DNA of 64,000 nt, taken from positions 1,042-65,041 of the forward strand of contig JBBDXP010000007.1 in assembly GCA_040902285.1 (NCBI GenBank), in the 5' to 3' direction. Source of the stretch: Candidatus Spechtbacterales bacterium. GTDB lineage: Bacteria; Patescibacteriota; Minisyncoccia; Spechtbacterales; 2-12-FULL-38-22. This document shows positions 1 through 64,000 of this stretch, in pieces. The number at the start of each line of letters is the position of its first letter. Position 1 is the first letter of the stretch. The notes beneath the pieces are model-generated. The model was given only the letters and a program-made list of their open reading frames with translations, was not told the origin of the DNA and ran no database searches. The position numbers and the translations under genes were made by a program.

Positions 1-398
1 CCGAACTGATAAAACTGGCGAAACCTGCCGCGCTGAGGGCGGTCGTGCCTGAACATTGAAGATATATAGTACAGTTTTACCGGCGATGTCCATTTTTTCA
101 TGCCGTGCTGTATGTACGAGCGGACTATCGGGGGCGTTCCTTCCGGGCGCAGGGTTAAAGCGTCTCCTCCCCTGGTTTTTAGGTTATACATTTCTTTTTC
201 CACAATGTCTGTTCCCTGTCCCGTTCCTTTTCTAAAAAGATCCGTAAATTCCAAGGCGGGAGTATCTATCCTGCGGAAATTATAAAAAGACGCGAGTTCT
301 TCAGCGATTTTGTAAAAATGCTGCCAGATGTGCTGTTCCGAAGGCAAAATATCATGCATTCCGCTGGGGGTTTGAAATTGTTTGTTTTTTGTTGCCAT
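1..398 (-). CDS. hisS: histidyl-tRNA synthetase, N-terminal part (gene runs off the window start)
   Basis: The minus-strand frame reads MATKNKQFQTPSGMHDILPSEQ...LRPEGTPPIVRSYIQHGMKKWTSPVKLYYISSMFRHDRPQRGRFRQFYQFG. This matches HisS motifs (LRPEGT, PVKLYYxxxMFRxERPQxGRxRQFxQxG). The ATG is at 398-396 and there is no stop before position 1. It is absent from the ORF track because it is truncated. Confidence 0.8.
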   Translation of the reverse strand, partial: MATKNKQFQTPSGMHDILPSEQHIWQHFYKIAEELASFYNFRRIDTPALEFTDLFRKGTGQGTDIVEKEMYNLKTRGGDALTLRPEGTPPIVRSYIQHGMKKWTSPVKLYYISSMFRHDRPQRGRFRQFYQF

Positions 399-402
399 AA
401 AT

Positions 403-1008
403 TTATGATTTAGAATACGCGGGTCCGTCTATGATGCCCGCATTATAAAAGGGCCACGCCCGGAAAAACACTTTGCCTATTATAAAACGTTCGTCAAGAG
501 AGCCCCATCTACGTGAATCGTGGCTGGCATTTCTGTTATCTCCCAGTACAAAATATTCGGTTTCTCCGAGAACAATCTCCATATCACCGAAAAACGATTC
601 TTTTACATACTTTTCTTCGATTAAAAATCCTTCGGGGTAATCTGCGTTTTTTATAGTGACATTCCCGTTTCTTACTGTGACAGTTTCTCCGGGAAGCCCT
701 ATTATCCTTTTAATATAGAAAATGGAAGTGTTGCCCGGAAATTTAAATATTATCACATCGCCGCGGTTAGGTTCCGACAGGCGGTATGATATTTCGTCTA
801 CCAAAAGATAATCCCCCTGATGATATGACGGCTCCATACTGGCGCCGCGGACAAAAAAGGGTTGCACCAAAAAGTACCGTATCGGTACTATGATAAGCAG
901 GGATATAATGATAATCTTAAATATATCCCACAAAAAATTTACAACACTACCAAGGGGTGATTTCTCAAGCATTAGCCGAATTCTAACACATAAAAATTGG
1001 TTGTGCAA
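403..1008 (-). CDS. lepB: signal peptidase I
   Basis: It has an N-terminal TM segment and the GASMEPS...RIIGLPGETV...GDNRNASHDSRRWG motifs of type I signal peptidase. Confidence 0.9.
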   Translation of the reverse strand: MHNQFLCVRIRLMLEKSPLGSVVNFLWDIFKIIIISLLIIVPIRYFLVQPFFVRGASMEPSYHQGDYLLVDEISYRLSEPNRGDVIIFKFPGNTSIFYIKRIIGLPGETVTVRNGNVTIKNADYPEGFLIEEKYVKESFFGDMEIVLGETEYFVLGDNRNASHDSRRWGSLDERFIIGKVFFRAWPFYNAGIIDGPAYSKS

Positions 1009-1028
1009 TCATCCGTTAAAACGCAAAA

Positions 1029-2009
1029 ATGTTTGAATTTAAAGCAAAAACAGCGCTAATAACGGCAGGTATTATACTGGGCATGCTTGCTTTGGCGGCG
1101 GGAGCAAGCTGGATATCGGGTATAGCCAAAAATGCTTCCGAAAATATAAAAAATAGCCAAATGGAGGAAAATAACCAGTTCGGCCTCCCAAAAACAGAAT
1201 TGAAAAAAGACAAAGAAAGAACAAATATGCTGCTTTTGGGAATAGGCGGACCGGACCATACTTCAGGAACACTGACCGATACGCTTATATTCGCGAGCGT
1301 GAAAACAGAAACTAAAGAGGCCAATTTTATATCCATTCCCCGCGACATGTGGGTTTTTTATGAATCCGAAGATTATCCCAAAGAAGGGGTTTCCCGATTC
1401 ACATACCAGGATGGGTGGCAAAAGATAAATGAAATTTATCACTTATCCGGCGGGCAGGAAAAACCAAACATAGAAGCCGCGCGGCATGTAGCCAAAAAAG
1501 TATCTGAAGTTACCGGACAGCCCGTACACTACGCGGTAATTATAAACCTTAATGGCGTAGAAAAAATCGTGGATATACTCGGAGGCATTGAGGTTGACGG
1601 AGTACATATGACAGGTAATGACGCTGTAAAATACATAAGAGACCGGAGCGGGCCGGGAAGCGATTTTGACAGGATGAAACACCAGCAAGCCGTATTGCTG
1701 GCAATACAAAATAAATTGACAAAACAAGAGGAACTGGGCCTTTCAAAGTTATTGGAATTATATAATGCGGCACAGGAAAATATCGTGACAGACGCGGGTT
1801 CAGACGAATTCCTTGGATTTTACGAACTTATGGGAAAAATAGACCCGGAAAATACAAACATGCACACCATAGCAATAGCCGGCAACAATCTTTTGAGCGA
1901 AGAGTACATAGATCTTAACGGGCAAAACATATACACTCTGCGCCCGTCAGCCGGCAAGGAAAACTATGAAGAAATTCAAAAATTTATCGGCGAGATATTG
2001 GGGATGTGA
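1029..2009 (+). CDS. LytR-CpsA-Psr (LCP) family cell-envelope phosphotransferase
   Basis: It has an N-terminal TM segment. NMLLLGIGGPDHTSGTLTDTLIFASV...ISIPRDMWV resembles the LCP core. Confidence 0.75.
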   Translation: MFEFKAKTALITAGIILGMLALAAGASWISGIAKNASENIKNSQMEENNQFGLPKTELKKDKERTNMLLLGIGGPDHTSGTLTDTLIFASVKTETKEANFISIPRDMWVFYESEDYPKEGVSRFTYQDGWQKINEIYHLSGGQEKPNIEAARHVAKKVSEVTGQPVHYAVIINLNGVEKIVDILGGIEVDGVHMTGNDAVKYIRDRSGPGSDFDRMKHQQAVLLAIQNKLTKQEELGLSKLLELYNAAQENIVTDAGSDEFLGFYELMGKIDPENTNMHTIAIAGNNLLSEEYIDLNGQNIYTLRPSAGKENYEEIQKFIGEILGM

Positions 2010-2070
2010 GATTTGAGATTATGGAGAACTCTTTAGATAAGAAGTATCGGAACTTTCCTATTAAATTTTT

Positions 2071-2667
2071 ATGAACAAAATTTTAATTGCGGGTCTGGGA
2101 AACCCCGGAAAACAATATAAGAATACTCCTCATAATATAGGTTTTGAGGTGCTGGACAGATTATTGGAGGCCTTCGAAAACGGTGGCGGCGCAATAAAAG
2201 AAACTCACGCCCGTGAAGCTGCTGTTTGGGAGCTGTCAACGGAAAACACAAAACTTATACTGGTAAAACCTTTACTTTACATGAATCTCTCCGGGATTCC
2301 CGTAAGCCGGGTGGCCAAAAGCCATGAAATAGATGAATCTAACTCTCTTTGGATAGTACACGATGATGTGGACCTGGACGCCGGAGTTATAAAAGTTAAA
2401 AAAGGCGGGCGAAGCGCCGGGCATAAGGGCGTGGAAAATATAATAAAAGCTCTTGGAAAAAATGATTTCTGGAGATTTAGAGCGGGCATAAGGCCGGCCG
2501 ATTCTCCTGCAAAAAGGCCTCCGGGATTTATGGAAGAATTCGTGACAAAAAAACTTCTTGGCGAGGATTTAAAAACAATGCGCAAATCGGCGGATGTATG
2601 CGCCGAGATGGTATTGGAATCACTGGAAAATGGGATTAGGAATAAAAAAAGGATATTAGGAGTGTGA
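2071..2667 (+). CDS. pth: peptidyl-tRNA hydrolase
   Basis: MNKILIAGLGNPGKQYKNTPHNIGFEVLD is the classic Pth N-terminus. Confidence 0.9.
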   Translation: MNKILIAGLGNPGKQYKNTPHNIGFEVLDRLLEAFENGGGAIKETHAREAAVWELSTENTKLILVKPLLYMNLSGIPVSRVAKSHEIDESNSLWIVHDDVDLDAGVIKVKKGGRSAGHKGVENIIKALGKNDFWRFRAGIRPADSPAKRPPGFMEEFVTKKLLGEDLKTMRKSADVCAEMVLESLENGIRNKKRILGV

Positions 2668-2713
2668 AATAAAAAACTTTACATATAAAAAATAAATGTT
2701 ATAGAAATATAGC

Positions 2714-4684
2714 GTGGACACAAAACAGGTAAAATCCGCAGGAATAGTCCGCATATCCCCCCATATATTAAAAAGGGGGCAATTTTGGTTTGAAAAAAAC
2801 GAAGGCAAAATAAAATCCGAGGCCAAAAAAATAACAAGCTGGTGGAACTCAAATTATAGAAGTATTCAGGTTGACGAAAAATTTCCGCTTGGCGCTATGC
2901 TAAGACAATTAGATGATTGGGGTTATATAAAAACCTCGTTTGTAAAAAGTCCCGGAGAATTCGCGTCAAGGGGCGGGATAGTTGATGTGTTTCCGGTTAA
3001 CTTAAAAAACGCTGTTCGTTTTGAATACTTTGGAGACCTGATAACATCCATCAGTGTTTTGGAAAATGTCTTAAATAAAAATCCCCAAGAAGAACTTAGG
3101 AAAATAATTTATCGTTATCCCGAATCGGCAAAGAGCGGGAAGGCGGAAAATAAAATTCCGGCCAATTTTAAAATAGGCACATTTGTGGTGCACATAGACC
3201 ACGGAATTGCGAGGTTTGCGGGTATGGAAAAAGAAGAATTGATGGTGCTTGAATACGCGAAAGGAGACCGTTTACTTGTGCCAATTTCTGTTTCTGAAAA
3301 AGTATCGCCATATTTGGGATTCGGAGAGCCCAAATTAACGCGCCTGGGCGGCAATATTTGGGAAAAAACAAAAAGAAAAGTTAAAGAAGACCTTGTAAAA
3401 ACAGCGAAACATCTGGCAAAAATATATGCCAAGAGAGAAATGACGTTGAGGCCGGCGTATAACCCGGATATTGATGTTGCCGGCATAGGCGCGGAAACCT
3501 TTGAATACATGGAAACGCCGGGGCAAATCCAGGCCATAGAAGATATAAAAAAAGATTTTTCCAGAACAAGGCCCATGGACAGGATAATCTGCGGAGATGT
3601 GGGTTTTGGAAAAACAGAAGTTGCCATAAGAGCGGCCAGCTATGCGGTGGGGGCGGGATATCAAGTCGCTATAATAACGCCTACCACTGTTTTGGCGCAT
3701 CAGCATTTTAAAACATTCCAAAAAAGATTAGAGCAATCTTCGTATCCGCTTAACGTCGAAAAATTAACCCGCATAGAAAAGCCCGCCGAACAAAAAACAA
3801 TAAAAGAAGACATAAAAAATAACAAATGTGATATTGTTATAGGAACGCACCGGCTTTTACAGAAGGACATAGAATTCAACCGCTTGGGTTTGCTTATAAT
3901 AGACGAGGAGCAGAAATTTGGCGTTAAACAGAAAGAATTTTTTAAAGAAAAAAGATCCGAACTGGATGTGCTTTCTTTATCCGCCACCCCCATTCCCCGG
4001 ACTTTGTATTTTGCGCTTAACGGCATACGCGACCTGAGCATAATTTCGACACCTCCCGTGGGAAAAAGACCAATAAAAACTTTTGTAAGGCCCAAGAGTA
4101 AAAAAATAATCAAGCAGGCAATAGAGAAAGAACTTGGGCGAAACGGACAAATTTATTATCTTCATAACCGGATAGGTTCCATGCCGCTTGCCGCGGAAAA
4201 TTTGAAGCAACTGGTACCCTCGGCTAAAATTGAATACTTGCACGCTAAAATGCCGGAGGAAAAGATTATAGAGATTATGGATAAGTTTGAAAGCGGAAAA
4301 ATTGATGTATTAATGGCAACCACTATAATGGAAAACGGATTGGATTTCCAAAACGCGAATACCCTTATAGTGGAAAACGCGACCGGCCTAGGCCTTGCAC
4401 AAGCCCACCAAATAAGAGGAAGAATAGGCCGGAAAAACAAACAGGCGTACGCGTATTTTCTGTATCCGGGAAAGAAAATGAAAGGCAAGGCGAAAAAACG
4501 TATGCTGGCGCTTGAAGAGGCCGACTACCTTGGAGCGGGGTATGAAGTAGCCATGAAAGACCTGGAAATAAGAGGAGCCGGAAATTTACTGGGCCGGGAA
4601 CAAAGCGGAAATATTGCAAAGGTTGGCTTTAATTTGTATTGCCAGATGCTTGCTGAAGCATTAGAAGAATTACGCTCTGCGTAA
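2714..4684 (+). CDS. mfd: transcription-repair coupling factor, short form lacking the N-terminal UvrB-homology module
   Basis: An RNAP-interaction-domain-like segment (FKIGTFVVHIDHGIARFAG) is present. The SF2 helicase motifs are GDVGFGKTEVAIRAA and DEEQKFG, followed by a C-terminal translocase region. At 656 aa it is far shorter than the usual ~1100-aa Mfd. Confidence 0.75.
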   Translation: MDTKQVKSAGIVRISPHILKRGQFWFEKNEGKIKSEAKKITSWWNSNYRSIQVDEKFPLGAMLRQLDDWGYIKTSFVKSPGEFASRGGIVDVFPVNLKNAVRFEYFGDLITSISVLENVLNKNPQEELRKIIYRYPESAKSGKAENKIPANFKIGTFVVHIDHGIARFAGMEKEELMVLEYAKGDRLLVPISVSEKVSPYLGFGEPKLTRLGGNIWEKTKRKVKEDLVKTAKHLAKIYAKREMTLRPAYNPDIDVAGIGAETFEYMETPGQIQAIEDIKKDFSRTRPMDRIICGDVGFGKTEVAIRAASYAVGAGYQVAIITPTTVLAHQHFKTFQKRLEQSSYPLNVEKLTRIEKPAEQKTIKEDIKNNKCDIVIGTHRLLQKDIEFNRLGLLIIDEEQKFGVKQKEFFKEKRSELDVLSLSATPIPRTLYFALNGIRDLSIISTPPVGKRPIKTFVRPKSKKIIKQAIEKELGRNGQIYYLHNRIGSMPLAAENLKQLVPSAKIEYLHAKMPEEKIIEIMDKFESGKIDVLMATTIMENGLDFQNANTLIVENATGLGLAQAHQIRGRIGRKNKQAYAYFLYPGKKMKGKAKKRMLALEEADYLGAGYEVAMKDLEIRGAGNLLGREQSGNIAKVGFNLYCQMLAEALEELRSA

Positions 4685-4699
4685 TTCTTCTAATGCTTC
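4655..4699 (+). terminator. perfect 21-bp stem-loop overlapping the mfd stop codon
   Basis: GAAGCATTAGAAGAATTACGC pairs with GCGTAATTCTTCTAATGCTTC around a TCT loop. There is no U-run directly after it, so intrinsic-terminator function is uncertain. A tandem GTAGTAAGTAG repeat and a second small hairpin with a T-rich tail follow. Confidence 0.45.
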
Positions 4700-4766
4700 A
4701 AGTGAGTAGTAAGTAGTTGGTAGTAAGTAGTAAAAATAAAAAACACCCTTTTGGGGTTTATTCTTC

Positions 4767-5435
4767 ATGGGGTCGCGAGTTAAAAATTACAATATGAAAT
4801 TAAAATTAAAAATAAAACTCATTGCTTTTGATGTAAACGGAACGATATTGAACGACTTCGATATATTTAGCAACGCGCTAAATAGTATTTTTGATTATTT
4901 TAAAAAGCCCCGTATGAGTGAGGTGCAATTTCGCGATGAATTTACCCAGCCCTGGACCGATATTTACAGAAAAAGAGGTATTTTAGAAGATGTGGCATCG
5001 GAAAAATTTTTATATACTTTATATAATAAAGCATATCAAGCCCAAGATGATCCAAAACCATTTAGCGATTTGGAGCCAGTATTAAAACAAATACAAAAGC
5101 GTGGGTTAACCACTGCCATAATAACTACTCAGCAAAACATTATCACGGACGCGCTTTTGAATAAATATGATTTGGGTAAATATTTTGATTTTCACTTAGG
5201 GGGCGTGGCAGATAAAACCAAAGCATTGCAAAAATTAATAGAAAAGGTAAACATACAACCAAAGCAGACGATGTATATTGGCGACCAAGACAGCGACATG
5301 CGCTTTGCAAAAAACGCATCATGTATTGCTGTGGGTTTCACGGGCGGAACGCACTCAAAACAAAAACTGCAAAAAGCGGGCGCGGATTATATAATTGATA
5401 ACTTTACAGAGCTTGTTAATTTATTAGATATATGA
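4767..5435 (+). CDS. HAD-superfamily hydrolase (phosphatase)
   Basis: IAFDVNGTI (motif I DxD-like) and GDQDSDM (motif IV) are present. Confidence 0.65.
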   Translation: MGSRVKNYNMKLKLKIKLIAFDVNGTILNDFDIFSNALNSIFDYFKKPRMSEVQFRDEFTQPWTDIYRKRGILEDVASEKFLYTLYNKAYQAQDDPKPFSDLEPVLKQIQKRGLTTAIITTQQNIITDALLNKYDLGKYFDFHLGGVADKTKALQKLIEKVNIQPKQTMYIGDQDSDMRFAKNASCIAVGFTGGTHSKQKLQKAGADYIIDNFTELVNLLDI

Positions 5436-6316
5436 AAAACTCTATTTTTGAATTAAAAATTACCGACGCCGAATATCCAAAAATACTAAAGGAAATCCCC
5501 CACCCCCCAAAACTTTTATATTACAGGGGCGATTTGGACGCATTGAACAAGCAACCCGCAATCGCGGTAGTCGGAACAAGAAGATGTTCGGAATACGGAA
5601 AAGAAACAACTAAAAAAATTGTCTCGGGGCTGGCAAAAGCGGGAGTGTGCATAGTAAGCGGAATGGCCAGGGGCATAGATTCATACGCGCATAAAGAAGC
5701 TATAGAAAATGGCGCGCTTACCGTAGCGGTACTCGGCTCTCCGGTTGACGATGAAGAAATATATCCCCAATCAAATGTTAAGCTGGCACACAAAATAATA
5801 GAATCGGGGGGCATTGTTTTGAGCGAATATAAAAAAGGCGAACCCGGACACCCCGGACAGTTTCCGGCAAGGAATAGAATAGTTGCGGGGCTCTCTGGAG
5901 GCACGCTTGTAACGGAGGCACCCATAAAAAGCGGCGCCATGATAACGGCGCGCCTGGCGCTGGACAGCAACAGAGATGTGTATGCGGTTCCCGGAACGAT
6001 ATTTTCGTATCTTTCGGCGGGTTGTAATAAATTGATAGCAAGCGGAGCTAAATGCGTAATGAGCCCGGAAGATATACTGGAGGACCTGGGCTTAAATTAT
6101 GAAATAAGCATAGACGGACTGAAAAATACGGATAATTTAGATGAAGCGGAATTAAAAATTTTAAATGTAATAAATAAATCGCCAAACGCCGTACATATTG
6201 ACCAACTTACCAGAAGTGTTGGGCTTGATACAGAAAAGGTATCGCAAGCAGTAACATCGCTGATGCTGCAGGATTTGATAAAAGAATCAGGCGCAAATTC
6301 ATACATTGCCTTATGA
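5432..6316 (+). CDS. dprA: DNA processing protein DprA (Smf)
   Basis: AIAVVGTRRCSEYG...SGMARGIDSYAHKEA matches the DprA Rossmann core. The dprA-topA adjacency is conserved. Confidence 0.85.
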   Translation: MKNSIFELKITDAEYPKILKEIPHPPKLLYYRGDLDALNKQPAIAVVGTRRCSEYGKETTKKIVSGLAKAGVCIVSGMARGIDSYAHKEAIENGALTVAVLGSPVDDEEIYPQSNVKLAHKIIESGGIVLSEYKKGEPGHPGQFPARNRIVAGLSGGTLVTEAPIKSGAMITARLALDSNRDVYAVPGTIFSYLSAGCNKLIASGAKCVMSPEDILEDLGLNYEISIDGLKNTDNLDEAELKILNVINKSPNAVHIDQLTRSVGLDTEKVSQAVTSLMLQDLIKESGANSYIAL

Positions 6317-8370
6317 AAAATTTAGTAATAGTGGAATCGCCCACAAAAGCGAAGACGATAACAAAATTTCTTCCCGACAACTATACTGTCGTTTCTTCGT
6401 ATGGCCATGTTCGCGATTTGCCAAAAACTGAACTGGGCGTGGACACAGAAAATAATTTTGAGCCCAAATATATTATTCCGACAAAGGCGAGGAAAAAAGT
6501 TGGTGAACTTAAAAAAGAATCCAAGGATAAGAATGTAATACTTGCCACCGATGGAGACCGCGAGGGAGAAGCCATAAGCTGGCACCTTGTTGAGGCGCTT
6601 GGATTGACGGAGGAAAAAACAAAAAGAATAGAATTTCACGAAATTACCAAAGAAGCGATTGAAAAAGCGCTAAAAAATCCGCGCAAAATAAATATGGATC
6701 TGGTAAACGCTCAGCAAGCGCGCCGGATATTAGACAGGCTCGTGGGGTATAAATTATCTCCTTTTCTTTGGAAAAAAGTCGTGAAGGGCCTTTCGGCGGG
6801 ACGAGTGCAGTCGGTTGCGGTCCGGATAATAGTAGAGCGCGAAAGAGAAATACAAAAATTTAAACCGGAAGAATACTGGAGTATTGTCGCATTATTGAAC
6901 AAAGACAAAGAAGATTTTGAAGCATCTTTAAACGCGGTTGACGGTAAAAATTTGGATAAACTGGAAATTAAAAACAAAAAAGAGGCGCAAGAAATATTAG
7001 AAAATCTAAATAATGCCGAATGGAAAGTATCAAATCTTGAACAAAAAGAACACCGGCGCAATCCCCTGCCCCCGTTTACAACAAGTTCCCTGCAACAAAC
7101 CGCGTGGTCAAGATTGCATTACCCCGCAAAACGCACAATGATGTTGGCTCAAAATCTTTACGAAAGAGGTTTAATAACATACCACAGGACCGACTCTTTA
7201 AATGTATCGAGTATAGCGATTGGGGCGGCACGTGAATATATAGAGAATGAGTTTGGAAAAAATTATATACCGGACAAACCCCGTTTTTACAAAACAAGAA
7301 GCAAGGGCGCGCAGGAGGCGCACGAAGCAATAAGGCCCACTTCTCCCCAAAACAATCCTGAAAAGCTTAAACTGGAGGGCCCGCAAAAAAAATTATACAC
7401 ACTAATATGGCAACGTTTCGTGTCCAGCCAGATGGAGCCGGCTATATTTGATGCGGCAACTGTTGATGTGAAGGCAAAAAACCATGTTTTTCGCGCGAAT
7501 GGACAACTTATGCGTTTTGACGGTTTCTTGAGGGTTTATCCTATAAAATTTGAAGAAGCCGAACTTCCGCTGTTAAAAGTAGGAGACAATTTGAATCTTA
7601 AGAAAATAACGCCAGGTCAGCATTTTACAAAACCGCCCGCCCGATACAATGAAGCAAGTTTGGTAAAGGCGCTTGAAAAGCATGAGATAGGAAGGCCTTC
7701 AACATACGCGTCTATAATATCTACCATACAAGAGAGAAACTATGTATTTAGAAATGACCAAAGGCAACTGGAACCCAATGAAATTGGTTTTGTTGTTAAC
7801 GATATACTGGTGGAACATTTTCCGGATATAGTTGATATAGATTTTACGGCAAAAATGGAAAATCAACTGGACAGAGTAGCTCACGAAAAAGAAGATTGGA
7901 CGCAACTTTTGCATGATTTTTACAAACCCTTTGAAAAAACGCTTAAAGAAAAATATGGGGAAGTAAAAAAGGCGAATATGGTAAAAGAAACCGATAAAAA
8001 ATGTCCTAAGTGCGGTAAAAACTTGCTAAAACGCATGGGCAGATTCGGATGGTTTTACGGATGCAGCGGATTTCCGGAATGCAAACACACAGAACCCTTA
8101 AAAGAAAATCCTGATCTAAAGGTGCACTGCCCAAAGTGCGCGGAAGGAGAAGTCGTTGAAAAAAGAACGAGACGCAAAAAAATATTTTACGGATGTTCCA
8201 GATATCCTGATTGCGATTTCGCCCTGTGGGACAAACCCCATATAGAAAAAGTAAAAGGAACCACAAAAAACCATATATCAAAGTGCCCAAAATGCAGTTC
8301 TGTTTTGGTGGAAAAAAAGAACGGCATTAGTTGTTCTAACAGAGAATGTTCGTACGAGAAAAAAGATTAA
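6313..8370 (+). CDS. topA: DNA topoisomerase I with C-terminal zinc ribbons
   Basis: It has the MKNLVIVESPTKAKTI TOPRIM start and a catalytic Tyr region. The C-terminus has four CxxC...CxxC zinc-ribbon repeats. Confidence 0.92.
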   Translation: MKNLVIVESPTKAKTITKFLPDNYTVVSSYGHVRDLPKTELGVDTENNFEPKYIIPTKARKKVGELKKESKDKNVILATDGDREGEAISWHLVEALGLTEEKTKRIEFHEITKEAIEKALKNPRKINMDLVNAQQARRILDRLVGYKLSPFLWKKVVKGLSAGRVQSVAVRIIVEREREIQKFKPEEYWSIVALLNKDKEDFEASLNAVDGKNLDKLEIKNKKEAQEILENLNNAEWKVSNLEQKEHRRNPLPPFTTSSLQQTAWSRLHYPAKRTMMLAQNLYERGLITYHRTDSLNVSSIAIGAAREYIENEFGKNYIPDKPRFYKTRSKGAQEAHEAIRPTSPQNNPEKLKLEGPQKKLYTLIWQRFVSSQMEPAIFDAATVDVKAKNHVFRANGQLMRFDGFLRVYPIKFEEAELPLLKVGDNLNLKKITPGQHFTKPPARYNEASLVKALEKHEIGRPSTYASIISTIQERNYVFRNDQRQLEPNEIGFVVNDILVEHFPDIVDIDFTAKMENQLDRVAHEKEDWTQLLHDFYKPFEKTLKEKYGEVKKANMVKETDKKCPKCGKNLLKRMGRFGWFYGCSGFPECKHTEPLKENPDLKVHCPKCAEGEVVEKRTRRKKIFYGCSRYPDCDFALWDKPHIEKVKGTTKNHISKCPKCSSVLVEKKNGISCSNRECSYEKKD

Positions 8371-8382
8371 AAAAAGGAGTGC

Positions 8383-8673
8383 TTACTCCTTTTTTTTATC
8401 CAGAAGGTTGGTTACATAAATACCTATCAGAACGACTATTAAAGTCACGATTACCGCATAAATAAACTTGGCGGATACGGAATTGCCGTCTTTTGGAAAA
8501 AAATATTCTATTAAAGATTTTATTGCGTCGTTCCACGCCAAACCGGCAACTAGCCCAAATCCTCCGATTATATATGTTGCGGTTCGTTTTCTTATATCTT
8601 TTTTAATTTCGGCAACTTCTTTCGCCACTCTGGCTCTTTTGTTTCTTTTTTTATTTAAATCATTATTTACCAT
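8383..8673 (-). CDS. small membrane protein, hypothetical
   Basis: The ORF has a basic N-terminus and two predicted TM helices. The start was moved to the internal Met (MVNNDL...) to avoid overlapping the rel start. No recognisable family. Confidence 0.35.
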   Translation of the reverse strand: MVNNDLNKKRNKRARVAKEVAEIKKDIRKRTATYIIGGFGLVAGLAWNDAIKSLIEYFFPKDGNSVSAKFIYAVIVTLIVVLIGIYVTNLLDKKKE

Positions 8674-8746
8674 ATAATAAATTGTATCGTTGCCTGTTTT
8701 AATTTGCAAAGACAAATAACTTATAATACGATGTTTTATTAAAAAC

Positions 8747-10909
8747 ATGACAGCTAAAAACAAAACAAAAGCACACGGGGACATTGAAGAAATAAAAAAC
8801 TTTTTTGCGAATAAGGATGATAAAGAGCTGATACAAAAGGCCTTCGAAAAAGCGCTTAGCGCGCATGAAGGGCAAAAAAGAGAATCGGGAGAAGCTTATA
8901 TAATACACCCTCTTTACGCCGCGCAAACTTTGGCCGAACTAAAAATGGACGCGCAAACCATAGCGGCCGCGCTTCTGCACGATGTTGTGGACGACACCCA
9001 CGTAACCCTAGACGATATAGAAAAAGAATTCGGAAAAGACATATCCTTTTTGGTATCGGGGGTAAGCAAACTTGGAAAATTGAAATACCGCGGAGTTGAA
9101 AGACATGCTGAAAATTTAAGGAAAATGATGGTAGCCATGGCTGAAGATGTAAGGGTCATACTTATTAAATTTGCGGACCGGCTGCACAATATGAAAACGC
9201 TTAACGCGCTACCTGAAAGAAAAAGAAAAAGGATAGCTCTTGAGACCCTGGAAATCTACGCGCCGATAGCAATAAGATTGGGAGTGGCGGATATTGGAAA
9301 AAAACTTGAAGACCTGGCTTTTCCGTATGTATACCCGGATAAATACGACTATGTAAAAAAAGAAAGCGGCAAAAGGTTGCTGAAGGCCGAGGATTATCTA
9401 AAAAGATTATCGCCCAAATTAAAACGGGAACTCGCGCGTGAAAACATCAAGCCGCTAAAAATAGAAATGCGAACTAAGCACCTATACAGTTTGTGGGTAA
9501 AACTGGAAAAAGATAACTATAATTGGGACCAAATAATGGATTTGATGGCCGTAAGAATAATAGTGGATTCGGTTGAAGAGTGCTACAAAACTTTGGGAAT
9601 AATCCACAAACTCTGGCACCCGGTACCCGGAAGAATAAAAGATTATATAGCTCTTCCGAAACCAAACGGCTACCAAAGTTTGCACACGACAGTTTTTTGC
9701 ATAGATGGAAAAAGAACCGAGTTTCAAATAAGGACGCTAAAAATGCACGAAAATGCCGAGTATGGAATAGCGGCGCACTGGAGATATAAGGCAGATGAAA
9801 AACAGTCCGATAAAAGATTAAATAAAACTTACGGCTGGGTGCGCCAGCTTCAAGAATGGAAAAAAGATACATCTCCAAGCGATGAGTTTTTGAATAGTTT
9901 AAAAATAGACGTGTTCAATGATCGCATATTCGTGTTTACTCCTTCCGGCGATGTTATAGATTTGCCGGCGGGAGCCACCCCCATAGATTTCGCTTACAAC
10001 ATACATTCTGATGTGGGCGATAAATGCTCAGCCGCGATACGAAACGGCAAGATGATATCCTTGGGAACAGAATTGCATAACGGAGATGTTTTGGAGATAT
10101 TAACTTCCAAAAACAAGACCCCCTCGCAAGCATGGCTACATTTTGCAAAAACAAGAAGCGCGCGGGCGCATATAAAAAAATGGTTTCATAGCCAGAACAG
10201 AGAACAGCATGTGGAAGCCGGCTTAAGTATGCTCAATGAGGAATTGGAATCCATAGAAGGTAAAAATTGGGACGGGCTTCAAGAAAAAACACGCCGCAAA
10301 ACCTTGGAAAGATTCTCTATGCACAACGCCGAATCACTCTTTGCGGCCATAGGCAGAGGGGATATTTCCATAACAAGAATAACAAATAGTTTGCTTGAAG
10401 AAGCACCGCAGCGGAAAAAGGTTGCTCCCAAAACTTCAAAAAAAACCTCGGTGAAATCGGTTTCTATAGCGGGAGTAAGCGGTTTGAAAATGCGCATGGC
10501 ACAATGTTGCAGCCCCGCCTACCCCGAAAGCATAGTGGCATACATAACTGTAGATAAAGGCGCCAGCATACACAAAACCGCATGCCCGAATATTCACGAA
10601 AAAACATGGGCGGAAAAAATATTGCCCGCTTACTGGAGTAGTGCTGAAAGAAATTATAGTATTCCTCTGACAATAAAAACAACCAACAGGGTTGGTATGC
10701 TTCAAGACATAAGTAAAATTATTGCGGATTTTAACGCGAATATAGTATCTATAAACGCCGGGGTAAATAAAAATAAAACCTCATCCGCAAAAGACGGAGA
10801 GGTTGAGATAAAAGCGGATATAGAAATTGAAGATATTCAGCTTCTAAGAAAAATTATAGAAAAAATAAAAATGACCGACGGGGTCGTGGAAATAAAAAGG
10901 CGCGTTTAG
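8747..10909 (+). CDS. rel: bifunctional (p)ppGpp synthetase/hydrolase Rel
   Basis: An HD hydrolase domain (IIHPL...HDVVDDT) is followed by a RelA/SpoT synthetase domain, a TGS domain and a C-terminal ACT-like domain. Total length is 720 aa. Confidence 0.9.
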   Translation: MTAKNKTKAHGDIEEIKNFFANKDDKELIQKAFEKALSAHEGQKRESGEAYIIHPLYAAQTLAELKMDAQTIAAALLHDVVDDTHVTLDDIEKEFGKDISFLVSGVSKLGKLKYRGVERHAENLRKMMVAMAEDVRVILIKFADRLHNMKTLNALPERKRKRIALETLEIYAPIAIRLGVADIGKKLEDLAFPYVYPDKYDYVKKESGKRLLKAEDYLKRLSPKLKRELARENIKPLKIEMRTKHLYSLWVKLEKDNYNWDQIMDLMAVRIIVDSVEECYKTLGIIHKLWHPVPGRIKDYIALPKPNGYQSLHTTVFCIDGKRTEFQIRTLKMHENAEYGIAAHWRYKADEKQSDKRLNKTYGWVRQLQEWKKDTSPSDEFLNSLKIDVFNDRIFVFTPSGDVIDLPAGATPIDFAYNIHSDVGDKCSAAIRNGKMISLGTELHNGDVLEILTSKNKTPSQAWLHFAKTRSARAHIKKWFHSQNREQHVEAGLSMLNEELESIEGKNWDGLQEKTRRKTLERFSMHNAESLFAAIGRGDISITRITNSLLEEAPQRKKVAPKTSKKTSVKSVSIAGVSGLKMRMAQCCSPAYPESIVAYITVDKGASIHKTACPNIHEKTWAEKILPAYWSSAERNYSIPLTIKTTNRVGMLQDISKIIADFNANIVSINAGVNKNKTSSAKDGEVEIKADIEIEDIQLLRKIIEKIKMTDGVVEIKRRV

Positions 10910-11775
10910 TCCAGCAAACTTTCTATCCAGCGGCGAAGATCGTTTTTGGACGAAAAATGAACCGCGAGATTTGCTCTTTTATCCGTTGTTCTGGCTTTGG
11001 CATCCAGCACTTCAAAAGTTTCCTTGAACCTTCGTAAAAGCTCTGCCATTTCGTTATCTTTCATGCTTCTTGATCCGACTGCCGCGGGTTCTTTTTTCGG
11101 TTTCAATTCCCTGGCCCTCTCTTCCGCCTGCCTTACCGTATAATTACTTGCCAATATTTCTCCAAATAATTTTTCTTGTGCGCCTTGTTCCAAACTCAGA
11201 AGAGGCCGCGTGTGGCCTTCTGATATTTCTCCTCGCTTTAAAGCATCCGTTATACTTGAGGGCAAAGATAAAATTCTAATGGTATTTGCGACATAAGGGA
11301 CAGACCTGGACACTCTGTTTGCGATCTCGCTTTGCTTCATGCCGAATTCTTCCTGGAGTTTTTTAAACGCCTCCGCCTCTTCAACAGCGTTTAAATCGTT
11401 TCTTTGTATGTTTTCTATGAGAGAAACTTCCAGTTTTTGCTTATCTGTTGAATGTCTTATTATAGCCGGCACCCTCGGCAATTTAGCCATTTTGGCGGCA
11501 CGCAATCTTCTTTCTCCGGCTATCAGTTCGTAATCCACTTCCCTGCCTTCCGGCACGTATCTTTCCACCTTGCTTACGATTAAGGGCTGTAAAATCCCGT
11601 AAACTTTAATCGAGTCAGCAAGGTCTTTTAAAGCGTTGAGATCAAATTCGCGCCGCGGCTGGTACGGGTTCGGCTTTATTTGTTCAACATCTATAAGAAA
11701 CACGCTCTCTTTTTTGTCTATTTCGGAGCGTTCTTCGGGTTTTCTTTGTGGTATTAATGATTCTAATCCGCGCAT
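10906..11775 (-). CDS. parB: chromosome partitioning protein ParB
   Basis: GERRLRAAKMAKLPRVPAI is the ParB box. An HTH region is also present. Confidence 0.88.
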   Translation of the reverse strand: MRGLESLIPQRKPEERSEIDKKESVFLIDVEQIKPNPYQPRREFDLNALKDLADSIKVYGILQPLIVSKVERYVPEGREVDYELIAGERRLRAAKMAKLPRVPAIIRHSTDKQKLEVSLIENIQRNDLNAVEEAEAFKKLQEEFGMKQSEIANRVSRSVPYVANTIRILSLPSSITDALKRGEISEGHTRPLLSLEQGAQEKLFGEILASNYTVRQAEERARELKPKKEPAAVGSRSMKDNEMAELLRRFKETFEVLDAKARTTDKRANLAVHFSSKNDLRRWIESLLD

Positions 11776-11785
11776 TTTTTTATTT

Positions 11786-12553
11786 TTAAAAAGAATTTAT
11801 TCTTTGTATTGTTTCTTTTGCCAGTTTTCGGTATGCTTCGGCGCCGGTTGAATACGGATCATATTGGTAAATTGATTTTCCGTATCCTGGAGCTTCCGCC
11901 AAAGATATGTTTCTGGGTATCACAGAATCAAAAACATATCCGGGAAAATTATCTTTTACATTTTTGAGCACATTTCTGCTCAATTTATTTCTTTTATCGT
12001 ACATGGTACACACCGCCCCCAAAATTTCAATATTCCTGCCCAGATTGTCTCTTATTAAGTATACAGTATTTAATAGTTGTCCCAAACCTTCCAGCGCGTA
12101 GTATTCGCATTGAACCGGAGTTAGAATATAATCGGCGGCAACAAGGCCATTAAGCGTGAGAAGACCCAAACTGGGCGGACAATCTATAATAACAAAATCG
12201 TAGTTGTGTTTGACCTGTGCTATGCTGTCCAACAACCTGTATTCCCGCTCTTTTTGGGAAACGAGCTCTATGTGCGCCCCCGACAAATCCGGATTGGAAG
12301 GCAAAATATCAAGAGAAAAAAGCCCGGTCGCGTGTATGGTATCACCAGCCAATACGCCGCCAATTAGTGTATGATACACGTTTGTAGACAGATTGCCGGG
12401 AGAACGGAAAGTCGAAGTTGCGTTGGCCTGCGGATCCATGTCCACAATCAATACTTTTTTGCCGTATGCAGCCAAATACACGGCCAAATTTACAGCCGTA
12501 GTGGTTTTACCGGTTCCTCCTTTTTGGTTGGCTATGGTTATAGCTACTCCCAT
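11786..12553 (-). CDS. parA: chromosome partitioning ATPase ParA/Soj
   Basis: MGVAITIANQKGGTGKTTTAVNLA is a deviant Walker A. The start was trimmed from the 327-aa track ORF to this Met. A plausible TTGTCA-N16-TAAGAT promoter lies just upstream on the minus strand. Confidence 0.88.
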   Translation of the reverse strand: MGVAITIANQKGGTGKTTTAVNLAVYLAAYGKKVLIVDMDPQANATSTFRSPGNLSTNVYHTLIGGVLAGDTIHATGLFSLDILPSNPDLSGAHIELVSQKEREYRLLDSIAQVKHNYDFVIIDCPPSLGLLTLNGLVAADYILTPVQCEYYALEGLGQLLNTVYLIRDNLGRNIEILGAVCTMYDKRNKLSRNVLKNVKDNFPGYVFDSVIPRNISLAEAPGYGKSIYQYDPYSTGAEAYRKLAKETIQRINSF

Positions 12554-12743
12554 ATGGCTAAATCTTACCACAAATGGGCCGATTGACAAATGAATACACG
12601 ATGCTATGTTGGGAATATGAAACATGCCCGGGTGGGTGAAATTGCGAGCAGTGCGCAGCAAGTTCACGGGTTCAAAAGAACCCCGGACCACCACCCGGAA
12701 CAGTTTTTTGTCTAAGTCCTGCGGAGCAGGACGAGAAATATAT

Positions 12744-12830
12744 GCCCGGGTGGTGGAACTGGCAGACACGCTGGACTCAAAATCCAGTGGTAGAAATACC
12801 GTGGAGGTTCAACTCCTCTCCCGGGCACCA
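12744..12830 (+). tRNA. tRNA-Leu (anticodon CAA), type II with long variable arm, CCA encoded
   Basis: The acceptor stem GCCCGGG pairs with CCCGGGC. The anticodon loop is CTCAAAA and the variable arm is long. The T-arm is GGTTCAACTCC and the sequence ends ACCA. Confidence 0.85.
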
Positions 12831-12869
12831 TTTAAGAAATTAAAATTTAATAAAAAAATATTTTAAATC

Positions 12870-13733
12870 ATGCAAAATTTGAACAAAGCAATAATTGATT
12901 TTATTTTGCCGTGGCTTCTGGAACACGGCATCCGTATAGCCATTATAGTGGTTGGTCTTTGGATAGCGCATAAATTCGCGGAGGCAATACTAAGCAAGAC
13001 CATAAGAAAAATGGTCAAAACAGACAGGTTTGCAAGCGAAGAAGAAGAAATAAAAAGAGAGGACACGATTATAAATATAATGGTTATATCTATACATGTG
13101 GCCATATGGGTCCTTGGCGGACTTATGATTCTGTCCGAAATAGGAATAAATATAACCCCGCTAATAGCCGCGGCCGGAATAGGAGGCCTTGCTTTCGGTT
13201 TTGGAGGACAATATCTTATAAGCGACCTTATAAGCGGTTTGTTTATAATACTTGAAAACCAATACAGGATTGGGGATGTGGTATGTTTTGACAAGACATG
13301 CGGATTGGTGGAAAAGATAACGCTTCGCAGAACAATTCTCAGGGACTTAGACGGCACAGTACACAATGTACCCAATGGCCAAATAAAGACCGCTTCCAAT
13401 CTGTCTCATGAATACGCCCGTGTAAACTTGAACATAGGGGTTGATTATTCAACAAATTTGGAAAAAGTAATAAAAGTAATAAACAGAGTTGGTAATGAAC
13501 TGACCGAAGATAAGAATTGGAAAGAAGACATAATAAAAACACCTCAATTTCTTCGGGTTGATGAGTTTGCGGATTCAGCGATAGTAATTAAAATACTCGG
13601 AGAAACAAAACCTCTCAGACAATGGGATGTAACCGGCGAATTAAGAAAACGGCTTAAGATCGCTTTTGATAACGAAGGTATTGTAATACCCTTCAATCAG
13701 CTTGTTTTGCATAAAGCTCCGGAGAACGGCTAG
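12870..13733 (+). CDS. mscS: small-conductance mechanosensitive channel (MscS family)
   Basis: It has N-terminal TM helices and the MscS beta-domain segment GDVVCFDKTCGLVEKITLRRTILRDLDGTVHNVPNGQI. Confidence 0.8.
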   Translation: MQNLNKAIIDFILPWLLEHGIRIAIIVVGLWIAHKFAEAILSKTIRKMVKTDRFASEEEEIKREDTIINIMVISIHVAIWVLGGLMILSEIGINITPLIAAAGIGGLAFGFGGQYLISDLISGLFIILENQYRIGDVVCFDKTCGLVEKITLRRTILRDLDGTVHNVPNGQIKTASNLSHEYARVNLNIGVDYSTNLEKVIKVINRVGNELTEDKNWKEDIIKTPQFLRVDEFADSAIVIKILGETKPLRQWDVTGELRKRLKIAFDNEGIVIPFNQLVLHKAPENG

Positions 13734-13736
13734 AAT

Positions 13737-14975
13737 CTAAGAACCTTCGGGCACTGATCCGGCGGTTTCTTTGGCAATTTCCATGGGATCGATTTCCATC
13801 GGATCTTCTTTCATTAAAATAAATCCCAAAGAAAGAAATCCTGCCATTAAAAACACTATTGCCAAGTTGTCGGTAAACAAAAACACTAAAGCTAAAAATA
13901 AAAGAAAGACCCCGCGGGAAACATTTAAAGCTATCTCGCGCACTATTACGAGCCGGTCCCGGGTCGTTTTATATTTTCCGGCCCAGTCATAAAATATGGC
14001 GGCAAAAGGTATAAAGGCGGAATACGAACCGAAATTATGCAAAGTGTGAGCCAAAAAAGCATCGAAGGGTGTTCGTACAAACATTTTTATGGGCCAGAAA
14101 ACGGCGTTCAGAATGGATCCTATGGTCAGCAATTTCTCCGGCCCCATTTTATCCGATGCCTTGCCTATGAAGTATATAAATATCATTCCTATTACAAGAG
14201 CGGAAGAAATAATGGCGCCCAATTCTTCAAAACTTATTGCCAGCATAAAAAGATATAGAGGCCATATATAAGCATGGACGGCAAATTCCGCGCCCGCAAA
14301 CCCGAGAGCTGCAACTTTCGCCCTCCTGTTCTTTTTTAAAGTTTCTCTAAAGGCCTGCGTGAAATCATCCGGGTATTCTTCTTTTATTTCTTGGGATAAA
14401 AACAATGGTATTGTGGACGCAAATAATAAGGCAAGAACAATGGCGAAAAGTTCCGGAAATCCAAAAAATGTTATTACTAACCCCCCAACAAGCGGTCCAA
14501 AGGCCGAGGCAAGTGAAATAACGATATTGGCAACTCCCACTTCCTTGCCGCGCTTACCTTGTTCGGAAAATCTGGCAAAATCAATATGGAAAGCCGGCCA
14601 GTAGAGCAGGTTATGCATGACATGAAACGGAATAAGTATCAGAAAAAAGATACCTAATTTTTCTATTTGCCAAAGAGCCAGAAAATATAAAAACAGAAAC
14701 GGAACACTCCAGAGCATTGCGTGTTTTATGCCTAGCCGTGTGAGCATTTTTCCTCCAAAAGGCGCAAGCACACCGAACAAAATGGATACAATCGCAAAAT
14801 AAAGAAGAGTTAATGGAATAGATCTGTCAAAAAAAAGGAAGATATATATTGGTTCGAATATACCTACTAAAGAAATTGCAAACCCCCGTATAGCAGTAGA
14901 AGCATATAATTCTCCAAGTTCTTTATTGAAATGCGGCGATAGCCGGGCAAGATGCCCGTGCGTTAATAAAGCCAT
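13737..14975 (-). CDS. MFS-type transporter
   Basis: A 412-aa polytopic membrane protein with about 12 predicted TM helices and MFS-like loop motifs. Confidence 0.55.
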   Translation of the reverse strand: MALLTHGHLARLSPHFNKELGELYASTAIRGFAISLVGIFEPIYIFLFFDRSIPLTLLYFAIVSILFGVLAPFGGKMLTRLGIKHAMLWSVPFLFLYFLALWQIEKLGIFFLILIPFHVMHNLLYWPAFHIDFARFSEQGKRGKEVGVANIVISLASAFGPLVGGLVITFFGFPELFAIVLALLFASTIPLFLSQEIKEEYPDDFTQAFRETLKKNRRAKVAALGFAGAEFAVHAYIWPLYLFMLAISFEELGAIISSALVIGMIFIYFIGKASDKMGPEKLLTIGSILNAVFWPIKMFVRTPFDAFLAHTLHNFGSYSAFIPFAAIFYDWAGKYKTTRDRLVIVREIALNVSRGVFLLFLALVFLFTDNLAIVFLMAGFLSLGFILMKEDPMEIDPMEIAKETAGSVPEGS

Positions 14976-14981
14976 AACGAA

Positions 14982-15629
14982 TTATAAATTTAGTTTTTTG
15001 CCGAATATATTTGACATTTTTTCGAGCGTTGTCTGGTTCATGCGCAGAACCAGGGGTTCATCTCTGGTTATATCCAAAACGGTCGAAGGTTCTGCGGCAG
15101 AAATATCTCCGGCATCCACAACAAGATCGGGCAGTACGGAATGTTCTTTAAATTGAGCCAGTATTTCGGAAATATTTCCCGTCGGCTGCATTCCCGATAC
15201 ATTCGCGGAAGAGCCCGTAACAGGTCCTCTAAATTCATTTAACAGAGCCCGGCAAAAATCGCTATCGGGAACACGCAAACCCACTTTTTGGGTGTTAGCC
15301 GACAGACGCAAGCTTATTTTGTTTTTTTTGAAAAGCACTAAAGTGAAAGGGCCCGGCCAAAATTTGTTCAATATGCTATCCTGTCGGCTGTCTATAAAAG
15401 CCAGCTCTTTCGCCATTTTGATACCTTTAACAAAAATTGGCACGGGTTTGTTCGCGGGCCTTTTTTTAAGATAAAACAATCTCTCTATCGCGTCTTTACG
15501 CAAGGCATCCGCTCCCAAGCCATATAAAGTATCGGTTGGGAAAATAATAACGCGCCCTTGCTTCAAAGCATTTGACGCTTTTTTAACCGTATCTAAAAAA
15601 TTTTCTTCAGTTAATTTTATCCGCTCCAT
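14982..15629 (-). CDS. tsaC: L-threonylcarbamoyladenylate synthase (YrdC/Sua5 family)
   Basis: VIIFPTDTLYGLGADA is the YrdC signature. Confidence 0.8.
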   Translation of the reverse strand: MERIKLTEENFLDTVKKASNALKQGRVIIFPTDTLYGLGADALRKDAIERLFYLKKRPANKPVPIFVKGIKMAKELAFIDSRQDSILNKFWPGPFTLVLFKKNKISLRLSANTQKVGLRVPDSDFCRALLNEFRGPVTGSSANVSGMQPTGNISEILAQFKEHSVLPDLVVDAGDISAAEPSTVLDITRDEPLVLRMNQTTLEKMSNIFGKKLNL

Positions 15630-15635
15630 TTAATA

Positions 15636-16649
15636 TTATAAGTTCATCAATTGTTTCATTATATCCGCCAATTTATCCGAATCGTGCCGTATAAGAGTTC
15701 TTCTTAAAGCATCGTTGGGATCGTGTTCCGGTATTTTACTGTCTAAAAGATCTGTTCCCGCGAATCTTTTATCTTTTTCTTCGTTTTTTATGACAAGCGG
15801 CTGGTCTGTTGTGTTAAGTTTTTCCAAAATTCTGCCGCTTATGTTTGCGGTATTGTATACAACATGATCAAAAACGTCTCCGCCAAAAAGTTTTTTAAAA
15901 TGCAATAGGTAATCATTTATCGAATAATCCTTGGTGGATTTTTGCTGATTCATCAAATTTGCCGTATAGATCTTTTTAGCCCTGCTCTTTTTTATACCGG
16001 ACCTGATGCCCCTTACCATTAATGGCGGCGTTAAACTGGCAAAAAGATTTCCCGGTCCTATTAATATAAAATCCGCTTCCTTTATAACTTTTTCGGTCTT
16101 TGGGTTGGCAGCTCCCCGCGGCGTCAATTCAAGTTTATCAAGCTTTTTATTCAATCCTTTTATTTTAGTTATGCGCGCCTCCCCTTTTATTTTCCTTCCG
16201 TCTTTCAAGTGGGCCCATATATCAGTGGGGTATGTTGTAACGGGAACGATGGAATGTTCGGACCCGAAAATTTTCTCTGCCTCTTCTATCGCTTTTTGAA
16301 AATCTCCGTGATGTTGCCACAATATTGCTAAAAATAAATTTCCAAATGTATGCCCCTTTAAACTCCCGCCGCCAAATCTGGTGTTGAAATGAGAGAGTAT
16401 TGGATGATTGTGGTCATTAAGCGCGACAAAACATTGCCTGGCGTCTCCCGGAGGAACCATGCCTATTTCCTTTCTTAACCTACCGGAAGAACCTCCCGTA
16501 TCAGCTGTTGTTATAACGGCCGATAATCTAAGCGGCAGTTTTTTAAGGCCGCGCAAAAGTATAGAGGTACCTGTACCTCCGCCTATAACTACGACTTTCT
16601 TTTTTCTGACATTTTCCATTTTGTTTAGTATAACATTGCTTCGTTTCAC
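15636..16649 (-). CDS. yvcK: YvcK/UPF0052 (CofD-like) family protein, gluconeogenesis factor
   Basis: VVVIGGGTGTSILLRGLK is the N-terminal motif of the family. Confidence 0.8.
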   Translation of the reverse strand: MKRSNVILNKMENVRKKKVVVIGGGTGTSILLRGLKKLPLRLSAVITTADTGGSSGRLRKEIGMVPPGDARQCFVALNDHNHPILSHFNTRFGGGSLKGHTFGNLFLAILWQHHGDFQKAIEEAEKIFGSEHSIVPVTTYPTDIWAHLKDGRKIKGEARITKIKGLNKKLDKLELTPRGAANPKTEKVIKEADFILIGPGNLFASLTPPLMVRGIRSGIKKSRAKKIYTANLMNQQKSTKDYSINDYLLHFKKLFGGDVFDHVVYNTANISGRILEKLNTTDQPLVIKNEEKDKRFAGTDLLDSKIPEHDPNDALRRTLIRHDSDKLADIMKQLMNL

Positions 16650-16696
16650 ATGCTTATGTTATAAGTAAGCCAGTTGTTTTACAACAGGAGAATACG

Positions 16697-17302
16697 GTGA
16701 AATTATTCCTGCGACTTTTAATACACCGCGTTCGTGGCGTAAAATTCATAAGCACAACAGGCGTTTTTATAGGACCCAAAGTGCAAATATCAAAAGGTGC
16801 GATTATTTATCCCAATGTGTACATAAACGGTGATTCTTACATTGGAAAGGATACCGTTATATTGCCTAATGCCAAAATAGAGGACTCGTATATAATGGAT
16901 AATTGCGTTATTGGCGCAGAGGTGATTCGTTCCATATTACACAATGATGTCAATGCAAAACATTCGTGCTATATAGGCGATGCGTCTATAGGGCAAGGAT
17001 GCAACATCGGAGCCGGGGTCGTTTTTTGTAATTATAACGGTTATGAAAAAAATAGAATAATTGTGCAAAGAGATACTTTCATCGGCAGCGGCTCGATGCT
17101 AATAGCTCCTCTTTTGATAGGAAGAACGAGTTATATTGCGGCCGGGTCCGTTGTAAAATTAACAGTAAATCCCAATACGCTTGTTATTGCGCGTGGGCAA
17201 CAGCACAAGCACGCGGCGCAAGATAGCGATGTAAAAAATGAGATTCATAAATCAAACTATGTGCGCAAAATTAAGGGCAAGTGGCACCTTGGAACCAGTT
17301 GA
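16697..17302 (+). CDS. stand-alone left-handed beta-helix acetyltransferase resembling the GlmU C-terminal (GlcN-1-P acetyltransferase) domain
   Basis: It has hexapeptide repeats and NYNGYEKNRIIVQRDTFIGSGSMLIAPLLIGRTSYIAAGSVV, which resembles the GlmU C-terminus. It is divergent from glmS. Confidence 0.55.
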   Translation: MKLFLRLLIHRVRGVKFISTTGVFIGPKVQISKGAIIYPNVYINGDSYIGKDTVILPNAKIEDSYIMDNCVIGAEVIRSILHNDVNAKHSCYIGDASIGQGCNIGAGVVFCNYNGYEKNRIIVQRDTFIGSGSMLIAPLLIGRTSYIAAGSVVKLTVNPNTLVIARGQQHKHAAQDSDVKNEIHKSNYVRKIKGKWHLGTS

Positions 17303-17311
17303 TTGATATAC

Positions 17312-17337
17312 AAAATCCGCTCATGTGAGCGGATTTT
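17312..17337. terminator. bidirectional hairpin terminator between the GlmU-like gene and glmS
   Basis: AAAATCCGCTCA-TGTG-AGCGGATTTT is flanked by A- and T-runs. Confidence 0.5.
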
Positions 17338-17339
17338 AT

Positions 17340-19172
17340 TTATTCAACTGTAACTGATTTTGCCAAATTTCTTGGTTTATCAACATTTAATCCTCTAAAT
17401 ACTCCGACATAATAAGCGAAAAGCTGGAGCGGAATAACAGAAATAATCGGAGTTAGCATTTCCAATGTCTTTGGGATATATATTACATCTTTACTCAAGT
17501 GTCCAACGGATTTGTTGCCGCGGGTTGTTACAGCGATAATGGGCCCGCTTCTCGCTTTTAGTTCTTCGATATTGGATACCATTTTTTCATACACGCTGTC
17601 TTTGGGCATAATTGCCATAGTCGGAAAACTTTCTTCTATAAGAGCAATGGGGCCATGCTTCATTTCGCCCCCGGCATAACCTTCGGCATGCATGTATGAT
17701 ATTTCTTTTACCTTAAGCGCGCCTTCAAGAGCTATCGGATAGTTGTATTTTCTTCCAAGATAAAGCATGTTCGGATAATTTTTGTACTTGCGGGCAAACT
17801 TTTTTATTTTTTCTTTTTCGGCAAGAACGCTCTCCACTAATTTGGGTAATTTTTCTATTTCTTCAACTATTCTTTTTCCCATAGTGTGCGACATTTGCCT
17901 TTGCCTGCCCAAAAACACGGTTAACATCGCGAGTGCCGTAAGCTGGGATGTAAGCGCCTTGGTGGAAGCAACTCCGATCTCGGGTCCGGCGTGGTTGTAA
18001 ACTCCCGCGTCCGTTTCTCTGGCAATGGTGGATCCTACAACATTAACTATGCCGAGCGTTAAAACACCCCTGTTTTTTGCTTCTTTTAGGGGAGCTATTG
18101 TATCTGCTGTCTCCCCTGACTGCGATATGCAAATAACGGCGCTGTCTTTTTTGTCAAAAATCGGCTTTCTGTATCTGAATTCCGAACCCAGTTCAACTTC
18201 GGTAGGTATTCCGGCATATTCTTCAAGCATGTATTTTCCCACCATGCCCGCATAGTAAGCTGTGCCGCAAGCTATTATGTGCAGTTTTTTGATTTGTTTT
18301 AATTTTTCCTGCACAAGCTCCAAACCGCCTAATTTCACATTGCCGTCCCGCAAAATCAATCTGCCTCTGAATGTCTCGCGAATAGAGGACGGTTGTTCCA
18401 TTATTTCTTTGAGCATAAAATGCGGATATCCCCCTTTTTGGGCTTCTTCCAAATTCCATTCAATTTCTTCCACTTCGGGTTCTTTAAAAGTATTTTTGTT
18501 CAAAATATGCATTTCGTCCGCATTTAGTTTGGCTATCTCGCCGTCTTCCAAATAAACCACCTTTTTTGTGTGAGCCAATATTCCCGCCGGATCGCTTGCC
18601 ACAAAATGCCCGTCTTTTGCCACTCCTATTAAGAGCGGGCTTCCAAGCCGCGCAGCTATAAGTTCTCCAGGCGCCTTGGACGAGATTACAGCAATACCGT
18701 ATGTTCCCGTAACTCTCGCCAAACTGACTTTAACCGCGTTAAATAAATCACCCTTAAAGTTGTGTTCTATCAAATGTACCAGTACTTCCGTATCGGTTTC
18801 GGACTTAAAAGAATGCCCTTTGTTTTTTAGCCAATCTCTTAATTGCAAATAATTCTCTATGATACCGTTGTGTGCAAGATAAAAATTTCCCGTGCAATCG
18901 GCGTGAGGATGAGCATTTTTTTGAATCGGAGCCCCATGTGTCGCCCAGCGCGTATGATATATAAAAGGCGAACCTTCAAGTTTTTTTGCATTTAATTTAT
19001 TTTCAAGAAATGAGATCCTGCCCACCGCTTTATTTGCCGTAATTTTTTTAGTTTTAGAATTATAGTACGCCATTCCAGCGGAATCATATCCCCTGTATTC
19101 AAGGCGCTTTAAAGCATCCAAGCCGATCCTTGGGTCGTTTTTATGCCCCACATAGCCGATTATTCCACACAT
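17340..19172 (-). CDS. glmS: glutamine--fructose-6-phosphate aminotransferase
   Basis: It has an MCGIIGY N-terminal nucleophile, two SIS domains and a C-terminal ...KSVTVE. Confidence 0.92.
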   Translation of the reverse strand: MCGIIGYVGHKNDPRIGLDALKRLEYRGYDSAGMAYYNSKTKKITANKAVGRISFLENKLNAKKLEGSPFIYHTRWATHGAPIQKNAHPHADCTGNFYLAHNGIIENYLQLRDWLKNKGHSFKSETDTEVLVHLIEHNFKGDLFNAVKVSLARVTGTYGIAVISSKAPGELIAARLGSPLLIGVAKDGHFVASDPAGILAHTKKVVYLEDGEIAKLNADEMHILNKNTFKEPEVEEIEWNLEEAQKGGYPHFMLKEIMEQPSSIRETFRGRLILRDGNVKLGGLELVQEKLKQIKKLHIIACGTAYYAGMVGKYMLEEYAGIPTEVELGSEFRYRKPIFDKKDSAVICISQSGETADTIAPLKEAKNRGVLTLGIVNVVGSTIARETDAGVYNHAGPEIGVASTKALTSQLTALAMLTVFLGRQRQMSHTMGKRIVEEIEKLPKLVESVLAEKEKIKKFARKYKNYPNMLYLGRKYNYPIALEGALKVKEISYMHAEGYAGGEMKHGPIALIEESFPTMAIMPKDSVYEKMVSNIEELKARSGPIIAVTTRGNKSVGHLSKDVIYIPKTLEMLTPIISVIPLQLFAYYVGVFRGLNVDKPRNLAKSVTVE

Positions 19173-19223
19173 ATATTTAATCTAACATCATTATCTAAAA
19201 ATACAACAAAAACGTAAATAGGA

Positions 19224-21683
19224 TTAGATAACCAGATTAACGACTTTGTTTTTGACCGCTATAGTTTTTTTAGGTTTTTTATCTCCCAAAATTTCCTTTA
19301 TTCTTTCGCTTTCCAAAGCGCTTTTAATTAAACGGCCTTCTTCCGTGTTGTTTTCCACTTCGATTTGAGCCCGTAGTTTTCCATTAATCTGCACGGGCAC
19401 GGTTATAATTTCCTGCTTCGTAATTTTTGCGTCAAACTCAGGCCAGACAGCATCGTGCACGCTTCCTTTTTGGCCTAAGCGTTCCCATAGTTCCTCTGTA
19501 ATATGCGGAGCGAAAGGCGCCAGCAAAACAAGCAGAGTTTCTATATCTTCGGGCGAGTGTTCATTTTCATAAAGCGCGTTCACATATGCCATCATAGCGG
19601 CAATAGCGGTGTTGTAATGCAAGCGTTCAATATCTTCCGTTACTTTTTTTATTGTCTGATGTTTTATCTTTTGTAAATTCTGTTTTGAGTTTGTCTCTTG
19701 CCTGCCTGCCGAAGCCTCTGCGGAGGCAGGTTGCTTGCCTGCCTGCCCCGTACTGGACTTGTCCTGGTACGGGGTTGTTTGTCTCTGAACGAGCCCCCAT
19801 ACTCTTCCTAAAAATCTATGAACTCCGCGTATGCCTTCGTCCTGCCAATCTCCCCCTTCGGCTAAAGGACTTAAAAACATAAGGTATGTGCGAAGAGTAT
19901 CGGCGCCAAATGCTTCAAAAAGCTCATCGGGATTCACAATATTTCCTTTAGATTTGCTTATTTTTGACCCTTCTTTTACCAGAAGGCCATGCGCCCTAAA
20001 TTTCTTAAAGGGCTCTTCGAAATTAAGAAGTTTTTGATCGCGCATAAACATAGTTATAAAGCGTGCATACATTAAATGAAGCACGGCATGTTCCTGGCCT
20101 CCAATATACATATCCACCGGCAGCCATCTTTCGGTTATTTTTTTATCCCATGCTATATTTTTTTCTCCGGAACTGGGATAGCGCAAAAAATACCATGAAG
20201 AATCCAGAAAAGTGTCCGAAACATCCGTTTCTCTTTTTGCCCTGCCCGCGCACTTGGGGCATTTTACATTTACAAATTCTTCAACGGCGGCAAGCGGAGA
20301 TTTATCGGTGCCTGTCGGCTGGAAATTTTCCACATAAGGCAGCAGCACGGGCAAATCCTTTTCGGCTACGGGTACCGTGCCGCAATTGTCGCAATATATT
20401 ATGGGTATTGGAGGCCCCCAATAGCGTTGGCGCGATATGAGCCAATCACGCAAATGATAGTTTACCTGAGGAATACCGCCTACGCTTTTTCCAATTTTTT
20501 CCCTAGCTTCTGATGAGGATATGCCATTGAATTTTTCCGAACCAACCAGATGGCCTTCTCCTTCATACGCTTTTTCCAAGACCGGGCATATTTTTTCCGG
20601 ATAATTCTGGCATATTACCTGTTTTGAAGGCAAGCCGTATTTTTTCGCAAATTCAAAATCTCTCTGGTCATGCGCGGGAACCGCCATTACAGCACCTGTT
20701 CCATATTCAGCTACAACATAATCCGATATCCAAACCGGTATTTCTTCTTTATTGGCGGGATTTATGGCGCTGATACCCTTCAGCTCAATCCCCGTTTTTT
20801 CATTGTTCTTGGTCTGTTTTTTGCTTTCGGATTTGTTTATATATGTTTCAATCTCTTTTTTATTGGTGATTGGTAATTGGGAAATTAGTTCATGTTTTGG
20901 GGACAACACAATATATGTCGCTCCGAACAAAGTATCCGCTCGTGTTGTGAAGATTTCGATTGAAAATTGAGAATTGAAAATTGGAAATTTTATACGGTAC
21001 CCCGTGCTTTTGCCTATCCAGTTGCGTTGCGCGATCTTTGTGTGTTCGGACCAGTCAATATTTTTAAGATTTTCCAATAATCTGTCCGCATAATCGGTTA
21101 TTTTTAAAAACCATTGGTTTAAATTTTTGCTTTCAACAACCGAATCGCATCTTTCACATCTTCCCGATATCACCTGCTCGTTAGCGAGAACGGTTTTACA
21201 ACTCGGGCACCACTGAACGGGAGCTTCTTTTTTGTACGCAAGACCTGCTTCGTAGAATTTTAAAAAAATCCACTGGGTCCACTTATAATATTCCGGATCA
21301 GTGGTGTTTATTATGTTATCCCAGGAATAGATGTTCCCGATGTATTCCAATTGTCTTCGAAAATTATCCGTACTTTTCTTTATTAGTTCCCTTGGGTGTA
21401 TGCCTTTTTTTAGAGCAAAATTTTCGGAATGAATCCCGAACGCGTCAAATCCTATTGGTTCAAAAACATCGTATCCTTTCTGCCGCATATAGCGTCCGTG
21501 TATATCCGAACCCACAAACGCGTAAAGATTGCCTATATGCAAGCCCTCCGCCGAAGGATAGGGAAACATCATTAGGTTATAATAGGGCTTTTTGTCCCCT
21601 TTTATATCAACCTGCCACCTCGCGTCGCGTATCCATTTTTCCCGCCACTTTTTCTCTATTTTTTGCGGATTATATTGTTCCAT
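19224..21683 (-). CDS. leuS: leucyl-tRNA synthetase carrying an in-frame GC-rich repeat insertion
   Basis: HIGNLYAFVGSDIHGRYMRQKGYDVFEPIGFDAFG is the HIGH region and a KMSKS-like SKSKGN is present. The low-complexity insert STGQAGKQPASAEASAGRQETNSKQ is encoded by the repeat at 19690-19790. Confidence 0.9.
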   Translation of the reverse strand: MEQYNPQKIEKKWREKWIRDARWQVDIKGDKKPYYNLMMFPYPSAEGLHIGNLYAFVGSDIHGRYMRQKGYDVFEPIGFDAFGIHSENFALKKGIHPRELIKKSTDNFRRQLEYIGNIYSWDNIINTTDPEYYKWTQWIFLKFYEAGLAYKKEAPVQWCPSCKTVLANEQVISGRCERCDSVVESKNLNQWFLKITDYADRLLENLKNIDWSEHTKIAQRNWIGKSTGYRIKFPIFNSQFSIEIFTTRADTLFGATYIVLSPKHELISQLPITNKKEIETYINKSESKKQTKNNEKTGIELKGISAINPANKEEIPVWISDYVVAEYGTGAVMAVPAHDQRDFEFAKKYGLPSKQVICQNYPEKICPVLEKAYEGEGHLVGSEKFNGISSSEAREKIGKSVGGIPQVNYHLRDWLISRQRYWGPPIPIIYCDNCGTVPVAEKDLPVLLPYVENFQPTGTDKSPLAAVEEFVNVKCPKCAGRAKRETDVSDTFLDSSWYFLRYPSSGEKNIAWDKKITERWLPVDMYIGGQEHAVLHLMYARFITMFMRDQKLLNFEEPFKKFRAHGLLVKEGSKISKSKGNIVNPDELFEAFGADTLRTYLMFLSPLAEGGDWQDEGIRGVHRFLGRVWGLVQRQTTPYQDKSSTGQAGKQPASAEASAGRQETNSKQNLQKIKHQTIKKVTEDIERLHYNTAIAAMMAYVNALYENEHSPEDIETLLVLLAPFAPHITEELWERLGQKGSVHDAVWPEFDAKITKQEIITVPVQINGKLRAQIEVENNTEEGRLIKSALESERIKEILGDKKPKKTIAVKNKVVNLVI
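19690..19790. repeat. GC-rich palindromic CCTGCC/GGCAGG element, copy A (two hairpin units), in frame inside leuS
   Basis: TTTGTCTCTTGCCTGCCTGCCGAAGCCTCTGCGGAGGCAGG + TTGCTTGCCTGCCTGCCCCGTACTGGACTTGTCCTGGTACGGGG + TTGTTTGTCTCTG. It is flanked by a TTTGTCTCT direct repeat. GC is much higher than the surrounding AT-rich coding sequence. Confidence 0.55.
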
Positions 21684-21800
21684 CCCGTACGAAACAGGTC
21701 GCGGCCGCTATTAATAAAATAATGGCCAAACCTGGAATTTATAATTTATAATATTTTATTTTGTTCTGCCCCGTAAACCGTGACCGCTGTTTCGTACGGG
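21682..21800. repeat. ~21-bp imperfect inverted repeat bracketing an AT-rich spacer between tatD and leuS
   Basis: CCCGTACGAAACAGGTCGCGG ... CCGTGACCGCTGTTTCGTACGGG. The spacer contains TATAAT-like boxes and is a likely leuS promoter region. Confidence 0.35.
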
Positions 21801-21810
21801 ACCATATTAA

Positions 21811-22668
21811 CTATTCTACACTAAAATCCACCCCAAAAACTCTTTTCGAATTTTCAGTAGTTTGTTTTTCAATCTCCTGAAGGGCAATTCCTTTTAATTC
21901 AGCAACTCTTCGGGCTATATATTTTATGTTAACCGGTTCATTTCGCAAATCTCCAGCTTCCGGCGGGGTTAAATAGGGAGAGTCCGTTTCAAGTAGCATT
22001 CTTTCAAGCGGGACGGCCTTTACCGCATCGGCCATCAAATCCAGCTTAAAAACAAGACCGTTTATTCCTATGCAGTAGCCCATCTTTAAAAATTTATTTA
22101 ATTGTTTAACGCTTCCGGTGTAAGAATGTATAACCCCCGGTCCTCCGGCTGGCGGATTATTTGTGATGGGGTGTTCCGCCAACAATCTCAACATATCCTT
22201 GTGAGCGACTCTGCAATGCAAAATAACCGGTTTTTTTAATTCCAACGCTAAATCAAGCTGCATTTTTAATGTTTCTATTTGTTTTTGAGCATAAATGCTC
22301 CCTTCTTCTTTGTTTTTGGGACGGTTCCAATAATCAAGACCCACTTCGCCCACGGCCACTGTTTGTGGAGATTTTGCCAATTCAAAATATTTATCTTTGT
22401 TAAACTCTTCTTTATAAAACGCCTGTGTTGTTTTTGTTTCGGAGCTGTCCGCTTCTCCGCTCTCTAAGTGTATGGGGTGCAATCCGACAGCGGCCCAGAC
22501 GCGGCCGTCATTTAATTTTTCGGACAATTCCACTCCTTTTTTAGAACTCTCATATTGAGTGCCGGGCATTATAATGCCCATGTCGGAATTTAACGCGCTT
22601 TTAAGCACATCGGTAAAATCAGCTTCGAAGGCACTAAAATTCAAATGTGCGTGAGTGTCAATAAACAT
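21811..22668 (-). CDS. tatD: TatD-family metal-dependent hydrolase/DNase
   Basis: MFIDTHAHLNF... is the His-rich TIM-barrel motif series. Confidence 0.85.
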   Translation of the reverse strand: MFIDTHAHLNFSAFEADFTDVLKSALNSDMGIIMPGTQYESSKKGVELSEKLNDGRVWAAVGLHPIHLESGEADSSETKTTQAFYKEEFNKDKYFELAKSPQTVAVGEVGLDYWNRPKNKEEGSIYAQKQIETLKMQLDLALELKKPVILHCRVAHKDMLRLLAEHPITNNPPAGGPGVIHSYTGSVKQLNKFLKMGYCIGINGLVFKLDLMADAVKAVPLERMLLETDSPYLTPPEAGDLRNEPVNIKYIARRVAELKGIALQEIEKQTTENSKRVFGVDFSVE

Positions 22669-22704
22669 AATATGTTTTTAACATGCAGTTGAACAAAATA
22701 CAAA

Positions 22705-22728
22705 GGCCCCCGATTTATATCAGGGGCC
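22705..22728 (-). terminator. GC-rich hairpin terminator of the GC-rich gene (read on the minus strand, followed by a TTTGTATTTTGTT tail)
   Basis: GGCCCC-CGATTTATATCA-GGGGCC. Confidence 0.45.
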
Positions 22729-22735
22729 GAATGAC

Positions 22736-23266
22736 CTACTGTGGACAGTGCTTGTCTACGGCGATGAACCAGCAAAGCGGGCCCCACTTGCCGGTGTGGC
22801 TTTGGGCCAGGCTAATCCTGCGTACGGCAAAGCTGTTGTAGGCGCTGACCGTATGGGGGGGCAGTACGGATCCCAGCATCACTACAGGCACCTCTGTCCT
22901 AAGTTCCGGATACGCGGCGACAAGTTCAAGATATTCATGTATCGTTCCAGGCCTAAGCCCCGTCTCATTCAGCGCGCCTCTGGCCTCGTCTGTAGAAATT
23001 TCCCGATCGAACCGCACCAGGCGTACTGACCGGCGCTGCTCCCAGGGGGAATGACAACTACAAATAGGTGCTCTCGCCATATTATAATCGTTAATCATGG
23101 GTTCAACTTCCGACAAATCGTACTCGGCCCTTGAAAGAAGTTCGGGCAAAGTTGCCAGGAAACCAATTTTTACCTGTCTCGACACGCTGTCCAGCGCGCT
23201 GATTACAGAATCTCTCACGGTGTCCTCCTGTGTAAGATTTAAAGAACAGCAGTTTACACTGCGCAT
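22736..23266 (-). CDS. hypothetical protein encoded on a GC-rich island (GC island a)
   Basis: The 176-aa ORF has no recognisable motifs. Its GC is visibly much higher than the neighbouring genes, most strongly in the 3' half. It sits between metG and tatD, which are commonly adjacent. It has its own terminator. The start codon is uncertain (MRSVN or the internal MINDYNM). Confidence 0.45.
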   Translation of the reverse strand: MRSVNCCSLNLTQEDTVRDSVISALDSVSRQVKIGFLATLPELLSRAEYDLSEVEPMINDYNMARAPICSCHSPWEQRRSVRLVRFDREISTDEARGALNETGLRPGTIHEYLELVAAYPELRTEVPVVMLGSVLPPHTVSAYNSFAVRRISLAQSHTGKWGPLCWFIAVDKHCPQ

Positions 23267-23301
23267 ACTCTATCACACTTATTTGAATTAGGCAAGATTA
23301 A

Positions 23302-24786
23302 TTACTGTAATCTTGGGAAAAGAGATTCTCCCTTTTTCATTTTGAATTTCCAGTTATCTTTTGAGTTAGATTTAATACCCAATTGCCGGAATATTTTTTC
23401 CGAACTGGCGGGAATTGCAGGATAAAGCATCCAGGCAACATTGGCCAGAATGGTTGCGACATCGCTAAGTTCCGCTTCAAACTTTTTATTGTCGTTTTGC
23501 GCAAGCTCCCACAATTTAACGTCGTTTATCCTTTTGTCTCCGTAACTCATAAGAGAATATGCCTCTCTTATGGCATCCGAGAATTTCATTTCTTCCATAT
23601 TTTTTGAATATGTTTTCCAAGATTTTTCAATTTTTGTTTTAGTTGCCGCGTTTGTAATGCTTTTTAAGGGCTTTTTCAGGTGTCTTTCGCCCAAACCGAC
23701 AATTCTTGCCATAAAATTACCTAATCCCGAGGCCAAATCCCCGTTATATCTTGCTTCGAACTTTTCTTTAGAAAAGTCCCCGTCGCGAGTCGGCATAATT
23801 TCAGTTAAAAGATAGTGTCTAAAAGCATCAACGCCGTATTCATTCACAATATCTACAGGAGCGATTATATTTCCTAAGGATTTAGACATTTTTTTGCCGT
23901 CAACATTTATAAAACCATGCACAAATAGTTTCTTGGGCAAAGGCAGACCCAAACTTAAAAGCATCCCCGGCCAAATAGCGGCATGAAAGCGCAATATGTC
24001 TTTCCCTATCACATGCACATCCGCCGGCCAATATTTTTTAAATTTTCCGCTGTCTTTTTCCCCCCAACCCAACGCGGAAATATAATTCGTAAGAGCGTCG
24101 GCCCAAACATAAATGGTCTGAGTTTTATCTCCCGGCACCGGTATTCCCCATTTTAAATCCTTCCTCGGGCGCGAAAAACTAACATCCTCCAGACCCCCCT
24201 CCAAAAGGCGCAGTATCTCATTTTCTCTTTCTTTGGGAGTTATCTTCATTTCGCCCTTTTTTATGCTCGCCTTTATTTGTTTTGTATATTTTGAGAGTTT
24301 AAAAAAATAATTTTCTTCCTCTATTTGTTCCGGTTTTTGTCCGTGCATTTCGCATTCTCCGTTTTTATTAAGATCTTTGGTCGTCACAAATGCTTCGTGA
24401 CCGTAGCAGTAAAGCCCTTTATATTTATTTTTATAAAGGTCGCCGTTTTTTTCCAAAACGCGCCATACTCTTTTTACAACAGGCCAATGGCGCGTTTTAT
24501 TGGTAGTACGGATAAAATAATCGTAAGAGATATCCATGTCTCTCCATAAATTTTCGAATGCTTCCGCGTTTTTGTTCGTAAATTCGACTACGGACTTTTG
24601 CGCGTCTTTTGCCGCCTTTGCGTTTTTTGCCCCGTGTTCATCCGTTCCAGTCAGGAAAAAAACATCAAATCCGCCAAGACGTTTATACCTTGCCGTTATG
24701 TCCGCCTGCACTTTTTCCAAGACATGCCCAAGATGAGGTTTTCCGTTAACATAATCTATGGCTGTTGTTATATAAAACTTTTGCAT
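23302..24786 (-). CDS. metG: methionyl-tRNA synthetase (short form)
   Basis: AIDYVNGKPHLGHVLE is the HLGH motif and KMSKSLGN is the KMSKS motif. Confidence 0.92.
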   Translation of the reverse strand: MQKFYITTAIDYVNGKPHLGHVLEKVQADITARYKRLGGFDVFFLTGTDEHGAKNAKAAKDAQKSVVEFTNKNAEAFENLWRDMDISYDYFIRTTNKTRHWPVVKRVWRVLEKNGDLYKNKYKGLYCYGHEAFVTTKDLNKNGECEMHGQKPEQIEEENYFFKLSKYTKQIKASIKKGEMKITPKERENEILRLLEGGLEDVSFSRPRKDLKWGIPVPGDKTQTIYVWADALTNYISALGWGEKDSGKFKKYWPADVHVIGKDILRFHAAIWPGMLLSLGLPLPKKLFVHGFINVDGKKMSKSLGNIIAPVDIVNEYGVDAFRHYLLTEIMPTRDGDFSKEKFEARYNGDLASGLGNFMARIVGLGERHLKKPLKSITNAATKTKIEKSWKTYSKNMEEMKFSDAIREAYSLMSYGDKRINDVKLWELAQNDNKKFEAELSDVATILANVAWMLYPAIPASSEKIFRQLGIKSNSKDNWKFKMKKGESLFPRLQ

Positions 24787-24787
24787 G

Positions 24788-25465
24788 CTATTTTTTATTT
24801 ACAATAATAACGAATTCTCCTTTTACATTGTCTTTTTCCAATTTTTCGGCGACCTCTTCCACGGTGCCTCTATACACAGTTTCAAATTTCTTGGTTAATT
24901 CACGGGCAACCATTATTTTGCGGTCCTTTTCCAACACATCTCGCAGATCCTTTAGAGAGCGTAATATTCTGTGGACGCTTTCGTATAATATAACGGGGGT
25001 GTTGCATTCGGAAACCCTCATAAAAAATTTGGCTCTTTTATTTTTAGAAGGAGGATATCCTAAAAACAAAAATTCATTCATGGGCATCCCCGATATGCTA
25101 GCGGCCGCGGCCAACGCCGTGGGCCCGGGTATGGGGACTATGTCCACCTGTTCCGGCAATTCTTCCAAGATGCGCGCTATAAGTTCGTTCCCGGGATCGG
25201 ATATGCCGGGGGTTCCGGCATCTGTAACAAGAGCAAGGTGTTTTCCCTCTTTAATTAAGTTTATTATTTGCTCTTTTTTGGCAAGAGAAGAATGTTGGTG
25301 ATAACTGACAAGCGGTCTTTTAATCTTATAATGCGCCAAAAGCTTGCTTGTAACGCGGGTATCTTCGCAAAGAATAAAATCCACTTCCTTGAGAGTACGA
25401 AGCGCTCTTGAAGATATATCTTCAAGATTTCCTATGGGAGTCGCTACTACATACAATACGGACAT
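24788..25465 (-). CDS. rsmI: 16S rRNA (cytidine1402-2'-O)-methyltransferase
   Basis: MSVLYVVATPIGNLEDIS is the RsmI tetrapyrrole-methylase-like N-terminus. Confidence 0.88.
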   Translation of the reverse strand: MSVLYVVATPIGNLEDISSRALRTLKEVDFILCEDTRVTSKLLAHYKIKRPLVSYHQHSSLAKKEQIINLIKEGKHLALVTDAGTPGISDPGNELIARILEELPEQVDIVPIPGPTALAAAASISGMPMNEFLFLGYPPSKNKRAKFFMRVSECNTPVILYESVHRILRSLKDLRDVLEKDRKIMVARELTKKFETVYRGTVEEVAEKLEKDNVKGEFVIIVNKK

Positions 25466-25472
25466 ATAAGAA

Positions 25473-26504
25473 TTAAAAAACCTTCCTACTTTTTAAGTCA
25501 CGAGCAAATTCGGCCAGCGCCGCAGTAAGAGGAATGGCTAATATAACCCCCCAAAACCCGGCAAGCCTTGCTCCAATGAGAACAGCCACTAAAACTGCTA
25601 CCGGACTTATGCCTATAGCGCGGGACATTACAGAAGGTATTATCAGTATTTGTTCAAGTTGTTGCAATAAAAGAAATAAAAGCACAGCCAAAAATCCAAG
25701 CGCCAATGATTCAGTAGAAGCAACCGAAAATATAAGCAATCCGGCTAAAAATGGTCCCACATACGGAACTATTTCCAAAAGGCCCGCTGCCAGCCCAAGA
25801 GTTAAAGCGAATTTGACTCCCAATAAATACATTATGGCAAAAGTGGAAACGCCCATTAGGGTAGCCAATATAAACATTGCCTGCAACCACCTACCCGTTC
25901 TTTTTTGCATACGCTTGAACAAATCGCTTACATATTCTCTGTGGCGCTCGGGAGTGATGAAAATAATAGCTTTTTCGGAATCATTTTTGCTGAGAGAAAA
26001 ATAGAATGAAAACACAATAATAAGCAAAAATGAGATTAGACCTCCGAATATAGCTGTTATAAAATTGAATAGATTTGGAATTAATTGGCCCAGCTGGTCT
26101 TGCAAGCTGACAACAAGCTGATCTAGAGCAGGGATCAAAAAGCCAAGTCCATCGAATGCTCCCGAATGTATGAATTCTTGTACGAAATTTTCATATTGCC
26201 CCGGCAAACTTTGCGACAATAAATAAATTTCGTTAAACAAACTGGGTAAAATAGCGTAAAAAACGCCCAAAAACGCGCCCAAGGAAACAAGGTATAAAAA
26301 TGGAACCGAAATTATACGGGGAATCTTTTTTCTTTCCAGCCAGTTTAGAGTCGGCTCGAGTGCTGCGGCTATTACTACCGCCATAAATAAACTGGCGACC
26401 ACCTGCCATATTTTAAGAAAAAGAAAAACCGCAACAATAAGCCCTATGGCTTTTACTATGGTTCCGGTTGTAATTTCTGTTTTAAATAATTGCATTCTTG
26501 GCAT
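25473..26504 (-). CDS. AI-2E family transporter (PerM-like permease)
   Basis: A 343-aa protein with about 8 TM helices and AI-2E family topology and motifs. Confidence 0.7.
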   Translation of the reverse strand: MPRMQLFKTEITTGTIVKAIGLIVAVFLFLKIWQVVASLFMAVVIAAALEPTLNWLERKKIPRIISVPFLYLVSLGAFLGVFYAILPSLFNEIYLLSQSLPGQYENFVQEFIHSGAFDGLGFLIPALDQLVVSLQDQLGQLIPNLFNFITAIFGGLISFLLIIVFSFYFSLSKNDSEKAIIFITPERHREYVSDLFKRMQKRTGRWLQAMFILATLMGVSTFAIMYLLGVKFALTLGLAAGLLEIVPYVGPFLAGLLIFSVASTESLALGFLAVLLFLLLQQLEQILIIPSVMSRAIGISPVAVLVAVLIGARLAGFWGVILAIPLTAALAEFARDLKSRKVF

Positions 26505-26531
26505 AGAAATGTGAGATTCAGTATCTTAATA

Positions 26532-27815
26532 TCATACCCGCAATAAACCTTCAAATTCAGCATCGTTTTCATGCGGACCTATGAGCGCTAAGTGTATATT
26601 GCCGTCTTTAAATATGTCTCCGGCAACCTCGACAATGTCTTGAGCATTAATTTCCTTAATCTTTTTTATGTACTCTATCGGGGTTATTATCTTTTTTAAT
26701 AAAATTTCCGATACGCCAAGTTCGTGCGCAACCGCGTGGGAGGCCTCTATTTCCAAAAGCGTTGACCCTTCGATATGGTTTTTGGCTTTTTCAACTTCAG
26801 TTTTTGCAGGAGGGTTTTCCGCTATTTTTTTAAATTCTTCAATTACAACTTTTATGGCCTCCGGCGCTTTTTCGTTTGCAACTCCGGCTCTTGCCAAAAA
26901 ATACCCAAAATCGGTTCCAAGATCGGCTCCGGCGTGTACATAATACGCCAGTCCCCTTCTTTCTCTCACTTCGTGGAAAAGCCGCGAACTCATTCCACCT
27001 CCAAGTATTGTCGCCAGTAAGTCCAGGGCGTATCTTCTTTCGTCGACAAGCCCAAAGGCCTTGGAGCCGACAACAATATGTGTTTGGTCTGTTTTTTTAT
27101 TCTGAATCAATATTTTTTTCCCGTAATTCAAATCTTTTACCGGCGGTTTTTTATACGGTTTTCCTTCAGGAATGTCTCCTATATATTTTTCCGCCATTTT
27201 TCTTGCTTCTTCGTGGGAAATATTTCCCGCGAATACCGCCACTATATTTCCCCCTCCGTACTGCTTTTTAAAATAATCCTTTATGTCTTTGGGCATTATA
27301 TTGGATACGGTTTTTTCTGTTCCTCCTATTTTTGCGCCTGCCTGTTGGTCTCCGTAAAGCACTTCTTTGAAAAGATCCAATACATGCCGTTTCGGCGTAT
27401 CATAATACATTCTTAATTCTTCCAATATTACCCCTCTTTCTCTTTCTATTTCTTCTGTTTTGAAAAGAGGATTTTTCAAAAAATCACTCATTACATCCAA
27501 TGCCACTTCTGTCTTGTCCTTTACCGTCTTTATGTAAAAACCTGTTATTTCATCATCCGTAAAAGCATTGTATTGGGCGCCCAATCCGTCTAATATGGTG
27601 CTTATTTTAAGAGCATTGGGATACTTTTTGGATCCCTTAAAAACAAGGTGCTCTAAAAAATGGGAAACGCCTCCGAGTTCCCTTTTTTCATAATGAGAAC
27701 CGGTACCCACCAATATTAAAGCGGTAACGGCGGCGGTGCTCTCAAGACGCGCGCTTATAACACGCACGCCATTTTTTAAAGTTGAAGTTTTATAATCCAA
27801 TTCCAGACCAGGCAT
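26532..27815 (-). CDS. M16-family zinc peptidase (pitrilysin-like)
   Basis: HFLEHLVFKG is the inverted HxxEH zinc motif. Confidence 0.8.
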   Translation of the reverse strand: MPGLELDYKTSTLKNGVRVISARLESTAAVTALILVGTGSHYEKRELGGVSHFLEHLVFKGSKKYPNALKISTILDGLGAQYNAFTDDEITGFYIKTVKDKTEVALDVMSDFLKNPLFKTEEIERERGVILEELRMYYDTPKRHVLDLFKEVLYGDQQAGAKIGGTEKTVSNIMPKDIKDYFKKQYGGGNIVAVFAGNISHEEARKMAEKYIGDIPEGKPYKKPPVKDLNYGKKILIQNKKTDQTHIVVGSKAFGLVDERRYALDLLATILGGGMSSRLFHEVRERRGLAYYVHAGADLGTDFGYFLARAGVANEKAPEAIKVVIEEFKKIAENPPAKTEVEKAKNHIEGSTLLEIEASHAVAHELGVSEILLKKIITPIEYIKKIKEINAQDIVEVAGDIFKDGNIHLALIGPHENDAEFEGLLRV

Positions 27816-27848
27816 ACATTATTATTATAACATCCTTATTTAATAAAT

Positions 27849-27874
27849 AGCCCCCCGGCTTAAGCTAGGGGGCG
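27849..27874 (-). terminator. GC-rich hairpin terminator of the RNase J-like gene
   Basis: GCCCCCC-GGCTTAAGCT-AGGGGGC, followed on the minus strand by TATTTATT. Confidence 0.4.
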
Positions 27875-27880
27875 TAAAGT

Positions 27881-29242
27881 TCACAACAAGATTACTTCGT
27901 GTTCCTGCACAATGAGAACACTCCTTTGGGGAAACATCTCGGCCACCATAGAGCGGCGATTTCTCCCTGCGTGCACCGGAAGAATCTTTTGAGGATTGTT
28001 CAACTCAACGATCCTCTTGAGATCTTCTCTGTGCCCGTGTCCCGACACATGGAACATGCCGGACACAGCGCGTCCGCCTGCGTGTTCGGCGAGGCGGTGA
28101 GGCGAACCATCCGGCTCGGAAGCCAGATATATAGCGCACCCGGTTCTGGACAGTTTGTTCAACAGAGCTTCCACATCGGGCTCGTTGCCCGGAATGGTGC
28201 TTGCCGAAAATATCACCGCGTCCCTGGGGCCAAGCCGCAGAGGATGAGGCGAAATCTTTTCAAGGCGGTTCAGAACCGCGTTCGGTTCTCCCTGCGAGCC
28301 GGTAACAAATATTACCGCGTCGCGCGGCACGCTGTCATGCCAGGACTTTTTGGGATACCTTTTCAAATCAAGGCCGCTGATTCCCCTGCTACTGTGCATA
28401 TACAGGGAGCGCCCGTTGATGAAAATAGGCCTGTCCGTATGTTCCTCGACCATGCGGGAGATTTCCCACACTCTCTCAACATGCGAAGCGAACAAAGCGA
28501 CCAGAATCCTCTCGTGGTTGCTCTCGCGGATAGCGCGAGCCACCTCAAACGATGCTTCGTAGTCCGGAGGTGAAAACCCGTCCTTATCCGCACCTGTCGA
28601 ATCCAGCAAAAGGACATCCGGAGACCTGACCTCGGGCCTTTGAAGATCCGCTTCAAAGGTTTCAGTCGCGGCGATGAACCCCCGCCACTCGGAGTTCCCC
28701 CACAACTTGCAATCTCCAAGATACACAATGCGCTTGCCGCCGAGTTTAACGGCACAGCCCATGGCGCCCGGAATGGAATGTATAACCGGAAAGAAGAAGA
28801 ATTCGGCATCGCCCACGGTAAGGGTTTCGTACTCCCGGACAATTTCCAGAAAATCCTCAACTCTCTCGTGGACAGGAACCTCTTCCTTCTTCCAGCGCTC
28901 TATTGTCCTTATCACCCTTGCCGAATACTCGGAAACAAGAACTTTTGGCATGCGCTTTAGCGGGAAAGTTCTCTCATAAAACGCTCGGAATTTTCCAAGC
29001 GCTCCAATATGGTCCAAATGGGCATGGGAAATGAATATCGCCGCCACTTCTGTGGCTTTATCAATTATATGAGAAAAATCCGGCACATGTTGAGGACCGA
29101 ACTCTTCATCCCCATCGGGTATCTCCTGCCCGCAGTCAAAAATATATGCCTTTCCATTAAGAATCAAGACCTTGCAGTTCTTGCAGCCAACATCAGATTG
29201 GCCACCCAAAGATATAAACCGGACTTCGTCGGGCATTTTCAC
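27881..29242 (-). CDS. RNase J-like metallo-beta-lactamase/beta-CASP ribonuclease on a GC-rich island (GC island b)
   Basis: VRFISLGGQSDVGCKNCKVLILNGKAYIFDCGQEIPD...HVPDFSHII...AIFISHAHLDHIGALGKF matches the RNase J N-terminus. At 453 aa it lacks the RNase J C-terminal domain. GC is strongly elevated, especially in the 3' half. Confidence 0.7.
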   Translation of the reverse strand: MKMPDEVRFISLGGQSDVGCKNCKVLILNGKAYIFDCGQEIPDGDEEFGPQHVPDFSHIIDKATEVAAIFISHAHLDHIGALGKFRAFYERTFPLKRMPKVLVSEYSARVIRTIERWKKEEVPVHERVEDFLEIVREYETLTVGDAEFFFFPVIHSIPGAMGCAVKLGGKRIVYLGDCKLWGNSEWRGFIAATETFEADLQRPEVRSPDVLLLDSTGADKDGFSPPDYEASFEVARAIRESNHERILVALFASHVERVWEISRMVEEHTDRPIFINGRSLYMHSSRGISGLDLKRYPKKSWHDSVPRDAVIFVTGSQGEPNAVLNRLEKISPHPLRLGPRDAVIFSASTIPGNEPDVEALLNKLSRTGCAIYLASEPDGSPHRLAEHAGGRAVSGMFHVSGHGHREDLKRIVELNNPQKILPVHAGRNRRSMVAEMFPQRSVLIVQEHEVILL

Positions 29243-29436
29243 CCTCCTTTCTTTGCCTTAGGCAAAAGCATTGCATACATCCTTTGTATGCACCGATGGA
29301 CTTTCCTTTTAAGAAATGCCTATCGGCGCATACAAAAAATATTTTAAAAGTACTTAACTTGTGCCAAATTGTACCACATAAAACAAAAATACGCAATATT
29401 ATTGCGTGTTTTTACGAATTTATAAGGGCAACCAAT

Positions 29437-30408
29437 TTAAATGGGAAAACCTCTGTCCCGCAAAAATTCTTTAGGATTAGCAGTGGATGTGTCGGTATTT
29501 TGCGTCAAAATATCAACAAATAGTTCAAAACGCGCCAAAGCATCAGAAGGAATGCTGTTTCTCGGCATTTCCCGCATTTCTCTGTATGTTTTTTTGAATG
29601 GTTCCCAGCCAATTCTGTCTTTTAATTCCAATAAGTGGAATGTCTGCGGGTCTCCATGCCCGCCCGCCAGTTCGGCGGAGCCCTGAATATTTACCGTTTC
29701 CAATTCTCCCGATTCAATCGCTTTACTGCGATAATATTCTTTTATGTGCGGGTGCAGCGAAGAAGAACTATATTTGTTTCCACCCTGCCATACTATCATC
29801 TCTGGTATTACGTCCATTCCATATACCATTTTCCAGTTTGCAGACATTTCGGCATCCCATGTCCAAAAATAACCGTCCTGTCCGTCGCTATGCACGCTGT
29901 CAAAATTGTGCCCTATTTCGTGCAGAATTCCGAAAAGCCAATCCCCATTATTAACCTGATACAAAGCGTTTGGTATTCCATTGGGACTCCACTTTATAGG
30001 ATTTCCTGCGATCGCCCAATATTGAGCGTACTCATCTGTTTCCAGAATAACATTTTTTTCTCCCCCATAAGGGACTCCTCCCACCAAGTCTGATAAAGTT
30101 TCATAATAACGATCCAGTTGTTCCAGCCATTTCCCGCTGTTTAAAAGCATCGCCTGGTGTTCCAAACTCAAATCAAGAATAAAATGCTCACTTTCTGTTG
30201 CATCTTTGGGTATTATTTGTGTGGCGGGTATTTCTTCCGGCTTTTGTTCCCGGGATGCCTGTTCATTGTTTGGATTGGCGGTTTCAAGGCCTTGCGGAAG
30301 CGAGTCCGGCTTATTCAGCCCGCTATATACACCAAAGACGATACCGACAACAAGGGGCACTGCCACCAAAGAAAGAACGCTGATAAGCGCCCACTTTTTA
30401 CTAAACAT
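29437..30408 (-). CDS. secreted/membrane-anchored HExxH zinc metallopeptidase (M60-like?)
   Basis: It has an N-terminal TM/signal segment. ILHEIGHNFDSVHS...DAEMSANW fits a gluzincin pattern (HExxH plus a downstream Glu). Confidence 0.5.
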   Translation of the reverse strand: MFSKKWALISVLSLVAVPLVVGIVFGVYSGLNKPDSLPQGLETANPNNEQASREQKPEEIPATQIIPKDATESEHFILDLSLEHQAMLLNSGKWLEQLDRYYETLSDLVGGVPYGGEKNVILETDEYAQYWAIAGNPIKWSPNGIPNALYQVNNGDWLFGILHEIGHNFDSVHSDGQDGYFWTWDAEMSANWKMVYGMDVIPEMIVWQGGNKYSSSSLHPHIKEYYRSKAIESGELETVNIQGSAELAGGHGDPQTFHLLELKDRIGWEPFKKTYREMREMPRNSIPSDALARFELFVDILTQNTDTSTANPKEFLRDRGFPI

Positions 30409-30545
30409 TTTTGAATTTTTTGCTGCAAGTTCGCTATGACCTGATCCTTGTTCCAGCCATTTTTTATTAGTTCTTGGGCTATCTGCCCATCGGGCACATT
30501 TTGGCTACGCCTATCGTTTATATATTTTTGTAAGTTCGGGTCCAT
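30315..30545 (-). CDS. small ORF overlapping the peptidase start by ~94 nt, either a separate gene or an N-terminal extension joined by a frameshift in an A-run
   Basis: MDPNLQKYINDRRSQNVPDGQIAQELIKNGWNKDQVIANLQQKIQK, then the frame change occurs at CAAAAAATTCAAAAATG. Confidence 0.3.
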   Translation of the reverse strand: MDPNLQKYINDRRSQNVPDGQIAQELIKNGWNKDQVIANLQQKIQKCLVKSGRLSAFFLWWQCPLLSVSSLVYIAG

Positions 30546-30577
30546 GGTTTTTATTTTAGCATGGAAAGAATTATGAT

Positions 30578-31150
30578 TTACTTCTTATTTAAAATTTCTT
30601 CCAATGTTTTATCCGCACTTAATTTGACAGCCCATTTTTTTAAATATTCCATGTCAAGTTTTTCTCCCGAAATATCCAAAACAGATTCAATGTCTTCAGT
30701 GTGACGGGTTGAATGTGATTTCGCATGCCACAACAGTTTTATCAAGATTAAATCCTCAGGAGAAGTAAAATAAACCTTTTGCCCGTTTATATCTTTGGAC
30801 ATTCTTCTTGCCAAGCGAGATTTATCAAAAGGAGTATTTCGGGCGATCCAAAAATCAACCTTCATTCCTGTTTCCCCATCCACAAAATTAAATTCGCCAT
30901 CGTTTCTTATAGCATCTCGCATTGCATCCTCACTAATATATCCATGTTCTCCCAATTCTCTTAACGCTTTTGCCAGCTTATCCACGTCTTTAGAATCCAT
31001 TTCCACGACAGTATCAATATCCGCCGTATATCTTGGCCTCCCCCATACCACTACTGCCAACCCGCCGGTCACCATGTATTTCATATTCAATCTTTCAAAA
31101 ATTTTGGCGATGTCTACCAGGATGTTTCTTGGGTCTGTTGTCTCTTTCAT
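30578..31150 (-). CDS. minimal nucleotidyltransferase-fold protein (Pol-beta superfamily)
   Basis: TGGLAVVVWGRPRYTADIDTVVE is a GG-x14-DxD nucleotidyltransferase motif, followed by a C-terminal helical domain. A 61-aa ORF (31095..31280) overlaps its start. Confidence 0.5.
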   Translation of the reverse strand: MKETTDPRNILVDIAKIFERLNMKYMVTGGLAVVVWGRPRYTADIDTVVEMDSKDVDKLAKALRELGEHGYISEDAMRDAIRNDGEFNFVDGETGMKVDFWIARNTPFDKSRLARRMSKDINGQKVYFTSPEDLILIKLLWHAKSHSTRHTEDIESVLDISGEKLDMEYLKKWAVKLSADKTLEEILNKK

Positions 31151-31303
31151 TTTTATTTAAATTTAATTCATCGGCCAAAAAGCGCATACCAAAGGCAAGC
31201 TCTATTTTTTTGTAAGCAGGCATGTTCATAAATATTTTATCCTGAATTTCTTGCGCTCTTTTTTGATGATATATTTTCATGTTGTTTTCATTTTAACAAA
31301 AAA

Positions 31304-32242
31304 CTATTCAATAAACTTAAATGTGGAGAGAATTTGGTCCATATACGGATAGGTCTGTACCGAATCTGGATATGAAGCATAGCCCCCAAATATCATTTCC
31401 ACCGTTTGATCTCCTGCCGGTATGCGAAATACATAATTAATAATTCCTTGCCCCGCATAAAGACAGACCGGAACTTCTATGCCAGCAACGGTAACCGAGG
31501 CTTGTGACAGAGAAGCAAACTCGCATTCTGAACTAGTTGCATCCAATACTTCAACGCTTAAACGTCCGCCGGGCATGTAAATTTCCAAATTATTAGAATG
31601 TATCTCTTCTGAAGCAGAAATAGATACAACGCCAGAGGAATCCTTCCCACTCCCTAAGGTCCAAAAATCAGGGTATTTAAACTCAAACCTCGCAGATTCG
31701 TCGATAAATATTTCCCAGTCCGAAACATTGGTTGCTCCAGTTTGTGCGTTGGGCTTAAACACGTTAATTGTAGATCTGATTTTGTCATATAAATCATGTG
31801 ATGAATCCCCACTGACAAATTCTAGATACAAAGAATCATAACCCAATTTAAAATATGTTCTTATAAGATCATTATCAGCACCAACCAACGTGTATTCTAT
31901 GACCTCCGTACCATTTATGGTGAATTCTTTTGGTTGGTATCTTTTGAGAAAGCCGTCATCACTTTGTGCTATTGACAATTGTTGTCCGCCAATAATAGAT
32001 AGCGTAATGAGTTTTGTAGACAAAATTATTCCTCTTTCTGGAAATTTCACCTCAAACCCATACTCTTCATTGCGGTACTTCTGCCACCCGGCGAATTCAT
32101 CGTTTTGCTCTTCCTGTTCCTGCGGCGCGACTTTAATCTCATTAAGCAAATAATTTTTAGCAAAAAGCGCGACCAAAAGCGCGCTTGCCGAAATGAGAAG
32201 CAGGGTTGTAAGAACTATTAATACTATTTTGTGCTTTAGCAT
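31304..32242 (-). CDS. secreted hypothetical protein with two internal repeats (PsbP-like?)
   Basis: An N-terminal TM anchor is followed by duplicated W..Y.NEEYGFEVKFP and WEIFIDESARFEFKYP modules. Confidence 0.4.
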   Translation of the reverse strand: MLKHKIVLIVLTTLLLISASALLVALFAKNYLLNEIKVAPQEQEEQNDEFAGWQKYRNEEYGFEVKFPERGIILSTKLITLSIIGGQQLSIAQSDDGFLKRYQPKEFTINGTEVIEYTLVGADNDLIRTYFKLGYDSLYLEFVSGDSSHDLYDKIRSTINVFKPNAQTGATNVSDWEIFIDESARFEFKYPDFWTLGSGKDSSGVVSISASEEIHSNNLEIYMPGGRLSVEVLDATSSECEFASLSQASVTVAGIEVPVCLYAGQGIINYVFRIPAGDQTVEMIFGGYASYPDSVQTYPYMDQILSTFKFIE

Positions 32243-32275
32243 TGCTTTTATCTTAGCACGGTTTAAATACCTAAA

Positions 32276-33661
32276 TTATTTCCCCAAAGATGCAAAGTCC
32301 TCACCTTTGTAAAATTTGCCTAAAGTATCGCTTAGCATTTCGGCTTTAATGCGGATTTGTTCCATGGAGTCCCTGTCGCGAATTGTGACGGTATCGTCTT
32401 TTAAAGTATCGTGGTCAACGGTTATGCAAAGCGGAGTGCCTATTTCATCATGCCTTCTGTACCTTCTGCCTATCGCTCCCCCGTCATCGTATTGCACAAC
32501 ATAATCCGCTCTTAATTCTTCGGCGATTTTTTTTGCTTTTTCAACCAATTTTTCGTCATTGGACAGCAAAGGAAACACCGCTACCTTAACGGGCGACATC
32601 CAGCGCGGAAACTTTGCCACAACCCTTGTGCCATCTTTTACCTTTTCTTCTTGGTAAGATTCGAGCAAAGCCACAAGCAATGTTCTTTCCAGCCCGAAAC
32701 TCGGCTCTATGACATGCGGTATAATTTTTTCGTTTGTTTCAGGATCGGTATAACTCAAATCCTGGCCAGAATGTTCCATATGCTGGCGCAAGTCATAATC
32801 CGTGCGGTACGCAAGGCCGTATAATTCCTTTTTTCCAAAAGGAAAATCGTACTCAATGTCTATCGTGCGCTTGGAATAGTGTGCCAAATCATCTTTCGGT
32901 GTTTCATAATCGTGCACGTGTTTTTTATCTATGCCGCAATGCTGGAGCCATTTATGCATTTCGTCCAGCCAATATTTAAAATGGTCTTCCCATTCATTTT
33001 CGCGGCAAAAATATTCTATTTCCATCTGCTCAAACTCCCTTGTGCGAAAAATAAAATTGCCCGGTGTAATTTCGTTCCTAAATGATTTGCCCACTTGCGC
33101 TATGCCGAACGGCAAACGCACCCTGTTTGTATCAAGTATGTTTTTAAAGTTTACAAACATCGCCTGGGCCGTTTCGGGCCTCAAATACACCGCGTTGTCT
33201 TCATCAGCCACGGGGCCCAAATGCGTTTTAAACATCATATTGAACATTTTGGGCTCCATCAGTTCGTTCCCTTTAGGGCTTTTTAGTTTCATTTCTTTCA
33301 ATTTTGCCGTCATTTGCTCCAAACTCATTCCCCCTACATCGACGCCGGCCTCTTGGAGTAAATGGTCTAAACGATACCGTTCGTGCGTTTTTTTGTCCTC
33401 AACAAGCGGATCATTAAAGTCCTCCAAATGTCCGCTGGCTCCCCATACTTTGCTGTTCATTATTAAAGCCGCGTCAATTCCAAGCATGTCCGCACGCTGG
33501 CGCACAAACACACGCCACCATTCGGCGCGAATGTTGTTTTTTAATTCCGTTCCAAGAGGCCCAAAATCCCAAGAATTGGCAAGCCCGCCATAAATTTCGG
33601 AGCCGGAGTACACAAACCCTCTCCTTTTCGCCCACGATAATACTTTGTCCATTAAATCCAT
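32276..33661 (-). CDS. glyQS: glycyl-tRNA synthetase (alpha2 dimeric type)
   Basis: MDLMDKVLSWAKRRGFVYSGSEIYGGLANSWDFGPLGTELKNNIRAEWW is the class II GlyRS N-terminus. Confidence 0.9.
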   Translation of the reverse strand: MDLMDKVLSWAKRRGFVYSGSEIYGGLANSWDFGPLGTELKNNIRAEWWRVFVRQRADMLGIDAALIMNSKVWGASGHLEDFNDPLVEDKKTHERYRLDHLLQEAGVDVGGMSLEQMTAKLKEMKLKSPKGNELMEPKMFNMMFKTHLGPVADEDNAVYLRPETAQAMFVNFKNILDTNRVRLPFGIAQVGKSFRNEITPGNFIFRTREFEQMEIEYFCRENEWEDHFKYWLDEMHKWLQHCGIDKKHVHDYETPKDDLAHYSKRTIDIEYDFPFGKKELYGLAYRTDYDLRQHMEHSGQDLSYTDPETNEKIIPHVIEPSFGLERTLLVALLESYQEEKVKDGTRVVAKFPRWMSPVKVAVFPLLSNDEKLVEKAKKIAEELRADYVVQYDDGGAIGRRYRRHDEIGTPLCITVDHDTLKDDTVTIRDRDSMEQIRIKAEMLSDTLGKFYKGEDFASLGK

Positions 33662-33670
33662 ACTTATATT

Positions 33671-35320
33671 TTAATTTGATACCGTTGTTTCTCCTATATT
33701 TTGCTCCAGAAAAAGTCCCGTGTATGTGTCTATGCCCGTTAATTTTGTTTGAAGCAAAAGAACTGTATTCGCGCCCTTTGCGTTGGCAGGAGTCGGTTCT
33801 ACGCCTATGCTGAATTCTATTTGCTCGGCGGGGTAAATGTAGCCCAACCCATTTGCGGCCGTGTCCAGAGTCCAAACAACGGTATTTGTTGACGGCACAT
33901 ATCTTATCTCGCCATTGGTGGCGCTGGACTCCCCCATCCACGAAGCGTATGCGGGCAAAGCGGCCTCTATTTTAAGAGACCTTGCCGGATTTATGGTATT
34001 TTTAACGATCCAGCGCACGGTATAGGTTGATAGTGTTCCGGCCTGAGGAGGATGCGGTCCCTGCTGGGAAAACTTCCCTCCCCTATACACATCCTGCTCT
34101 AATTCCAAATCCGTAGATATCTTTAAACTTACAGATTCCCGCGCCTGTAAAACCTTGCCGTCTAAAACAATTGAATCGAAAAAGGTTTCCATAAAAATAT
34201 TCTTATTTTTATCAGATTCGCTTTTGGATATAAGACCCTCTGCAACATTGAACGAAACAAAAACGCCCCCGCTTTCGTCAATATCCACAAATTTAAGATC
34301 AGGCGTGTTTGCGACATTCCATTCAATAACGCTCTCGGCGGCGTTATAATCTCCGTTTGTGTACAAAGTAGAAAAATCTATCAAACCTTTTGGCAAAGAA
34401 GTTTTTATAATCGCATCCTTAACCAGAAATTCGGACTTGTTTATATAAAATATCCCCATTTCAACCCTGGTGCCCGCTTTTATTTCACCGTTAGGTGGAG
34501 ATAATAACCGATGTTCCAAAATAATCGGCACGTCTGTAATTTCAACCGTAGCTTCAGCGGAATTAAGAGGAATAAATCTGACTCCGTTCAGTATGCCGAG
34601 CTGGACTCCGAATACCGGGTTTTCTGTTTTCGGTAAAAGCGTGCCTCTGAATTCTCTTTTTATGGTCTGCCCACTCTTTAAGCTGCCTAATTGCCACACG
34701 GTATCGTAATAAAAATCAGTGCTCCTATATGTTATATTAAACCCCTCGGGAACATTCAGTTTTAAGAATATGGGAGAAATCTCTATATCGGAATTAGCGG
34801 TTAGATTTATGGTTCCTTCGACCTCCTGACCCTTATACACCTTTTTGGGCATATCAAGAGATATGGACGCGTCAAAGCTTCCTATCACCACCTCCAAGGA
34901 AGCCGTCGTGACAAATCTTGCCGAAACGCCTCTTGGAGAATAATCAACGCGAGCATTGATTATTTCCGTGTTTTTTATGCTGGAAGCGGTCAAAGAAAAC
35001 TCAATCGACTGTTCTTGACCCGGGGGCACATTGCCGAACCCCTCATCAAGTGCGTCCCTGCTCCCCGATATTTTAAGCGATTCGGGAACGTCAAACGACA
35101 AGTTTATCTCTTCCAACTCTTCGGGAGAATTATTTTTGACAACAATATGGAATTTTTCCGTTTTGCCGTTTTCTATTTGGGAAGGTCCTTCTATATGCAA
35201 GGACACATTGCGCGTAGAAAAGTCGCCCCTCTCCATCCACACAAAAACAGCCAGACCTAAAAGCGCAAGGAGAGATAGCGGCATTAAATGCCATGCTTTT
35301 AATTTAAATCCTATTTTCAT
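33671..35320 (-). CDS. large secreted/cell-surface hypothetical protein with repeated beta-sandwich (DUF11/CARDB-like) modules
   Basis: An N-terminal signal/TM segment is followed by a repetitive beta-rich composition. No catalytic motif is present. Confidence 0.4.
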   Translation of the reverse strand: MKIGFKLKAWHLMPLSLLALLGLAVFVWMERGDFSTRNVSLHIEGPSQIENGKTEKFHIVVKNNSPEELEEINLSFDVPESLKISGSRDALDEGFGNVPPGQEQSIEFSLTASSIKNTEIINARVDYSPRGVSARFVTTASLEVVIGSFDASISLDMPKKVYKGQEVEGTINLTANSDIEISPIFLKLNVPEGFNITYRSTDFYYDTVWQLGSLKSGQTIKREFRGTLLPKTENPVFGVQLGILNGVRFIPLNSAEATVEITDVPIILEHRLLSPPNGEIKAGTRVEMGIFYINKSEFLVKDAIIKTSLPKGLIDFSTLYTNGDYNAAESVIEWNVANTPDLKFVDIDESGGVFVSFNVAEGLISKSESDKNKNIFMETFFDSIVLDGKVLQARESVSLKISTDLELEQDVYRGGKFSQQGPHPPQAGTLSTYTVRWIVKNTINPARSLKIEAALPAYASWMGESSATNGEIRYVPSTNTVVWTLDTAANGLGYIYPAEQIEFSIGVEPTPANAKGANTVLLLQTKLTGIDTYTGLFLEQNIGETTVSN

Positions 35321-35907
35321 TTTTTATATTCGGGGTACCGTTGTAATCCAAAAAAATTAACAGGGCGCTCAAATTTATCCTGCAACATCTTCTTAATGTA
35401 TATGTCCAGACGAGAAGCGGAACTTATACTGTTCAATTTCAATTTATCCGGTTTTAATCCCATCACCGCCAAAAGTGTAAGTAGCCATGCTTTCTCCATA
35501 CGCCATAAAATTTTCCCTGGGTCGCGGCGCTTTGCGGCGCCGGATGCTTCCTCTAAAACTCTCGTCAAAAGATTCCACAATTTTTCATCCCTTTGACCGT
35601 CCCGCAAAATTGAATCGCATATCCTAAAAAATGAAATAACAAACCCAAGAGCAAAAATATTGCCGGATATTTCACGATATTCCCTTACACTTTTTATACC
35701 AGAAAGTACATACCCTCCGCGAGTGGTAACAAACCCGCAGCGCACAATAGAAGGCGTATGCAAAAAATTGCCCTGCTTTGTTGTAATTTTTTTAGCTGCC
35801 CTGACTTTTAACAAAAGTTTTCCGAAATCTTTCGTATAAATGTTTATCAATTCGTCCGCTTCTCCGCTTTTTCTGGTATTTAAAATTATCGCGTCTGTTT
35901 CGTGCAT
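35317..35907 (-). CDS. recO: DNA repair protein RecO
   Basis: IILNTRKSGEADELINIYTKDFGKLLLKVRAAKK is the RecO OB-fold N-terminus. Confidence 0.8.
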   Translation of the reverse strand: MHETDAIILNTRKSGEADELINIYTKDFGKLLLKVRAAKKITTKQGNFLHTPSIVRCGFVTTRGGYVLSGIKSVREYREISGNIFALGFVISFFRICDSILRDGQRDEKLWNLLTRVLEEASGAAKRRDPGKILWRMEKAWLLTLLAVMGLKPDKLKLNSISSASRLDIYIKKMLQDKFERPVNFFGLQRYPEYKK

Positions 35908-35908
35908 A

Positions 35909-38900
35909 TTATTTTTTTATTATGCCTATTTTCATGTTGCCTCTGCCGTAATCTTCCGCTGCCCAGGGAAATTCCGCGGTTGCGTCATATTTTTTGCCGT
36001 CTAAACTATATTCCATTATCTTGGATGTGTTTGTATCTGAAATTATCCTGCTTTCCATTTTATACAAAGTTCCGCGCAACTGTTCCGGTAAAGAATAATG
36101 CACTATTATTTTTTTATCGGGCTTTAGGCCTAAAGATTTTCTTAATTTTTGTATGTGCCTTATAATTTCTCGCACCTGTCCCTCGAGCACTAAATCGGGA
36201 GATAAAACCGTTTTTAGCGCTGTGTTTCCGGCGTTAGTTTTTTCATATGCCCAATCTTTTTTATTTTTTATATTTGGCGATAAAACAATCTCTCTTACAT
36301 TCAGTTCTTCTTTTAGAAGAACTTGGTATTGTTTTTCCATACCTTTGGGCACGGCAAAAGATTCCAGGGGCTGACGAACTTTTATGGAATTTTCGGCTCT
36401 TAATTTTAATCCTGTTCCGGCCAGCTCTCTTACAAGTTCCATTTTATCCAACGCGCTCTTTTCCGCCTTTGATAATTTTTTGTAAACCGGAAATTTTTCC
36501 CAATGCACGCTCTTTGAATCGTCCGCGTTTACTTCCTGCCAAATATGTTCGGAAAGAAACGGGATAAAAGAGGCCGACATCTTGGATGTTTCGCCTAAAA
36601 CAAATGCCAATGTTCCGGCGGCGTCTTTAAGCGAATTTTTATCTTCGGGCCTCTGTAATCTTTCGCGGGAACGCCTTATGTACCAATTTGAAAGGTCTTC
36701 CACAACAAAATTATCCAACCCACGAGCCGCGTCAAGCACATTATACGCATCCATATTGCCGGCTGTTTTTTCTCCAAGTTCCCTTAAGCGCAACAGTATC
36801 CATTTGTCCAAAATATGTTTTGAATTTATTTTATTAATCAATTTGGGCGCTTTTTGCTTTGGCGCGTATGTTTTGAGAAAAACAAGAGAATTGTACAGTG
36901 TGGAAATAAATTTCTGCATGCGCTCCCGGACATCTTTTTCACTGAAGCGTTTAACAAACCCGGGACCGTTAACCGTAAAAAAGTACCATCGGACAGAATC
37001 CATTCCGTATTTTTCGGCCAAATAAAAAGGATCTACTATATTACCTTTGCTTTTAGACATTTTTTGGCCTCTTTCGTCCAAAACATGTCCTAAAGATATA
37101 ACATTTTTATAAGATGGCGCCTTTCCAAGAACCGCCGAAACGGCAAGCATTGTATAAAACCATCCCCTTGTCTGATCCACAGCTTCGGCTATATAATCGG
37201 CCGGATATATTTTTCCTTTTTCCAAATTTCTTTTATTTTCAAAAGGATAATGCGCCTGCGCAAAAGGCATCGCGCCCGAATCAAACCACACATCGGCCAA
37301 ATCCTCCACCCTGCGCATTACGCCGTTTTCGGAATTGCAAGCGGTACAAGGAAAATTTATAGCGTCTATATACGGCCTGTGAAAATCCAATTCTCCGAAC
37401 TTGTTGTAAGGAAACTTGCTGTATTTTATTTTACGCAGCCGGCCCACAAGCGGATAATTCTTGCTCCTTCTTGCAAATGCTTCTTTGGTTGTAAGACCCA
37501 AAAGCGCGCTTTCCAATAGCCATAAAGGGTCTCCATGGCTAATTATCAATATCTTTTTATTTTTATATTTGTTTTCCAGTTCGTTCGCGACTTTCAGCAT
37601 GCGCGCCTGAACGCTTATAAGGTTTTCGCCTTTCGGCGGAGCTTTGGTAAACCTTTCTTCGGTAGAAGAAAAAATGCCAAGATAATCCTTTTCAGAGTGG
37701 CCTTCAAAAATTCCTACGCTCACATCGACAAGGCGTTGATCATAAATAACTTTTTTTCCAAGCTCTTTTGCCACAATTTCCGCAGTTTGACGAGTGCGGG
37801 TTAGTGGAGATGCAACGATAATATCAACGCCGCCCAGTTTTTTAAGCTCCTTTGTCGCGCGCCTTATATCATTTATGCCCTTTGGGATTAGGCCATATTT
37901 GAGCCCCTTTTCGGGATATCTGCTTGCCAGTATGTTTTTAACGTTTCTTTCCGACATGCCATGCCTTAAAAAATAGTATTTATTCGCGCTCTTTGTCATT
38001 TTTGCTATATCCGCGCGCGAACCTATAACTTCTGTGTGTGCGCATTCGGCGCATTTCCATATGGGAAGAGGGGTGCCCCAATATCGGGAGCGTGAAAAAG
38101 CCCAATCCTTAACATCGCGCAGCCACTCCCCGAATCGCCCCTGCTTTATATATTCGGGAAACCAATTTATTTTTTCATTTGCCGCAAGCAGCGTTTTTTT
38201 AAGGTCGCCCATGCGCACAAACCATGATTGCATCGCGTAGTAAAGAAGAGGCGTGCCGCATCTCCAGCAAAAAGGATACGAGTGTTTGTAAGGAGAGGAT
38301 TTGTATAACAAATCTTTCGTTTTCAAATAATCTATTATTCCGGTCTCGGCGTTTTTTACGAATTGTCCCTTAAAATCTTTTACCCTGTCTGTAAAAAGGC
38401 CGTTTTCATCTACGGTGTGAATTTTTGGAAGGTCGAACTTTTCAGCCAATTTATAGTCGTCTTCTCCATACATAACGGCCGTGTGCACGATACCCGTACC
38501 GTCTTCCGTGCTGACAAAATCCGCATTCACAACTATGTGCTTGTTTACCGAATCAACGTCCTTAAGAGAATCGAACAGTGGCTCGTACTCAATATTCATG
38601 GCGGACAGTTCTTTTCCAGATATCTCCTTTACAAGCTCGTACTTTCCGTTCAAAACGCTCAGCAAATCTTTTGCCAAAATGTAATATTCATTCCCCTGCT
38701 TTGCTATAACATAAGTTATTTTAGAACCCACTGCCAAAGCCACATTTCCGGGCAATGTCCAGGGAGTTGTTGTCCAGGCCAAAAGATATGTCTTTGCCTT
38801 AAAATTATAAGAGGACGGATTTTTAACCCTGAATTTTACAAAAACCGATTCTTCCACAATGTCTTTATACCCCTGCGCCACCTCGTGAGAAGAAAGTCCC

Positions 38901-39436
38901 GTGCCGCATCTCGTGCACCTGGGGGTTACTTTGTGCCCCTCATAAAGAAGATTATTTTCCCAGGCATTTTTAATAACCCACCAAAGCGTTTCCATGTATA
39001 AAGGGTCATAAGTTATATACGGATCTTTCATATCTATCCAAAAACCCATTCTTTCGGTTAAAAATTCCCAATCGCTCTTATATTTCCAAACGGATTGGCG
39101 GCATTTTTCATTGAATCTCGCTACTCCGTATTTTTCTATGTCTTTTTTATTCTTTAATCCCAATGCCTTTTCCACTTCCAGTTCCACGGGCAATCCGTGC
39201 GTGTCCCAGCCGGCCCGCCTCTCAACTCTAAAACCGCGCATTGTTTTATAGCGGCATACTATGTCTTTAAAAGAACGTGCCAGAACATGGTGCAGTCCGG
39301 GCCTTCCATTCGCAGTCGGGGGACCTTCATAAAATATAAATTGCCTTTTTTTCGGCCTTCCCGAAACGCTTTTTTCAAATGCTCCGATGCGTTTCCAGTT
39401 TTCCAATATCCTGTTTTCGAGTTTGTTAAAATCCAT
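35909..39436 (-). CDS. ileS: isoleucyl-tRNA synthetase with a histidine-phosphatase-like domain inserted in the zinc-knuckle loop
   Basis: It has HHVLARS HIGH-like, KMSKS (QKMSKSKGN) and WCISR-like motifs. Total length is 1175 aa. Between WKCAEC (aa ~461-466) and CTAC (aa ~697-700) lies a ~220-aa insert with YYFLRHGMSE and ILIISHGDP motifs. Confidence 0.9.
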   Translation of the reverse strand: MDFNKLENRILENWKRIGAFEKSVSGRPKKRQFIFYEGPPTANGRPGLHHVLARSFKDIVCRYKTMRGFRVERRAGWDTHGLPVELEVEKALGLKNKKDIEKYGVARFNEKCRQSVWKYKSDWEFLTERMGFWIDMKDPYITYDPLYMETLWWVIKNAWENNLLYEGHKVTPRCTRCGTGLSSHEVAQGYKDIVEESVFVKFRVKNPSSYNFKAKTYLLAWTTTPWTLPGNVALAVGSKITYVIAKQGNEYYILAKDLLSVLNGKYELVKEISGKELSAMNIEYEPLFDSLKDVDSVNKHIVVNADFVSTEDGTGIVHTAVMYGEDDYKLAEKFDLPKIHTVDENGLFTDRVKDFKGQFVKNAETGIIDYLKTKDLLYKSSPYKHSYPFCWRCGTPLLYYAMQSWFVRMGDLKKTLLAANEKINWFPEYIKQGRFGEWLRDVKDWAFSRSRYWGTPLPIWKCAECAHTEVIGSRADIAKMTKSANKYYFLRHGMSERNVKNILASRYPEKGLKYGLIPKGINDIRRATKELKKLGGVDIIVASPLTRTRQTAEIVAKELGKKVIYDQRLVDVSVGIFEGHSEKDYLGIFSSTEERFTKAPPKGENLISVQARMLKVANELENKYKNKKILIISHGDPLWLLESALLGLTTKEAFARRSKNYPLVGRLRKIKYSKFPYNKFGELDFHRPYIDAINFPCTACNSENGVMRRVEDLADVWFDSGAMPFAQAHYPFENKRNLEKGKIYPADYIAEAVDQTRGWFYTMLAVSAVLGKAPSYKNVISLGHVLDERGQKMSKSKGNIVDPFYLAEKYGMDSVRWYFFTVNGPGFVKRFSEKDVRERMQKFISTLYNSLVFLKTYAPKQKAPKLINKINSKHILDKWILLRLRELGEKTAGNMDAYNVLDAARGLDNFVVEDLSNWYIRRSRERLQRPEDKNSLKDAAGTLAFVLGETSKMSASFIPFLSEHIWQEVNADDSKSVHWEKFPVYKKLSKAEKSALDKMELVRELAGTGLKLRAENSIKVRQPLESFAVPKGMEKQYQVLLKEELNVREIVLSPNIKNKKDWAYEKTNAGNTALKTVLSPDLVLEGQVREIIRHIQKLRKSLGLKPDKKIIVHYSLPEQLRGTLYKMESRIISDTNTSKIMEYSLDGKKYDATAEFPWAAEDYGRGNMKIGIIKK

Positions 39437-39446
39437 AATTTCTTGT

Positions 39447-41042
39447 TTACATCTTTTCTGGAGCTTTAATGCCTAAAAGCGCAAGACACTGCCTCATTAC
39501 AATTCCCGTAGCAACAGCCAGAGCATATCTGGCTTTTTTGTCGTTTTCGTCTTCTGTCAGCACTTTGAAATCTCTGTAAAATTGATTAAATTCCTGAGCC
39601 AGTTCCGTAACGTAACCCGATAGGCGATGCACCTGGTAATCCTCGGCTGTGTCTTTCGCAACATCGGGAAAAGCCGATATTTTGCGTACCAAATCAAACT
39701 CGCCCGCTTCTTTTAAAGCGCCGAGGTCAGATTTTTGTATTTCCTCTGTTATATTTATTTTTCTTAATATCCCGCATATTCTGGCATGCGTGTACTGTAT
39801 GTAATAAACCGGATTTTTTTGAGATTGCTTTTGAGCAAATTTAATATCAAATTCCATTTGGCTATCCAGGGATTTGGTAAGATAAAAAAACCTAACAGCA
39901 TCCAGACCTACGGTATTTATAAGATCCTCCACAGTAACGATTGTTCCTTTTCTTTTGGACAATTTACCGCCCCCTTTTAAAAGGACGACTTGCGCAATTA
40001 GCATAGTCACATTCTTTATGCCTAAAATTTTAAGAGCCGCTTTCATTCTGCCCACATGCCCGTGATGATCGGCGCCCCATATATCTATTATTTTTTTATA
40101 TCCCCGTTTTGCTTTATTGCGATGATATGCTAAATCCGGCAAAAAATAGGTCGGTTCTCCACTGCTTCTTACAAGAACCTGGTCTTGTTTGTCTCCGTAT
40201 TTTGAGGTTTTAAGCCAAAGCGCGCCTTCGTTTTTGTACACAACACCTTTTTTTTCGAGATCTTTTACGATTTTGTCCACTTCTTTCTTTTTGTATAAAT
40301 CTTCTTCTTCATACCACACATCGAACTTTACCTCCGCCTTGTTATCGAGAATACTCTTTATGTCTTCTTGTATTTTATTGGCGATAAAGTGTCCGGCCGC
40401 CCCGTAATCTTTAAATCGTTTAAGAGATTTGGCGTACTGTTTCATTTTTTTGCTTAAATAAGGGCCTTTATATGAGCTGCCCTTCCCAAGAACGGTTTTT
40501 CCAAGTTCTTTTATCTGCGAACTTTGCCGCGCATTGTTCACATAATATTCTCTTATTACCTTAAAGCCGGCAAATTCCATCACAGACGCCATAACATCCC
40601 CGTAAAAAAACGTGCGCGCGTGTCCGACATGCAATTCTCCGGTAGGATTAACAGAGCCAAATTCAATATTCACGCTCTTTTTTTTTGCGTTAGAGCTTCC
40701 GTACTGCTTGTCTTTGAATACTTTATTCAATTCTTTGAGCAAATAATCTTCGGATAAATAAAAGTTTATAAACCCGGGAGGGGCAACGCGTATATCTTTT
40801 ATGGCTTTGGCAAGCTTTTCATCTTTTAAAAGTTCCTCGCGCAGTATTTTGGCCACCGTTTTGGGTTTTCTGCCGGAAAAAGATGCTATTTGCATGGCAG
40901 TTGAAACCGAATAATCCCCGAAATCTCTTCTTTGAGGCCTTTCAACCCGCACATTAAAAGACGCGGGAGGGACATCTCCCTTGTTTTCCAGCTCCTGAAT
41001 TGATTTTTTTACGCTTCTTTGTATAGTGTCACGTACAGCCAT
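39447..41042 (-). CDS. argS: arginyl-tRNA synthetase
   Basis: HVGHARTFFYGDVMASVMEFAGFKVIREYYVNNARQ is the HVGH motif. A C-terminal DALR-type anticodon-binding domain is present. Confidence 0.9.
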   Translation of the reverse strand: MAVRDTIQRSVKKSIQELENKGDVPPASFNVRVERPQRRDFGDYSVSTAMQIASFSGRKPKTVAKILREELLKDEKLAKAIKDIRVAPPGFINFYLSEDYLLKELNKVFKDKQYGSSNAKKKSVNIEFGSVNPTGELHVGHARTFFYGDVMASVMEFAGFKVIREYYVNNARQSSQIKELGKTVLGKGSSYKGPYLSKKMKQYAKSLKRFKDYGAAGHFIANKIQEDIKSILDNKAEVKFDVWYEEEDLYKKKEVDKIVKDLEKKGVVYKNEGALWLKTSKYGDKQDQVLVRSSGEPTYFLPDLAYHRNKAKRGYKKIIDIWGADHHGHVGRMKAALKILGIKNVTMLIAQVVLLKGGGKLSKRKGTIVTVEDLINTVGLDAVRFFYLTKSLDSQMEFDIKFAQKQSQKNPVYYIQYTHARICGILRKINITEEIQKSDLGALKEAGEFDLVRKISAFPDVAKDTAEDYQVHRLSGYVTELAQEFNQFYRDFKVLTEDENDKKARYALAVATGIVMRQCLALLGIKAPEKM

Positions 41043-41134
41043 AAGATTGGTTAAACCACTAATTTACTTTATAACCCAATTTCGGCCACATAAAAAGAGC
41101 TTTCATTGTTATTTGCTAAGCCAATAGTTATTAT

Positions 41135-41608
41135 ATGAGTGTCACTCCTATGTCAGAAAAAGTTTACGCAAAAAATAAAAAGGCGTTTTTTGACTATAAT
41201 ATCCTTGATACTTATGAGGCAGGAATAAAGTTAAAGGGATATGAGGTCAAATCAATAAAAAAGGGGCTTGCGGATCTGCAGGGCAGTTTTGCAATTATAC
41301 GGGGGCAGGAAGCATACATAACAAATATGGCCGTGCCACCTTACCAGAAAGAAAATATACCTCAAAATTATGACGCCGAGCGCACAAGACAGCTTCTTTT
41401 GCATAAAAAACAGATAAAAGAATTGGAAGAAACGCTCAAAAGAGGCGGGTTGACTTTAATACCCCTTAAATTGTATAATAAGAAAGGTCTTGTGAAGGTT
41501 GAATTGGCGCTTTCCCGTGGAAAAAGAAAATACGACAAAAGACAGACAATAAAGAAAAGGGAAGACGAAAGAAAGATACGAAGATCATTGAAAAGATCAG
41601 GAGTGTGA
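41135..41608 (+). CDS. smpB: SsrA-binding protein
   Basis: KKAFFDYNILDTYEAGIKLKGYEVKSIK... is the conserved SmpB core. Confidence 0.9.
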   Translation: MSVTPMSEKVYAKNKKAFFDYNILDTYEAGIKLKGYEVKSIKKGLADLQGSFAIIRGQEAYITNMAVPPYQKENIPQNYDAERTRQLLLHKKQIKELEETLKRGGLTLIPLKLYNKKGLVKVELALSRGKRKYDKRQTIKKREDERKIRRSLKRSGV

Positions 41609-41632
41609 GATTCTGTTCGAATCTCACACTCC
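41600..41632 (+). promoter_or_regulatory. perfect 14-bp hairpin spanning the smpB stop codon and abutting the tmRNA 5' end (terminator or processing structure)
   Basis: GGAGTGTGAGATTC-TGTTC-GAATCTCACACTCC. Confidence 0.4.
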
Positions 41633-41635
41633 TAT

Positions 41636-41986
41636 GGGAGCGGCTTACGCGGCTTCGATAAGTTCTTATTAGTATAAATTGCAGATCGAGTGCGCCTGAA
41701 TCTCGCAAAACTTCGGGCAACCCTTTAAGTGCAAACAAACAACCAGCACTTGCTTACGCATAAATTCCGTAAGCCATCGCACTAAATGATTCCTGATAGT
41801 TTAGATGCGGTGTCATTCATCAGGATAGCCAAACGCTCGTCCGCGCGTTCGGTGAAAATTAGGGCTAGGATATTACGGTGTTTTGTTTATTTTTTAGCCG
41901 TTTTATCCGAACAATAAAAATAAACTATATCTGTAGACATTTATGCCGATACGGCTTACACAGGGGTTCGAATCCCCTCGCTTCCA
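41636..41986 (+). ncRNA. ssrA: tmRNA (ssrA), ~351 nt
   Basis: The 5' GGGAGCG pairs with the 3' CGCUUCC, including a G3:U70 alanine identity pair. The T-arm is GGGGTTCGAATCCCC, then discriminator A. The internal tag ORF GCA AAC AAA CAA CCA GCA CTT GCT TAC GCA TAA encodes ANKQPALAYA* at 41731-41763. It is located immediately after smpB. Confidence 0.8.
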
Positions 41987-42014
41987 CATTAGTGTTAAAA
42001 ATTTAAGTTAAAAT

Positions 42015-42548
42015 TTGATACCCTATAGAAATTTCCAAAAAAATAATCAATCTCGCAAAAACGAGCAGATTAAGGCGCCTGAAGTACGCCTTTTAGATGA
42101 AAAGGGAAATAATTTAGGGATTGTAAAAACAATAGAAGCTATAAATAAAGCCCGCGAAAGTGGGCTTGATTTGATTGAAATATCCCCAAAAGCTAACCCT
42201 CCTGTGGCGCGTATAATGGACTTTGGAAAATATACATACCAACAGGAAAAAAAGCAAAAAGACGCCAAAAAGAAGCAGGAAATAGGAAATGTGATGAAAG
42301 GCGTTCGCATAGGTATGCAAACATCTGAACATGATACAGGCATAAAGGCCTCCAGAGTAGACAAGTTTTTAAAAAAAGGTTATAAAGTCAGGGTTGAATT
42401 GATAATGCGGGGCCGAGAAAAAGCTCTTGAAGACATGGCTAACACGAAGATAAATAATTTTTTATCCTCTCTCGGTGAAGAACATGAGGTTGAACAGGGT
42501 CCTAAAAAAAGCCCGCGTGGAATATACCTGATACTTAAAAAGAAATAA
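42015..42548 (+). CDS. infC: translation initiation factor IF-3
   Basis: KAPEVRLLDEKGNNLGIVKTIEAINKARESGLDLIEISPKANPPVARIMDFGKY is the conserved IF-3 N-domain. Non-ATG start (TTG in the track; true start uncertain). Confidence 0.88.
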   Translation: MIPYRNFQKNNQSRKNEQIKAPEVRLLDEKGNNLGIVKTIEAINKARESGLDLIEISPKANPPVARIMDFGKYTYQQEKKQKDAKKKQEIGNVMKGVRIGMQTSEHDTGIKASRVDKFLKKGYKVRVELIMRGREKALEDMANTKINNFLSSLGEEHEVEQGPKKSPRGIYLILKKK

Positions 42549-42760
42549 TGGCACGAATTACAAAACAAAAACTTAAAACAAAAAAGGCCGTAGCAAAGCG
42601 TTTTAAAATAACGGCCAAAGGAAAAGTTATGCGCAGGCGTGCCGGCATAAGCCATTTAAACGCGAAACAGTCCGGAGCGCAAAGAAGAGAAAAAAGAAAA
42701 TGGAGCCGAGTATCCAAAGCTGAAGAAAATAAATTAAAAAAACTTTTGCCTTATAGCTAA
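42548..42760 (+). CDS. rpmI: 50S ribosomal protein L35
   Basis: MARITKQKLKTKKAVAKRFKITAKGKVMRRRAG matches L35. It lies in the infC-rpmI-rplT operon. Confidence 0.88.
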   Translation: MARITKQKLKTKKAVAKRFKITAKGKVMRRRAGISHLNAKQSGAQRREKRKWSRVSKAEENKLKKLLPYS

Positions 42761-42782
42761 CAAGTTCAGGCTTTAAAAAACT

Positions 42783-43127
42783 ATGCCTAGATCAAAACGA
42801 GGAACATTAAGAACCAAAAAAAGAAAAAAAGTATTACAACATACCAAGGGCTTCAAATGGCGAAGGAAAAATGTTTTCCGTTTGGCTAAAGACGCGATGC
42901 GTCATGCCATGGCAAACGCGTTTGTTGGAAGAAAACAGAAAAAAAGAAATATGCGCCAGTTGTGGCAAATAAAGATAAACGCCGCATCCCGCAAAAATGA
43001 CACTACATACAGCAAATTCATGCATGCTTTAAAGCAGAAAAATATCGAACTGGATAGAAAGGTTTTAGCCGATCTTGCCGAAAACGACCCCGAAGTATTC
43101 GCTAAGCTCGTCGAAAAAGTAAGGTAA
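42783..43127 (+). CDS. rplT: 50S ribosomal protein L20
   Basis: MPRSKRGTLRTKKRKKVLQHTKGFKWRRKNVFRLAKDAMRHAMANAFVGRKQKKR matches L20. Confidence 0.9.
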   Translation: MPRSKRGTLRTKKRKKVLQHTKGFKWRRKNVFRLAKDAMRHAMANAFVGRKQKKRNMRQLWQIKINAASRKNDTTYSKFMHALKQKNIELDRKVLADLAENDPEVFAKLVEKVR

Positions 43128-43147
43128 AAACAAAAGCAGTCAATATT

Positions 43148-43173
43148 AAATCCCTCCTTGCAAGGAGGGATTT
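43148..43173. terminator. bidirectional hairpin terminator between rplT and the convergent vWA operon
   Basis: AAATCCCTCC-TTGCAA-GGAGGGATTT. Confidence 0.55.
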
Positions 43174-44258
43174 TAGTAAAATTTTCTATAAAATGAAAGA
43201 ACTAATACGGACAACCAAAGAGGGAAAAAGAGCAACCATGCCATGTCGGTTGCGCGCAATACCTCGCTAGTTTGTATAACTTGATAGTCCGAGGACAGGG
43301 TGGAATTTATATAAGAAATTATTTCTTCCGATTGCTTATAGTTAAAGTATTGTCCTTCGGTTCCATCTGAAATTCTCGCTAAATTCTCTTCTTCCAATAC
43401 CGAATTGAATACTCCGACATTCGTTAACTTAGCATATTCCCCGGTAAACACTCCGTTATCATCGAACAGGGGGATTTTCCATCCGTTCTCGGATCCTATT
43501 CCTACTGAAATTACCGAGAGGTTGGCCTGGCGAAGCAAACTAATCGCTTCACCAAATCCTTGCGACGGACTCTGGCCGTCAGCAAGAAGTATGACATGTG
43601 ATACATTTGCCAATTCGGGAACCGACATCTTTTTTTTTGCAACCACCGCCAAAGCGTTGGGTAAAGTTGATCCTTCGTGCGATATAATGCCAACATGCAA
43701 GCTGTTTTTGACCGCATCCGTTAAACTTTCATAATCCGAAGTCAAATTAGTCAAAGAAAATGTTAATCCGGAAAATCCGTAAATCTGAAACCTTGCTGTT
43801 CCTGTTTCGTCTATGATTTTCTGAACCAACTGGCGCGCAAGCCCCATCTGGCTTTCTCCATCAGGTGTTGGTCTCGCATCCATACTGCGCGAAACATCCA
43901 CCATGATTATGTAATCTCCCCGAGGAGTTGTTTCAGGAGGACCATATTCTACAATTTGAGGGCCTACTATCAGGGCGCTTAAGCTTCCGAGCAAAATGCC
44001 CCATGTAACTGCCAAAGCAACATATATTTTGAATGATCCCGCTCGCATCTTAAACGCTCTTAGGAAAGAATTATCAGCCCTGCGAGAATAAAAGAATATA
44101 AGCGTTGCAACAATGGGAATAAAGATTAACAGGACAAGAAATTCCGGGCGGGCGAATTCTATCTGCCCGCCCCTTGAAAGAGCTTTAATAACTTCGTTCA
44201 TTGCCTTCATTCCTTCCCGGTTTTTCACCATCCCCGGGATACTGCTCATAAAACTCAT
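43173..44258 (-). CDS. membrane-anchored von Willebrand factor A domain protein (BatB-like)
   Basis: N-terminal TM helices are followed by a vWA MIDAS motif (IIMVDVSRSMDA). Confidence 0.65.
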   Translation of the reverse strand: MSFMSSIPGMVKNREGMKAMNEVIKALSRGGQIEFARPEFLVLLIFIPIVATLIFFYSRRADNSFLRAFKMRAGSFKIYVALAVTWGILLGSLSALIVGPQIVEYGPPETTPRGDYIIMVDVSRSMDARPTPDGESQMGLARQLVQKIIDETGTARFQIYGFSGLTFSLTNLTSDYESLTDAVKNSLHVGIISHEGSTLPNALAVVAKKKMSVPELANVSHVILLADGQSPSQGFGEAISLLRQANLSVISVGIGSENGWKIPLFDDNGVFTGEYAKLTNVGVFNSVLEEENLARISDGTEGQYFNYKQSEEIISYINSTLSSDYQVIQTSEVLRATDMAWLLFFPLWLSVLVLSFYRKFY

Positions 44259-44724
44259 CTATCATCTGCTGAGCATCCTCGGGATTTTCACCCCTCTTGG
44301 CAAGTTCTTTCTGCAATGTTTCAAGCAGAAGATTCTGCACCAATTCCAGATTTTTTCTTATATCCGTATCTTGAGGACTGCCCCTTAGAGCTTCCTCCAG
44401 AATGTTTCTGATTTGGAAAAGAGCATCGGAATCCAGATCATCTCGGTAAAGCATTGCCAGCGCAAGGTTGTACTTAGCGCTAACACTTATATCGGGTTCA
44501 TCGGATGCGGAAATAATCGCTTCGGCGAATCTTTCCTGCGCCTTTTCTATCTCTTGTTTTTCCAAAAGCGCCACTCCGTCGTTGTAAACGGAGTGCGGGC
44601 CGGACTCGCCAAACATAATTGAAAAAGCGGCTGAAACAGCTAAAACCAATCCCAGAATGGCGAGAAGAATGATAGCAGCTTCTCTCCATAAATGTCTAAA
44701 CAACTGTTTTGCCGAGCCGATCAT
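44185..44724 (-). CDS. TPR-repeat membrane protein (BatC-like)
   Basis: A TM helix is followed by TPR-like helical repeats (AKYNLALAMLYRDDLDSDALFQIRNILEEAL). The start was trimmed to MIGSAK so that it abuts the upstream vWA gene. Confidence 0.45.
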   Translation of the reverse strand: MIGSAKQLFRHLWREAAIILLAILGLVLAVSAAFSIMFGESGPHSVYNDGVALLEKQEIEKAQERFAEAIISASDEPDISVSAKYNLALAMLYRDDLDSDALFQIRNILEEALRGSPQDTDIRKNLELVQNLLLETLQKELAKRGENPEDAQQMIDEFYEQYPGDGEKPGRNEGNERSY

Positions 44725-44725
44725 T

Positions 44726-45772
44726 CTATCCACCTCCTCTCGCTCGCCTAAGTAACATTTCGCCAGCAATGGCAAAAATAAACAGGAATCCAAAAACTGC
44801 CAGTCCTGTCTGCAACCTCAAATCATTTTTCTCCGCGGGTACCACCTCTTTTATGATAAGAGGGGAAGATTCCAATTCGGAGATGCGCTCGTATGCCTCA
44901 GACATATCCGCTCCCAAACTCGCATTGAACACCCAAACCCTCGGGTTTTTTGCCATCCTTTGCCTAAACATATCAATCGTTTTTTCATTGCGGGAATTTG
45001 CCAAGACATACACTCGTATGCCGTTTTTGGTAAGAGAGTTAATTGCCTCCTCAACTTCTCCCAGGCGATCCTGCAGGTCCGTCAGAAGAATAACAGCTCC
45101 GTCCCTAAGGCCCTCTTCCACATATATGTCGTAGAATACTTGCCCCGCGGCATAAAGTGCCCTGGGCGTATGCGTGCCACCGGAAAAAATAGACAATTGC
45201 GATCCGCCAAATTCCCCGTAGGGTCCTCTCATCGGACGATTGATATTCATGTACGCCAACTCCCTTGCCAAATCTTTGGTTTCGAGCGTCGGGCGGCGCC
45301 ATATGAGAGACCAATCGGAATAGAATATGAATCCGGCCCGTATATTTTCCTGCGACTCAAGAAAGTCAACTGCTTGATCTCTCGACATTTCAAAGACGGT
45401 TTGTTCCCCGGAGGGACTTTTTAACTTCATGCTCCCTGAGACGTCAAGCGCCACCATTATTGTGCGTACATTCTCTATGGTACGCGTTCTGGAAATCTCT
45501 CCAACATTCTGGCTGTAAGGCCCGGCTGTTGTCGCTCCAATACCTACAATCGCTAATGCCAAAAAGAACATGCGCATATAAGAGGCGGTTCTGGCTTTTC
45601 TGATTTGCTTCTTGTAAATATCCTTCAATTCAGCGAGGCCGATATCTCCCTTTTGGCGTTTTTTCATTTGGAGCAATTTTACTGTTACAAGCAAGCCGGC
45701 CAAGAAAATTCCCGCCAGTAAGAAAACTGGGGAGGCAAATTGAAGGTCTTTCAACTCAAGTAAAAGATCCAT
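44726..45772 (-). CDS. membrane-anchored vWA domain protein (BatA-like)
   Basis: Two N-terminal TM helices are followed by a vWA MIDAS motif (IMVALDVSGSM). Confidence 0.65.
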   Translation of the reverse strand: MDLLLELKDLQFASPVFLLAGIFLAGLLVTVKLLQMKKRQKGDIGLAELKDIYKKQIRKARTASYMRMFFLALAIVGIGATTAGPYSQNVGEISRTRTIENVRTIMVALDVSGSMKLKSPSGEQTVFEMSRDQAVDFLESQENIRAGFIFYSDWSLIWRRPTLETKDLARELAYMNINRPMRGPYGEFGGSQLSIFSGGTHTPRALYAAGQVFYDIYVEEGLRDGAVILLTDLQDRLGEVEEAINSLTKNGIRVYVLANSRNEKTIDMFRQRMAKNPRVWVFNASLGADMSEAYERISELESSPLIIKEVVPAEKNDLRLQTGLAVFGFLFIFAIAGEMLLRRARGGG

Positions 45773-45775
45773 TTT

Positions 45776-46756
45776 TTACCTCCCCTCTTTCTGACGAACA
45801 GAATTGAGCAGTTTCTTGAGTCCCAGCACCGCTTGCGTTATGCTTGCGGAGTCGGGGCCCCTCTTGGTGTACGAAGTCCTCAAAAGATCGAGCACTTCCG
45901 ACCATCTTGGGTCTCGATTCGCCCAAAAAGCTCTTGGAGAAACAACTCCGAACAAATCGTTTGCCATTTGAATAGCAAGTTCTTCCAATTCACGCATGCG
46001 AATTCTCAACTGTTCGGAATCAAGATTATCCCACTTTCTTTTTTCAAAGTGGGCAAGCTTGTCCGCAATACTTTCGTACGGAACCTTTTCGCGCACTATT
46101 TTCGGCTTGGGAGCTTCTTTCCAAATACGAACCAGCAGTCCGGTAAAAATAAAAGCAAGAATAGAACTTATCCCAAAAAGTATGCTCTTCAGTAGGATAT
46201 TAGACGCAAACATTGTTTTTGGAGGCCTGAGATAGGCATTCTCGGTATTGTCTCCGTAATAACTCCCTACCTGAAGCGGCATCTGAGGCGCGATATCGGC
46301 TGATTCTATCTTGCCGCTCGATATTACCTCATACTTCAGAACTATCGGCTTTAGAGCGTATTCCTGTCCGGTCATAGCTCTTATTGCAACCAATTCAACC
46401 TTATATATGTATTCGGACACGTTGTCGTTCGTTCTACGGTGGTAAACTGTAGCACCTGTAAGATCAAACGGTTCAAAAGAAGCATTCTTGATAGATTCAA
46501 TGTCGGGAATAATTTTGTCATCCCTATACTGAATCACGAAAGTGATGTTAAAGGCCTCTCCGAGCATGTGCGCGGAATCCCAGTCTATATATCTTACAGT
46601 CATAATCTTGTCAGAACCGATAAAAATTCCCTCGCGCTCCCCCGCTCTTTCTTTATCACCAAATATAGGCAAAAAGAAAGCGGAAAGCGCAAAAATACAC
46701 AGCAGTACAGCCGTTAGTGACACGGCTATTCTGATGTTTGGCGTTCGCCTGATCAT
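45776..46756 (-). CDS. hypothetical membrane protein (BatD-like position in the operon)
   Basis: It has a signal/TM segment, a beta-rich ectodomain, a TM helix and a C-terminal helical tail. No motif is recognised. Confidence 0.4.
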   Translation of the reverse strand: MIRRTPNIRIAVSLTAVLLCIFALSAFFLPIFGDKERAGEREGIFIGSDKIMTVRYIDWDSAHMLGEAFNITFVIQYRDDKIIPDIESIKNASFEPFDLTGATVYHRRTNDNVSEYIYKVELVAIRAMTGQEYALKPIVLKYEVISSGKIESADIAPQMPLQVGSYYGDNTENAYLRPPKTMFASNILLKSILFGISSILAFIFTGLLVRIWKEAPKPKIVREKVPYESIADKLAHFEKRKWDNLDSEQLRIRMRELEELAIQMANDLFGVVSPRAFWANRDPRWSEVLDLLRTSYTKRGPDSASITQAVLGLKKLLNSVRQKEGR

Positions 46757-46775
46757 CTGCGCTCTCCTTTCTTTC

Positions 46776-47717
46776 CTAGTGTTTGCTTATGCGATGCAAA
46801 GTTCTCCTGAGAGTGCCTCTTATCTCCTCTAAATCCATAGAAGAGATATGCACCCAAAGAAGACGATTACGGAAAAAAGTGTCTTTAAGCTTAGAAAACC
46901 GCTGTTCGTGTTCCCGCCTGATGCTTTTGGCTTCAGTACGGCTTATGGATATGATGTCACAGCCACCGGTCTCAACTTCTAAGACATTCAGCGACACGCC
47001 CCCCCTTGGTACATCCACAGGAAAAGAATATTCCAAATCATCTTGAATGACGACCGGAACAACCTTGTATCCGTACAACCTTTCCTCAAACAGAGACGTG
47101 AGATTTTCGTCATCACTGCCGAGAAAGTCGGAAATAACGAATACAGCTGAGCCCTTGGGCAGGGTCTTTCGCCATGTTCTAAGGGCCAAATTACCCGATC
47201 GTTTTCTTTTAAGACCCTTAACCAAGCCGATCCCTTCGCAAATAGACACTTCCAGCGCTTCTTTAACACGATAGAGCTGTTTATCACCCAATCTTGGCAT
47301 AAACTCTGCCGTTTGATACCTATCTGCAATGAACATGCCACACGGTATGCGCTGTCGAATAGCGTTTACAAATATCATAGCGGCCGTCAAATATGCCGTT
47401 TTCATTTTGTCCCTGAGAAACATGGAAGAAGATATATCCAAAATAACAAGGGCTCTATCTTCTCTCAATTCCTTTTTTTTGACAACTATCGGCTTTCCCG
47501 CCCGTATGCTTGCGCCCAAATGTATCCTTTTGGGATTGTCTCCGGGAACATATTCAGACAACTCCTCAAAATCAAATCCTTCTCCCGTATGCGGGCTGTC
47601 CCAGTCACCGAAAAATTGGCTTTTCGCAGACCGCGGCTTTAAAGCCAGGTGCGAAGAGCGGGCAGATTCGAAAAGCTCATCAAGTTCTGACCTTTCCATT
47701 ACTCCCTTCCCATCCAA
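46776..47717 (-). CDS. DUF58 family protein (vWA-like, MoxR partner)
   Basis: ALVILDISSSMF is an MIDAS-like motif typical of the DUF58 proteins found downstream of MoxR. Confidence 0.65.
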   Translation of the reverse strand: MDGKGVMERSELDELFESARSSHLALKPRSAKSQFFGDWDSPHTGEGFDFEELSEYVPGDNPKRIHLGASIRAGKPIVVKKKELREDRALVILDISSSMFLRDKMKTAYLTAAMIFVNAIRQRIPCGMFIADRYQTAEFMPRLGDKQLYRVKEALEVSICEGIGLVKGLKRKRSGNLALRTWRKTLPKGSAVFVISDFLGSDDENLTSLFEERLYGYKVVPVVIQDDLEYSFPVDVPRGGVSLNVLEVETGGCDIISISRTEAKSIRREHEQRFSKLKDTFFRNRLLWVHISSMDLEEIRGTLRRTLHRISKH

Positions 47718-48666
47718 AGACCTGGCGGATTATCTCTTCCATCGCCTCGCTAAACACAGAATCGTACTCATCAGGCATAAATCTGTCTTCAAAAACAACT
47801 CTGTGACAAAGCACAGGTTTAGAAAGTTCTATCAGATCCTCCGGCAGGACATAATCCCTGCCGCGCAAAACAGCCAGCGCTTTTGCGCTTCGCACAAGGG
47901 CCATGGGCACCCGCGTTGAACCGCCTGTAGAAAAGTTCTCTTTCGAGACATCGGAATTTTCCGGGCGGGTCAGTTCAACCATTGTAACTGCCTTATCGAC
48001 CAAAACCGGATCTATCCTAACTTCTTTTTCTATAAGTTTCTGAATGGAAAGGATATCAGAACCGTCCATGATCTTTTCGACCGGACCCGGTTCGGAAGAC
48101 ATGGTCGCTATTCTTACGGTTTCCTCATGGCTTGGATAGCCAACAAACACCTTCATAAGAAAGCGGTCTTCCTGGGCTTCCGAAAGAGGATAGGTACCCT
48201 CCTGTTCGATCGGGTTTTGTGTCGCAAAAACCAAAAATGGCCTGGAAAGCGCTTCGGTGCCTTTTTCCGATGTAACTTGCCTCTCCTGCATTGCTTCCAA
48301 AAGCGCGCTTTGCACTTTAGGACTCGTGCGATTAAGCTCGTCTGTCAGAAGAAAGTTGGTATAAATTGGACCGGGCAAAAAAGCGACTTTGCCGTCTTCT
48401 TTTATGTGTGGAACCGACCACAGGTCGCGAGGATATAGGTCAGGGGTCATCTGGATCCTTTTGAAGTCCACATTCGTGGCCTGCGCAAGGGTATTGATGA
48501 GATACGTCTTTCCGGTGCCGGGCACTCCTTCAAGAAGAACGTGCCCGTCGGCAAAGACCGCGACGAGAAGATGATCTATTACATCATCCATGCCCACAAT
48601 TCTCCTGTGGACCTCATCCCTAACAGTACCCATCAATTCATGGGCTTTCTGTAGGCCTTTAATCAT
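47680..48666 (-). CDS. MoxR-family AAA+ ATPase
   Basis: HVLLEGVPGTGKTYLINTLAQ is the Walker A motif and LLTDELNRTSPKVQSALLEAMQERQV is sensor/arginine-finger-like. Size is ~320 aa. Confidence 0.85.
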   Translation of the reverse strand: MIKGLQKAHELMGTVRDEVHRRIVGMDDVIDHLLVAVFADGHVLLEGVPGTGKTYLINTLAQATNVDFKRIQMTPDLYPRDLWSVPHIKEDGKVAFLPGPIYTNFLLTDELNRTSPKVQSALLEAMQERQVTSEKGTEALSRPFLVFATQNPIEQEGTYPLSEAQEDRFLMKVFVGYPSHEETVRIATMSSEPGPVEKIMDGSDILSIQKLIEKEVRIDPVLVDKAVTMVELTRPENSDVSKENFSTGGSTRVPMALVRSAKALAVLRGRDYVLPEDLIELSKPVLCHRVVFEDRFMPDEYDSVFSEAMEEIIRQVFGWEGSNGKVRT

Positions 48667-48719
48667 GTCTTTCTCCTTAAATTGTCAAGAAAACTGTGCT
48701 AACTATACCTAAAATAAAA

Positions 48720-48748
48720 AGAGGAGTCAATGTTTTATTGACTCCTCT
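48720..48748 (-). terminator. perfect 12-bp hairpin terminator
   Basis: AGAGGAGTCAAT-GTTTT-ATTGACTCCTCT, followed on the minus strand by TTTTTATTTT. It overlaps the stop of a small basic ORF. Confidence 0.5.
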
Positions 48749-48897
48749 TCAATTTTTACGGACTCGGTTCTTGTAAACTTTTTATACAGACGTTCGATTT
48801 GTTCTTGGCGTTCATCAACAGAAGAAAATTCCCGCCTTATCCGGGATTTTTCTTTGCGTATATGTTTCCTAATGCTGTAAGATAATTTGGCTTTCAT
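48727..48897 (-). CDS. small basic hypothetical protein (56 aa)
   Basis: MKAKLSYSIRKHIRKEKSRIRREFSSVDERQEQIERLYKKFTRTESVKIEEESIKH. It is shorter than the track cutoff and has no recognisable family. It lies between murE and its terminator. Confidence 0.3.
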   Translation of the reverse strand: MKAKLSYSIRKHIRKEKSRIRREFSSVDERQEQIERLYKKFTRTESVKIEEESIKH

Positions 48898-48900
48898 TTT

Positions 48901-50247
48901 CTAAAGATATAATTTACTGAACTCTTCCCTTGCTACCTGCCTGTCATCCCACGGCACAGGCCCCTTAGCGGTCATCATTAAGGGCTCCGCACCCTTTCCG
49001 GTTATAATTACATTATCGCCTTCTTTGGCTTTTTTCAATGCTTCTCTTATTGCCTGTCGCCGATCTAAGATTTTTTCGTAGTTTATTTCTTGTTTCTTGT
49101 CTGCCTGCCGAAGCCCTGTCCGTCCGGCAGGCGGGCTCGGCGCAGATAGGTATCTTGTGTCTTCAGAAAGTCCCGATTCAATATCCTTTAGAATACTTTC
49201 GGGATTTTCTGTGTAGGGATCTTCGTCCGTTAAAATTATTTCATCGCAATGTTCGCTTGCGATTTCTCCAAGCTTGGGTCTTTTCCATTTGTCCCTGCCT
49301 CCGCCTGCGGCTCCCAGAACGCATATAGTTCTTCCACCCTTTTTTTGCCGTAATTGCTCCGATACCGTGTTGTAAACTTTCTCCAAAGCATCGGGTGTAT
49401 GGGCATAATCAACAACAACATTAAATGGCTCGCCTATAACTACTTCAGCTCTGCCCGGCACGCCCGGAAAGCTTGATAATATATCGGCCATTTTATCCAT
49501 GGGTATTCCCTGCGCTCTGCCTGCGCCTATCGCGGCTAAAACATTATACGCGTTAAATTTCCCGAGAATGGGAATTGAAAATTTATTATCCCTTATATAA
49601 AAATTTATGCCCCTGTCCTCCAGTTTTAATTTTTCGGCAAGTATTTCCTCTGTGCCAAGTGAAGCACTGCCGGGATTGAGCGTATATCCAATTTTTTCAA
49701 TAGCCGGAAATTGCAGGAAATAATTGGCATTTTCATCGTCCAAGTTTACCACGGAAGCCCTGTGGCGCAAAGAAAAGAATTTGCCTTTCGCGTTTTTGTA
49801 ATTTTCAAAAGAACCGTGGCTCTCTATATGTTCGGGGGTCAAATTAGTAAATACGGCGGTATCAAATTCAATAAATTTATGTCTGTTTTGCCTAACGCCC
49901 TCGCTTGTAACTTCTATTACCGCGAACTGGCAACCGGCATCCGCCGCCTTGCGCAAAAACAGATGCAGTTTCATCCTTCCCGGCATTGTCATTTTAAGCT
50001 TGTTGGGCCATTCTTCGTTGCCTATTTTAAATCGCAGCGAAGAAATAGAAGCAGTTTTATAACCGGCGTTTTCCAGCAAATAAGAACAAAGATGTGCTAC
50101 GCTTGTTTTGCCGTTAGTGCCAGTGATACCGATAACTTTTATTTCTTTTGAAGGGTGTCCGTAAAGAAAAGCGCCCAAAGCGGGCCATGCGGAATGATAC
50201 GCTTCCAATACTGAAGGTGGGATAAATTTTTTGATTAGTTCTTTCAC
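48901..50247 (-). CDS. murE: UDP-N-acetylmuramoyl-tripeptide ligase MurE, probably L-Lys-adding type, with an in-frame GC-rich repeat insertion
   Basis: GITGTNGKT is the P-loop. TNLTPEHIESHGSFENYKNAK is the Mur central domain. LGAAGGGRDKWKRPKLG...ILTDEDPYTENP occupies the place of the DNPR motif. The C-terminal GKGAE motif is present. The insert LSAPSPPAGRTGLRQADKKQ sits near the C-terminus. Confidence 0.75.
   Translation of the reverse strand: MKELIKKFIPPSVLEAYHSAWPALGAFLYGHPSKEIKVIGITGTNGKTSVAHLCSYLLENAGYKTASISSLRFKIGNEEWPNKLKMTMPGRMKLHLFLRKAADAGCQFAVIEVTSEGVRQNRHKFIEFDTAVFTNLTPEHIESHGSFENYKNAKGKFFSLRHRASVVNLDDENANYFLQFPAIEKIGYTLNPGSASLGTEEILAEKLKLEDRGINFYIRDNKFSIPILGKFNAYNVLAAIGAGRAQGIPMDKMADILSSFPGVPGRAEVVIGEPFNVVVDYAHTPDALEKVYNTVSEQLRQKKGGRTICVLGAAGGGRDKWKRPKLGEIASEHCDEIILTDEDPYTENPESILKDIESGLSEDTRYLSAPSPPAGRTGLRQADKKQEINYEKILDRRQAIREALKKAKEGDNVIITGKGAEPLMMTAKGPVPWDDRQVAREEFSKLYL
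49095..49146. repeat. GC-rich palindromic element, copy B, in frame in murE
   Basis: TCTTGTCTGCCTGCCGAAGCCCTGTCCGTCCGGCAGGCGGGCTCGGCGCAG is near-identical to copy C. Confidence 0.55.
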
Positions 50248-51158
50248 AGGATATTTTTTATTCTATATAAAATATACCAAAAACGGCTAATAGGAAGATC
50301 GAAACTGCCCAAGTATTTTACTTCTTTTCCACCGAAACCTTTTTTAAAACGAGTTAAGCCGGGCCATTTTTTTTCATTAATTCCCCAAAGGTCATAATAC
50401 CCCAGAGATTCTCTTTTTGCATCTCGGATTATTTTCCAGTGCATAAGATAAGGCGCCATATGCTTTCTTAATTTGTAATCGGACGCTCCATGCAAATATG
50501 TGGCTGTGTTTCCGGCAAATACGACTATCGCGGCGGATGCGAGCTTGCCGTCTTTATACGCGATATATAGGCGCGCAATATCCATATCCAAAAGCTTTTT
50601 GTAATAATCTTTTGTATGCGTACTGAATTTATCGCGAAGTGCTGTGTCCAAAATCAACGACCACCACATATTAAAATCGGTCTGTTTATTTTTTGATAAA
50701 ACCGCTTCAACTCCCCGTTTTTGGGCCACGCGCAAATTGTATCTGGTCTTTTGTCCCATTTGCCCAAGAAGCTTTTCTTCGCTTTCTTTAAGATCTAAAA
50801 CTATGGTTTTCTGCGGCTGGAGTTCTTTGCTCGATTTAACAAAACCAAGCCGGCTTAATCCTTGTCTCTTGCCTGCCTGCCGAAGCCCTGCCCGTCCGGC
50901 AGGCGGGCTCGGCGCAGGCAGGTTGTTTGTTGCTTGTTGTTGTACAAGTGGCTCCCACTTAAAAAATATCGCGCCCTCAGCGCGTCCGATATTTTTTATT
51001 TCCTCCAAATATTCAAGCGCGTCGGGATAATTGGAATACAGATAACTTTTTCCCAAAGGAACATCCAGCTTAATCATGTACCCCGCGCCTAAATCAAAAC
51101 TCTTGCGCCCGGTGCTTTCCTGAAATTTTCTCCATTGTGGCAAGTTAAGAAAACTCAT
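50244..51158 (-). CDS. FemAB-family peptidoglycan interpeptide-bridge aminoacyltransferase (putative) with an in-frame GC-rich repeat insertion
   Basis: Length and composition fit FemX/FemAB GNAT-fold transferases. It is adjacent to the Lys-type murE. The insert NNLPAPSPPAGRAGLRQAGKRQ is encoded by repeat copy C. Confidence 0.5.
   Translation of the reverse strand: MSFLNLPQWRKFQESTGRKSFDLGAGYMIKLDVPLGKSYLYSNYPDALEYLEEIKNIGRAEGAIFFKWEPLVQQQATNNLPAPSPPAGRAGLRQAGKRQGLSRLGFVKSSKELQPQKTIVLDLKESEEKLLGQMGQKTRYNLRVAQKRGVEAVLSKNKQTDFNMWWSLILDTALRDKFSTHTKDYYKKLLDMDIARLYIAYKDGKLASAAIVVFAGNTATYLHGASDYKLRKHMAPYLMHWKIIRDAKRESLGYYDLWGINEKKWPGLTRFKKGFGGKEVKYLGSFDLPISRFWYILYRIKNIL
50862..50945. repeat. GC-rich palindromic element, copy C, in frame in the femAB-like gene
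   Basis: CTTGTCTCTTGCCTGCCTGCCGAAGCCCTGCCCGTCCGGCAGGCGGGCTCGGCGCAGGCAGG followed by a TTGTTTGTTGCTTGTTGTTG tail. The arms are inverted repeats (CTGCCTGCCGAAGCCC.../...GGGCTCGGCGCAGGCAG). Confidence 0.55.
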
Positions 51159-51736
51159 TATTTTTGGCCCAAAATTTTTAATGCCTCTTTTACTTTATCT
51201 TCCGTGCGTTCCAAGTCCTCGGGTATTTGTTTTAAAACACTTTGCGCCTGTTGCCTAGAATACCCCAAACTCTCCAGCGCTTCAACAACATCACTCTCTC
51301 CTCGTATGTCTCCGGCAAGAGCGCCCCATTCGGTTCCAAATTTGTCTTTTAGTTCAAGTATTATTTTTTGGGCTATTTTATTTCCTATGCCGGACACCCT
51401 GGTCAGTATGGAGGTATCGCCTTCGGCAATGGCCCTCTGAAGCATGTTTATGGGCGCCGCGTTCAGAATATTTAGAGCGCCTCTTGGGCCCACGCCTGAA
51501 ATTTTAATTAGAATTTCGAACATATTGCGTTCTTCCTTCTCTAAAAATCCGTAAAGCTCGGCTGTGTTTTCGCGCAAATAATAATGTGTAAACACTTCTA
51601 TGTCTTGTCCTGTTTTTTTAGATAAATCATCCGCTGTTCTTGCCGCGCATTGAATCTCATATCCTACGCCTCCAACCTCGACAACAGCCGAATTTTTACC
51701 CGTTTCTCTAATTGTGCCTTTTAACAAAGCTATCAT
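51158..51736 (-). CDS. ruvA: Holliday junction branch migration protein RuvA
   Basis: MIALLKGTI...VVEVGGVGYEI is the RuvA domain I motif. HhH motifs are present. Confidence 0.88.
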   Translation of the reverse strand: MIALLKGTIRETGKNSAVVEVGGVGYEIQCAARTADDLSKKTGQDIEVFTHYYLRENTAELYGFLEKEERNMFEILIKISGVGPRGALNILNAAPINMLQRAIAEGDTSILTRVSGIGNKIAQKIILELKDKFGTEWGALAGDIRGESDVVEALESLGYSRQQAQSVLKQIPEDLERTEDKVKEALKILGQK

Positions 51737-51746
51737 GTTTTTATAG

Positions 51747-51834
51747 TCGAGGATACGAGCGAAAAGAAAAAGATTAAATCATAGAAAGCTTGCTTTCAAA
51801 GATTTAAGATTTTTCTTTTCCGAGCGCCGCAGAC
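51747..51834. repeat. AAAAGAAAA hairpin element, locus 1 (upstream of ruvA)
   Basis: CGAGGATACGAGCGAAAAGAAAAA-[38-nt insert containing the GAAAGCTTGCTTTC palindrome]-ATTTTTCTTTTCCGAGCGCCGCAGAC. It shares about 45 nt with locus 2 at 60591-60650. Confidence 0.45.
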
Positions 51835-51856
51835 TATATAGTATTACTTAATAGTA

Positions 51857-53611
51857 TTACTTATATTTTAACATCCGTAGGAACTTATTGAGAGGAAGCG
51901 TGTTTATAATATCACTTTTCTTTGCCCAGCCACGGCGCGCCTGCGCTATTCCGTATTCCAAAAACTTAAAATGCTCCTTCGCATGCGCGTCCGTGTTGAT
52001 GCACATTTTTGCCCCGATTTTTACGGCCATGAGTATGTACTCGTCACGCAAATCAAGACGTTCCGGACTTCCATTTATCTCAAGAATGGTGCCGGTTCTT
52101 TTTGCCTCCCTTATTATTGCTTCCATATCCACATCGTAAGGGGGCCTTATATTTATACGCCTGCCTGTAGGATGAAACAACATATCCACATTCGGATTAT
52201 TCATCGCCTTGATTATGCGCTCGGTCTGCTCTTTTCTGGATAAATTAAAATGGGAATGCACAGATACGCCGACAACATCCAGTTGTTTTAAGACCTTATC
52301 CTCTATATCCAAAGAGCCATCTTTTAAGATATCGCATTCTGTGCCGGCAAGAATAGTTATGCCCTTTAGTTTTTTGTTTAATTTTTTTATTTCAGCTTTT
52401 TGTTTCAATATCTTTTCTCCGTTAAGTCCATTTGTCATCGCAAGATTTTTGGTGTGGTCCGTTATGGCTATATATTCAAGGCCTTCATCTTTTGCGACTT
52501 TTGCCATTTCTTCTATGCTGTCTTTTCCGTCTGTCCAATTTGTCTGCACCTGCAAATCGCCCTTAATTTCGCCGTATTTAATTAGATTGGGCAATTTTTT
52601 CTTTTGCGCCAATTCTATTTCGCCAGAATCAGTGCGCAATTCGGGAGGCATACATTCCATGCCGAGTTTTTTGTAAATCAAGCATTCATCAGTACCCGGA
52701 GCCACATTTTCTCTACCTTTAAAAAGCCCGTATTCGTTCAGTTTGTATTTTTTTGATATGGCTATTTTTCTGAGTTTTACATTGTGGTCTTTGCTTCCCG
52801 TAAAATATTGCAATGCGGCCCCATAACTCTCTTTTGAAACAACGCGTATATCAATATCAAACCCCCGTTTTAAATGCACGGATATTTTGGTTTTCCCTCT
52901 CCCCCACACCTTAACAACGCTTGGCAGATTAGCCGCATAATCCAAAACCTTTTTGCTATCTGATGCTTGTCCTGAGCCCGCCGAACGGACGGCAACAAGT
53001 ATATCCACATCTCCTATGGTTTCCTGTCTGCGTCTTAAAGAACCCGCTTCTGAAACTTCTATTACTCCCTTAATCTCTTTTATTTCTTCAATCAACTCGC
53101 GAGAATATGGCAAAATTCCTCCCAAGGGTATTCTGCCCCCGGAACTTTTTACAAACTCTATTCCTTGCGCTATATTCTCTTCCGTCTTTTTGCCCAATCC
53201 CTCCACCTTGCTAAGTTTTCCTTTTTTTACCGCATCTTCCAAATCTTTCAGAGTTTTTATGTTAAGTTCTTCATAAAGTTTTTTGGCCGTTTTAGGGCCT
53301 AGACCTTCAACGGAAGTAAGTTCTTCAAGATTAGCGGGCATTTCTTTTTTCAGCTTTTCATATTCTTTCACATGCCCTGTTTTTATATATTCCTCTATTT
53401 TTTCGGACATGCCTTTTCCAATGCCCGCCAAAGCATCCAGGCCTTTAAGTCCGTTTTCTTTGTAGATAAGTTTTAAATCTTGCGCCAAATCGCTTATGGT
53501 TTGTGCTCCTCTGTGTAGTGCGCGCTGGCGAAACCTGTCGTTTTTAATCTCATACAGCAAGGCCATTTCTTCAAATATATGGGCTATTTCTTTGTTTGTT
53601 TCAAGAGTCAT
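51857..53611 (-). CDS. polX: family X DNA polymerase with C-terminal PHP phosphoesterase domain
   Basis: It has HhH motifs. GSLRRRQETIGDVDILVA is the Pol-beta nucleotidyltransferase motif. The C-terminal PHP domain carries ITDHT. Confidence 0.85.
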   Translation of the reverse strand: MTLETNKEIAHIFEEMALLYEIKNDRFRQRALHRGAQTISDLAQDLKLIYKENGLKGLDALAGIGKGMSEKIEEYIKTGHVKEYEKLKKEMPANLEELTSVEGLGPKTAKKLYEELNIKTLKDLEDAVKKGKLSKVEGLGKKTEENIAQGIEFVKSSGGRIPLGGILPYSRELIEEIKEIKGVIEVSEAGSLRRRQETIGDVDILVAVRSAGSGQASDSKKVLDYAANLPSVVKVWGRGKTKISVHLKRGFDIDIRVVSKESYGAALQYFTGSKDHNVKLRKIAISKKYKLNEYGLFKGRENVAPGTDECLIYKKLGMECMPPELRTDSGEIELAQKKKLPNLIKYGEIKGDLQVQTNWTDGKDSIEEMAKVAKDEGLEYIAITDHTKNLAMTNGLNGEKILKQKAEIKKLNKKLKGITILAGTECDILKDGSLDIEDKVLKQLDVVGVSVHSHFNLSRKEQTERIIKAMNNPNVDMLFHPTGRRINIRPPYDVDMEAIIREAKRTGTILEINGSPERLDLRDEYILMAVKIGAKMCINTDAHAKEHFKFLEYGIAQARRGWAKKSDIINTLPLNKFLRMLKYK

Positions 53612-53749
53612 ACGAATTCAGTATAAATCAAAAAAGCCCGCCTATAAAGGCAGGGGCCAAAACTGCAAGAACAAGTTTTTTCGGTTCACAATAATTGCCC
53701 AGAAAGATCTTATCCTAAAACAATTCATCTTGAAAAACAAAATGCGGCC

Positions 53750-55915
53750 TCAAAATCCAAACATCCTAAAGTATAAATCCCAATCAGGATTATTGGCGAA
53801 TATTCCTTCATTATAAGGATCTTGGTCGCTATAAGCAACCCTAATAGAAGCAAATCCCTCGGGTCTTATGGAAAGTTTGTATTGCATATTCGGAGTAAGC
53901 TCGGTTAATTCGGGAAAAGCAAGGGTAACATCTTCAAAAACATCCACGGCAATTAAAGAAGAACGAAAAAAGCGCGATTGCAGTATGTTGTTATTTTCAT
54001 CCATTATGGCGACAGAGAAATTGCCGGTACTTAATGCTGTTCTTGATAATTTGAGTATTACTCTGTCAATAAAATGAATATCGTCAGGTAAAATAAATGT
54101 TTGTGTTCTGGAGCCCGTGAAATTGCTCACCGTTAAGTTTTGCATGTACTGTGTTTGACTGATAATTTCTTGCGGAAACGGGGGAGATGCGGGAGACGGC
54201 GAACTTGAATCTTTGGATATAAAATCAATGTAGCCCATATTATCTTCTCCGGAAATATTCGCCATTAGAAGTACTGTATCTAATGCTTCAAAGGGATCCA
54301 CAAGATTCGTGCTGTTGTACGCCGACCAAGGATTATCATCTAAGCGGAATCTGCATGCCTGTAAATCCTTATCCCATTCAATGGATATTCTATACCAATG
54401 GTCGCGGATTAATGTTTCGCCTCCGGGCATTTCTACATCGCCAACCGGATTTGCCCCTCTTGTGTTTCCTATGATTCTGTTGTTTCCACCGTCTAAAATA
54501 GCTTCGCAATAAGGACTTACGCCAAATTTACCAATATCTTGAGATAGACGAAATGTAAGACGTAAATCACCCAACATTTTAGCCCAGTACTCAATATGAC
54601 CCGATTCCACAGGAGATTCTAATCTTTTCGCGCTGGCCAAACTCCTTGGGACAAAAACACATTTATTGCCGTCTATGCACCCTGTGTCCACCACTTGCCA
54701 TTTAAGAGGACCCGGGCCGGAAGAGGATTCCCATCCTCCTTGGCCGTGAAGATCCCCCACAAGATAATCTTCAAATGAATCTTCAAAAATAGTTGGAGAA
54801 CAATTTAGAGCTTCTTGATGGCACACGGCGGAATGGGCATTTAGGCGCGGACCTATGGGTTGGTCTGTGCTTATTGGGTCCCCAGTTTCTATTAGGATTT
54901 GTTTAATTTCTGCTGGAGACAGGTCGGGGTTTATTGCCTTTAGCAGACCCGCCACTCCGGTGACGAAAGGAGCGGAGGCGGATGTGCCGGAGAAGCCACC
55001 AAAAGTTATCCCAAGCAATTCACTGGGTTTATCATAATCATTACCTGGCTTAGGGGCATATACGTGCTTCCCAGGAGCAGATATATTTACAGTAGCGCCA
55101 AAATTTGAAGAACCCAAAAGGCCTAAAAACCACTTAGCCCTTTCATCCTTTAAATCAGTAGCGCCAACGGTTATTAAATTATTTGCCTCAATTATTCTGC
55201 TGTCTGTATAAACGGCGCCTCCAGGTATATGATTTGACGCGTCAACTCCCTCGTTTCCCGCACTCATTACAAATAAAACTTGTGGAAAATTAGCAAAAAC
55301 TCCTTGAAAATAACTTTTACCCTCATTAAAATCCTCATCAGAAATACAATTTATAGGTTCTTTGATAAAAAGAATTTTAAATGAGCATTTGGTCAGTCCT
55401 CCGCTAATATTGACTATTTCCATACCCTGTTCAAGGCCTCTCTCCAATTCAAACATATAATCAAAATCACTGTTATCTATAGCATAGCGAGAAGTTATTT
55501 TATAATTATCGGTAGCACCAGGTATAATACCGTTCATCTCTCTATTATCTTTAATGTTGGGTGCATTATTATTTGCACCAATAATTCCAAGCACTTGAGT
55601 CCCGTGCCCGCCGGTTTTATGGTCAACAAAGCTATCGGTATCTATAACCACTCTATCAAACTCTAAGTGCGAACTTTCAAACCCTGTATCTAAAATGCCG
55701 ATGTTTACAGTTGTATTGCTCAATGACTCTCCGCTATCCAAAATCTCCTCCCAAGCATCTTGAACTTTAACTATATCATAAGCTCGTACAAGGAGAGGGT
55801 CTTGTTCTCTAAGATTTTCCAAATCAAATCTTATATCCTGCGCGTAAACTACGCTCGCAGTTAAAATAGCGAATGCAAAGACAATTATTAATAATGTGTA
55901 TTTTTTATTAAACAT
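53750..55915 (-). CDS. secreted subtilisin-like serine protease (S8) with C-terminal beta-rich domains
   Basis: It has a signal peptide. The catalytic triad motifs are GILDTG (Asp), HGTQVLGIIGA (His) and GTSASAPFVTGVAGLL (Ser). Confidence 0.85.
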   Translation of the reverse strand: MFNKKYTLLIIVFAFAILTASVVYAQDIRFDLENLREQDPLLVRAYDIVKVQDAWEEILDSGESLSNTTVNIGILDTGFESSHLEFDRVVIDTDSFVDHKTGGHGTQVLGIIGANNNAPNIKDNREMNGIIPGATDNYKITSRYAIDNSDFDYMFELERGLEQGMEIVNISGGLTKCSFKILFIKEPINCISDEDFNEGKSYFQGVFANFPQVLFVMSAGNEGVDASNHIPGGAVYTDSRIIEANNLITVGATDLKDERAKWFLGLLGSSNFGATVNISAPGKHVYAPKPGNDYDKPSELLGITFGGFSGTSASAPFVTGVAGLLKAINPDLSPAEIKQILIETGDPISTDQPIGPRLNAHSAVCHQEALNCSPTIFEDSFEDYLVGDLHGQGGWESSSGPGPLKWQVVDTGCIDGNKCVFVPRSLASAKRLESPVESGHIEYWAKMLGDLRLTFRLSQDIGKFGVSPYCEAILDGGNNRIIGNTRGANPVGDVEMPGGETLIRDHWYRISIEWDKDLQACRFRLDDNPWSAYNSTNLVDPFEALDTVLLMANISGEDNMGYIDFISKDSSSPSPASPPFPQEIISQTQYMQNLTVSNFTGSRTQTFILPDDIHFIDRVILKLSRTALSTGNFSVAIMDENNNILQSRFFRSSLIAVDVFEDVTLAFPELTELTPNMQYKLSIRPEGFASIRVAYSDQDPYNEGIFANNPDWDLYFRMFGF

Positions 55916-56282
55916 TATGCCTTGGTCTAACTTTAATAAATATTTTTTCTGTCAAATACCAAAATATATACATTAAACCTGTCCAAAAAATACCGTTTAG
56001 CAAATATAGTGCTATAGAAATATAATTAGGTCCTCGATAAGGGATACATAGTGGAACTGGAGAAAGATTATTTTTAATTCTTTCATCTTGATCTAAGTGT
56101 TTCCAGGTGCCTGTATAAGCTATAGGAAAACCAGATGGATCTCCACAATCAATATATTTACCTTCTCCTAAAACTAAACCGTCAAAAGGCACATAATGAG
56201 CCCAAGCTGATGTTATGAAAATTGCTACAATAAATAATAAAGCTATTTTTAAAATTTTGTTACGCATATTTTTATGATTCAT
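55908..56282 (-). CDS. small membrane protein, hypothetical
   Basis: It has N- and C-terminal TM helices and no recognisable family. Confidence 0.35.
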   Translation of the reverse strand: MNHKNMRNKILKIALLFIVAIFITSAWAHYVPFDGLVLGEGKYIDCGDPSGFPIAYTGTWKHLDQDERIKNNLSPVPLCIPYRGPNYISIALYLLNGIFWTGLMYIFWYLTEKIFIKVRPRHNV

Positions 56283-56287
56283 TAATT

Positions 56288-57418
56288 TTAAAATAATCCC
56301 ATCATATAATCTTTTGTAATACTTTCTATTCTTGAATCATTCAGGTCTTCAAGTTTTTCTATAGCTTCTTCTAATTCTTCTATCGTTTCTGTGGTTATCT
56401 CTACCTTATACCTATTTATGGTTACAATATGGCCTATTATGGTACCGTCTATAACTTCGACCAATTCAATAGCATCCTGAGGTGTAGAGGTCTCAGAAAG
56501 CGCAAAAGTTATCTCATTTACTAAAAAACGCGCTCCATCATCTCCCTGAACTACCTTGGTTAAATCACTTTCTTTAACAAAACTAAACTCCCTACTCAGC
56601 ACACTCCCCTCTCCAACATTAATATCGCCGGCGAGTATCTGGCCGCGGAATACGGTTTTGTTTCCGATTTGTACTCTTGAGTCGGGAGCGAGTATTTTTG
56701 CGGTAATAAAAGAGTTTTCTCCGATATTTGTGGGGGATTTTCCAATGTAGTTTATTTGAAATTCTGTTGTTGAGTTTGAGTTGGGATTGCTTGAGGCGAT
56801 TAAGGTGTTGTTTTGGATTTGGAGCTGGTTTTTTATGTTTATCGTAGTTTCTCCGGAGTATATGAGTTTTGAGTTGTTTCTTAGAGTTAACCTATTTATA
56901 TTGTATATTCCCGGATTTAGCGTAAGAATTGCGTTTTCTTTTACTTCAATTTCATTGTAGTTTCCGGGGTTCAGGGTTGTATCCTCCTGTATTATGTAGT
57001 TTATACTTCCTGTTTGAAAATCCGGTATTTGGGGCAATTCCACTACGTTTCTACTAATGTTTTTTGTTTCTTCTCCAAATACCTCTGCTGTTTCGGATTT
57101 TATAAGTTTGTTGAAAGTTGCGCTCCCGTTTATTAAGACGCCGTTTGCAAGTTGTATTCTGTCGGAAAACAGATTTCCGTTCACAATTGCATCTTCCGAT
57201 ATGCGTATGTCTTTGTTTGAAGCGATATCTCCGCTTGATATTTGGGTATCTGTTGCCAAATGTATGCTGTTTTGGGCCACTAAAACAAACGGCCCGGTAT
57301 CTGTTATTGCGGGACCGTTGTTCCCCAGTGTTATTACAGCAAAAGAAAAAAGAGTCGCCACAAAAAGCGGTCCCGCAAGTGTCAGCTTTTTCCTGTGGGT
57401 TTTCAAAAACTGCTCCAT
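56288..57418 (-). CDS. membrane-anchored beta-helix repeat protein (bactofilin-like/polymer-forming fold?)
   Basis: An N-terminal TM helix is followed by degenerate beta-helical repeats rich in Asn/Gly/Ile (SGDIASNKDIRISEDAIVNGNLFSDRIQLANGVLINGSATF). Confidence 0.4.
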   Translation of the reverse strand: MEQFLKTHRKKLTLAGPLFVATLFSFAVITLGNNGPAITDTGPFVLVAQNSIHLATDTQISSGDIASNKDIRISEDAIVNGNLFSDRIQLANGVLINGSATFNKLIKSETAEVFGEETKNISRNVVELPQIPDFQTGSINYIIQEDTTLNPGNYNEIEVKENAILTLNPGIYNINRLTLRNNSKLIYSGETTINIKNQLQIQNNTLIASSNPNSNSTTEFQINYIGKSPTNIGENSFITAKILAPDSRVQIGNKTVFRGQILAGDINVGEGSVLSREFSFVKESDLTKVVQGDDGARFLVNEITFALSETSTPQDAIELVEVIDGTIIGHIVTINRYKVEITTETIEELEEAIEKLEDLNDSRIESITKDYMMGLF

Positions 57419-57505
57419 GTTTTCATTTTAACCTTGATTTTAGATATACAGTAAGACAGCCTATCCACAATATTTAGCGGAGATAGTTTTAATTCGCAGC
57501 AAAGG

Positions 57506-58429
57506 TTACTTATTTTTATTAAGCCACAAATATATGTCTTCAAGAGCTTTTACACCGTCGCCCATGGAAATATTATTCTGTTTATAAGGCACATCTGACA
57601 CATCTCCCGCCGCCCATATTCCCTCCTTAGAAGTTCGGGCATATTTGTGGTCTATAACAATTTCTCCATAATTATTTACATCCACCAAATCTTTGGCAAA
57701 ACCGCTGTTTGGTATGGAACCTATTTCAACAAACACTCCCTGTAATTCCAATTCATGTCCTTTTCCTTCCTTGTCCCTGTAAATAAGCCCGCTTACAAAC
57801 TTGTCTCCTTTTATTTCTGTAACCTCAACATTTTTAACGGCCTTAAATTTGTCGCTCTTTGAAACATTTTCTACCGTTATAGGATCTGCTTTAAATTTAT
57901 CGCCCGCCTCCAGCAGTGTGACTTCCGTCGCATAATCCAAAAGCTGCTGAGCCGCCTCAAAGCCGGCGTTCCCCCCGCCTATCACAGCCACTTTCATATC
58001 TTTGAAAAGAGGTGCGTCGCAGGACGCGCAATAAGATATGCCTTTGTTGTCCAAACGTTCCGCCCCTTCAACTTTCAATTTTCTCCTGCTGCTTCCGGAA
58101 CCAACCATAACAGCTCTTGCCTGATACTTATTCCCTTTATTGCTTTCGGCTTCAAAACCTCCTTCTATTTGTTTTAAAGAAGTTATTTTTTCTCCTTCAA
58201 CAATATTTAAAACATCACTCGCATACGCCTGCAAATGTTCTTTGAAACGTTTTGTTAATTCTGTTCCCGGTAGCGATGTTATGCCTATAAAGTTCTGCAC
58301 ATCGGGAGATACCACCGATTGTCCGCCAAAATCGTATGTAACCAAAGCGCTTTTTATTTTTTTTCTGGCCGCGTATACTCCGGCCGCCACACCAGCGGGC
58401 CCGCCTCCTATAATTAGCAAATCATGCAT
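57506..58429 (-). CDS. trxB: thioredoxin-disulfide reductase
   Basis: LIIGGGPAGVAAGVYAARK is the FAD GxGxxG motif. The CASCDAP redox-active CxxC is present. A second NAD(P) GGGNAG motif is present. Confidence 0.85.
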   Translation of the reverse strand: MHDLLIIGGGPAGVAAGVYAARKKIKSALVTYDFGGQSVVSPDVQNFIGITSLPGTELTKRFKEHLQAYASDVLNIVEGEKITSLKQIEGGFEAESNKGNKYQARAVMVGSGSSRRKLKVEGAERLDNKGISYCASCDAPLFKDMKVAVIGGGNAGFEAAQQLLDYATEVTLLEAGDKFKADPITVENVSKSDKFKAVKNVEVTEIKGDKFVSGLIYRDKEGKGHELELQGVFVEIGSIPNSGFAKDLVDVNNYGEIVIDHKYARTSKEGIWAAGDVSDVPYKQNNISMGDGVKALEDIYLWLNKNK

Positions 58430-58432
58430 AAT

Positions 58433-59473
58433 TTATATTTTTTTATTATTATCTTTTTTCCCGTTAATTTGGTTTACATTCATCATATACAACGCTCCCG
58501 ATGCCATCAAGCCAATGCCTTGGCGCAAAAGAATAATTACCCCCAAAGAAACAACAATTATATCGAAGGTTCTTATAATCAAACTTAAGGCAAGCCCCTG
58601 CTGGCCGCCCCATCCAAGAGCCGAAAACATAACACTTTGCACTCCTTCCTGTATGCCGAGGGCTCCGGGAACGGGCGTTATAAATCCCACGTACAGAGCC
58701 CCAAGCGACATGAGAGAAGCGGTTAACTGTATTCCTCTGCCAAGCAAATATATAAGCAATATGTGTCTTAGCAAAAACACGGCTTGTGTCAGCATGCTTG
58801 AAGCAAAGCTTTGCCACATAAACTTGGAACGAAAAGTAAAAAATTCTATAACATCATCCTCTGTTTTTTGTATAAAATATCCAAGCTTGGTTTTGTGTAA
58901 AAACAAGGCCTGCAAAGTATGTGTCATAAATTTCTTATTCTGAAAAACAAGCGCGTAAAAAAGAGCGAAAATTAAAAAGACAACGCCTATCACAGAAACG
59001 CTCCATATAACGGAACGGGTCAAATCCGACGGGCCTATATGATAGACAAAAACAGCGGCACCTATGACTACCATGAACAAAAAAGAAGTAAGGTCGATTA
59101 TTTTATCTATAACTATAAATGAAGCTATTTTGTCTTTGGGAACGCCAAATTTGCGGCCAAGCAAATACGCCTTAACCCCTTCGCCCCCCAAATAGGCCAT
59201 TGGGGTCATATAACTAAAAGCGTTTCCCGCCAGCCATATTCCGAAAAGCCGCCAGAAAGAAAAATTTATTCCTTGCGCGCGCAAAATTATCTGCCCGCGC
59301 AAGTTGGTTGCGAGCACTCCGGCAAAAGTAAGAAAAAACAAACCCAAAAACCCCGGCGGACTGATGCTGAAAACAGAAGACAGCACTTGGTTAAAATCTA
59401 TTTTTACCGCAAGAACAACCGTAAGCACGGCCCCCGTTATAAATAGAACTGTTCCTATGGTAAATTTTCCCAT
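58433..59473 (-). CDS. flippase-like/UPF0104 (lysylphosphatidylglycerol-synthase TM-domain) family membrane protein
   Basis: A 346-aa polytopic membrane protein with UPF0104-like topology. Confidence 0.45.
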   Translation of the reverse strand: MGKFTIGTVLFITGAVLTVVLAVKIDFNQVLSSVFSISPPGFLGLFFLTFAGVLATNLRGQIILRAQGINFSFWRLFGIWLAGNAFSYMTPMAYLGGEGVKAYLLGRKFGVPKDKIASFIVIDKIIDLTSFLFMVVIGAAVFVYHIGPSDLTRSVIWSVSVIGVVFLIFALFYALVFQNKKFMTHTLQALFLHKTKLGYFIQKTEDDVIEFFTFRSKFMWQSFASSMLTQAVFLLRHILLIYLLGRGIQLTASLMSLGALYVGFITPVPGALGIQEGVQSVMFSALGWGGQQGLALSLIIRTFDIIVVSLGVIILLRQGIGLMASGALYMMNVNQINGKKDNNKKI

Positions 59474-59474
59474 A

Positions 59475-60911
59475 CTATTTCCTTATATAACTATACCCCG
59501 CCCCCAGCAATATCCAGAACATAAGCCCGCCCTGCTGTATGGTCAGGTAAAAATGGTCAAAAAGCCCTCCAGTGATAATAAACACTGTTGCCGAAATGTA
59601 AAATAATCCCAATATGTCTTTTTGTGCCGAATATTTTTTTAAAAAATATCCAAACATTACCGTTATAAATAAAATAAAAACGATGAGCGCGAGTACTCCC
59701 GATTCGGCCGCCAAAAGCAAAAATATATTGTGTACCGGCTGATACAGGCGGTCGTGCAGACCTGAAAAAACATCGCGCAAATAAAGCGTGTAATTTCCCG
59801 CGCCAACGCCGAAAAAGTTCTGAGATATAACCTGCAGGGAAAGGTTATTAAAAAATAATCTTTCCCTGATGGCCAGGTCGCCACGGGCAAAAGCGGTCAA
59901 AACTCTGCTGTAAACTTCGGGCCAGAAAATTAAGGTGAACAAAAACGCCGCCGAAAACATTGGCGCCAGGGCAAAAAACATTTTTTTCTTTAAATGCCCA
60001 AATTGTCTTGAAAACAAGATCGCAAAAATATAAAAAATTACAACCAGTAAAAATGCAAAAATAACGGCTCTGGAAAAAGTAAGTATCAGTCCTATTCCGA
60101 TTATCACCGTTCCCGTCCATGTAAAAAACAGTTGTTTGCGCACTGGTCCTTTTTTCCAAAAAAACCATGTGAGCAAGAAAAGAAACGAAATCCCCAAAAA
60201 TGCCGCAAGAACATTGGGACTGCTAAATGTTCCATATGCACGCATAAAGCGGGCGCCAAAAGCGACAAATTCGGCAACTTCCTGCCGGCCGGCTACAAGG
60301 TGTGGCTCGCCTAAAAGATAAAAACCCAGAGATTTTTGGAATGCAAACTGGCCAATAGCTAAAATCCCCTGAAAAATTCCGGATAAAGAAAACGCAAGCG
60401 CAATTTTTAAAAACGACACGCGTTTTAGGATATCTGCGGTATAAAAGAACAAAAAAATAAATTCTATAAGTTTTATAAATCGATAAACCGCAACGCCTTT
60501 GTACCCTGCAAATAGTATGGAAATACCAACAAGAATTACAAAAAGAACTAACCAAAATATGGGCCTTTTAAAAATCCTAAATCCAAAATCTGGGTGCCGA
60601 GGATAGTGAGCGAAAAGAAAATTCATTTTCTTTTCCGAGCGACGCAGGCATAAACGCAAGTGCTCAATCCGAAACAAATTCCAATGACCAAGATTAAAAA
60701 TTCCAGTTTTTTTTCTTGTAAACAAGGGCTTTAGTCGTCTGGATATCCAAAAACAAAAAAGCAGCGCAATCAGTATATCCGTTCCATACAAAAAAACGCT
60801 CTGCCACTCGTTAAACCCCTCAACCGCTCCCGCGCCCCACAAAAAAACCCTCGTTTGAAAAGGGATTGAAAAAACAAGCAATAAAAATACAAGTTTTTCT
60901 AATTTCAACAT
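59475..60911 (-). CDS. O-antigen ligase/polymerase-like (Wzy_C) polytopic membrane protein
   Basis: A 478-aa protein with more than 10 TM helices and a large periplasmic loop. Its N-terminal region contains the AAAAGAAAA hairpin repeat (locus 2) in frame. The alternative start MNF at 60626 sits exactly in the hairpin loop. Confidence 0.45.
   Translation of the reverse strand: MLKLEKLVFLLLVFSIPFQTRVFLWGAGAVEGFNEWQSVFLYGTDILIALLFCFWISRRLKPLFTRKKTGIFNLGHWNLFRIEHLRLCLRRSEKKMNFLFAHYPRHPDFGFRIFKRPIFWLVLFVILVGISILFAGYKGVAVYRFIKLIEFIFLFFYTADILKRVSFLKIALAFSLSGIFQGILAIGQFAFQKSLGFYLLGEPHLVAGRQEVAEFVAFGARFMRAYGTFSSPNVLAAFLGISFLFLLTWFFWKKGPVRKQLFFTWTGTVIIGIGLILTFSRAVIFAFLLVVIFYIFAILFSRQFGHLKKKMFFALAPMFSAAFLFTLIFWPEVYSRVLTAFARGDLAIRERLFFNNLSLQVISQNFFGVGAGNYTLYLRDVFSGLHDRLYQPVHNIFLLLAAESGVLALIVFILFITVMFGYFLKKYSAQKDILGLFYISATVFIITGGLFDHFYLTIQQGGLMFWILLGAGYSYIRK
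60591..60650. repeat. AAAAGAAAA hairpin element, locus 2
   Basis: CCGAGGATAGTGAGCGAAAAGAAAA-TTC-ATTTTCTTTTCCGAGCGACGCAGGC is near-identical to locus 1 apart from the loop length. Confidence 0.45.
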
Positions 60912-60956
60912 CTTATACTGATTTTAACATGTGCGAATGCACATACAAAAGAAAAA

Positions 60957-60990
60957 GCCGAGCCCCGCTTAAAGCGGAACCCGGCTTTGG
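60957..60990 (-). terminator. GC-rich hairpin terminator of GC island c
   Basis: AAAGCCGAGCCCCGC-TTTAA-GCGGAACCCGGCTTT is an imperfect hairpin. On the minus strand it is followed by TTTTTCTTTTGT. Confidence 0.4.
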
Positions 60991-60998
60991 TGACAAGA

Positions 60999-61412
60999 TC
61001 ACGCACGGTAGTGCATGATCTTGTCGAGCGAGTTGAACTTCTGGTCTGACCAGTAGAACATCAGCGTCCACCGGCCGTTCGTCCAGGCCAGATACGGAAC
61101 TCGAAGCGAACCGGTCCGGTCGCGCCACAGAGTGGCGGGAAAGACCAGGTTGAACCTCTGCCGGTGTTCCGGGATCAGGTCCTGGTGATCCACAAACCAT
61201 TCGGCCGTCATCATGCCGACGTTGGCGCCGAACCATATGGCTCTCTTGCGTAGCTCCTCCAGCCAGACGTATTGCTCGTCGGGAAGAAGGAAGCCGATGG
61301 GGGTGTAGTCACCAAAGCGGTGATCCGGACCTTCCTGAACAAGTTCCCAGCCCTTTTCGATGTAGATTTCGTCCGGGGCCAGGTCCTTATGTTCCGACAC
61401 TATGCGTGCCAT
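60999..61412 (-). CDS. hypothetical protein on GC-rich island c (138 aa from MARIVSEHK)
   Basis: GC is strongly elevated. An AGGAAGGAG RBS lies 7 nt upstream of the ATG at 61412. No known motif; the protein is Trp-rich (WELVQEGPDHRFGDY...WTNGRWTLMFYW). Confidence 0.45.
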   Translation of the reverse strand: MARIVSEHKDLAPDEIYIEKGWELVQEGPDHRFGDYTPIGFLLPDEQYVWLEELRKRAIWFGANVGMMTAEWFVDHQDLIPEHRQRFNLVFPATLWRDRTGSLRVPYLAWTNGRWTLMFYWSDQKFNSLDKIMHYRA

Positions 61413-61480
61413 GGCAAACTCCTTCCTCAGAAATTGCAAAGTGCAATGCAGATTCTTTGTCTGCAATGTCTATATTATAT
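61413..61480 (-). promoter_or_regulatory. promoter (-10 TATAAT) plus two palindromic operator-like sites in the 5' UTR of the island c gene
   Basis: Minus-strand sequence is TTTATGATATAATATAGACATTGCAGACAAAGAATCTGCATTGCACTTTGCAATTTCTGAGGAAGGAG. The palindromes are TGCAGA-N7-TCTGCA and ATTGCA-N3-TGCAAT. Confidence 0.35.
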
Positions 61481-61525
61481 CATAAATAAAAATAAAAAAC
61501 AAGGTTTTAGCTTGCTTTTTGGGGA

Positions 61526-61669
61526 GATACGCGCAGTATTGTTTTTAACGACCGCGGTTCTGTTTTTCCTGCGAAAACAGACCGCTCCCTCTCGGCATTT
61601 TCGCCTCGCTACACTCGGACCAAGCCGAAAATGCCTCCGAGAATCGTTAAAAACAATACCGCGCGTATC
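61526..61669. repeat. 144-nt highly structured imperfect inverted repeat (candidate ncRNA or MITE-like element) directly downstream of the zinc-ribbon gene
   Basis: GATACGCGCAGTATTGTTTTTAACGA ... TCGTTAAAAACAATACCGCGCGTATC is a 26-bp stem with one mismatch. Inner arms are CTCGGCATTTTCG/CGAAAATGCCTCCGAG. A nested hairpin CTGTTTT-TCCTGCG-AAAACAG is also present. Confidence 0.45.
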
Positions 61670-61675
61670 CCTTTA

Positions 61676-62188
61676 CTACTTGGGCCACCAAACACGCACC
61701 CGTGCCGTATCCTCCCCTTTCGAAAATTGTATATCCACCTCAGCACCCTTGTGTGCTTTTTCTATTTCTTTACCAATGGCCATTGCAAGCTGGTTCTCCG
61801 ATGTTTTTATTTCAATTTTGTCGCCCAAATAATGAAAATCCAATATCCTGTCCAAAACATCTCTTTGGTGGGCGCGCTCGGCTATGTTGTTGACTTGATT
61901 CAGCACCTCTTTGCCAAGTCCCACTGGTATGTTTTCGATTATTACTTGCCCCTCAAATAATCCTTTCTTTTTCATATCATCCGCCGGACAAAGAACAAAT
62001 TTTATTCGCTTATCCGGATTTGCGCGCCGATATTCTTCCAAACCGTGGTGCCAGCTTTTTTCAAAATACACGGCGTTGCACTCCGGACATATTAAAATAT
62101 CCTGTTTGCCCGGGCCGAATTCCTGCTCTTCCTTTTTGGGGCGAGGAAATTCTCCGTGAAACGGTTGTGATGGTATTTTGTCTGTCAT
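61676..62188 (-). CDS. hypothetical protein with an N-terminal CxxC...C zinc-ribbon-like motif
   Basis: ICPECNAVYFEKSWHH...FVLCPADD. 170 aa with no confident family. Confidence 0.4.
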   Translation of the reverse strand: MTDKIPSQPFHGEFPRPKKEEQEFGPGKQDILICPECNAVYFEKSWHHGLEEYRRANPDKRIKFVLCPADDMKKKGLFEGQVIIENIPVGLGKEVLNQVNNIAERAHQRDVLDRILDFHYLGDKIEIKTSENQLAMAIGKEIEKAHKGAEVDIQFSKGEDTARVRVWWPK

Positions 62189-62307
62189 TTTAAATTTTAG
62201 AACTTGGGAATTTTCTTTTCAAAACCTTGGGGTGGTTGGGCGGGGTACATAACTTGCGGGCCGCAATTCGTTTTAGGTTTTTAAAAGAAAGATTCCTAAG
62301 GTCTGTA

Positions 62308-63444
62308 TTATCTAAACACTATATTTATAATCTCATAAATTCCCCCTGCTATCAAAGCGAGAGATATTGCCCATATTGCCGGCTTTGGAATATTTAAAGA
62401 AAATGACGGCTTTCTGTCGCCCGCTTTTTTCACTTTGCCGAATAAAACAGCTATCATAACTCCCAATACCGCCCCCAAAACGGCACCCGTAACAGAAATA
62501 ACCTGAATAAAACTTTGTATGCCGGCCAGTATAAGGACCATAGGCAAAGTCACTACTAAAAAATTGCTCCAAAAACGAGACAAATTTCTGTCGTACATAA
62601 AAGATTCTTTCAGATTAACGCCGATTACCAAGTACGATGTGGCAATAGCTAAAATTCCGAACAAAGCACCGGTAAACACTATCTCTTTGCCCATAAAGGG
62701 TATCAGGCCTCCTATCGCCTCCTCTGTGGAATTATTTCCGCTTATGCCAACAACAACAAACGCAAAAGCGAAAGTTAAAAAGGCGGCGGTCAAAACTCCC
62801 CAGATAACCGCTTTTTTAAATCCCCTTTTTTCTTTGCCGAATATTGCGTTCATTTCGGGTATCGCCTGAAATCCTCCCAAAGAAAAAAGTATAACGCCGT
62901 AAGGCACCAGCACGCTTGCCCAGTTCACCCCTTCAAAATTAGAACTGTCCACCAGCGGCAAGCCGCGCAAAATAATTATTCCCAAAACAGCTACCAGCAA
63001 AAACAGCATTGCAATTTCCAAACGGGATATTGTTTTTAATCCTTTGAGTATTCCGGTGCTCAAAAGTATCCAGAAAACAACCCCCCAGGCAAGTTCGTTT
63101 GAAAACAACGGACCAAAGAGTATGTTTAAAAATTGATTAGCGATAAGAATATACGCTATCAGTGCACCGTAAGCACCTACTACAACCGTCAACGCCACAA
63201 AATTTCCCGCATATTTACCCAGATACAAGCGCGCATATCCCATTTCTCTGTGCGATGCGGAAGTTCTTTCCACTATTTCGGCATACATAAGGTGCAAAGC
63301 AAGCATTATGGCCGTGAGTGAAACAAAAAGAGCAGTTCCGGCCCAAAAACCAGCTTGGGCAAAAACAAAGGGCACTCCAAATATGCCCGCTCCCACTATG
63401 GTGCCGACCAGGGCGGCAACAGCACCTACAAATCGCTTATCCAT
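62308..63444 (-). CDS. amino-acid permease (APC superfamily, aromatic/hydroxy amino-acid-permease-like)
   Basis: It has about 11 TM helices and an N-terminal GxxVGAGIFG-like motif (LVGTIVGAGIFGVPFVFAQAG). The start was set at MDKRF, which has an AAGGAG RBS and abuts the mgtC stop. The longer track ORF would overlap mgtC. Confidence 0.55.
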   Translation of the reverse strand: MDKRFVGAVAALVGTIVGAGIFGVPFVFAQAGFWAGTALFVSLTAIMLALHLMYAEIVERTSASHREMGYARLYLGKYAGNFVALTVVVGAYGALIAYILIANQFLNILFGPLFSNELAWGVVFWILLSTGILKGLKTISRLEIAMLFLLVAVLGIIILRGLPLVDSSNFEGVNWASVLVPYGVILFSLGGFQAIPEMNAIFGKEKRGFKKAVIWGVLTAAFLTFAFAFVVVGISGNNSTEEAIGGLIPFMGKEIVFTGALFGILAIATSYLVIGVNLKESFMYDRNLSRFWSNFLVVTLPMVLILAGIQSFIQVISVTGAVLGAVLGVMIAVLFGKVKKAGDRKPSFSLNIPKPAIWAISLALIAGGIYEIINIVFR

Positions 63445-63445
63445 G

Positions 63446-63907
63446 TTAGAATCTCCTTCTTTTGTGTAACAGCCATTCTTCAATATCAAATTTACCCAAA
63501 AATTCCAAAACTCCAAAAACCAGAATTGTCGTAAATATGGCCAGACCATACATTTCGACTCCAACGGCCATTCCGATTCCGGCGGAAACCCATAGCCCCG
63601 CGGCCGTAGTAAGGCCCTCAACCCTAACACCTCTAAGAATAATTACTCCGGCTCCCAAAAAACCTATTCCCACAACAACATTGGAAGCAATGCGGGAAGG
63701 GTCATATCTGGAAGCATCTACTAAAAATTGGTTAAATCCGTTTATAGAAATAGTTGTGAAAAGAGCGGCACCCACGGCAACAAGAGAATATGTCCTCAAG
63801 CCGGCCGCTTTTCCCGTATATTCTCTTTGGGCGCCCAAAATAGAACCCAGCAAAAGGGCTAATAATATCTGCCAATAAGGTTGTGGTATTAATTCAAATA
63901 TAAACAT
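63446..63907 (-). CDS. mgtC: MgtC/SapB family membrane protein
   Basis: LGSILGAQREYTGKAAGLRTYSLVAVGAALFT is the MgtC signature. Confidence 0.75.
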   Translation of the reverse strand: MFIFELIPQPYWQILLALLLGSILGAQREYTGKAAGLRTYSLVAVGAALFTTISINGFNQFLVDASRYDPSRIASNVVVGIGFLGAGVIILRGVRVEGLTTAAGLWVSAGIGMAVGVEMYGLAIFTTILVFGVLEFLGKFDIEEWLLHKRRRF

Positions 63908-64000
63908 GGGATATTATCGTCACATCTCCGCCGCTTGTTTGTTGTTTTCCGCTTCTTTTTTGCGCGTGGGCAGTTCTATTACCTTTTCCTTTTTAACAAG

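Follow-up and report, generated by a model that had tools for sequence, protein, structure and literature searches.

The spacer between two genes of an uncultured, groundwater-type CPR bacterium (Candidatus Spechtbacterales) holds a long and branched inverted repeat, and the question raised by this locus is what kind of object such a palindrome represents. A preliminary description of the 64,000-nt stretch of DNA analysed here, referred to as the window throughout, had offered three options: a non-coding RNA, an attenuator or protein-binding structure, and a miniature transposable element with inverted repeats (MITE). The MITE-like option stands in part, whereas the non-coding RNA and the attenuator do not. 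The explanation that we favour, and to which we would give roughly an even chance, is a lineage-specific, non-coding foldback insertion of ~150 bp that is bounded by 26-nt terminal inverted repeats and, by analogy, is comparable to MITEs or to palindromic elements of the Correia, ERIC or RPE kind.

Architecture of the inverted repeat

The element spans 144 nt (61526-61669) and is composed of two 26-nt arms, 96% complementary, with 92 nt between them; neither the arms nor the inner hairpins are assigned to a strand. The left terminal inverted repeat (arm L, 61526-61551) has the sequence GATACGCGCAGTATTGTTTTTAACGA, to which the right one (arm R, 61644-61669) is complementary at 25 of 26 positions, as expected from the earlier claim of a 26-bp outer stem with a single mismatch. 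This sole mismatch, 61535/61660, is A/C on the plus strand and a G-U pair in minus-strand RNA. The inner helices that had also been described are present as two hairpins, A and B, between the arms. Hairpin B (61553-61588) carries a left arm, CGCGGTTCTGTTTTT, that copies the arm core CGCGGTATTGTTTTT, and its own core (61559-61566/61574-61581) forms 8 perfect bp, or about 12 bp with one bulge; it corresponds to the nested hairpin previously given as 7 bp. Hairpin A (61589-61642) consists of a junction helix (TCTCGG/CCGAGA) and a stem of the form GGCATTTTCG.C/G.CGAAAATGCC (61594-61606/61623-61635; 13 nt with 1 mismatch); its apical part is irregular.

The left arm of hairpin B is identical to the arm core at 13 of 15 positions, a level reached by none of 500 shuffles of the interior, and, being a copy of that core, it makes hairpin B a nested miniature of the element's own ends. 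The core GCGGTnyTGTTTT thus occurs four times inside the element, twice in the forward orientation and then twice in the reverse, the last copy being set apart from the others. As far as can be read from the sequence, the recurrence of the arm core in hairpin B points to modular repeat DNA, such as subterminal binding sites or REP-like doublets, and the four-core pattern is unlike that of an evolved, riboswitch-like RNA.

The GC content of the element is 51%, and the surrounding spacer is AT-rich. Its internal open reading frames amount to a single one of 17 codons without a Shine-Dalgarno sequence, plus antisense read-throughs. Across 61518-61676, three of the six frames are free of stops over the whole element, including that of the upstream gene past its tandem stops TAG TAA, which is probably a coincidence. 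The plus-strand flanks, ...TTTTTGGGGA| on the left and |CCTTTACTAC on the right, contain no direct repeat, and there is no clear target-site duplication at the flanks, where an ambiguous and uninformative AAA appears only if the ends are redrawn at GGG...CCCC. An empty site, if present, would join TAGTAAAGG directly to TCCCCAAAAAGC.

The whole RNA unit predicted to fold (61521-61674, minus strand) comprises a ~30-bp stem closing a three-way junction. On the minus strand, which is the transcribed one, the fold reaches -86.8 kcal/mol against a shuffle mean of -45, with z-scores of -10.4 to -11.95 (the latter for the 154-nt unit), and is matched by none of 200 shuffles; the plus strand folds at -73 kcal/mol with a z-score of -9.3. 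The arm sequence is expected by chance 0.00 times in the window. The inverted repeat is real and lies far beyond chance. Within the core element there are four G-U pairs in the sense fold and one in the antisense fold, an asymmetry that may weakly suggest a role for pairing in the transcript, or may be due to chance. Among the long inverted repeats of the window, the element alone is multi-branched; the others are plain hairpins, mostly with A/T tracts. These include a simple, unbranched hairpin with a perfect 22-bp stem across the stop codon of an Mfd-like gene (4654-4700) and another simple, unbranched hairpin with AT-rich arms of 29 nt between ruvA and a PolX-like gene (51761-51820).

The locus and its neighbouring genes

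Upstream of the element on the minus strand lies a gene for a 170-aa, NMD3-like or BCAM0308-like zinc-ribbon protein (61676-62188), the homologues of which carry PF04981 (NMD3); the NCBIfam BCAM0308 match is below cut-off. The stop codon of this gene (61676-61678) is separated from the element arm by 6 nt, so that the earlier placement of the element just past the zinc-ribbon stop was correct, with the gene read on the minus strand. The order on this strand is zinc-ribbon gene, element, small terminator, promoter and 137-aa gene, and the position that had been assigned to the element, upstream of the next gene's promoter, therefore also holds on the transcribed strand. The small terminator (61494-61520, minus strand) is a hairpin with a T-run, AAAAAGCAAG-CTAAAAC-CTTGTTTTTT, which is situated 5-12 nt downstream of the element, is conserved, and is likely to be the real terminator of the upstream gene. 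It overlaps the promoter-like site of the 137-aa gene (61474-61502, minus strand), which was read by eye in the sequence and alignment as a -35 box TTGTTT (61497-61502), a 17-nt spacer and an extended -10 box TGATATAAT (61474-61482); the promoter scan did not call this site.

The downstream gene (60999-61412, minus strand) encodes a GC-rich orphan protein of 137 aa, with 58% GC and 75% GC at third codon positions (GC3) in a window of 42% GC. Homologues of this gene stay GC-rich (51-58%) in genomes of 38-44% GC, across lineages that are ~70% identical; in the relative designated L004 the GC3 is 66%, compared with 75% in the window. The homologous copies in relatives are found at L004:5001-5414, L010:1971-2504 and L011:1750-2160. 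The last of these is broken by in-frame stops (TGATAA near 2001-2006), after which homology resumes, and is likely, from its sequence, to be a pseudogene or a split gene. The 137-aa protein gave no match to Pfam, NCBIfam, PHROG or PADLOC, and ten members of its family likewise had no Pfam match. An exhaustive HMMER search retrieved 552 representative clusters, 142 of them at E<=1e-10, mostly of 130-220 aa with the domain at the C terminus and in some members with 2-4 copies of it. Judged by these homologues, the protein is a member of an uncharacterised domain family.

Proteins identical to the two neighbours are annotated in an NCBI Candidatus Spechtbacterales MAG (WD712_00930, WD712_00935). 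The rest of the window is core chromosome, with parAB, topA, dprA, relA/spoT, smpB and tmRNA, infC, rplT and ruvA, along with several aminoacyl-tRNA synthetase genes. None of the 54 window ORFs of at least 90 aa contains a transposase, integrase or reverse transcriptase domain in Pfam scans or precomputed matches, and relaxase and recombinase genes were absent from the window in Pfam scans. One of the synthetase-like ORFs (35909-39436, minus strand), an isoleucyl-tRNA-synthetase-like protein of 1175 aa, includes a histidine-phosphatase domain (PF00300, residues 488-657, E 2.6e-29) with the class I synthetase domain matched on either side of it, which is an unusual insertion or fusion.

Comparison with related lineages

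Among 5.8 billion protein clusters, identity to the closest relatives reaches only about 70%, and those compared here comprise L003-L008 (a Spechtbacteria MAG and matching metagenome contigs), L009/L010 and L011. The gene order permease, NMD3-like gene, 137-aa gene and Wzy-like gene is kept in all three relatives, and the spacer from the NMD3-like gene to the 137-aa gene is about 100-136 nt in them against 263 nt here. Within this spacer, the window and the relatives have in common the small hairpin with its T-run (AAAAACAAGGnnAAAAnCCTTGTTTTTT; alignments A1 and A4), and the leader hairpin and Shine-Dalgarno sequence of the 137-aa gene; the promoter-like site (TTGTTT, 17 nt, TGATATAAT) is nearly invariant across the element-free relatives. 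The element, by contrast, is one clean extra block that occurs in the window only, in place of which the relatives hold 23-40 nt of unrelated and mutually unalignable sequence. Its lack in all three relatives identifies it as a lineage-specific block of about 150 nt. The 137-aa gene is present in relatives that lack the element and is not part of it.

Identity between the NMD3-like proteins of the window, the L004 and L010 clade, and L011 is 69-72%, so that the three lineages are about equidistant and a single gain is as parsimonious as loss, or more so: gain needs one event, whereas under two of the three possible rootings loss would require two. The near-perfect arms beside a saturated spacer suggest, in so far as sequence comparison can tell, that the element arrived recently or that its pairing has been maintained, and arms that are 25/26 complementary despite an unalignable neighbouring spacer fit a young insertion. 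The small terminator is predicted to fold at -6.8 kcal/mol here compared with -11.1, -12.7 and -11.8 kcal/mol in the three relatives, a weakening which may reflect drift or a role partly replaced by the element.

Directly after the promoter-like site, the leader hairpin of the 137-aa gene (61447-61465, minus strand; about columns 226-245 of alignment A4) has the arms TGCAGA/TCTGCA here, TGTAGA/TCTAC in L004 and L011, and GTAGG/CCTAC in L010, as read by eye. It appears to keep its pairing via changes on both sides and is probably a conserved 5' stem-loop or operator.

Search for further copies

A genome-wide search for additional copies had been suggested for this element, and searches of 71 kb of contig and of the public collections scanned returned none. 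The contig searched was the window with 7.3 kb more (71 kb), taken from Logan assembly SRR27977660 (72-kb contig). No second copy was found in these 71 kb with the arm at up to 3 mismatches, with short-word BLAST, with the core motif or with a covariance model, R1, that was built from the element and run on the window, the additional 7.3 kb and the loci of the relatives. Chance-level matches aside, the core motif at up to 2 mismatches is found only inside the element. Likewise, the 71 kb contain nothing from which the arms or the interior could have been copied, which leaves the fallback of a local duplication, put forward in the preliminary description, without a template there.

In the wider collections, the 20-mer arm had no match in GTDB species genomes and five in JGI metagenomes, all of which are lone arms within coding sequence and, lacking a partner arm, are put down to chance; the 18-mer arm had one chance match in IMG/VR. 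Neither blastn against plasmids and phages nor a search of 5.8 billion proteins, among which copies miscalled as ORFs would be found, with the element translated in six frames gave a match.

A gapped two-arm core pattern had a single match in genomes, a foldback in a Planctomyces-binned MAG (L018:2003-2160, JAYVSP010000406.1) that is ~150 nt long, with perfect arms of ~34 nt, a fold of -100 kcal/mol and a z-score of -12.6. This foldback was rejected as a relative: only the bases imposed by the search are common to both, interior and flanks are unrelated, and model R1 missed it. Beyond the 16-nt core that was searched for it has no sequence in common with the element, and it is probably an unrelated repeat element; by a rough estimate about one such chance match is expected, foldbacks being common. 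Its flanks contain several copies of the GC-rich repeat CCGCCCTCGCTnAnGCTTT and its complement. In IMG/VR, the gapped patterns and the words from the inner hairpins retrieved chance matches or an unrelated, iteron-like repeat. The latter (L043:6140-6290, IMGVR_UViG_3300021399_000109) lies in a 159-kb viral contig and consists of at least five direct copies of AGTTGTT(A/G)AAAACAAT within ~190 nt and one inverted core copy, an iteron- or operator-like array that is unrelated to the element.

Assignment to known classes

Prokaryotic MITEs are defined as elements of about 50-800 bp without an internal transposase gene (PMC11602168), with terminal inverted repeats of at least 10-15 bp and a target-site duplication of 2-10 bp (PMC11602168). 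Further marks of the class are multiple copies in one genome or related ones in others, presence or absence at an otherwise conserved site, and a partner insertion sequence or transposase whose inverted repeats match. The element falls within this definition at 144 bp and has no transposase gene inside it; its 26-nt arms, 25/26 complementary, exceed the length given for terminal inverted repeats; and it is missing at the syntenic spacer in three relatives of ~70% protein identity. No clear target-site duplication accompanies it at the flanks, and for a mobilising partner the window offers neither an ORF with a transposase-family Pfam match nor the arm at any other place. The proposal of a MITE thus agrees with the size, the terminal inverted repeats, the non-coding nature and the absence in relatives; no second copy was found in the 71 kb and the collections scanned, no clear target-site duplication at the flanks and no candidate transposase in the window. 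That the element is MITE-like is partly supported; it is not a proven MITE.

The RNA classes fare less well. At the gathering score, Rfam matched only tmRNA and tRNA in the whole window, and at E<=10 the region 61300-61900 gave sub-threshold chance matches, all outside the element or only partly overlapping it; the Rfam check that had been proposed therefore assigned no family at either threshold. ARAGORN, which searches for tRNA and tmRNA, reported nothing at the locus. With no Rfam match, no counterpart in any relative and no promoter-like site in or next to the element, the claim of a non-coding RNA is not sustained. Nor is that of an attenuator: the element precedes the promoter that is conserved for the 137-aa gene and is not in that gene's leader, and it has no terminator/antiterminator with a U-tract. 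The absence of a U-tract, as noted earlier, is evident after the structure on either strand, and an intrinsic terminator was rejected on the sequence that follows the stem (CUCCCCAAAAAGC in the sense, CCUUUACUAC on the other strand) and because the terminator scan does not call the element. The genome otherwise uses plain hairpin-plus-T-run terminators, and the element is not needed for termination. According to the preliminary description itself, a lack of further copies and of covariation, together with absence from close relatives, would speak for a neutral palindrome or local duplication; no second copy was found in the contig and collections searched, the relatives compared are without the element, and a single instance offers no covariation, so that the functional-RNA readings fail by this measure.

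Several more specific identities were considered and set aside. An integron attC site was judged by outer ends of the consensus form R''(RYYYAAC)...R'(GTTRRRY), by extrahelical bases, and by an integrase or cassette array nearby; the outer ends are GATACGCG.../...CGCGTATC, the motifs GTTAAAA/TTTTAAC lie at the inner ends and are off-consensus, and the window has no integrase. A REP/REPIN identity was rejected on a core that, chance level aside, is found only inside the element within 71 kb and on the absence of a Y1 transposase match in the window, and a retron RNA on the absence of a reverse transcriptase gene from the window. The core motifs of a hammerhead-type three-way-junction ribozyme are absent, again with no Rfam match, and a 6S-, SRP- or Y-RNA-like hairpin has neither an Rfam match nor conservation in its favour. 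The 137-aa protein was dismissed as a RAYT- or TnpA-like partner, as it shows no HUH motif or family match and relatives keep the gene without the element. An assembly artefact is unlikely because the 144 nt are unique and not copied from the flanks.

Origin and possible role of the element

We tentatively propose that the foldback insertion landed in the short, non-conserved spacer between the NMD3-like stop codon and the small terminator. Since a conserved terminator lies downstream of it, transcription of the NMD3-like gene probably runs on through the element, which would be a passive passenger in the 3' UTR of that mRNA. There, a ~30-bp duplex closing a three-way junction would either hinder 3'-to-5' exonucleases or be cut by an RNase III-type double-strand RNase, and the stability of the upstream mRNA could shift as a side effect, with no dedicated and conserved function. 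The four cores might most simply be former binding sites of the protein that moved or built the element.

The best surviving alternative, which we nevertheless consider unlikely, is that this lineage acquired or built the structure and has kept it, for its usefulness, as a selected, cis-acting RNA in the NMD3-like 3' UTR, where it would stabilise the mRNA, serve RNase III as a processing site, or insulate the separately promoted 137-aa gene from the operon upstream. Several features are consistent with such selection on the transcript. Folding is stronger for the sense than for the antisense strand (-86.8 against -73 kcal/mol), the sole mismatch between the arms pairs as G-U in sense RNA, where the core has four such pairs against one, and the arms are near-perfect while the adjoining spacer evolves fast. 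The downstream terminator is also weaker here (-6.8 kcal/mol against -11.1 to -12.7), so its role may have been partly taken over. However, the element is missing in every relative and hence is not needed for the locus to work, and ~30 near-perfect bp are unlike most evolved structured RNAs. Moreover, this is a single instance without an Rfam match, in which the G-U asymmetry rests on five positions.

It is decidedly unlikely, in our estimate, that the palindrome was generated locally, by template switching or inversion-duplications of a ~15-nt unit, and has never been mobile or functional. Its single copy in 71 kb of contig and the public collections scanned, and the lack of both a target-site duplication and a transposase in the window, agree with a local origin, as do the four copies of the 15-nt core in mirrored order, which stepwise palindrome growth would give. 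Against this stand ~90 nt of interior (hairpin A and linkers) that have no counterpart in the window, the extra contig or the relatives' spacers, from which it follows that most of the element's sequence must have come from elsewhere.

A slim chance, no greater than that of a local origin, attaches to the more far-reaching proposition that the element is either the first representative of a hitherto undescribed class of foldbacks, mobile or bound by protein, in CPR bacteria (Spechtbacterales) or a selected, lineage-specific 3'-UTR RNA. As the first member of a class, its ends and the nested mini-hairpin would have one putative recognition core, GCGGTnyTGTTTT; as a 3'-UTR RNA, the structure would putatively control the stability of the NMD3-like mRNA or shield the neighbouring promoter.

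The remaining explanations are weaker. That the element acts at the DNA level as a protein-binding or recombination site, for instance of a recombinase or partition type, or else a folded site that is attC-like or similar to a single-strand origin, is highly improbable. The four cores in two inverted pairs would suit such a site, and TAGCGA in the loop of hairpin A resembles the CS-6 loop motif of ssoA origins, although a 6-mer match is expected by chance. The window around the element, however, has no recombinase, integrase or relaxase gene, and as to the element, its outer ends do not carry the attC end motifs, nor does the stem have the usual extrahelical bases, and the site is missing in relatives and lies in a core chromosome region (parAB, topA, aminoacyl-tRNA synthetases). 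Finally, an independent small RNA gene has hardly any chance of being correct, for despite its very stable, intergenic fold of 144-154 nt the element neither contains nor adjoins a promoter-like site (on the minus strand, the nearest precedes the zinc-ribbon gene), does not have its own terminator, matches no Rfam family and is not conserved in relatives.

Taken as the foldback insertion that we prefer, the element matters little alone: bacteria commonly carry small palindromic insertions at the 3' ends of genes, and the usual effects of these on mRNA stability or RNase III cleavage are already well documented. It is an ordinary kind of object without known sequence relatives in the collections searched. 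A full-text literature search found no paper describing MITEs in CPR bacteria, and mobile DNA in these streamlined genomes thus appears to be little described. If further copies exist, ends and interior with one recognition core could point to the mobilising enzyme. For annotation, this is a locus without a conserved regulatory RNA, at which conservation is in fact confined to signals downstream of the element, namely small terminator, promoter and leader hairpin.

Comparison with known systems

The element displays individual features of several well-characterised classes. With intrinsic (Rho-independent) terminators it shares a stable structure directly past a stop codon, but it is branched, 144 nt long and without a U-tract, and an ordinary, conserved terminator is found downstream of it. 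REP and REPIN sequences, which are inverted pairs of a short palindromic unit that starts with G and C, likewise form long hairpins just past stop codons, and the nested arm core recalls REP doublets. Unlike these, the unit of the element occurs nowhere else in 71 kb and is accompanied by no RAYT or Y1 transposase gene in Pfam scans; the 137-aa neighbour differs from RAYT proteins in having no His-hydrophobic-His motif and no PF01797 match.

Small, streamlined genomes also carry small palindromic repeats as insertions, among them the RPEs of Rickettsia, which are about 100-150 bp in length, multi-copy and often located inside genes. They are stop-free and tolerate insertion into genes. The putative resemblance to the element lies in its stop-free frames (three of six); the element is set apart by being intergenic and single-copy in the data.

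Further parallels are the palindromic elements of transcribed spacers. Correia elements, the MITEs of Neisseria, are alike in being about 100-200 bp in length, non-coding and intergenic, with long terminal inverted repeats. These repeats are 26 bp, and insertion is accompanied by duplication of a TA target. Correia elements are present in more than 100 copies per genome and contain IHF sites and promoters, whereas the element is found in one copy in the data searched, with no clear duplication, no promoter-like site and no sequence similarity to them. The ERIC or IRU sequences of enterobacteria are imperfect palindromes of about 127 bp that occupy transcribed intergenic regions, often at the 3' ends of genes (PMC10969869). 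Their family numbers 30-700 copies and has a consensus that is conserved across genera, and no such family was found for the element in the collections scanned. Insertions of ERIC at gene 3' ends change the levels or stability of the mRNA (PMC10969869), and Correia elements are transcribed together with the genes beside them, RNase III cutting the RNA duplex into which their inverted repeats pair (PMC10969869).
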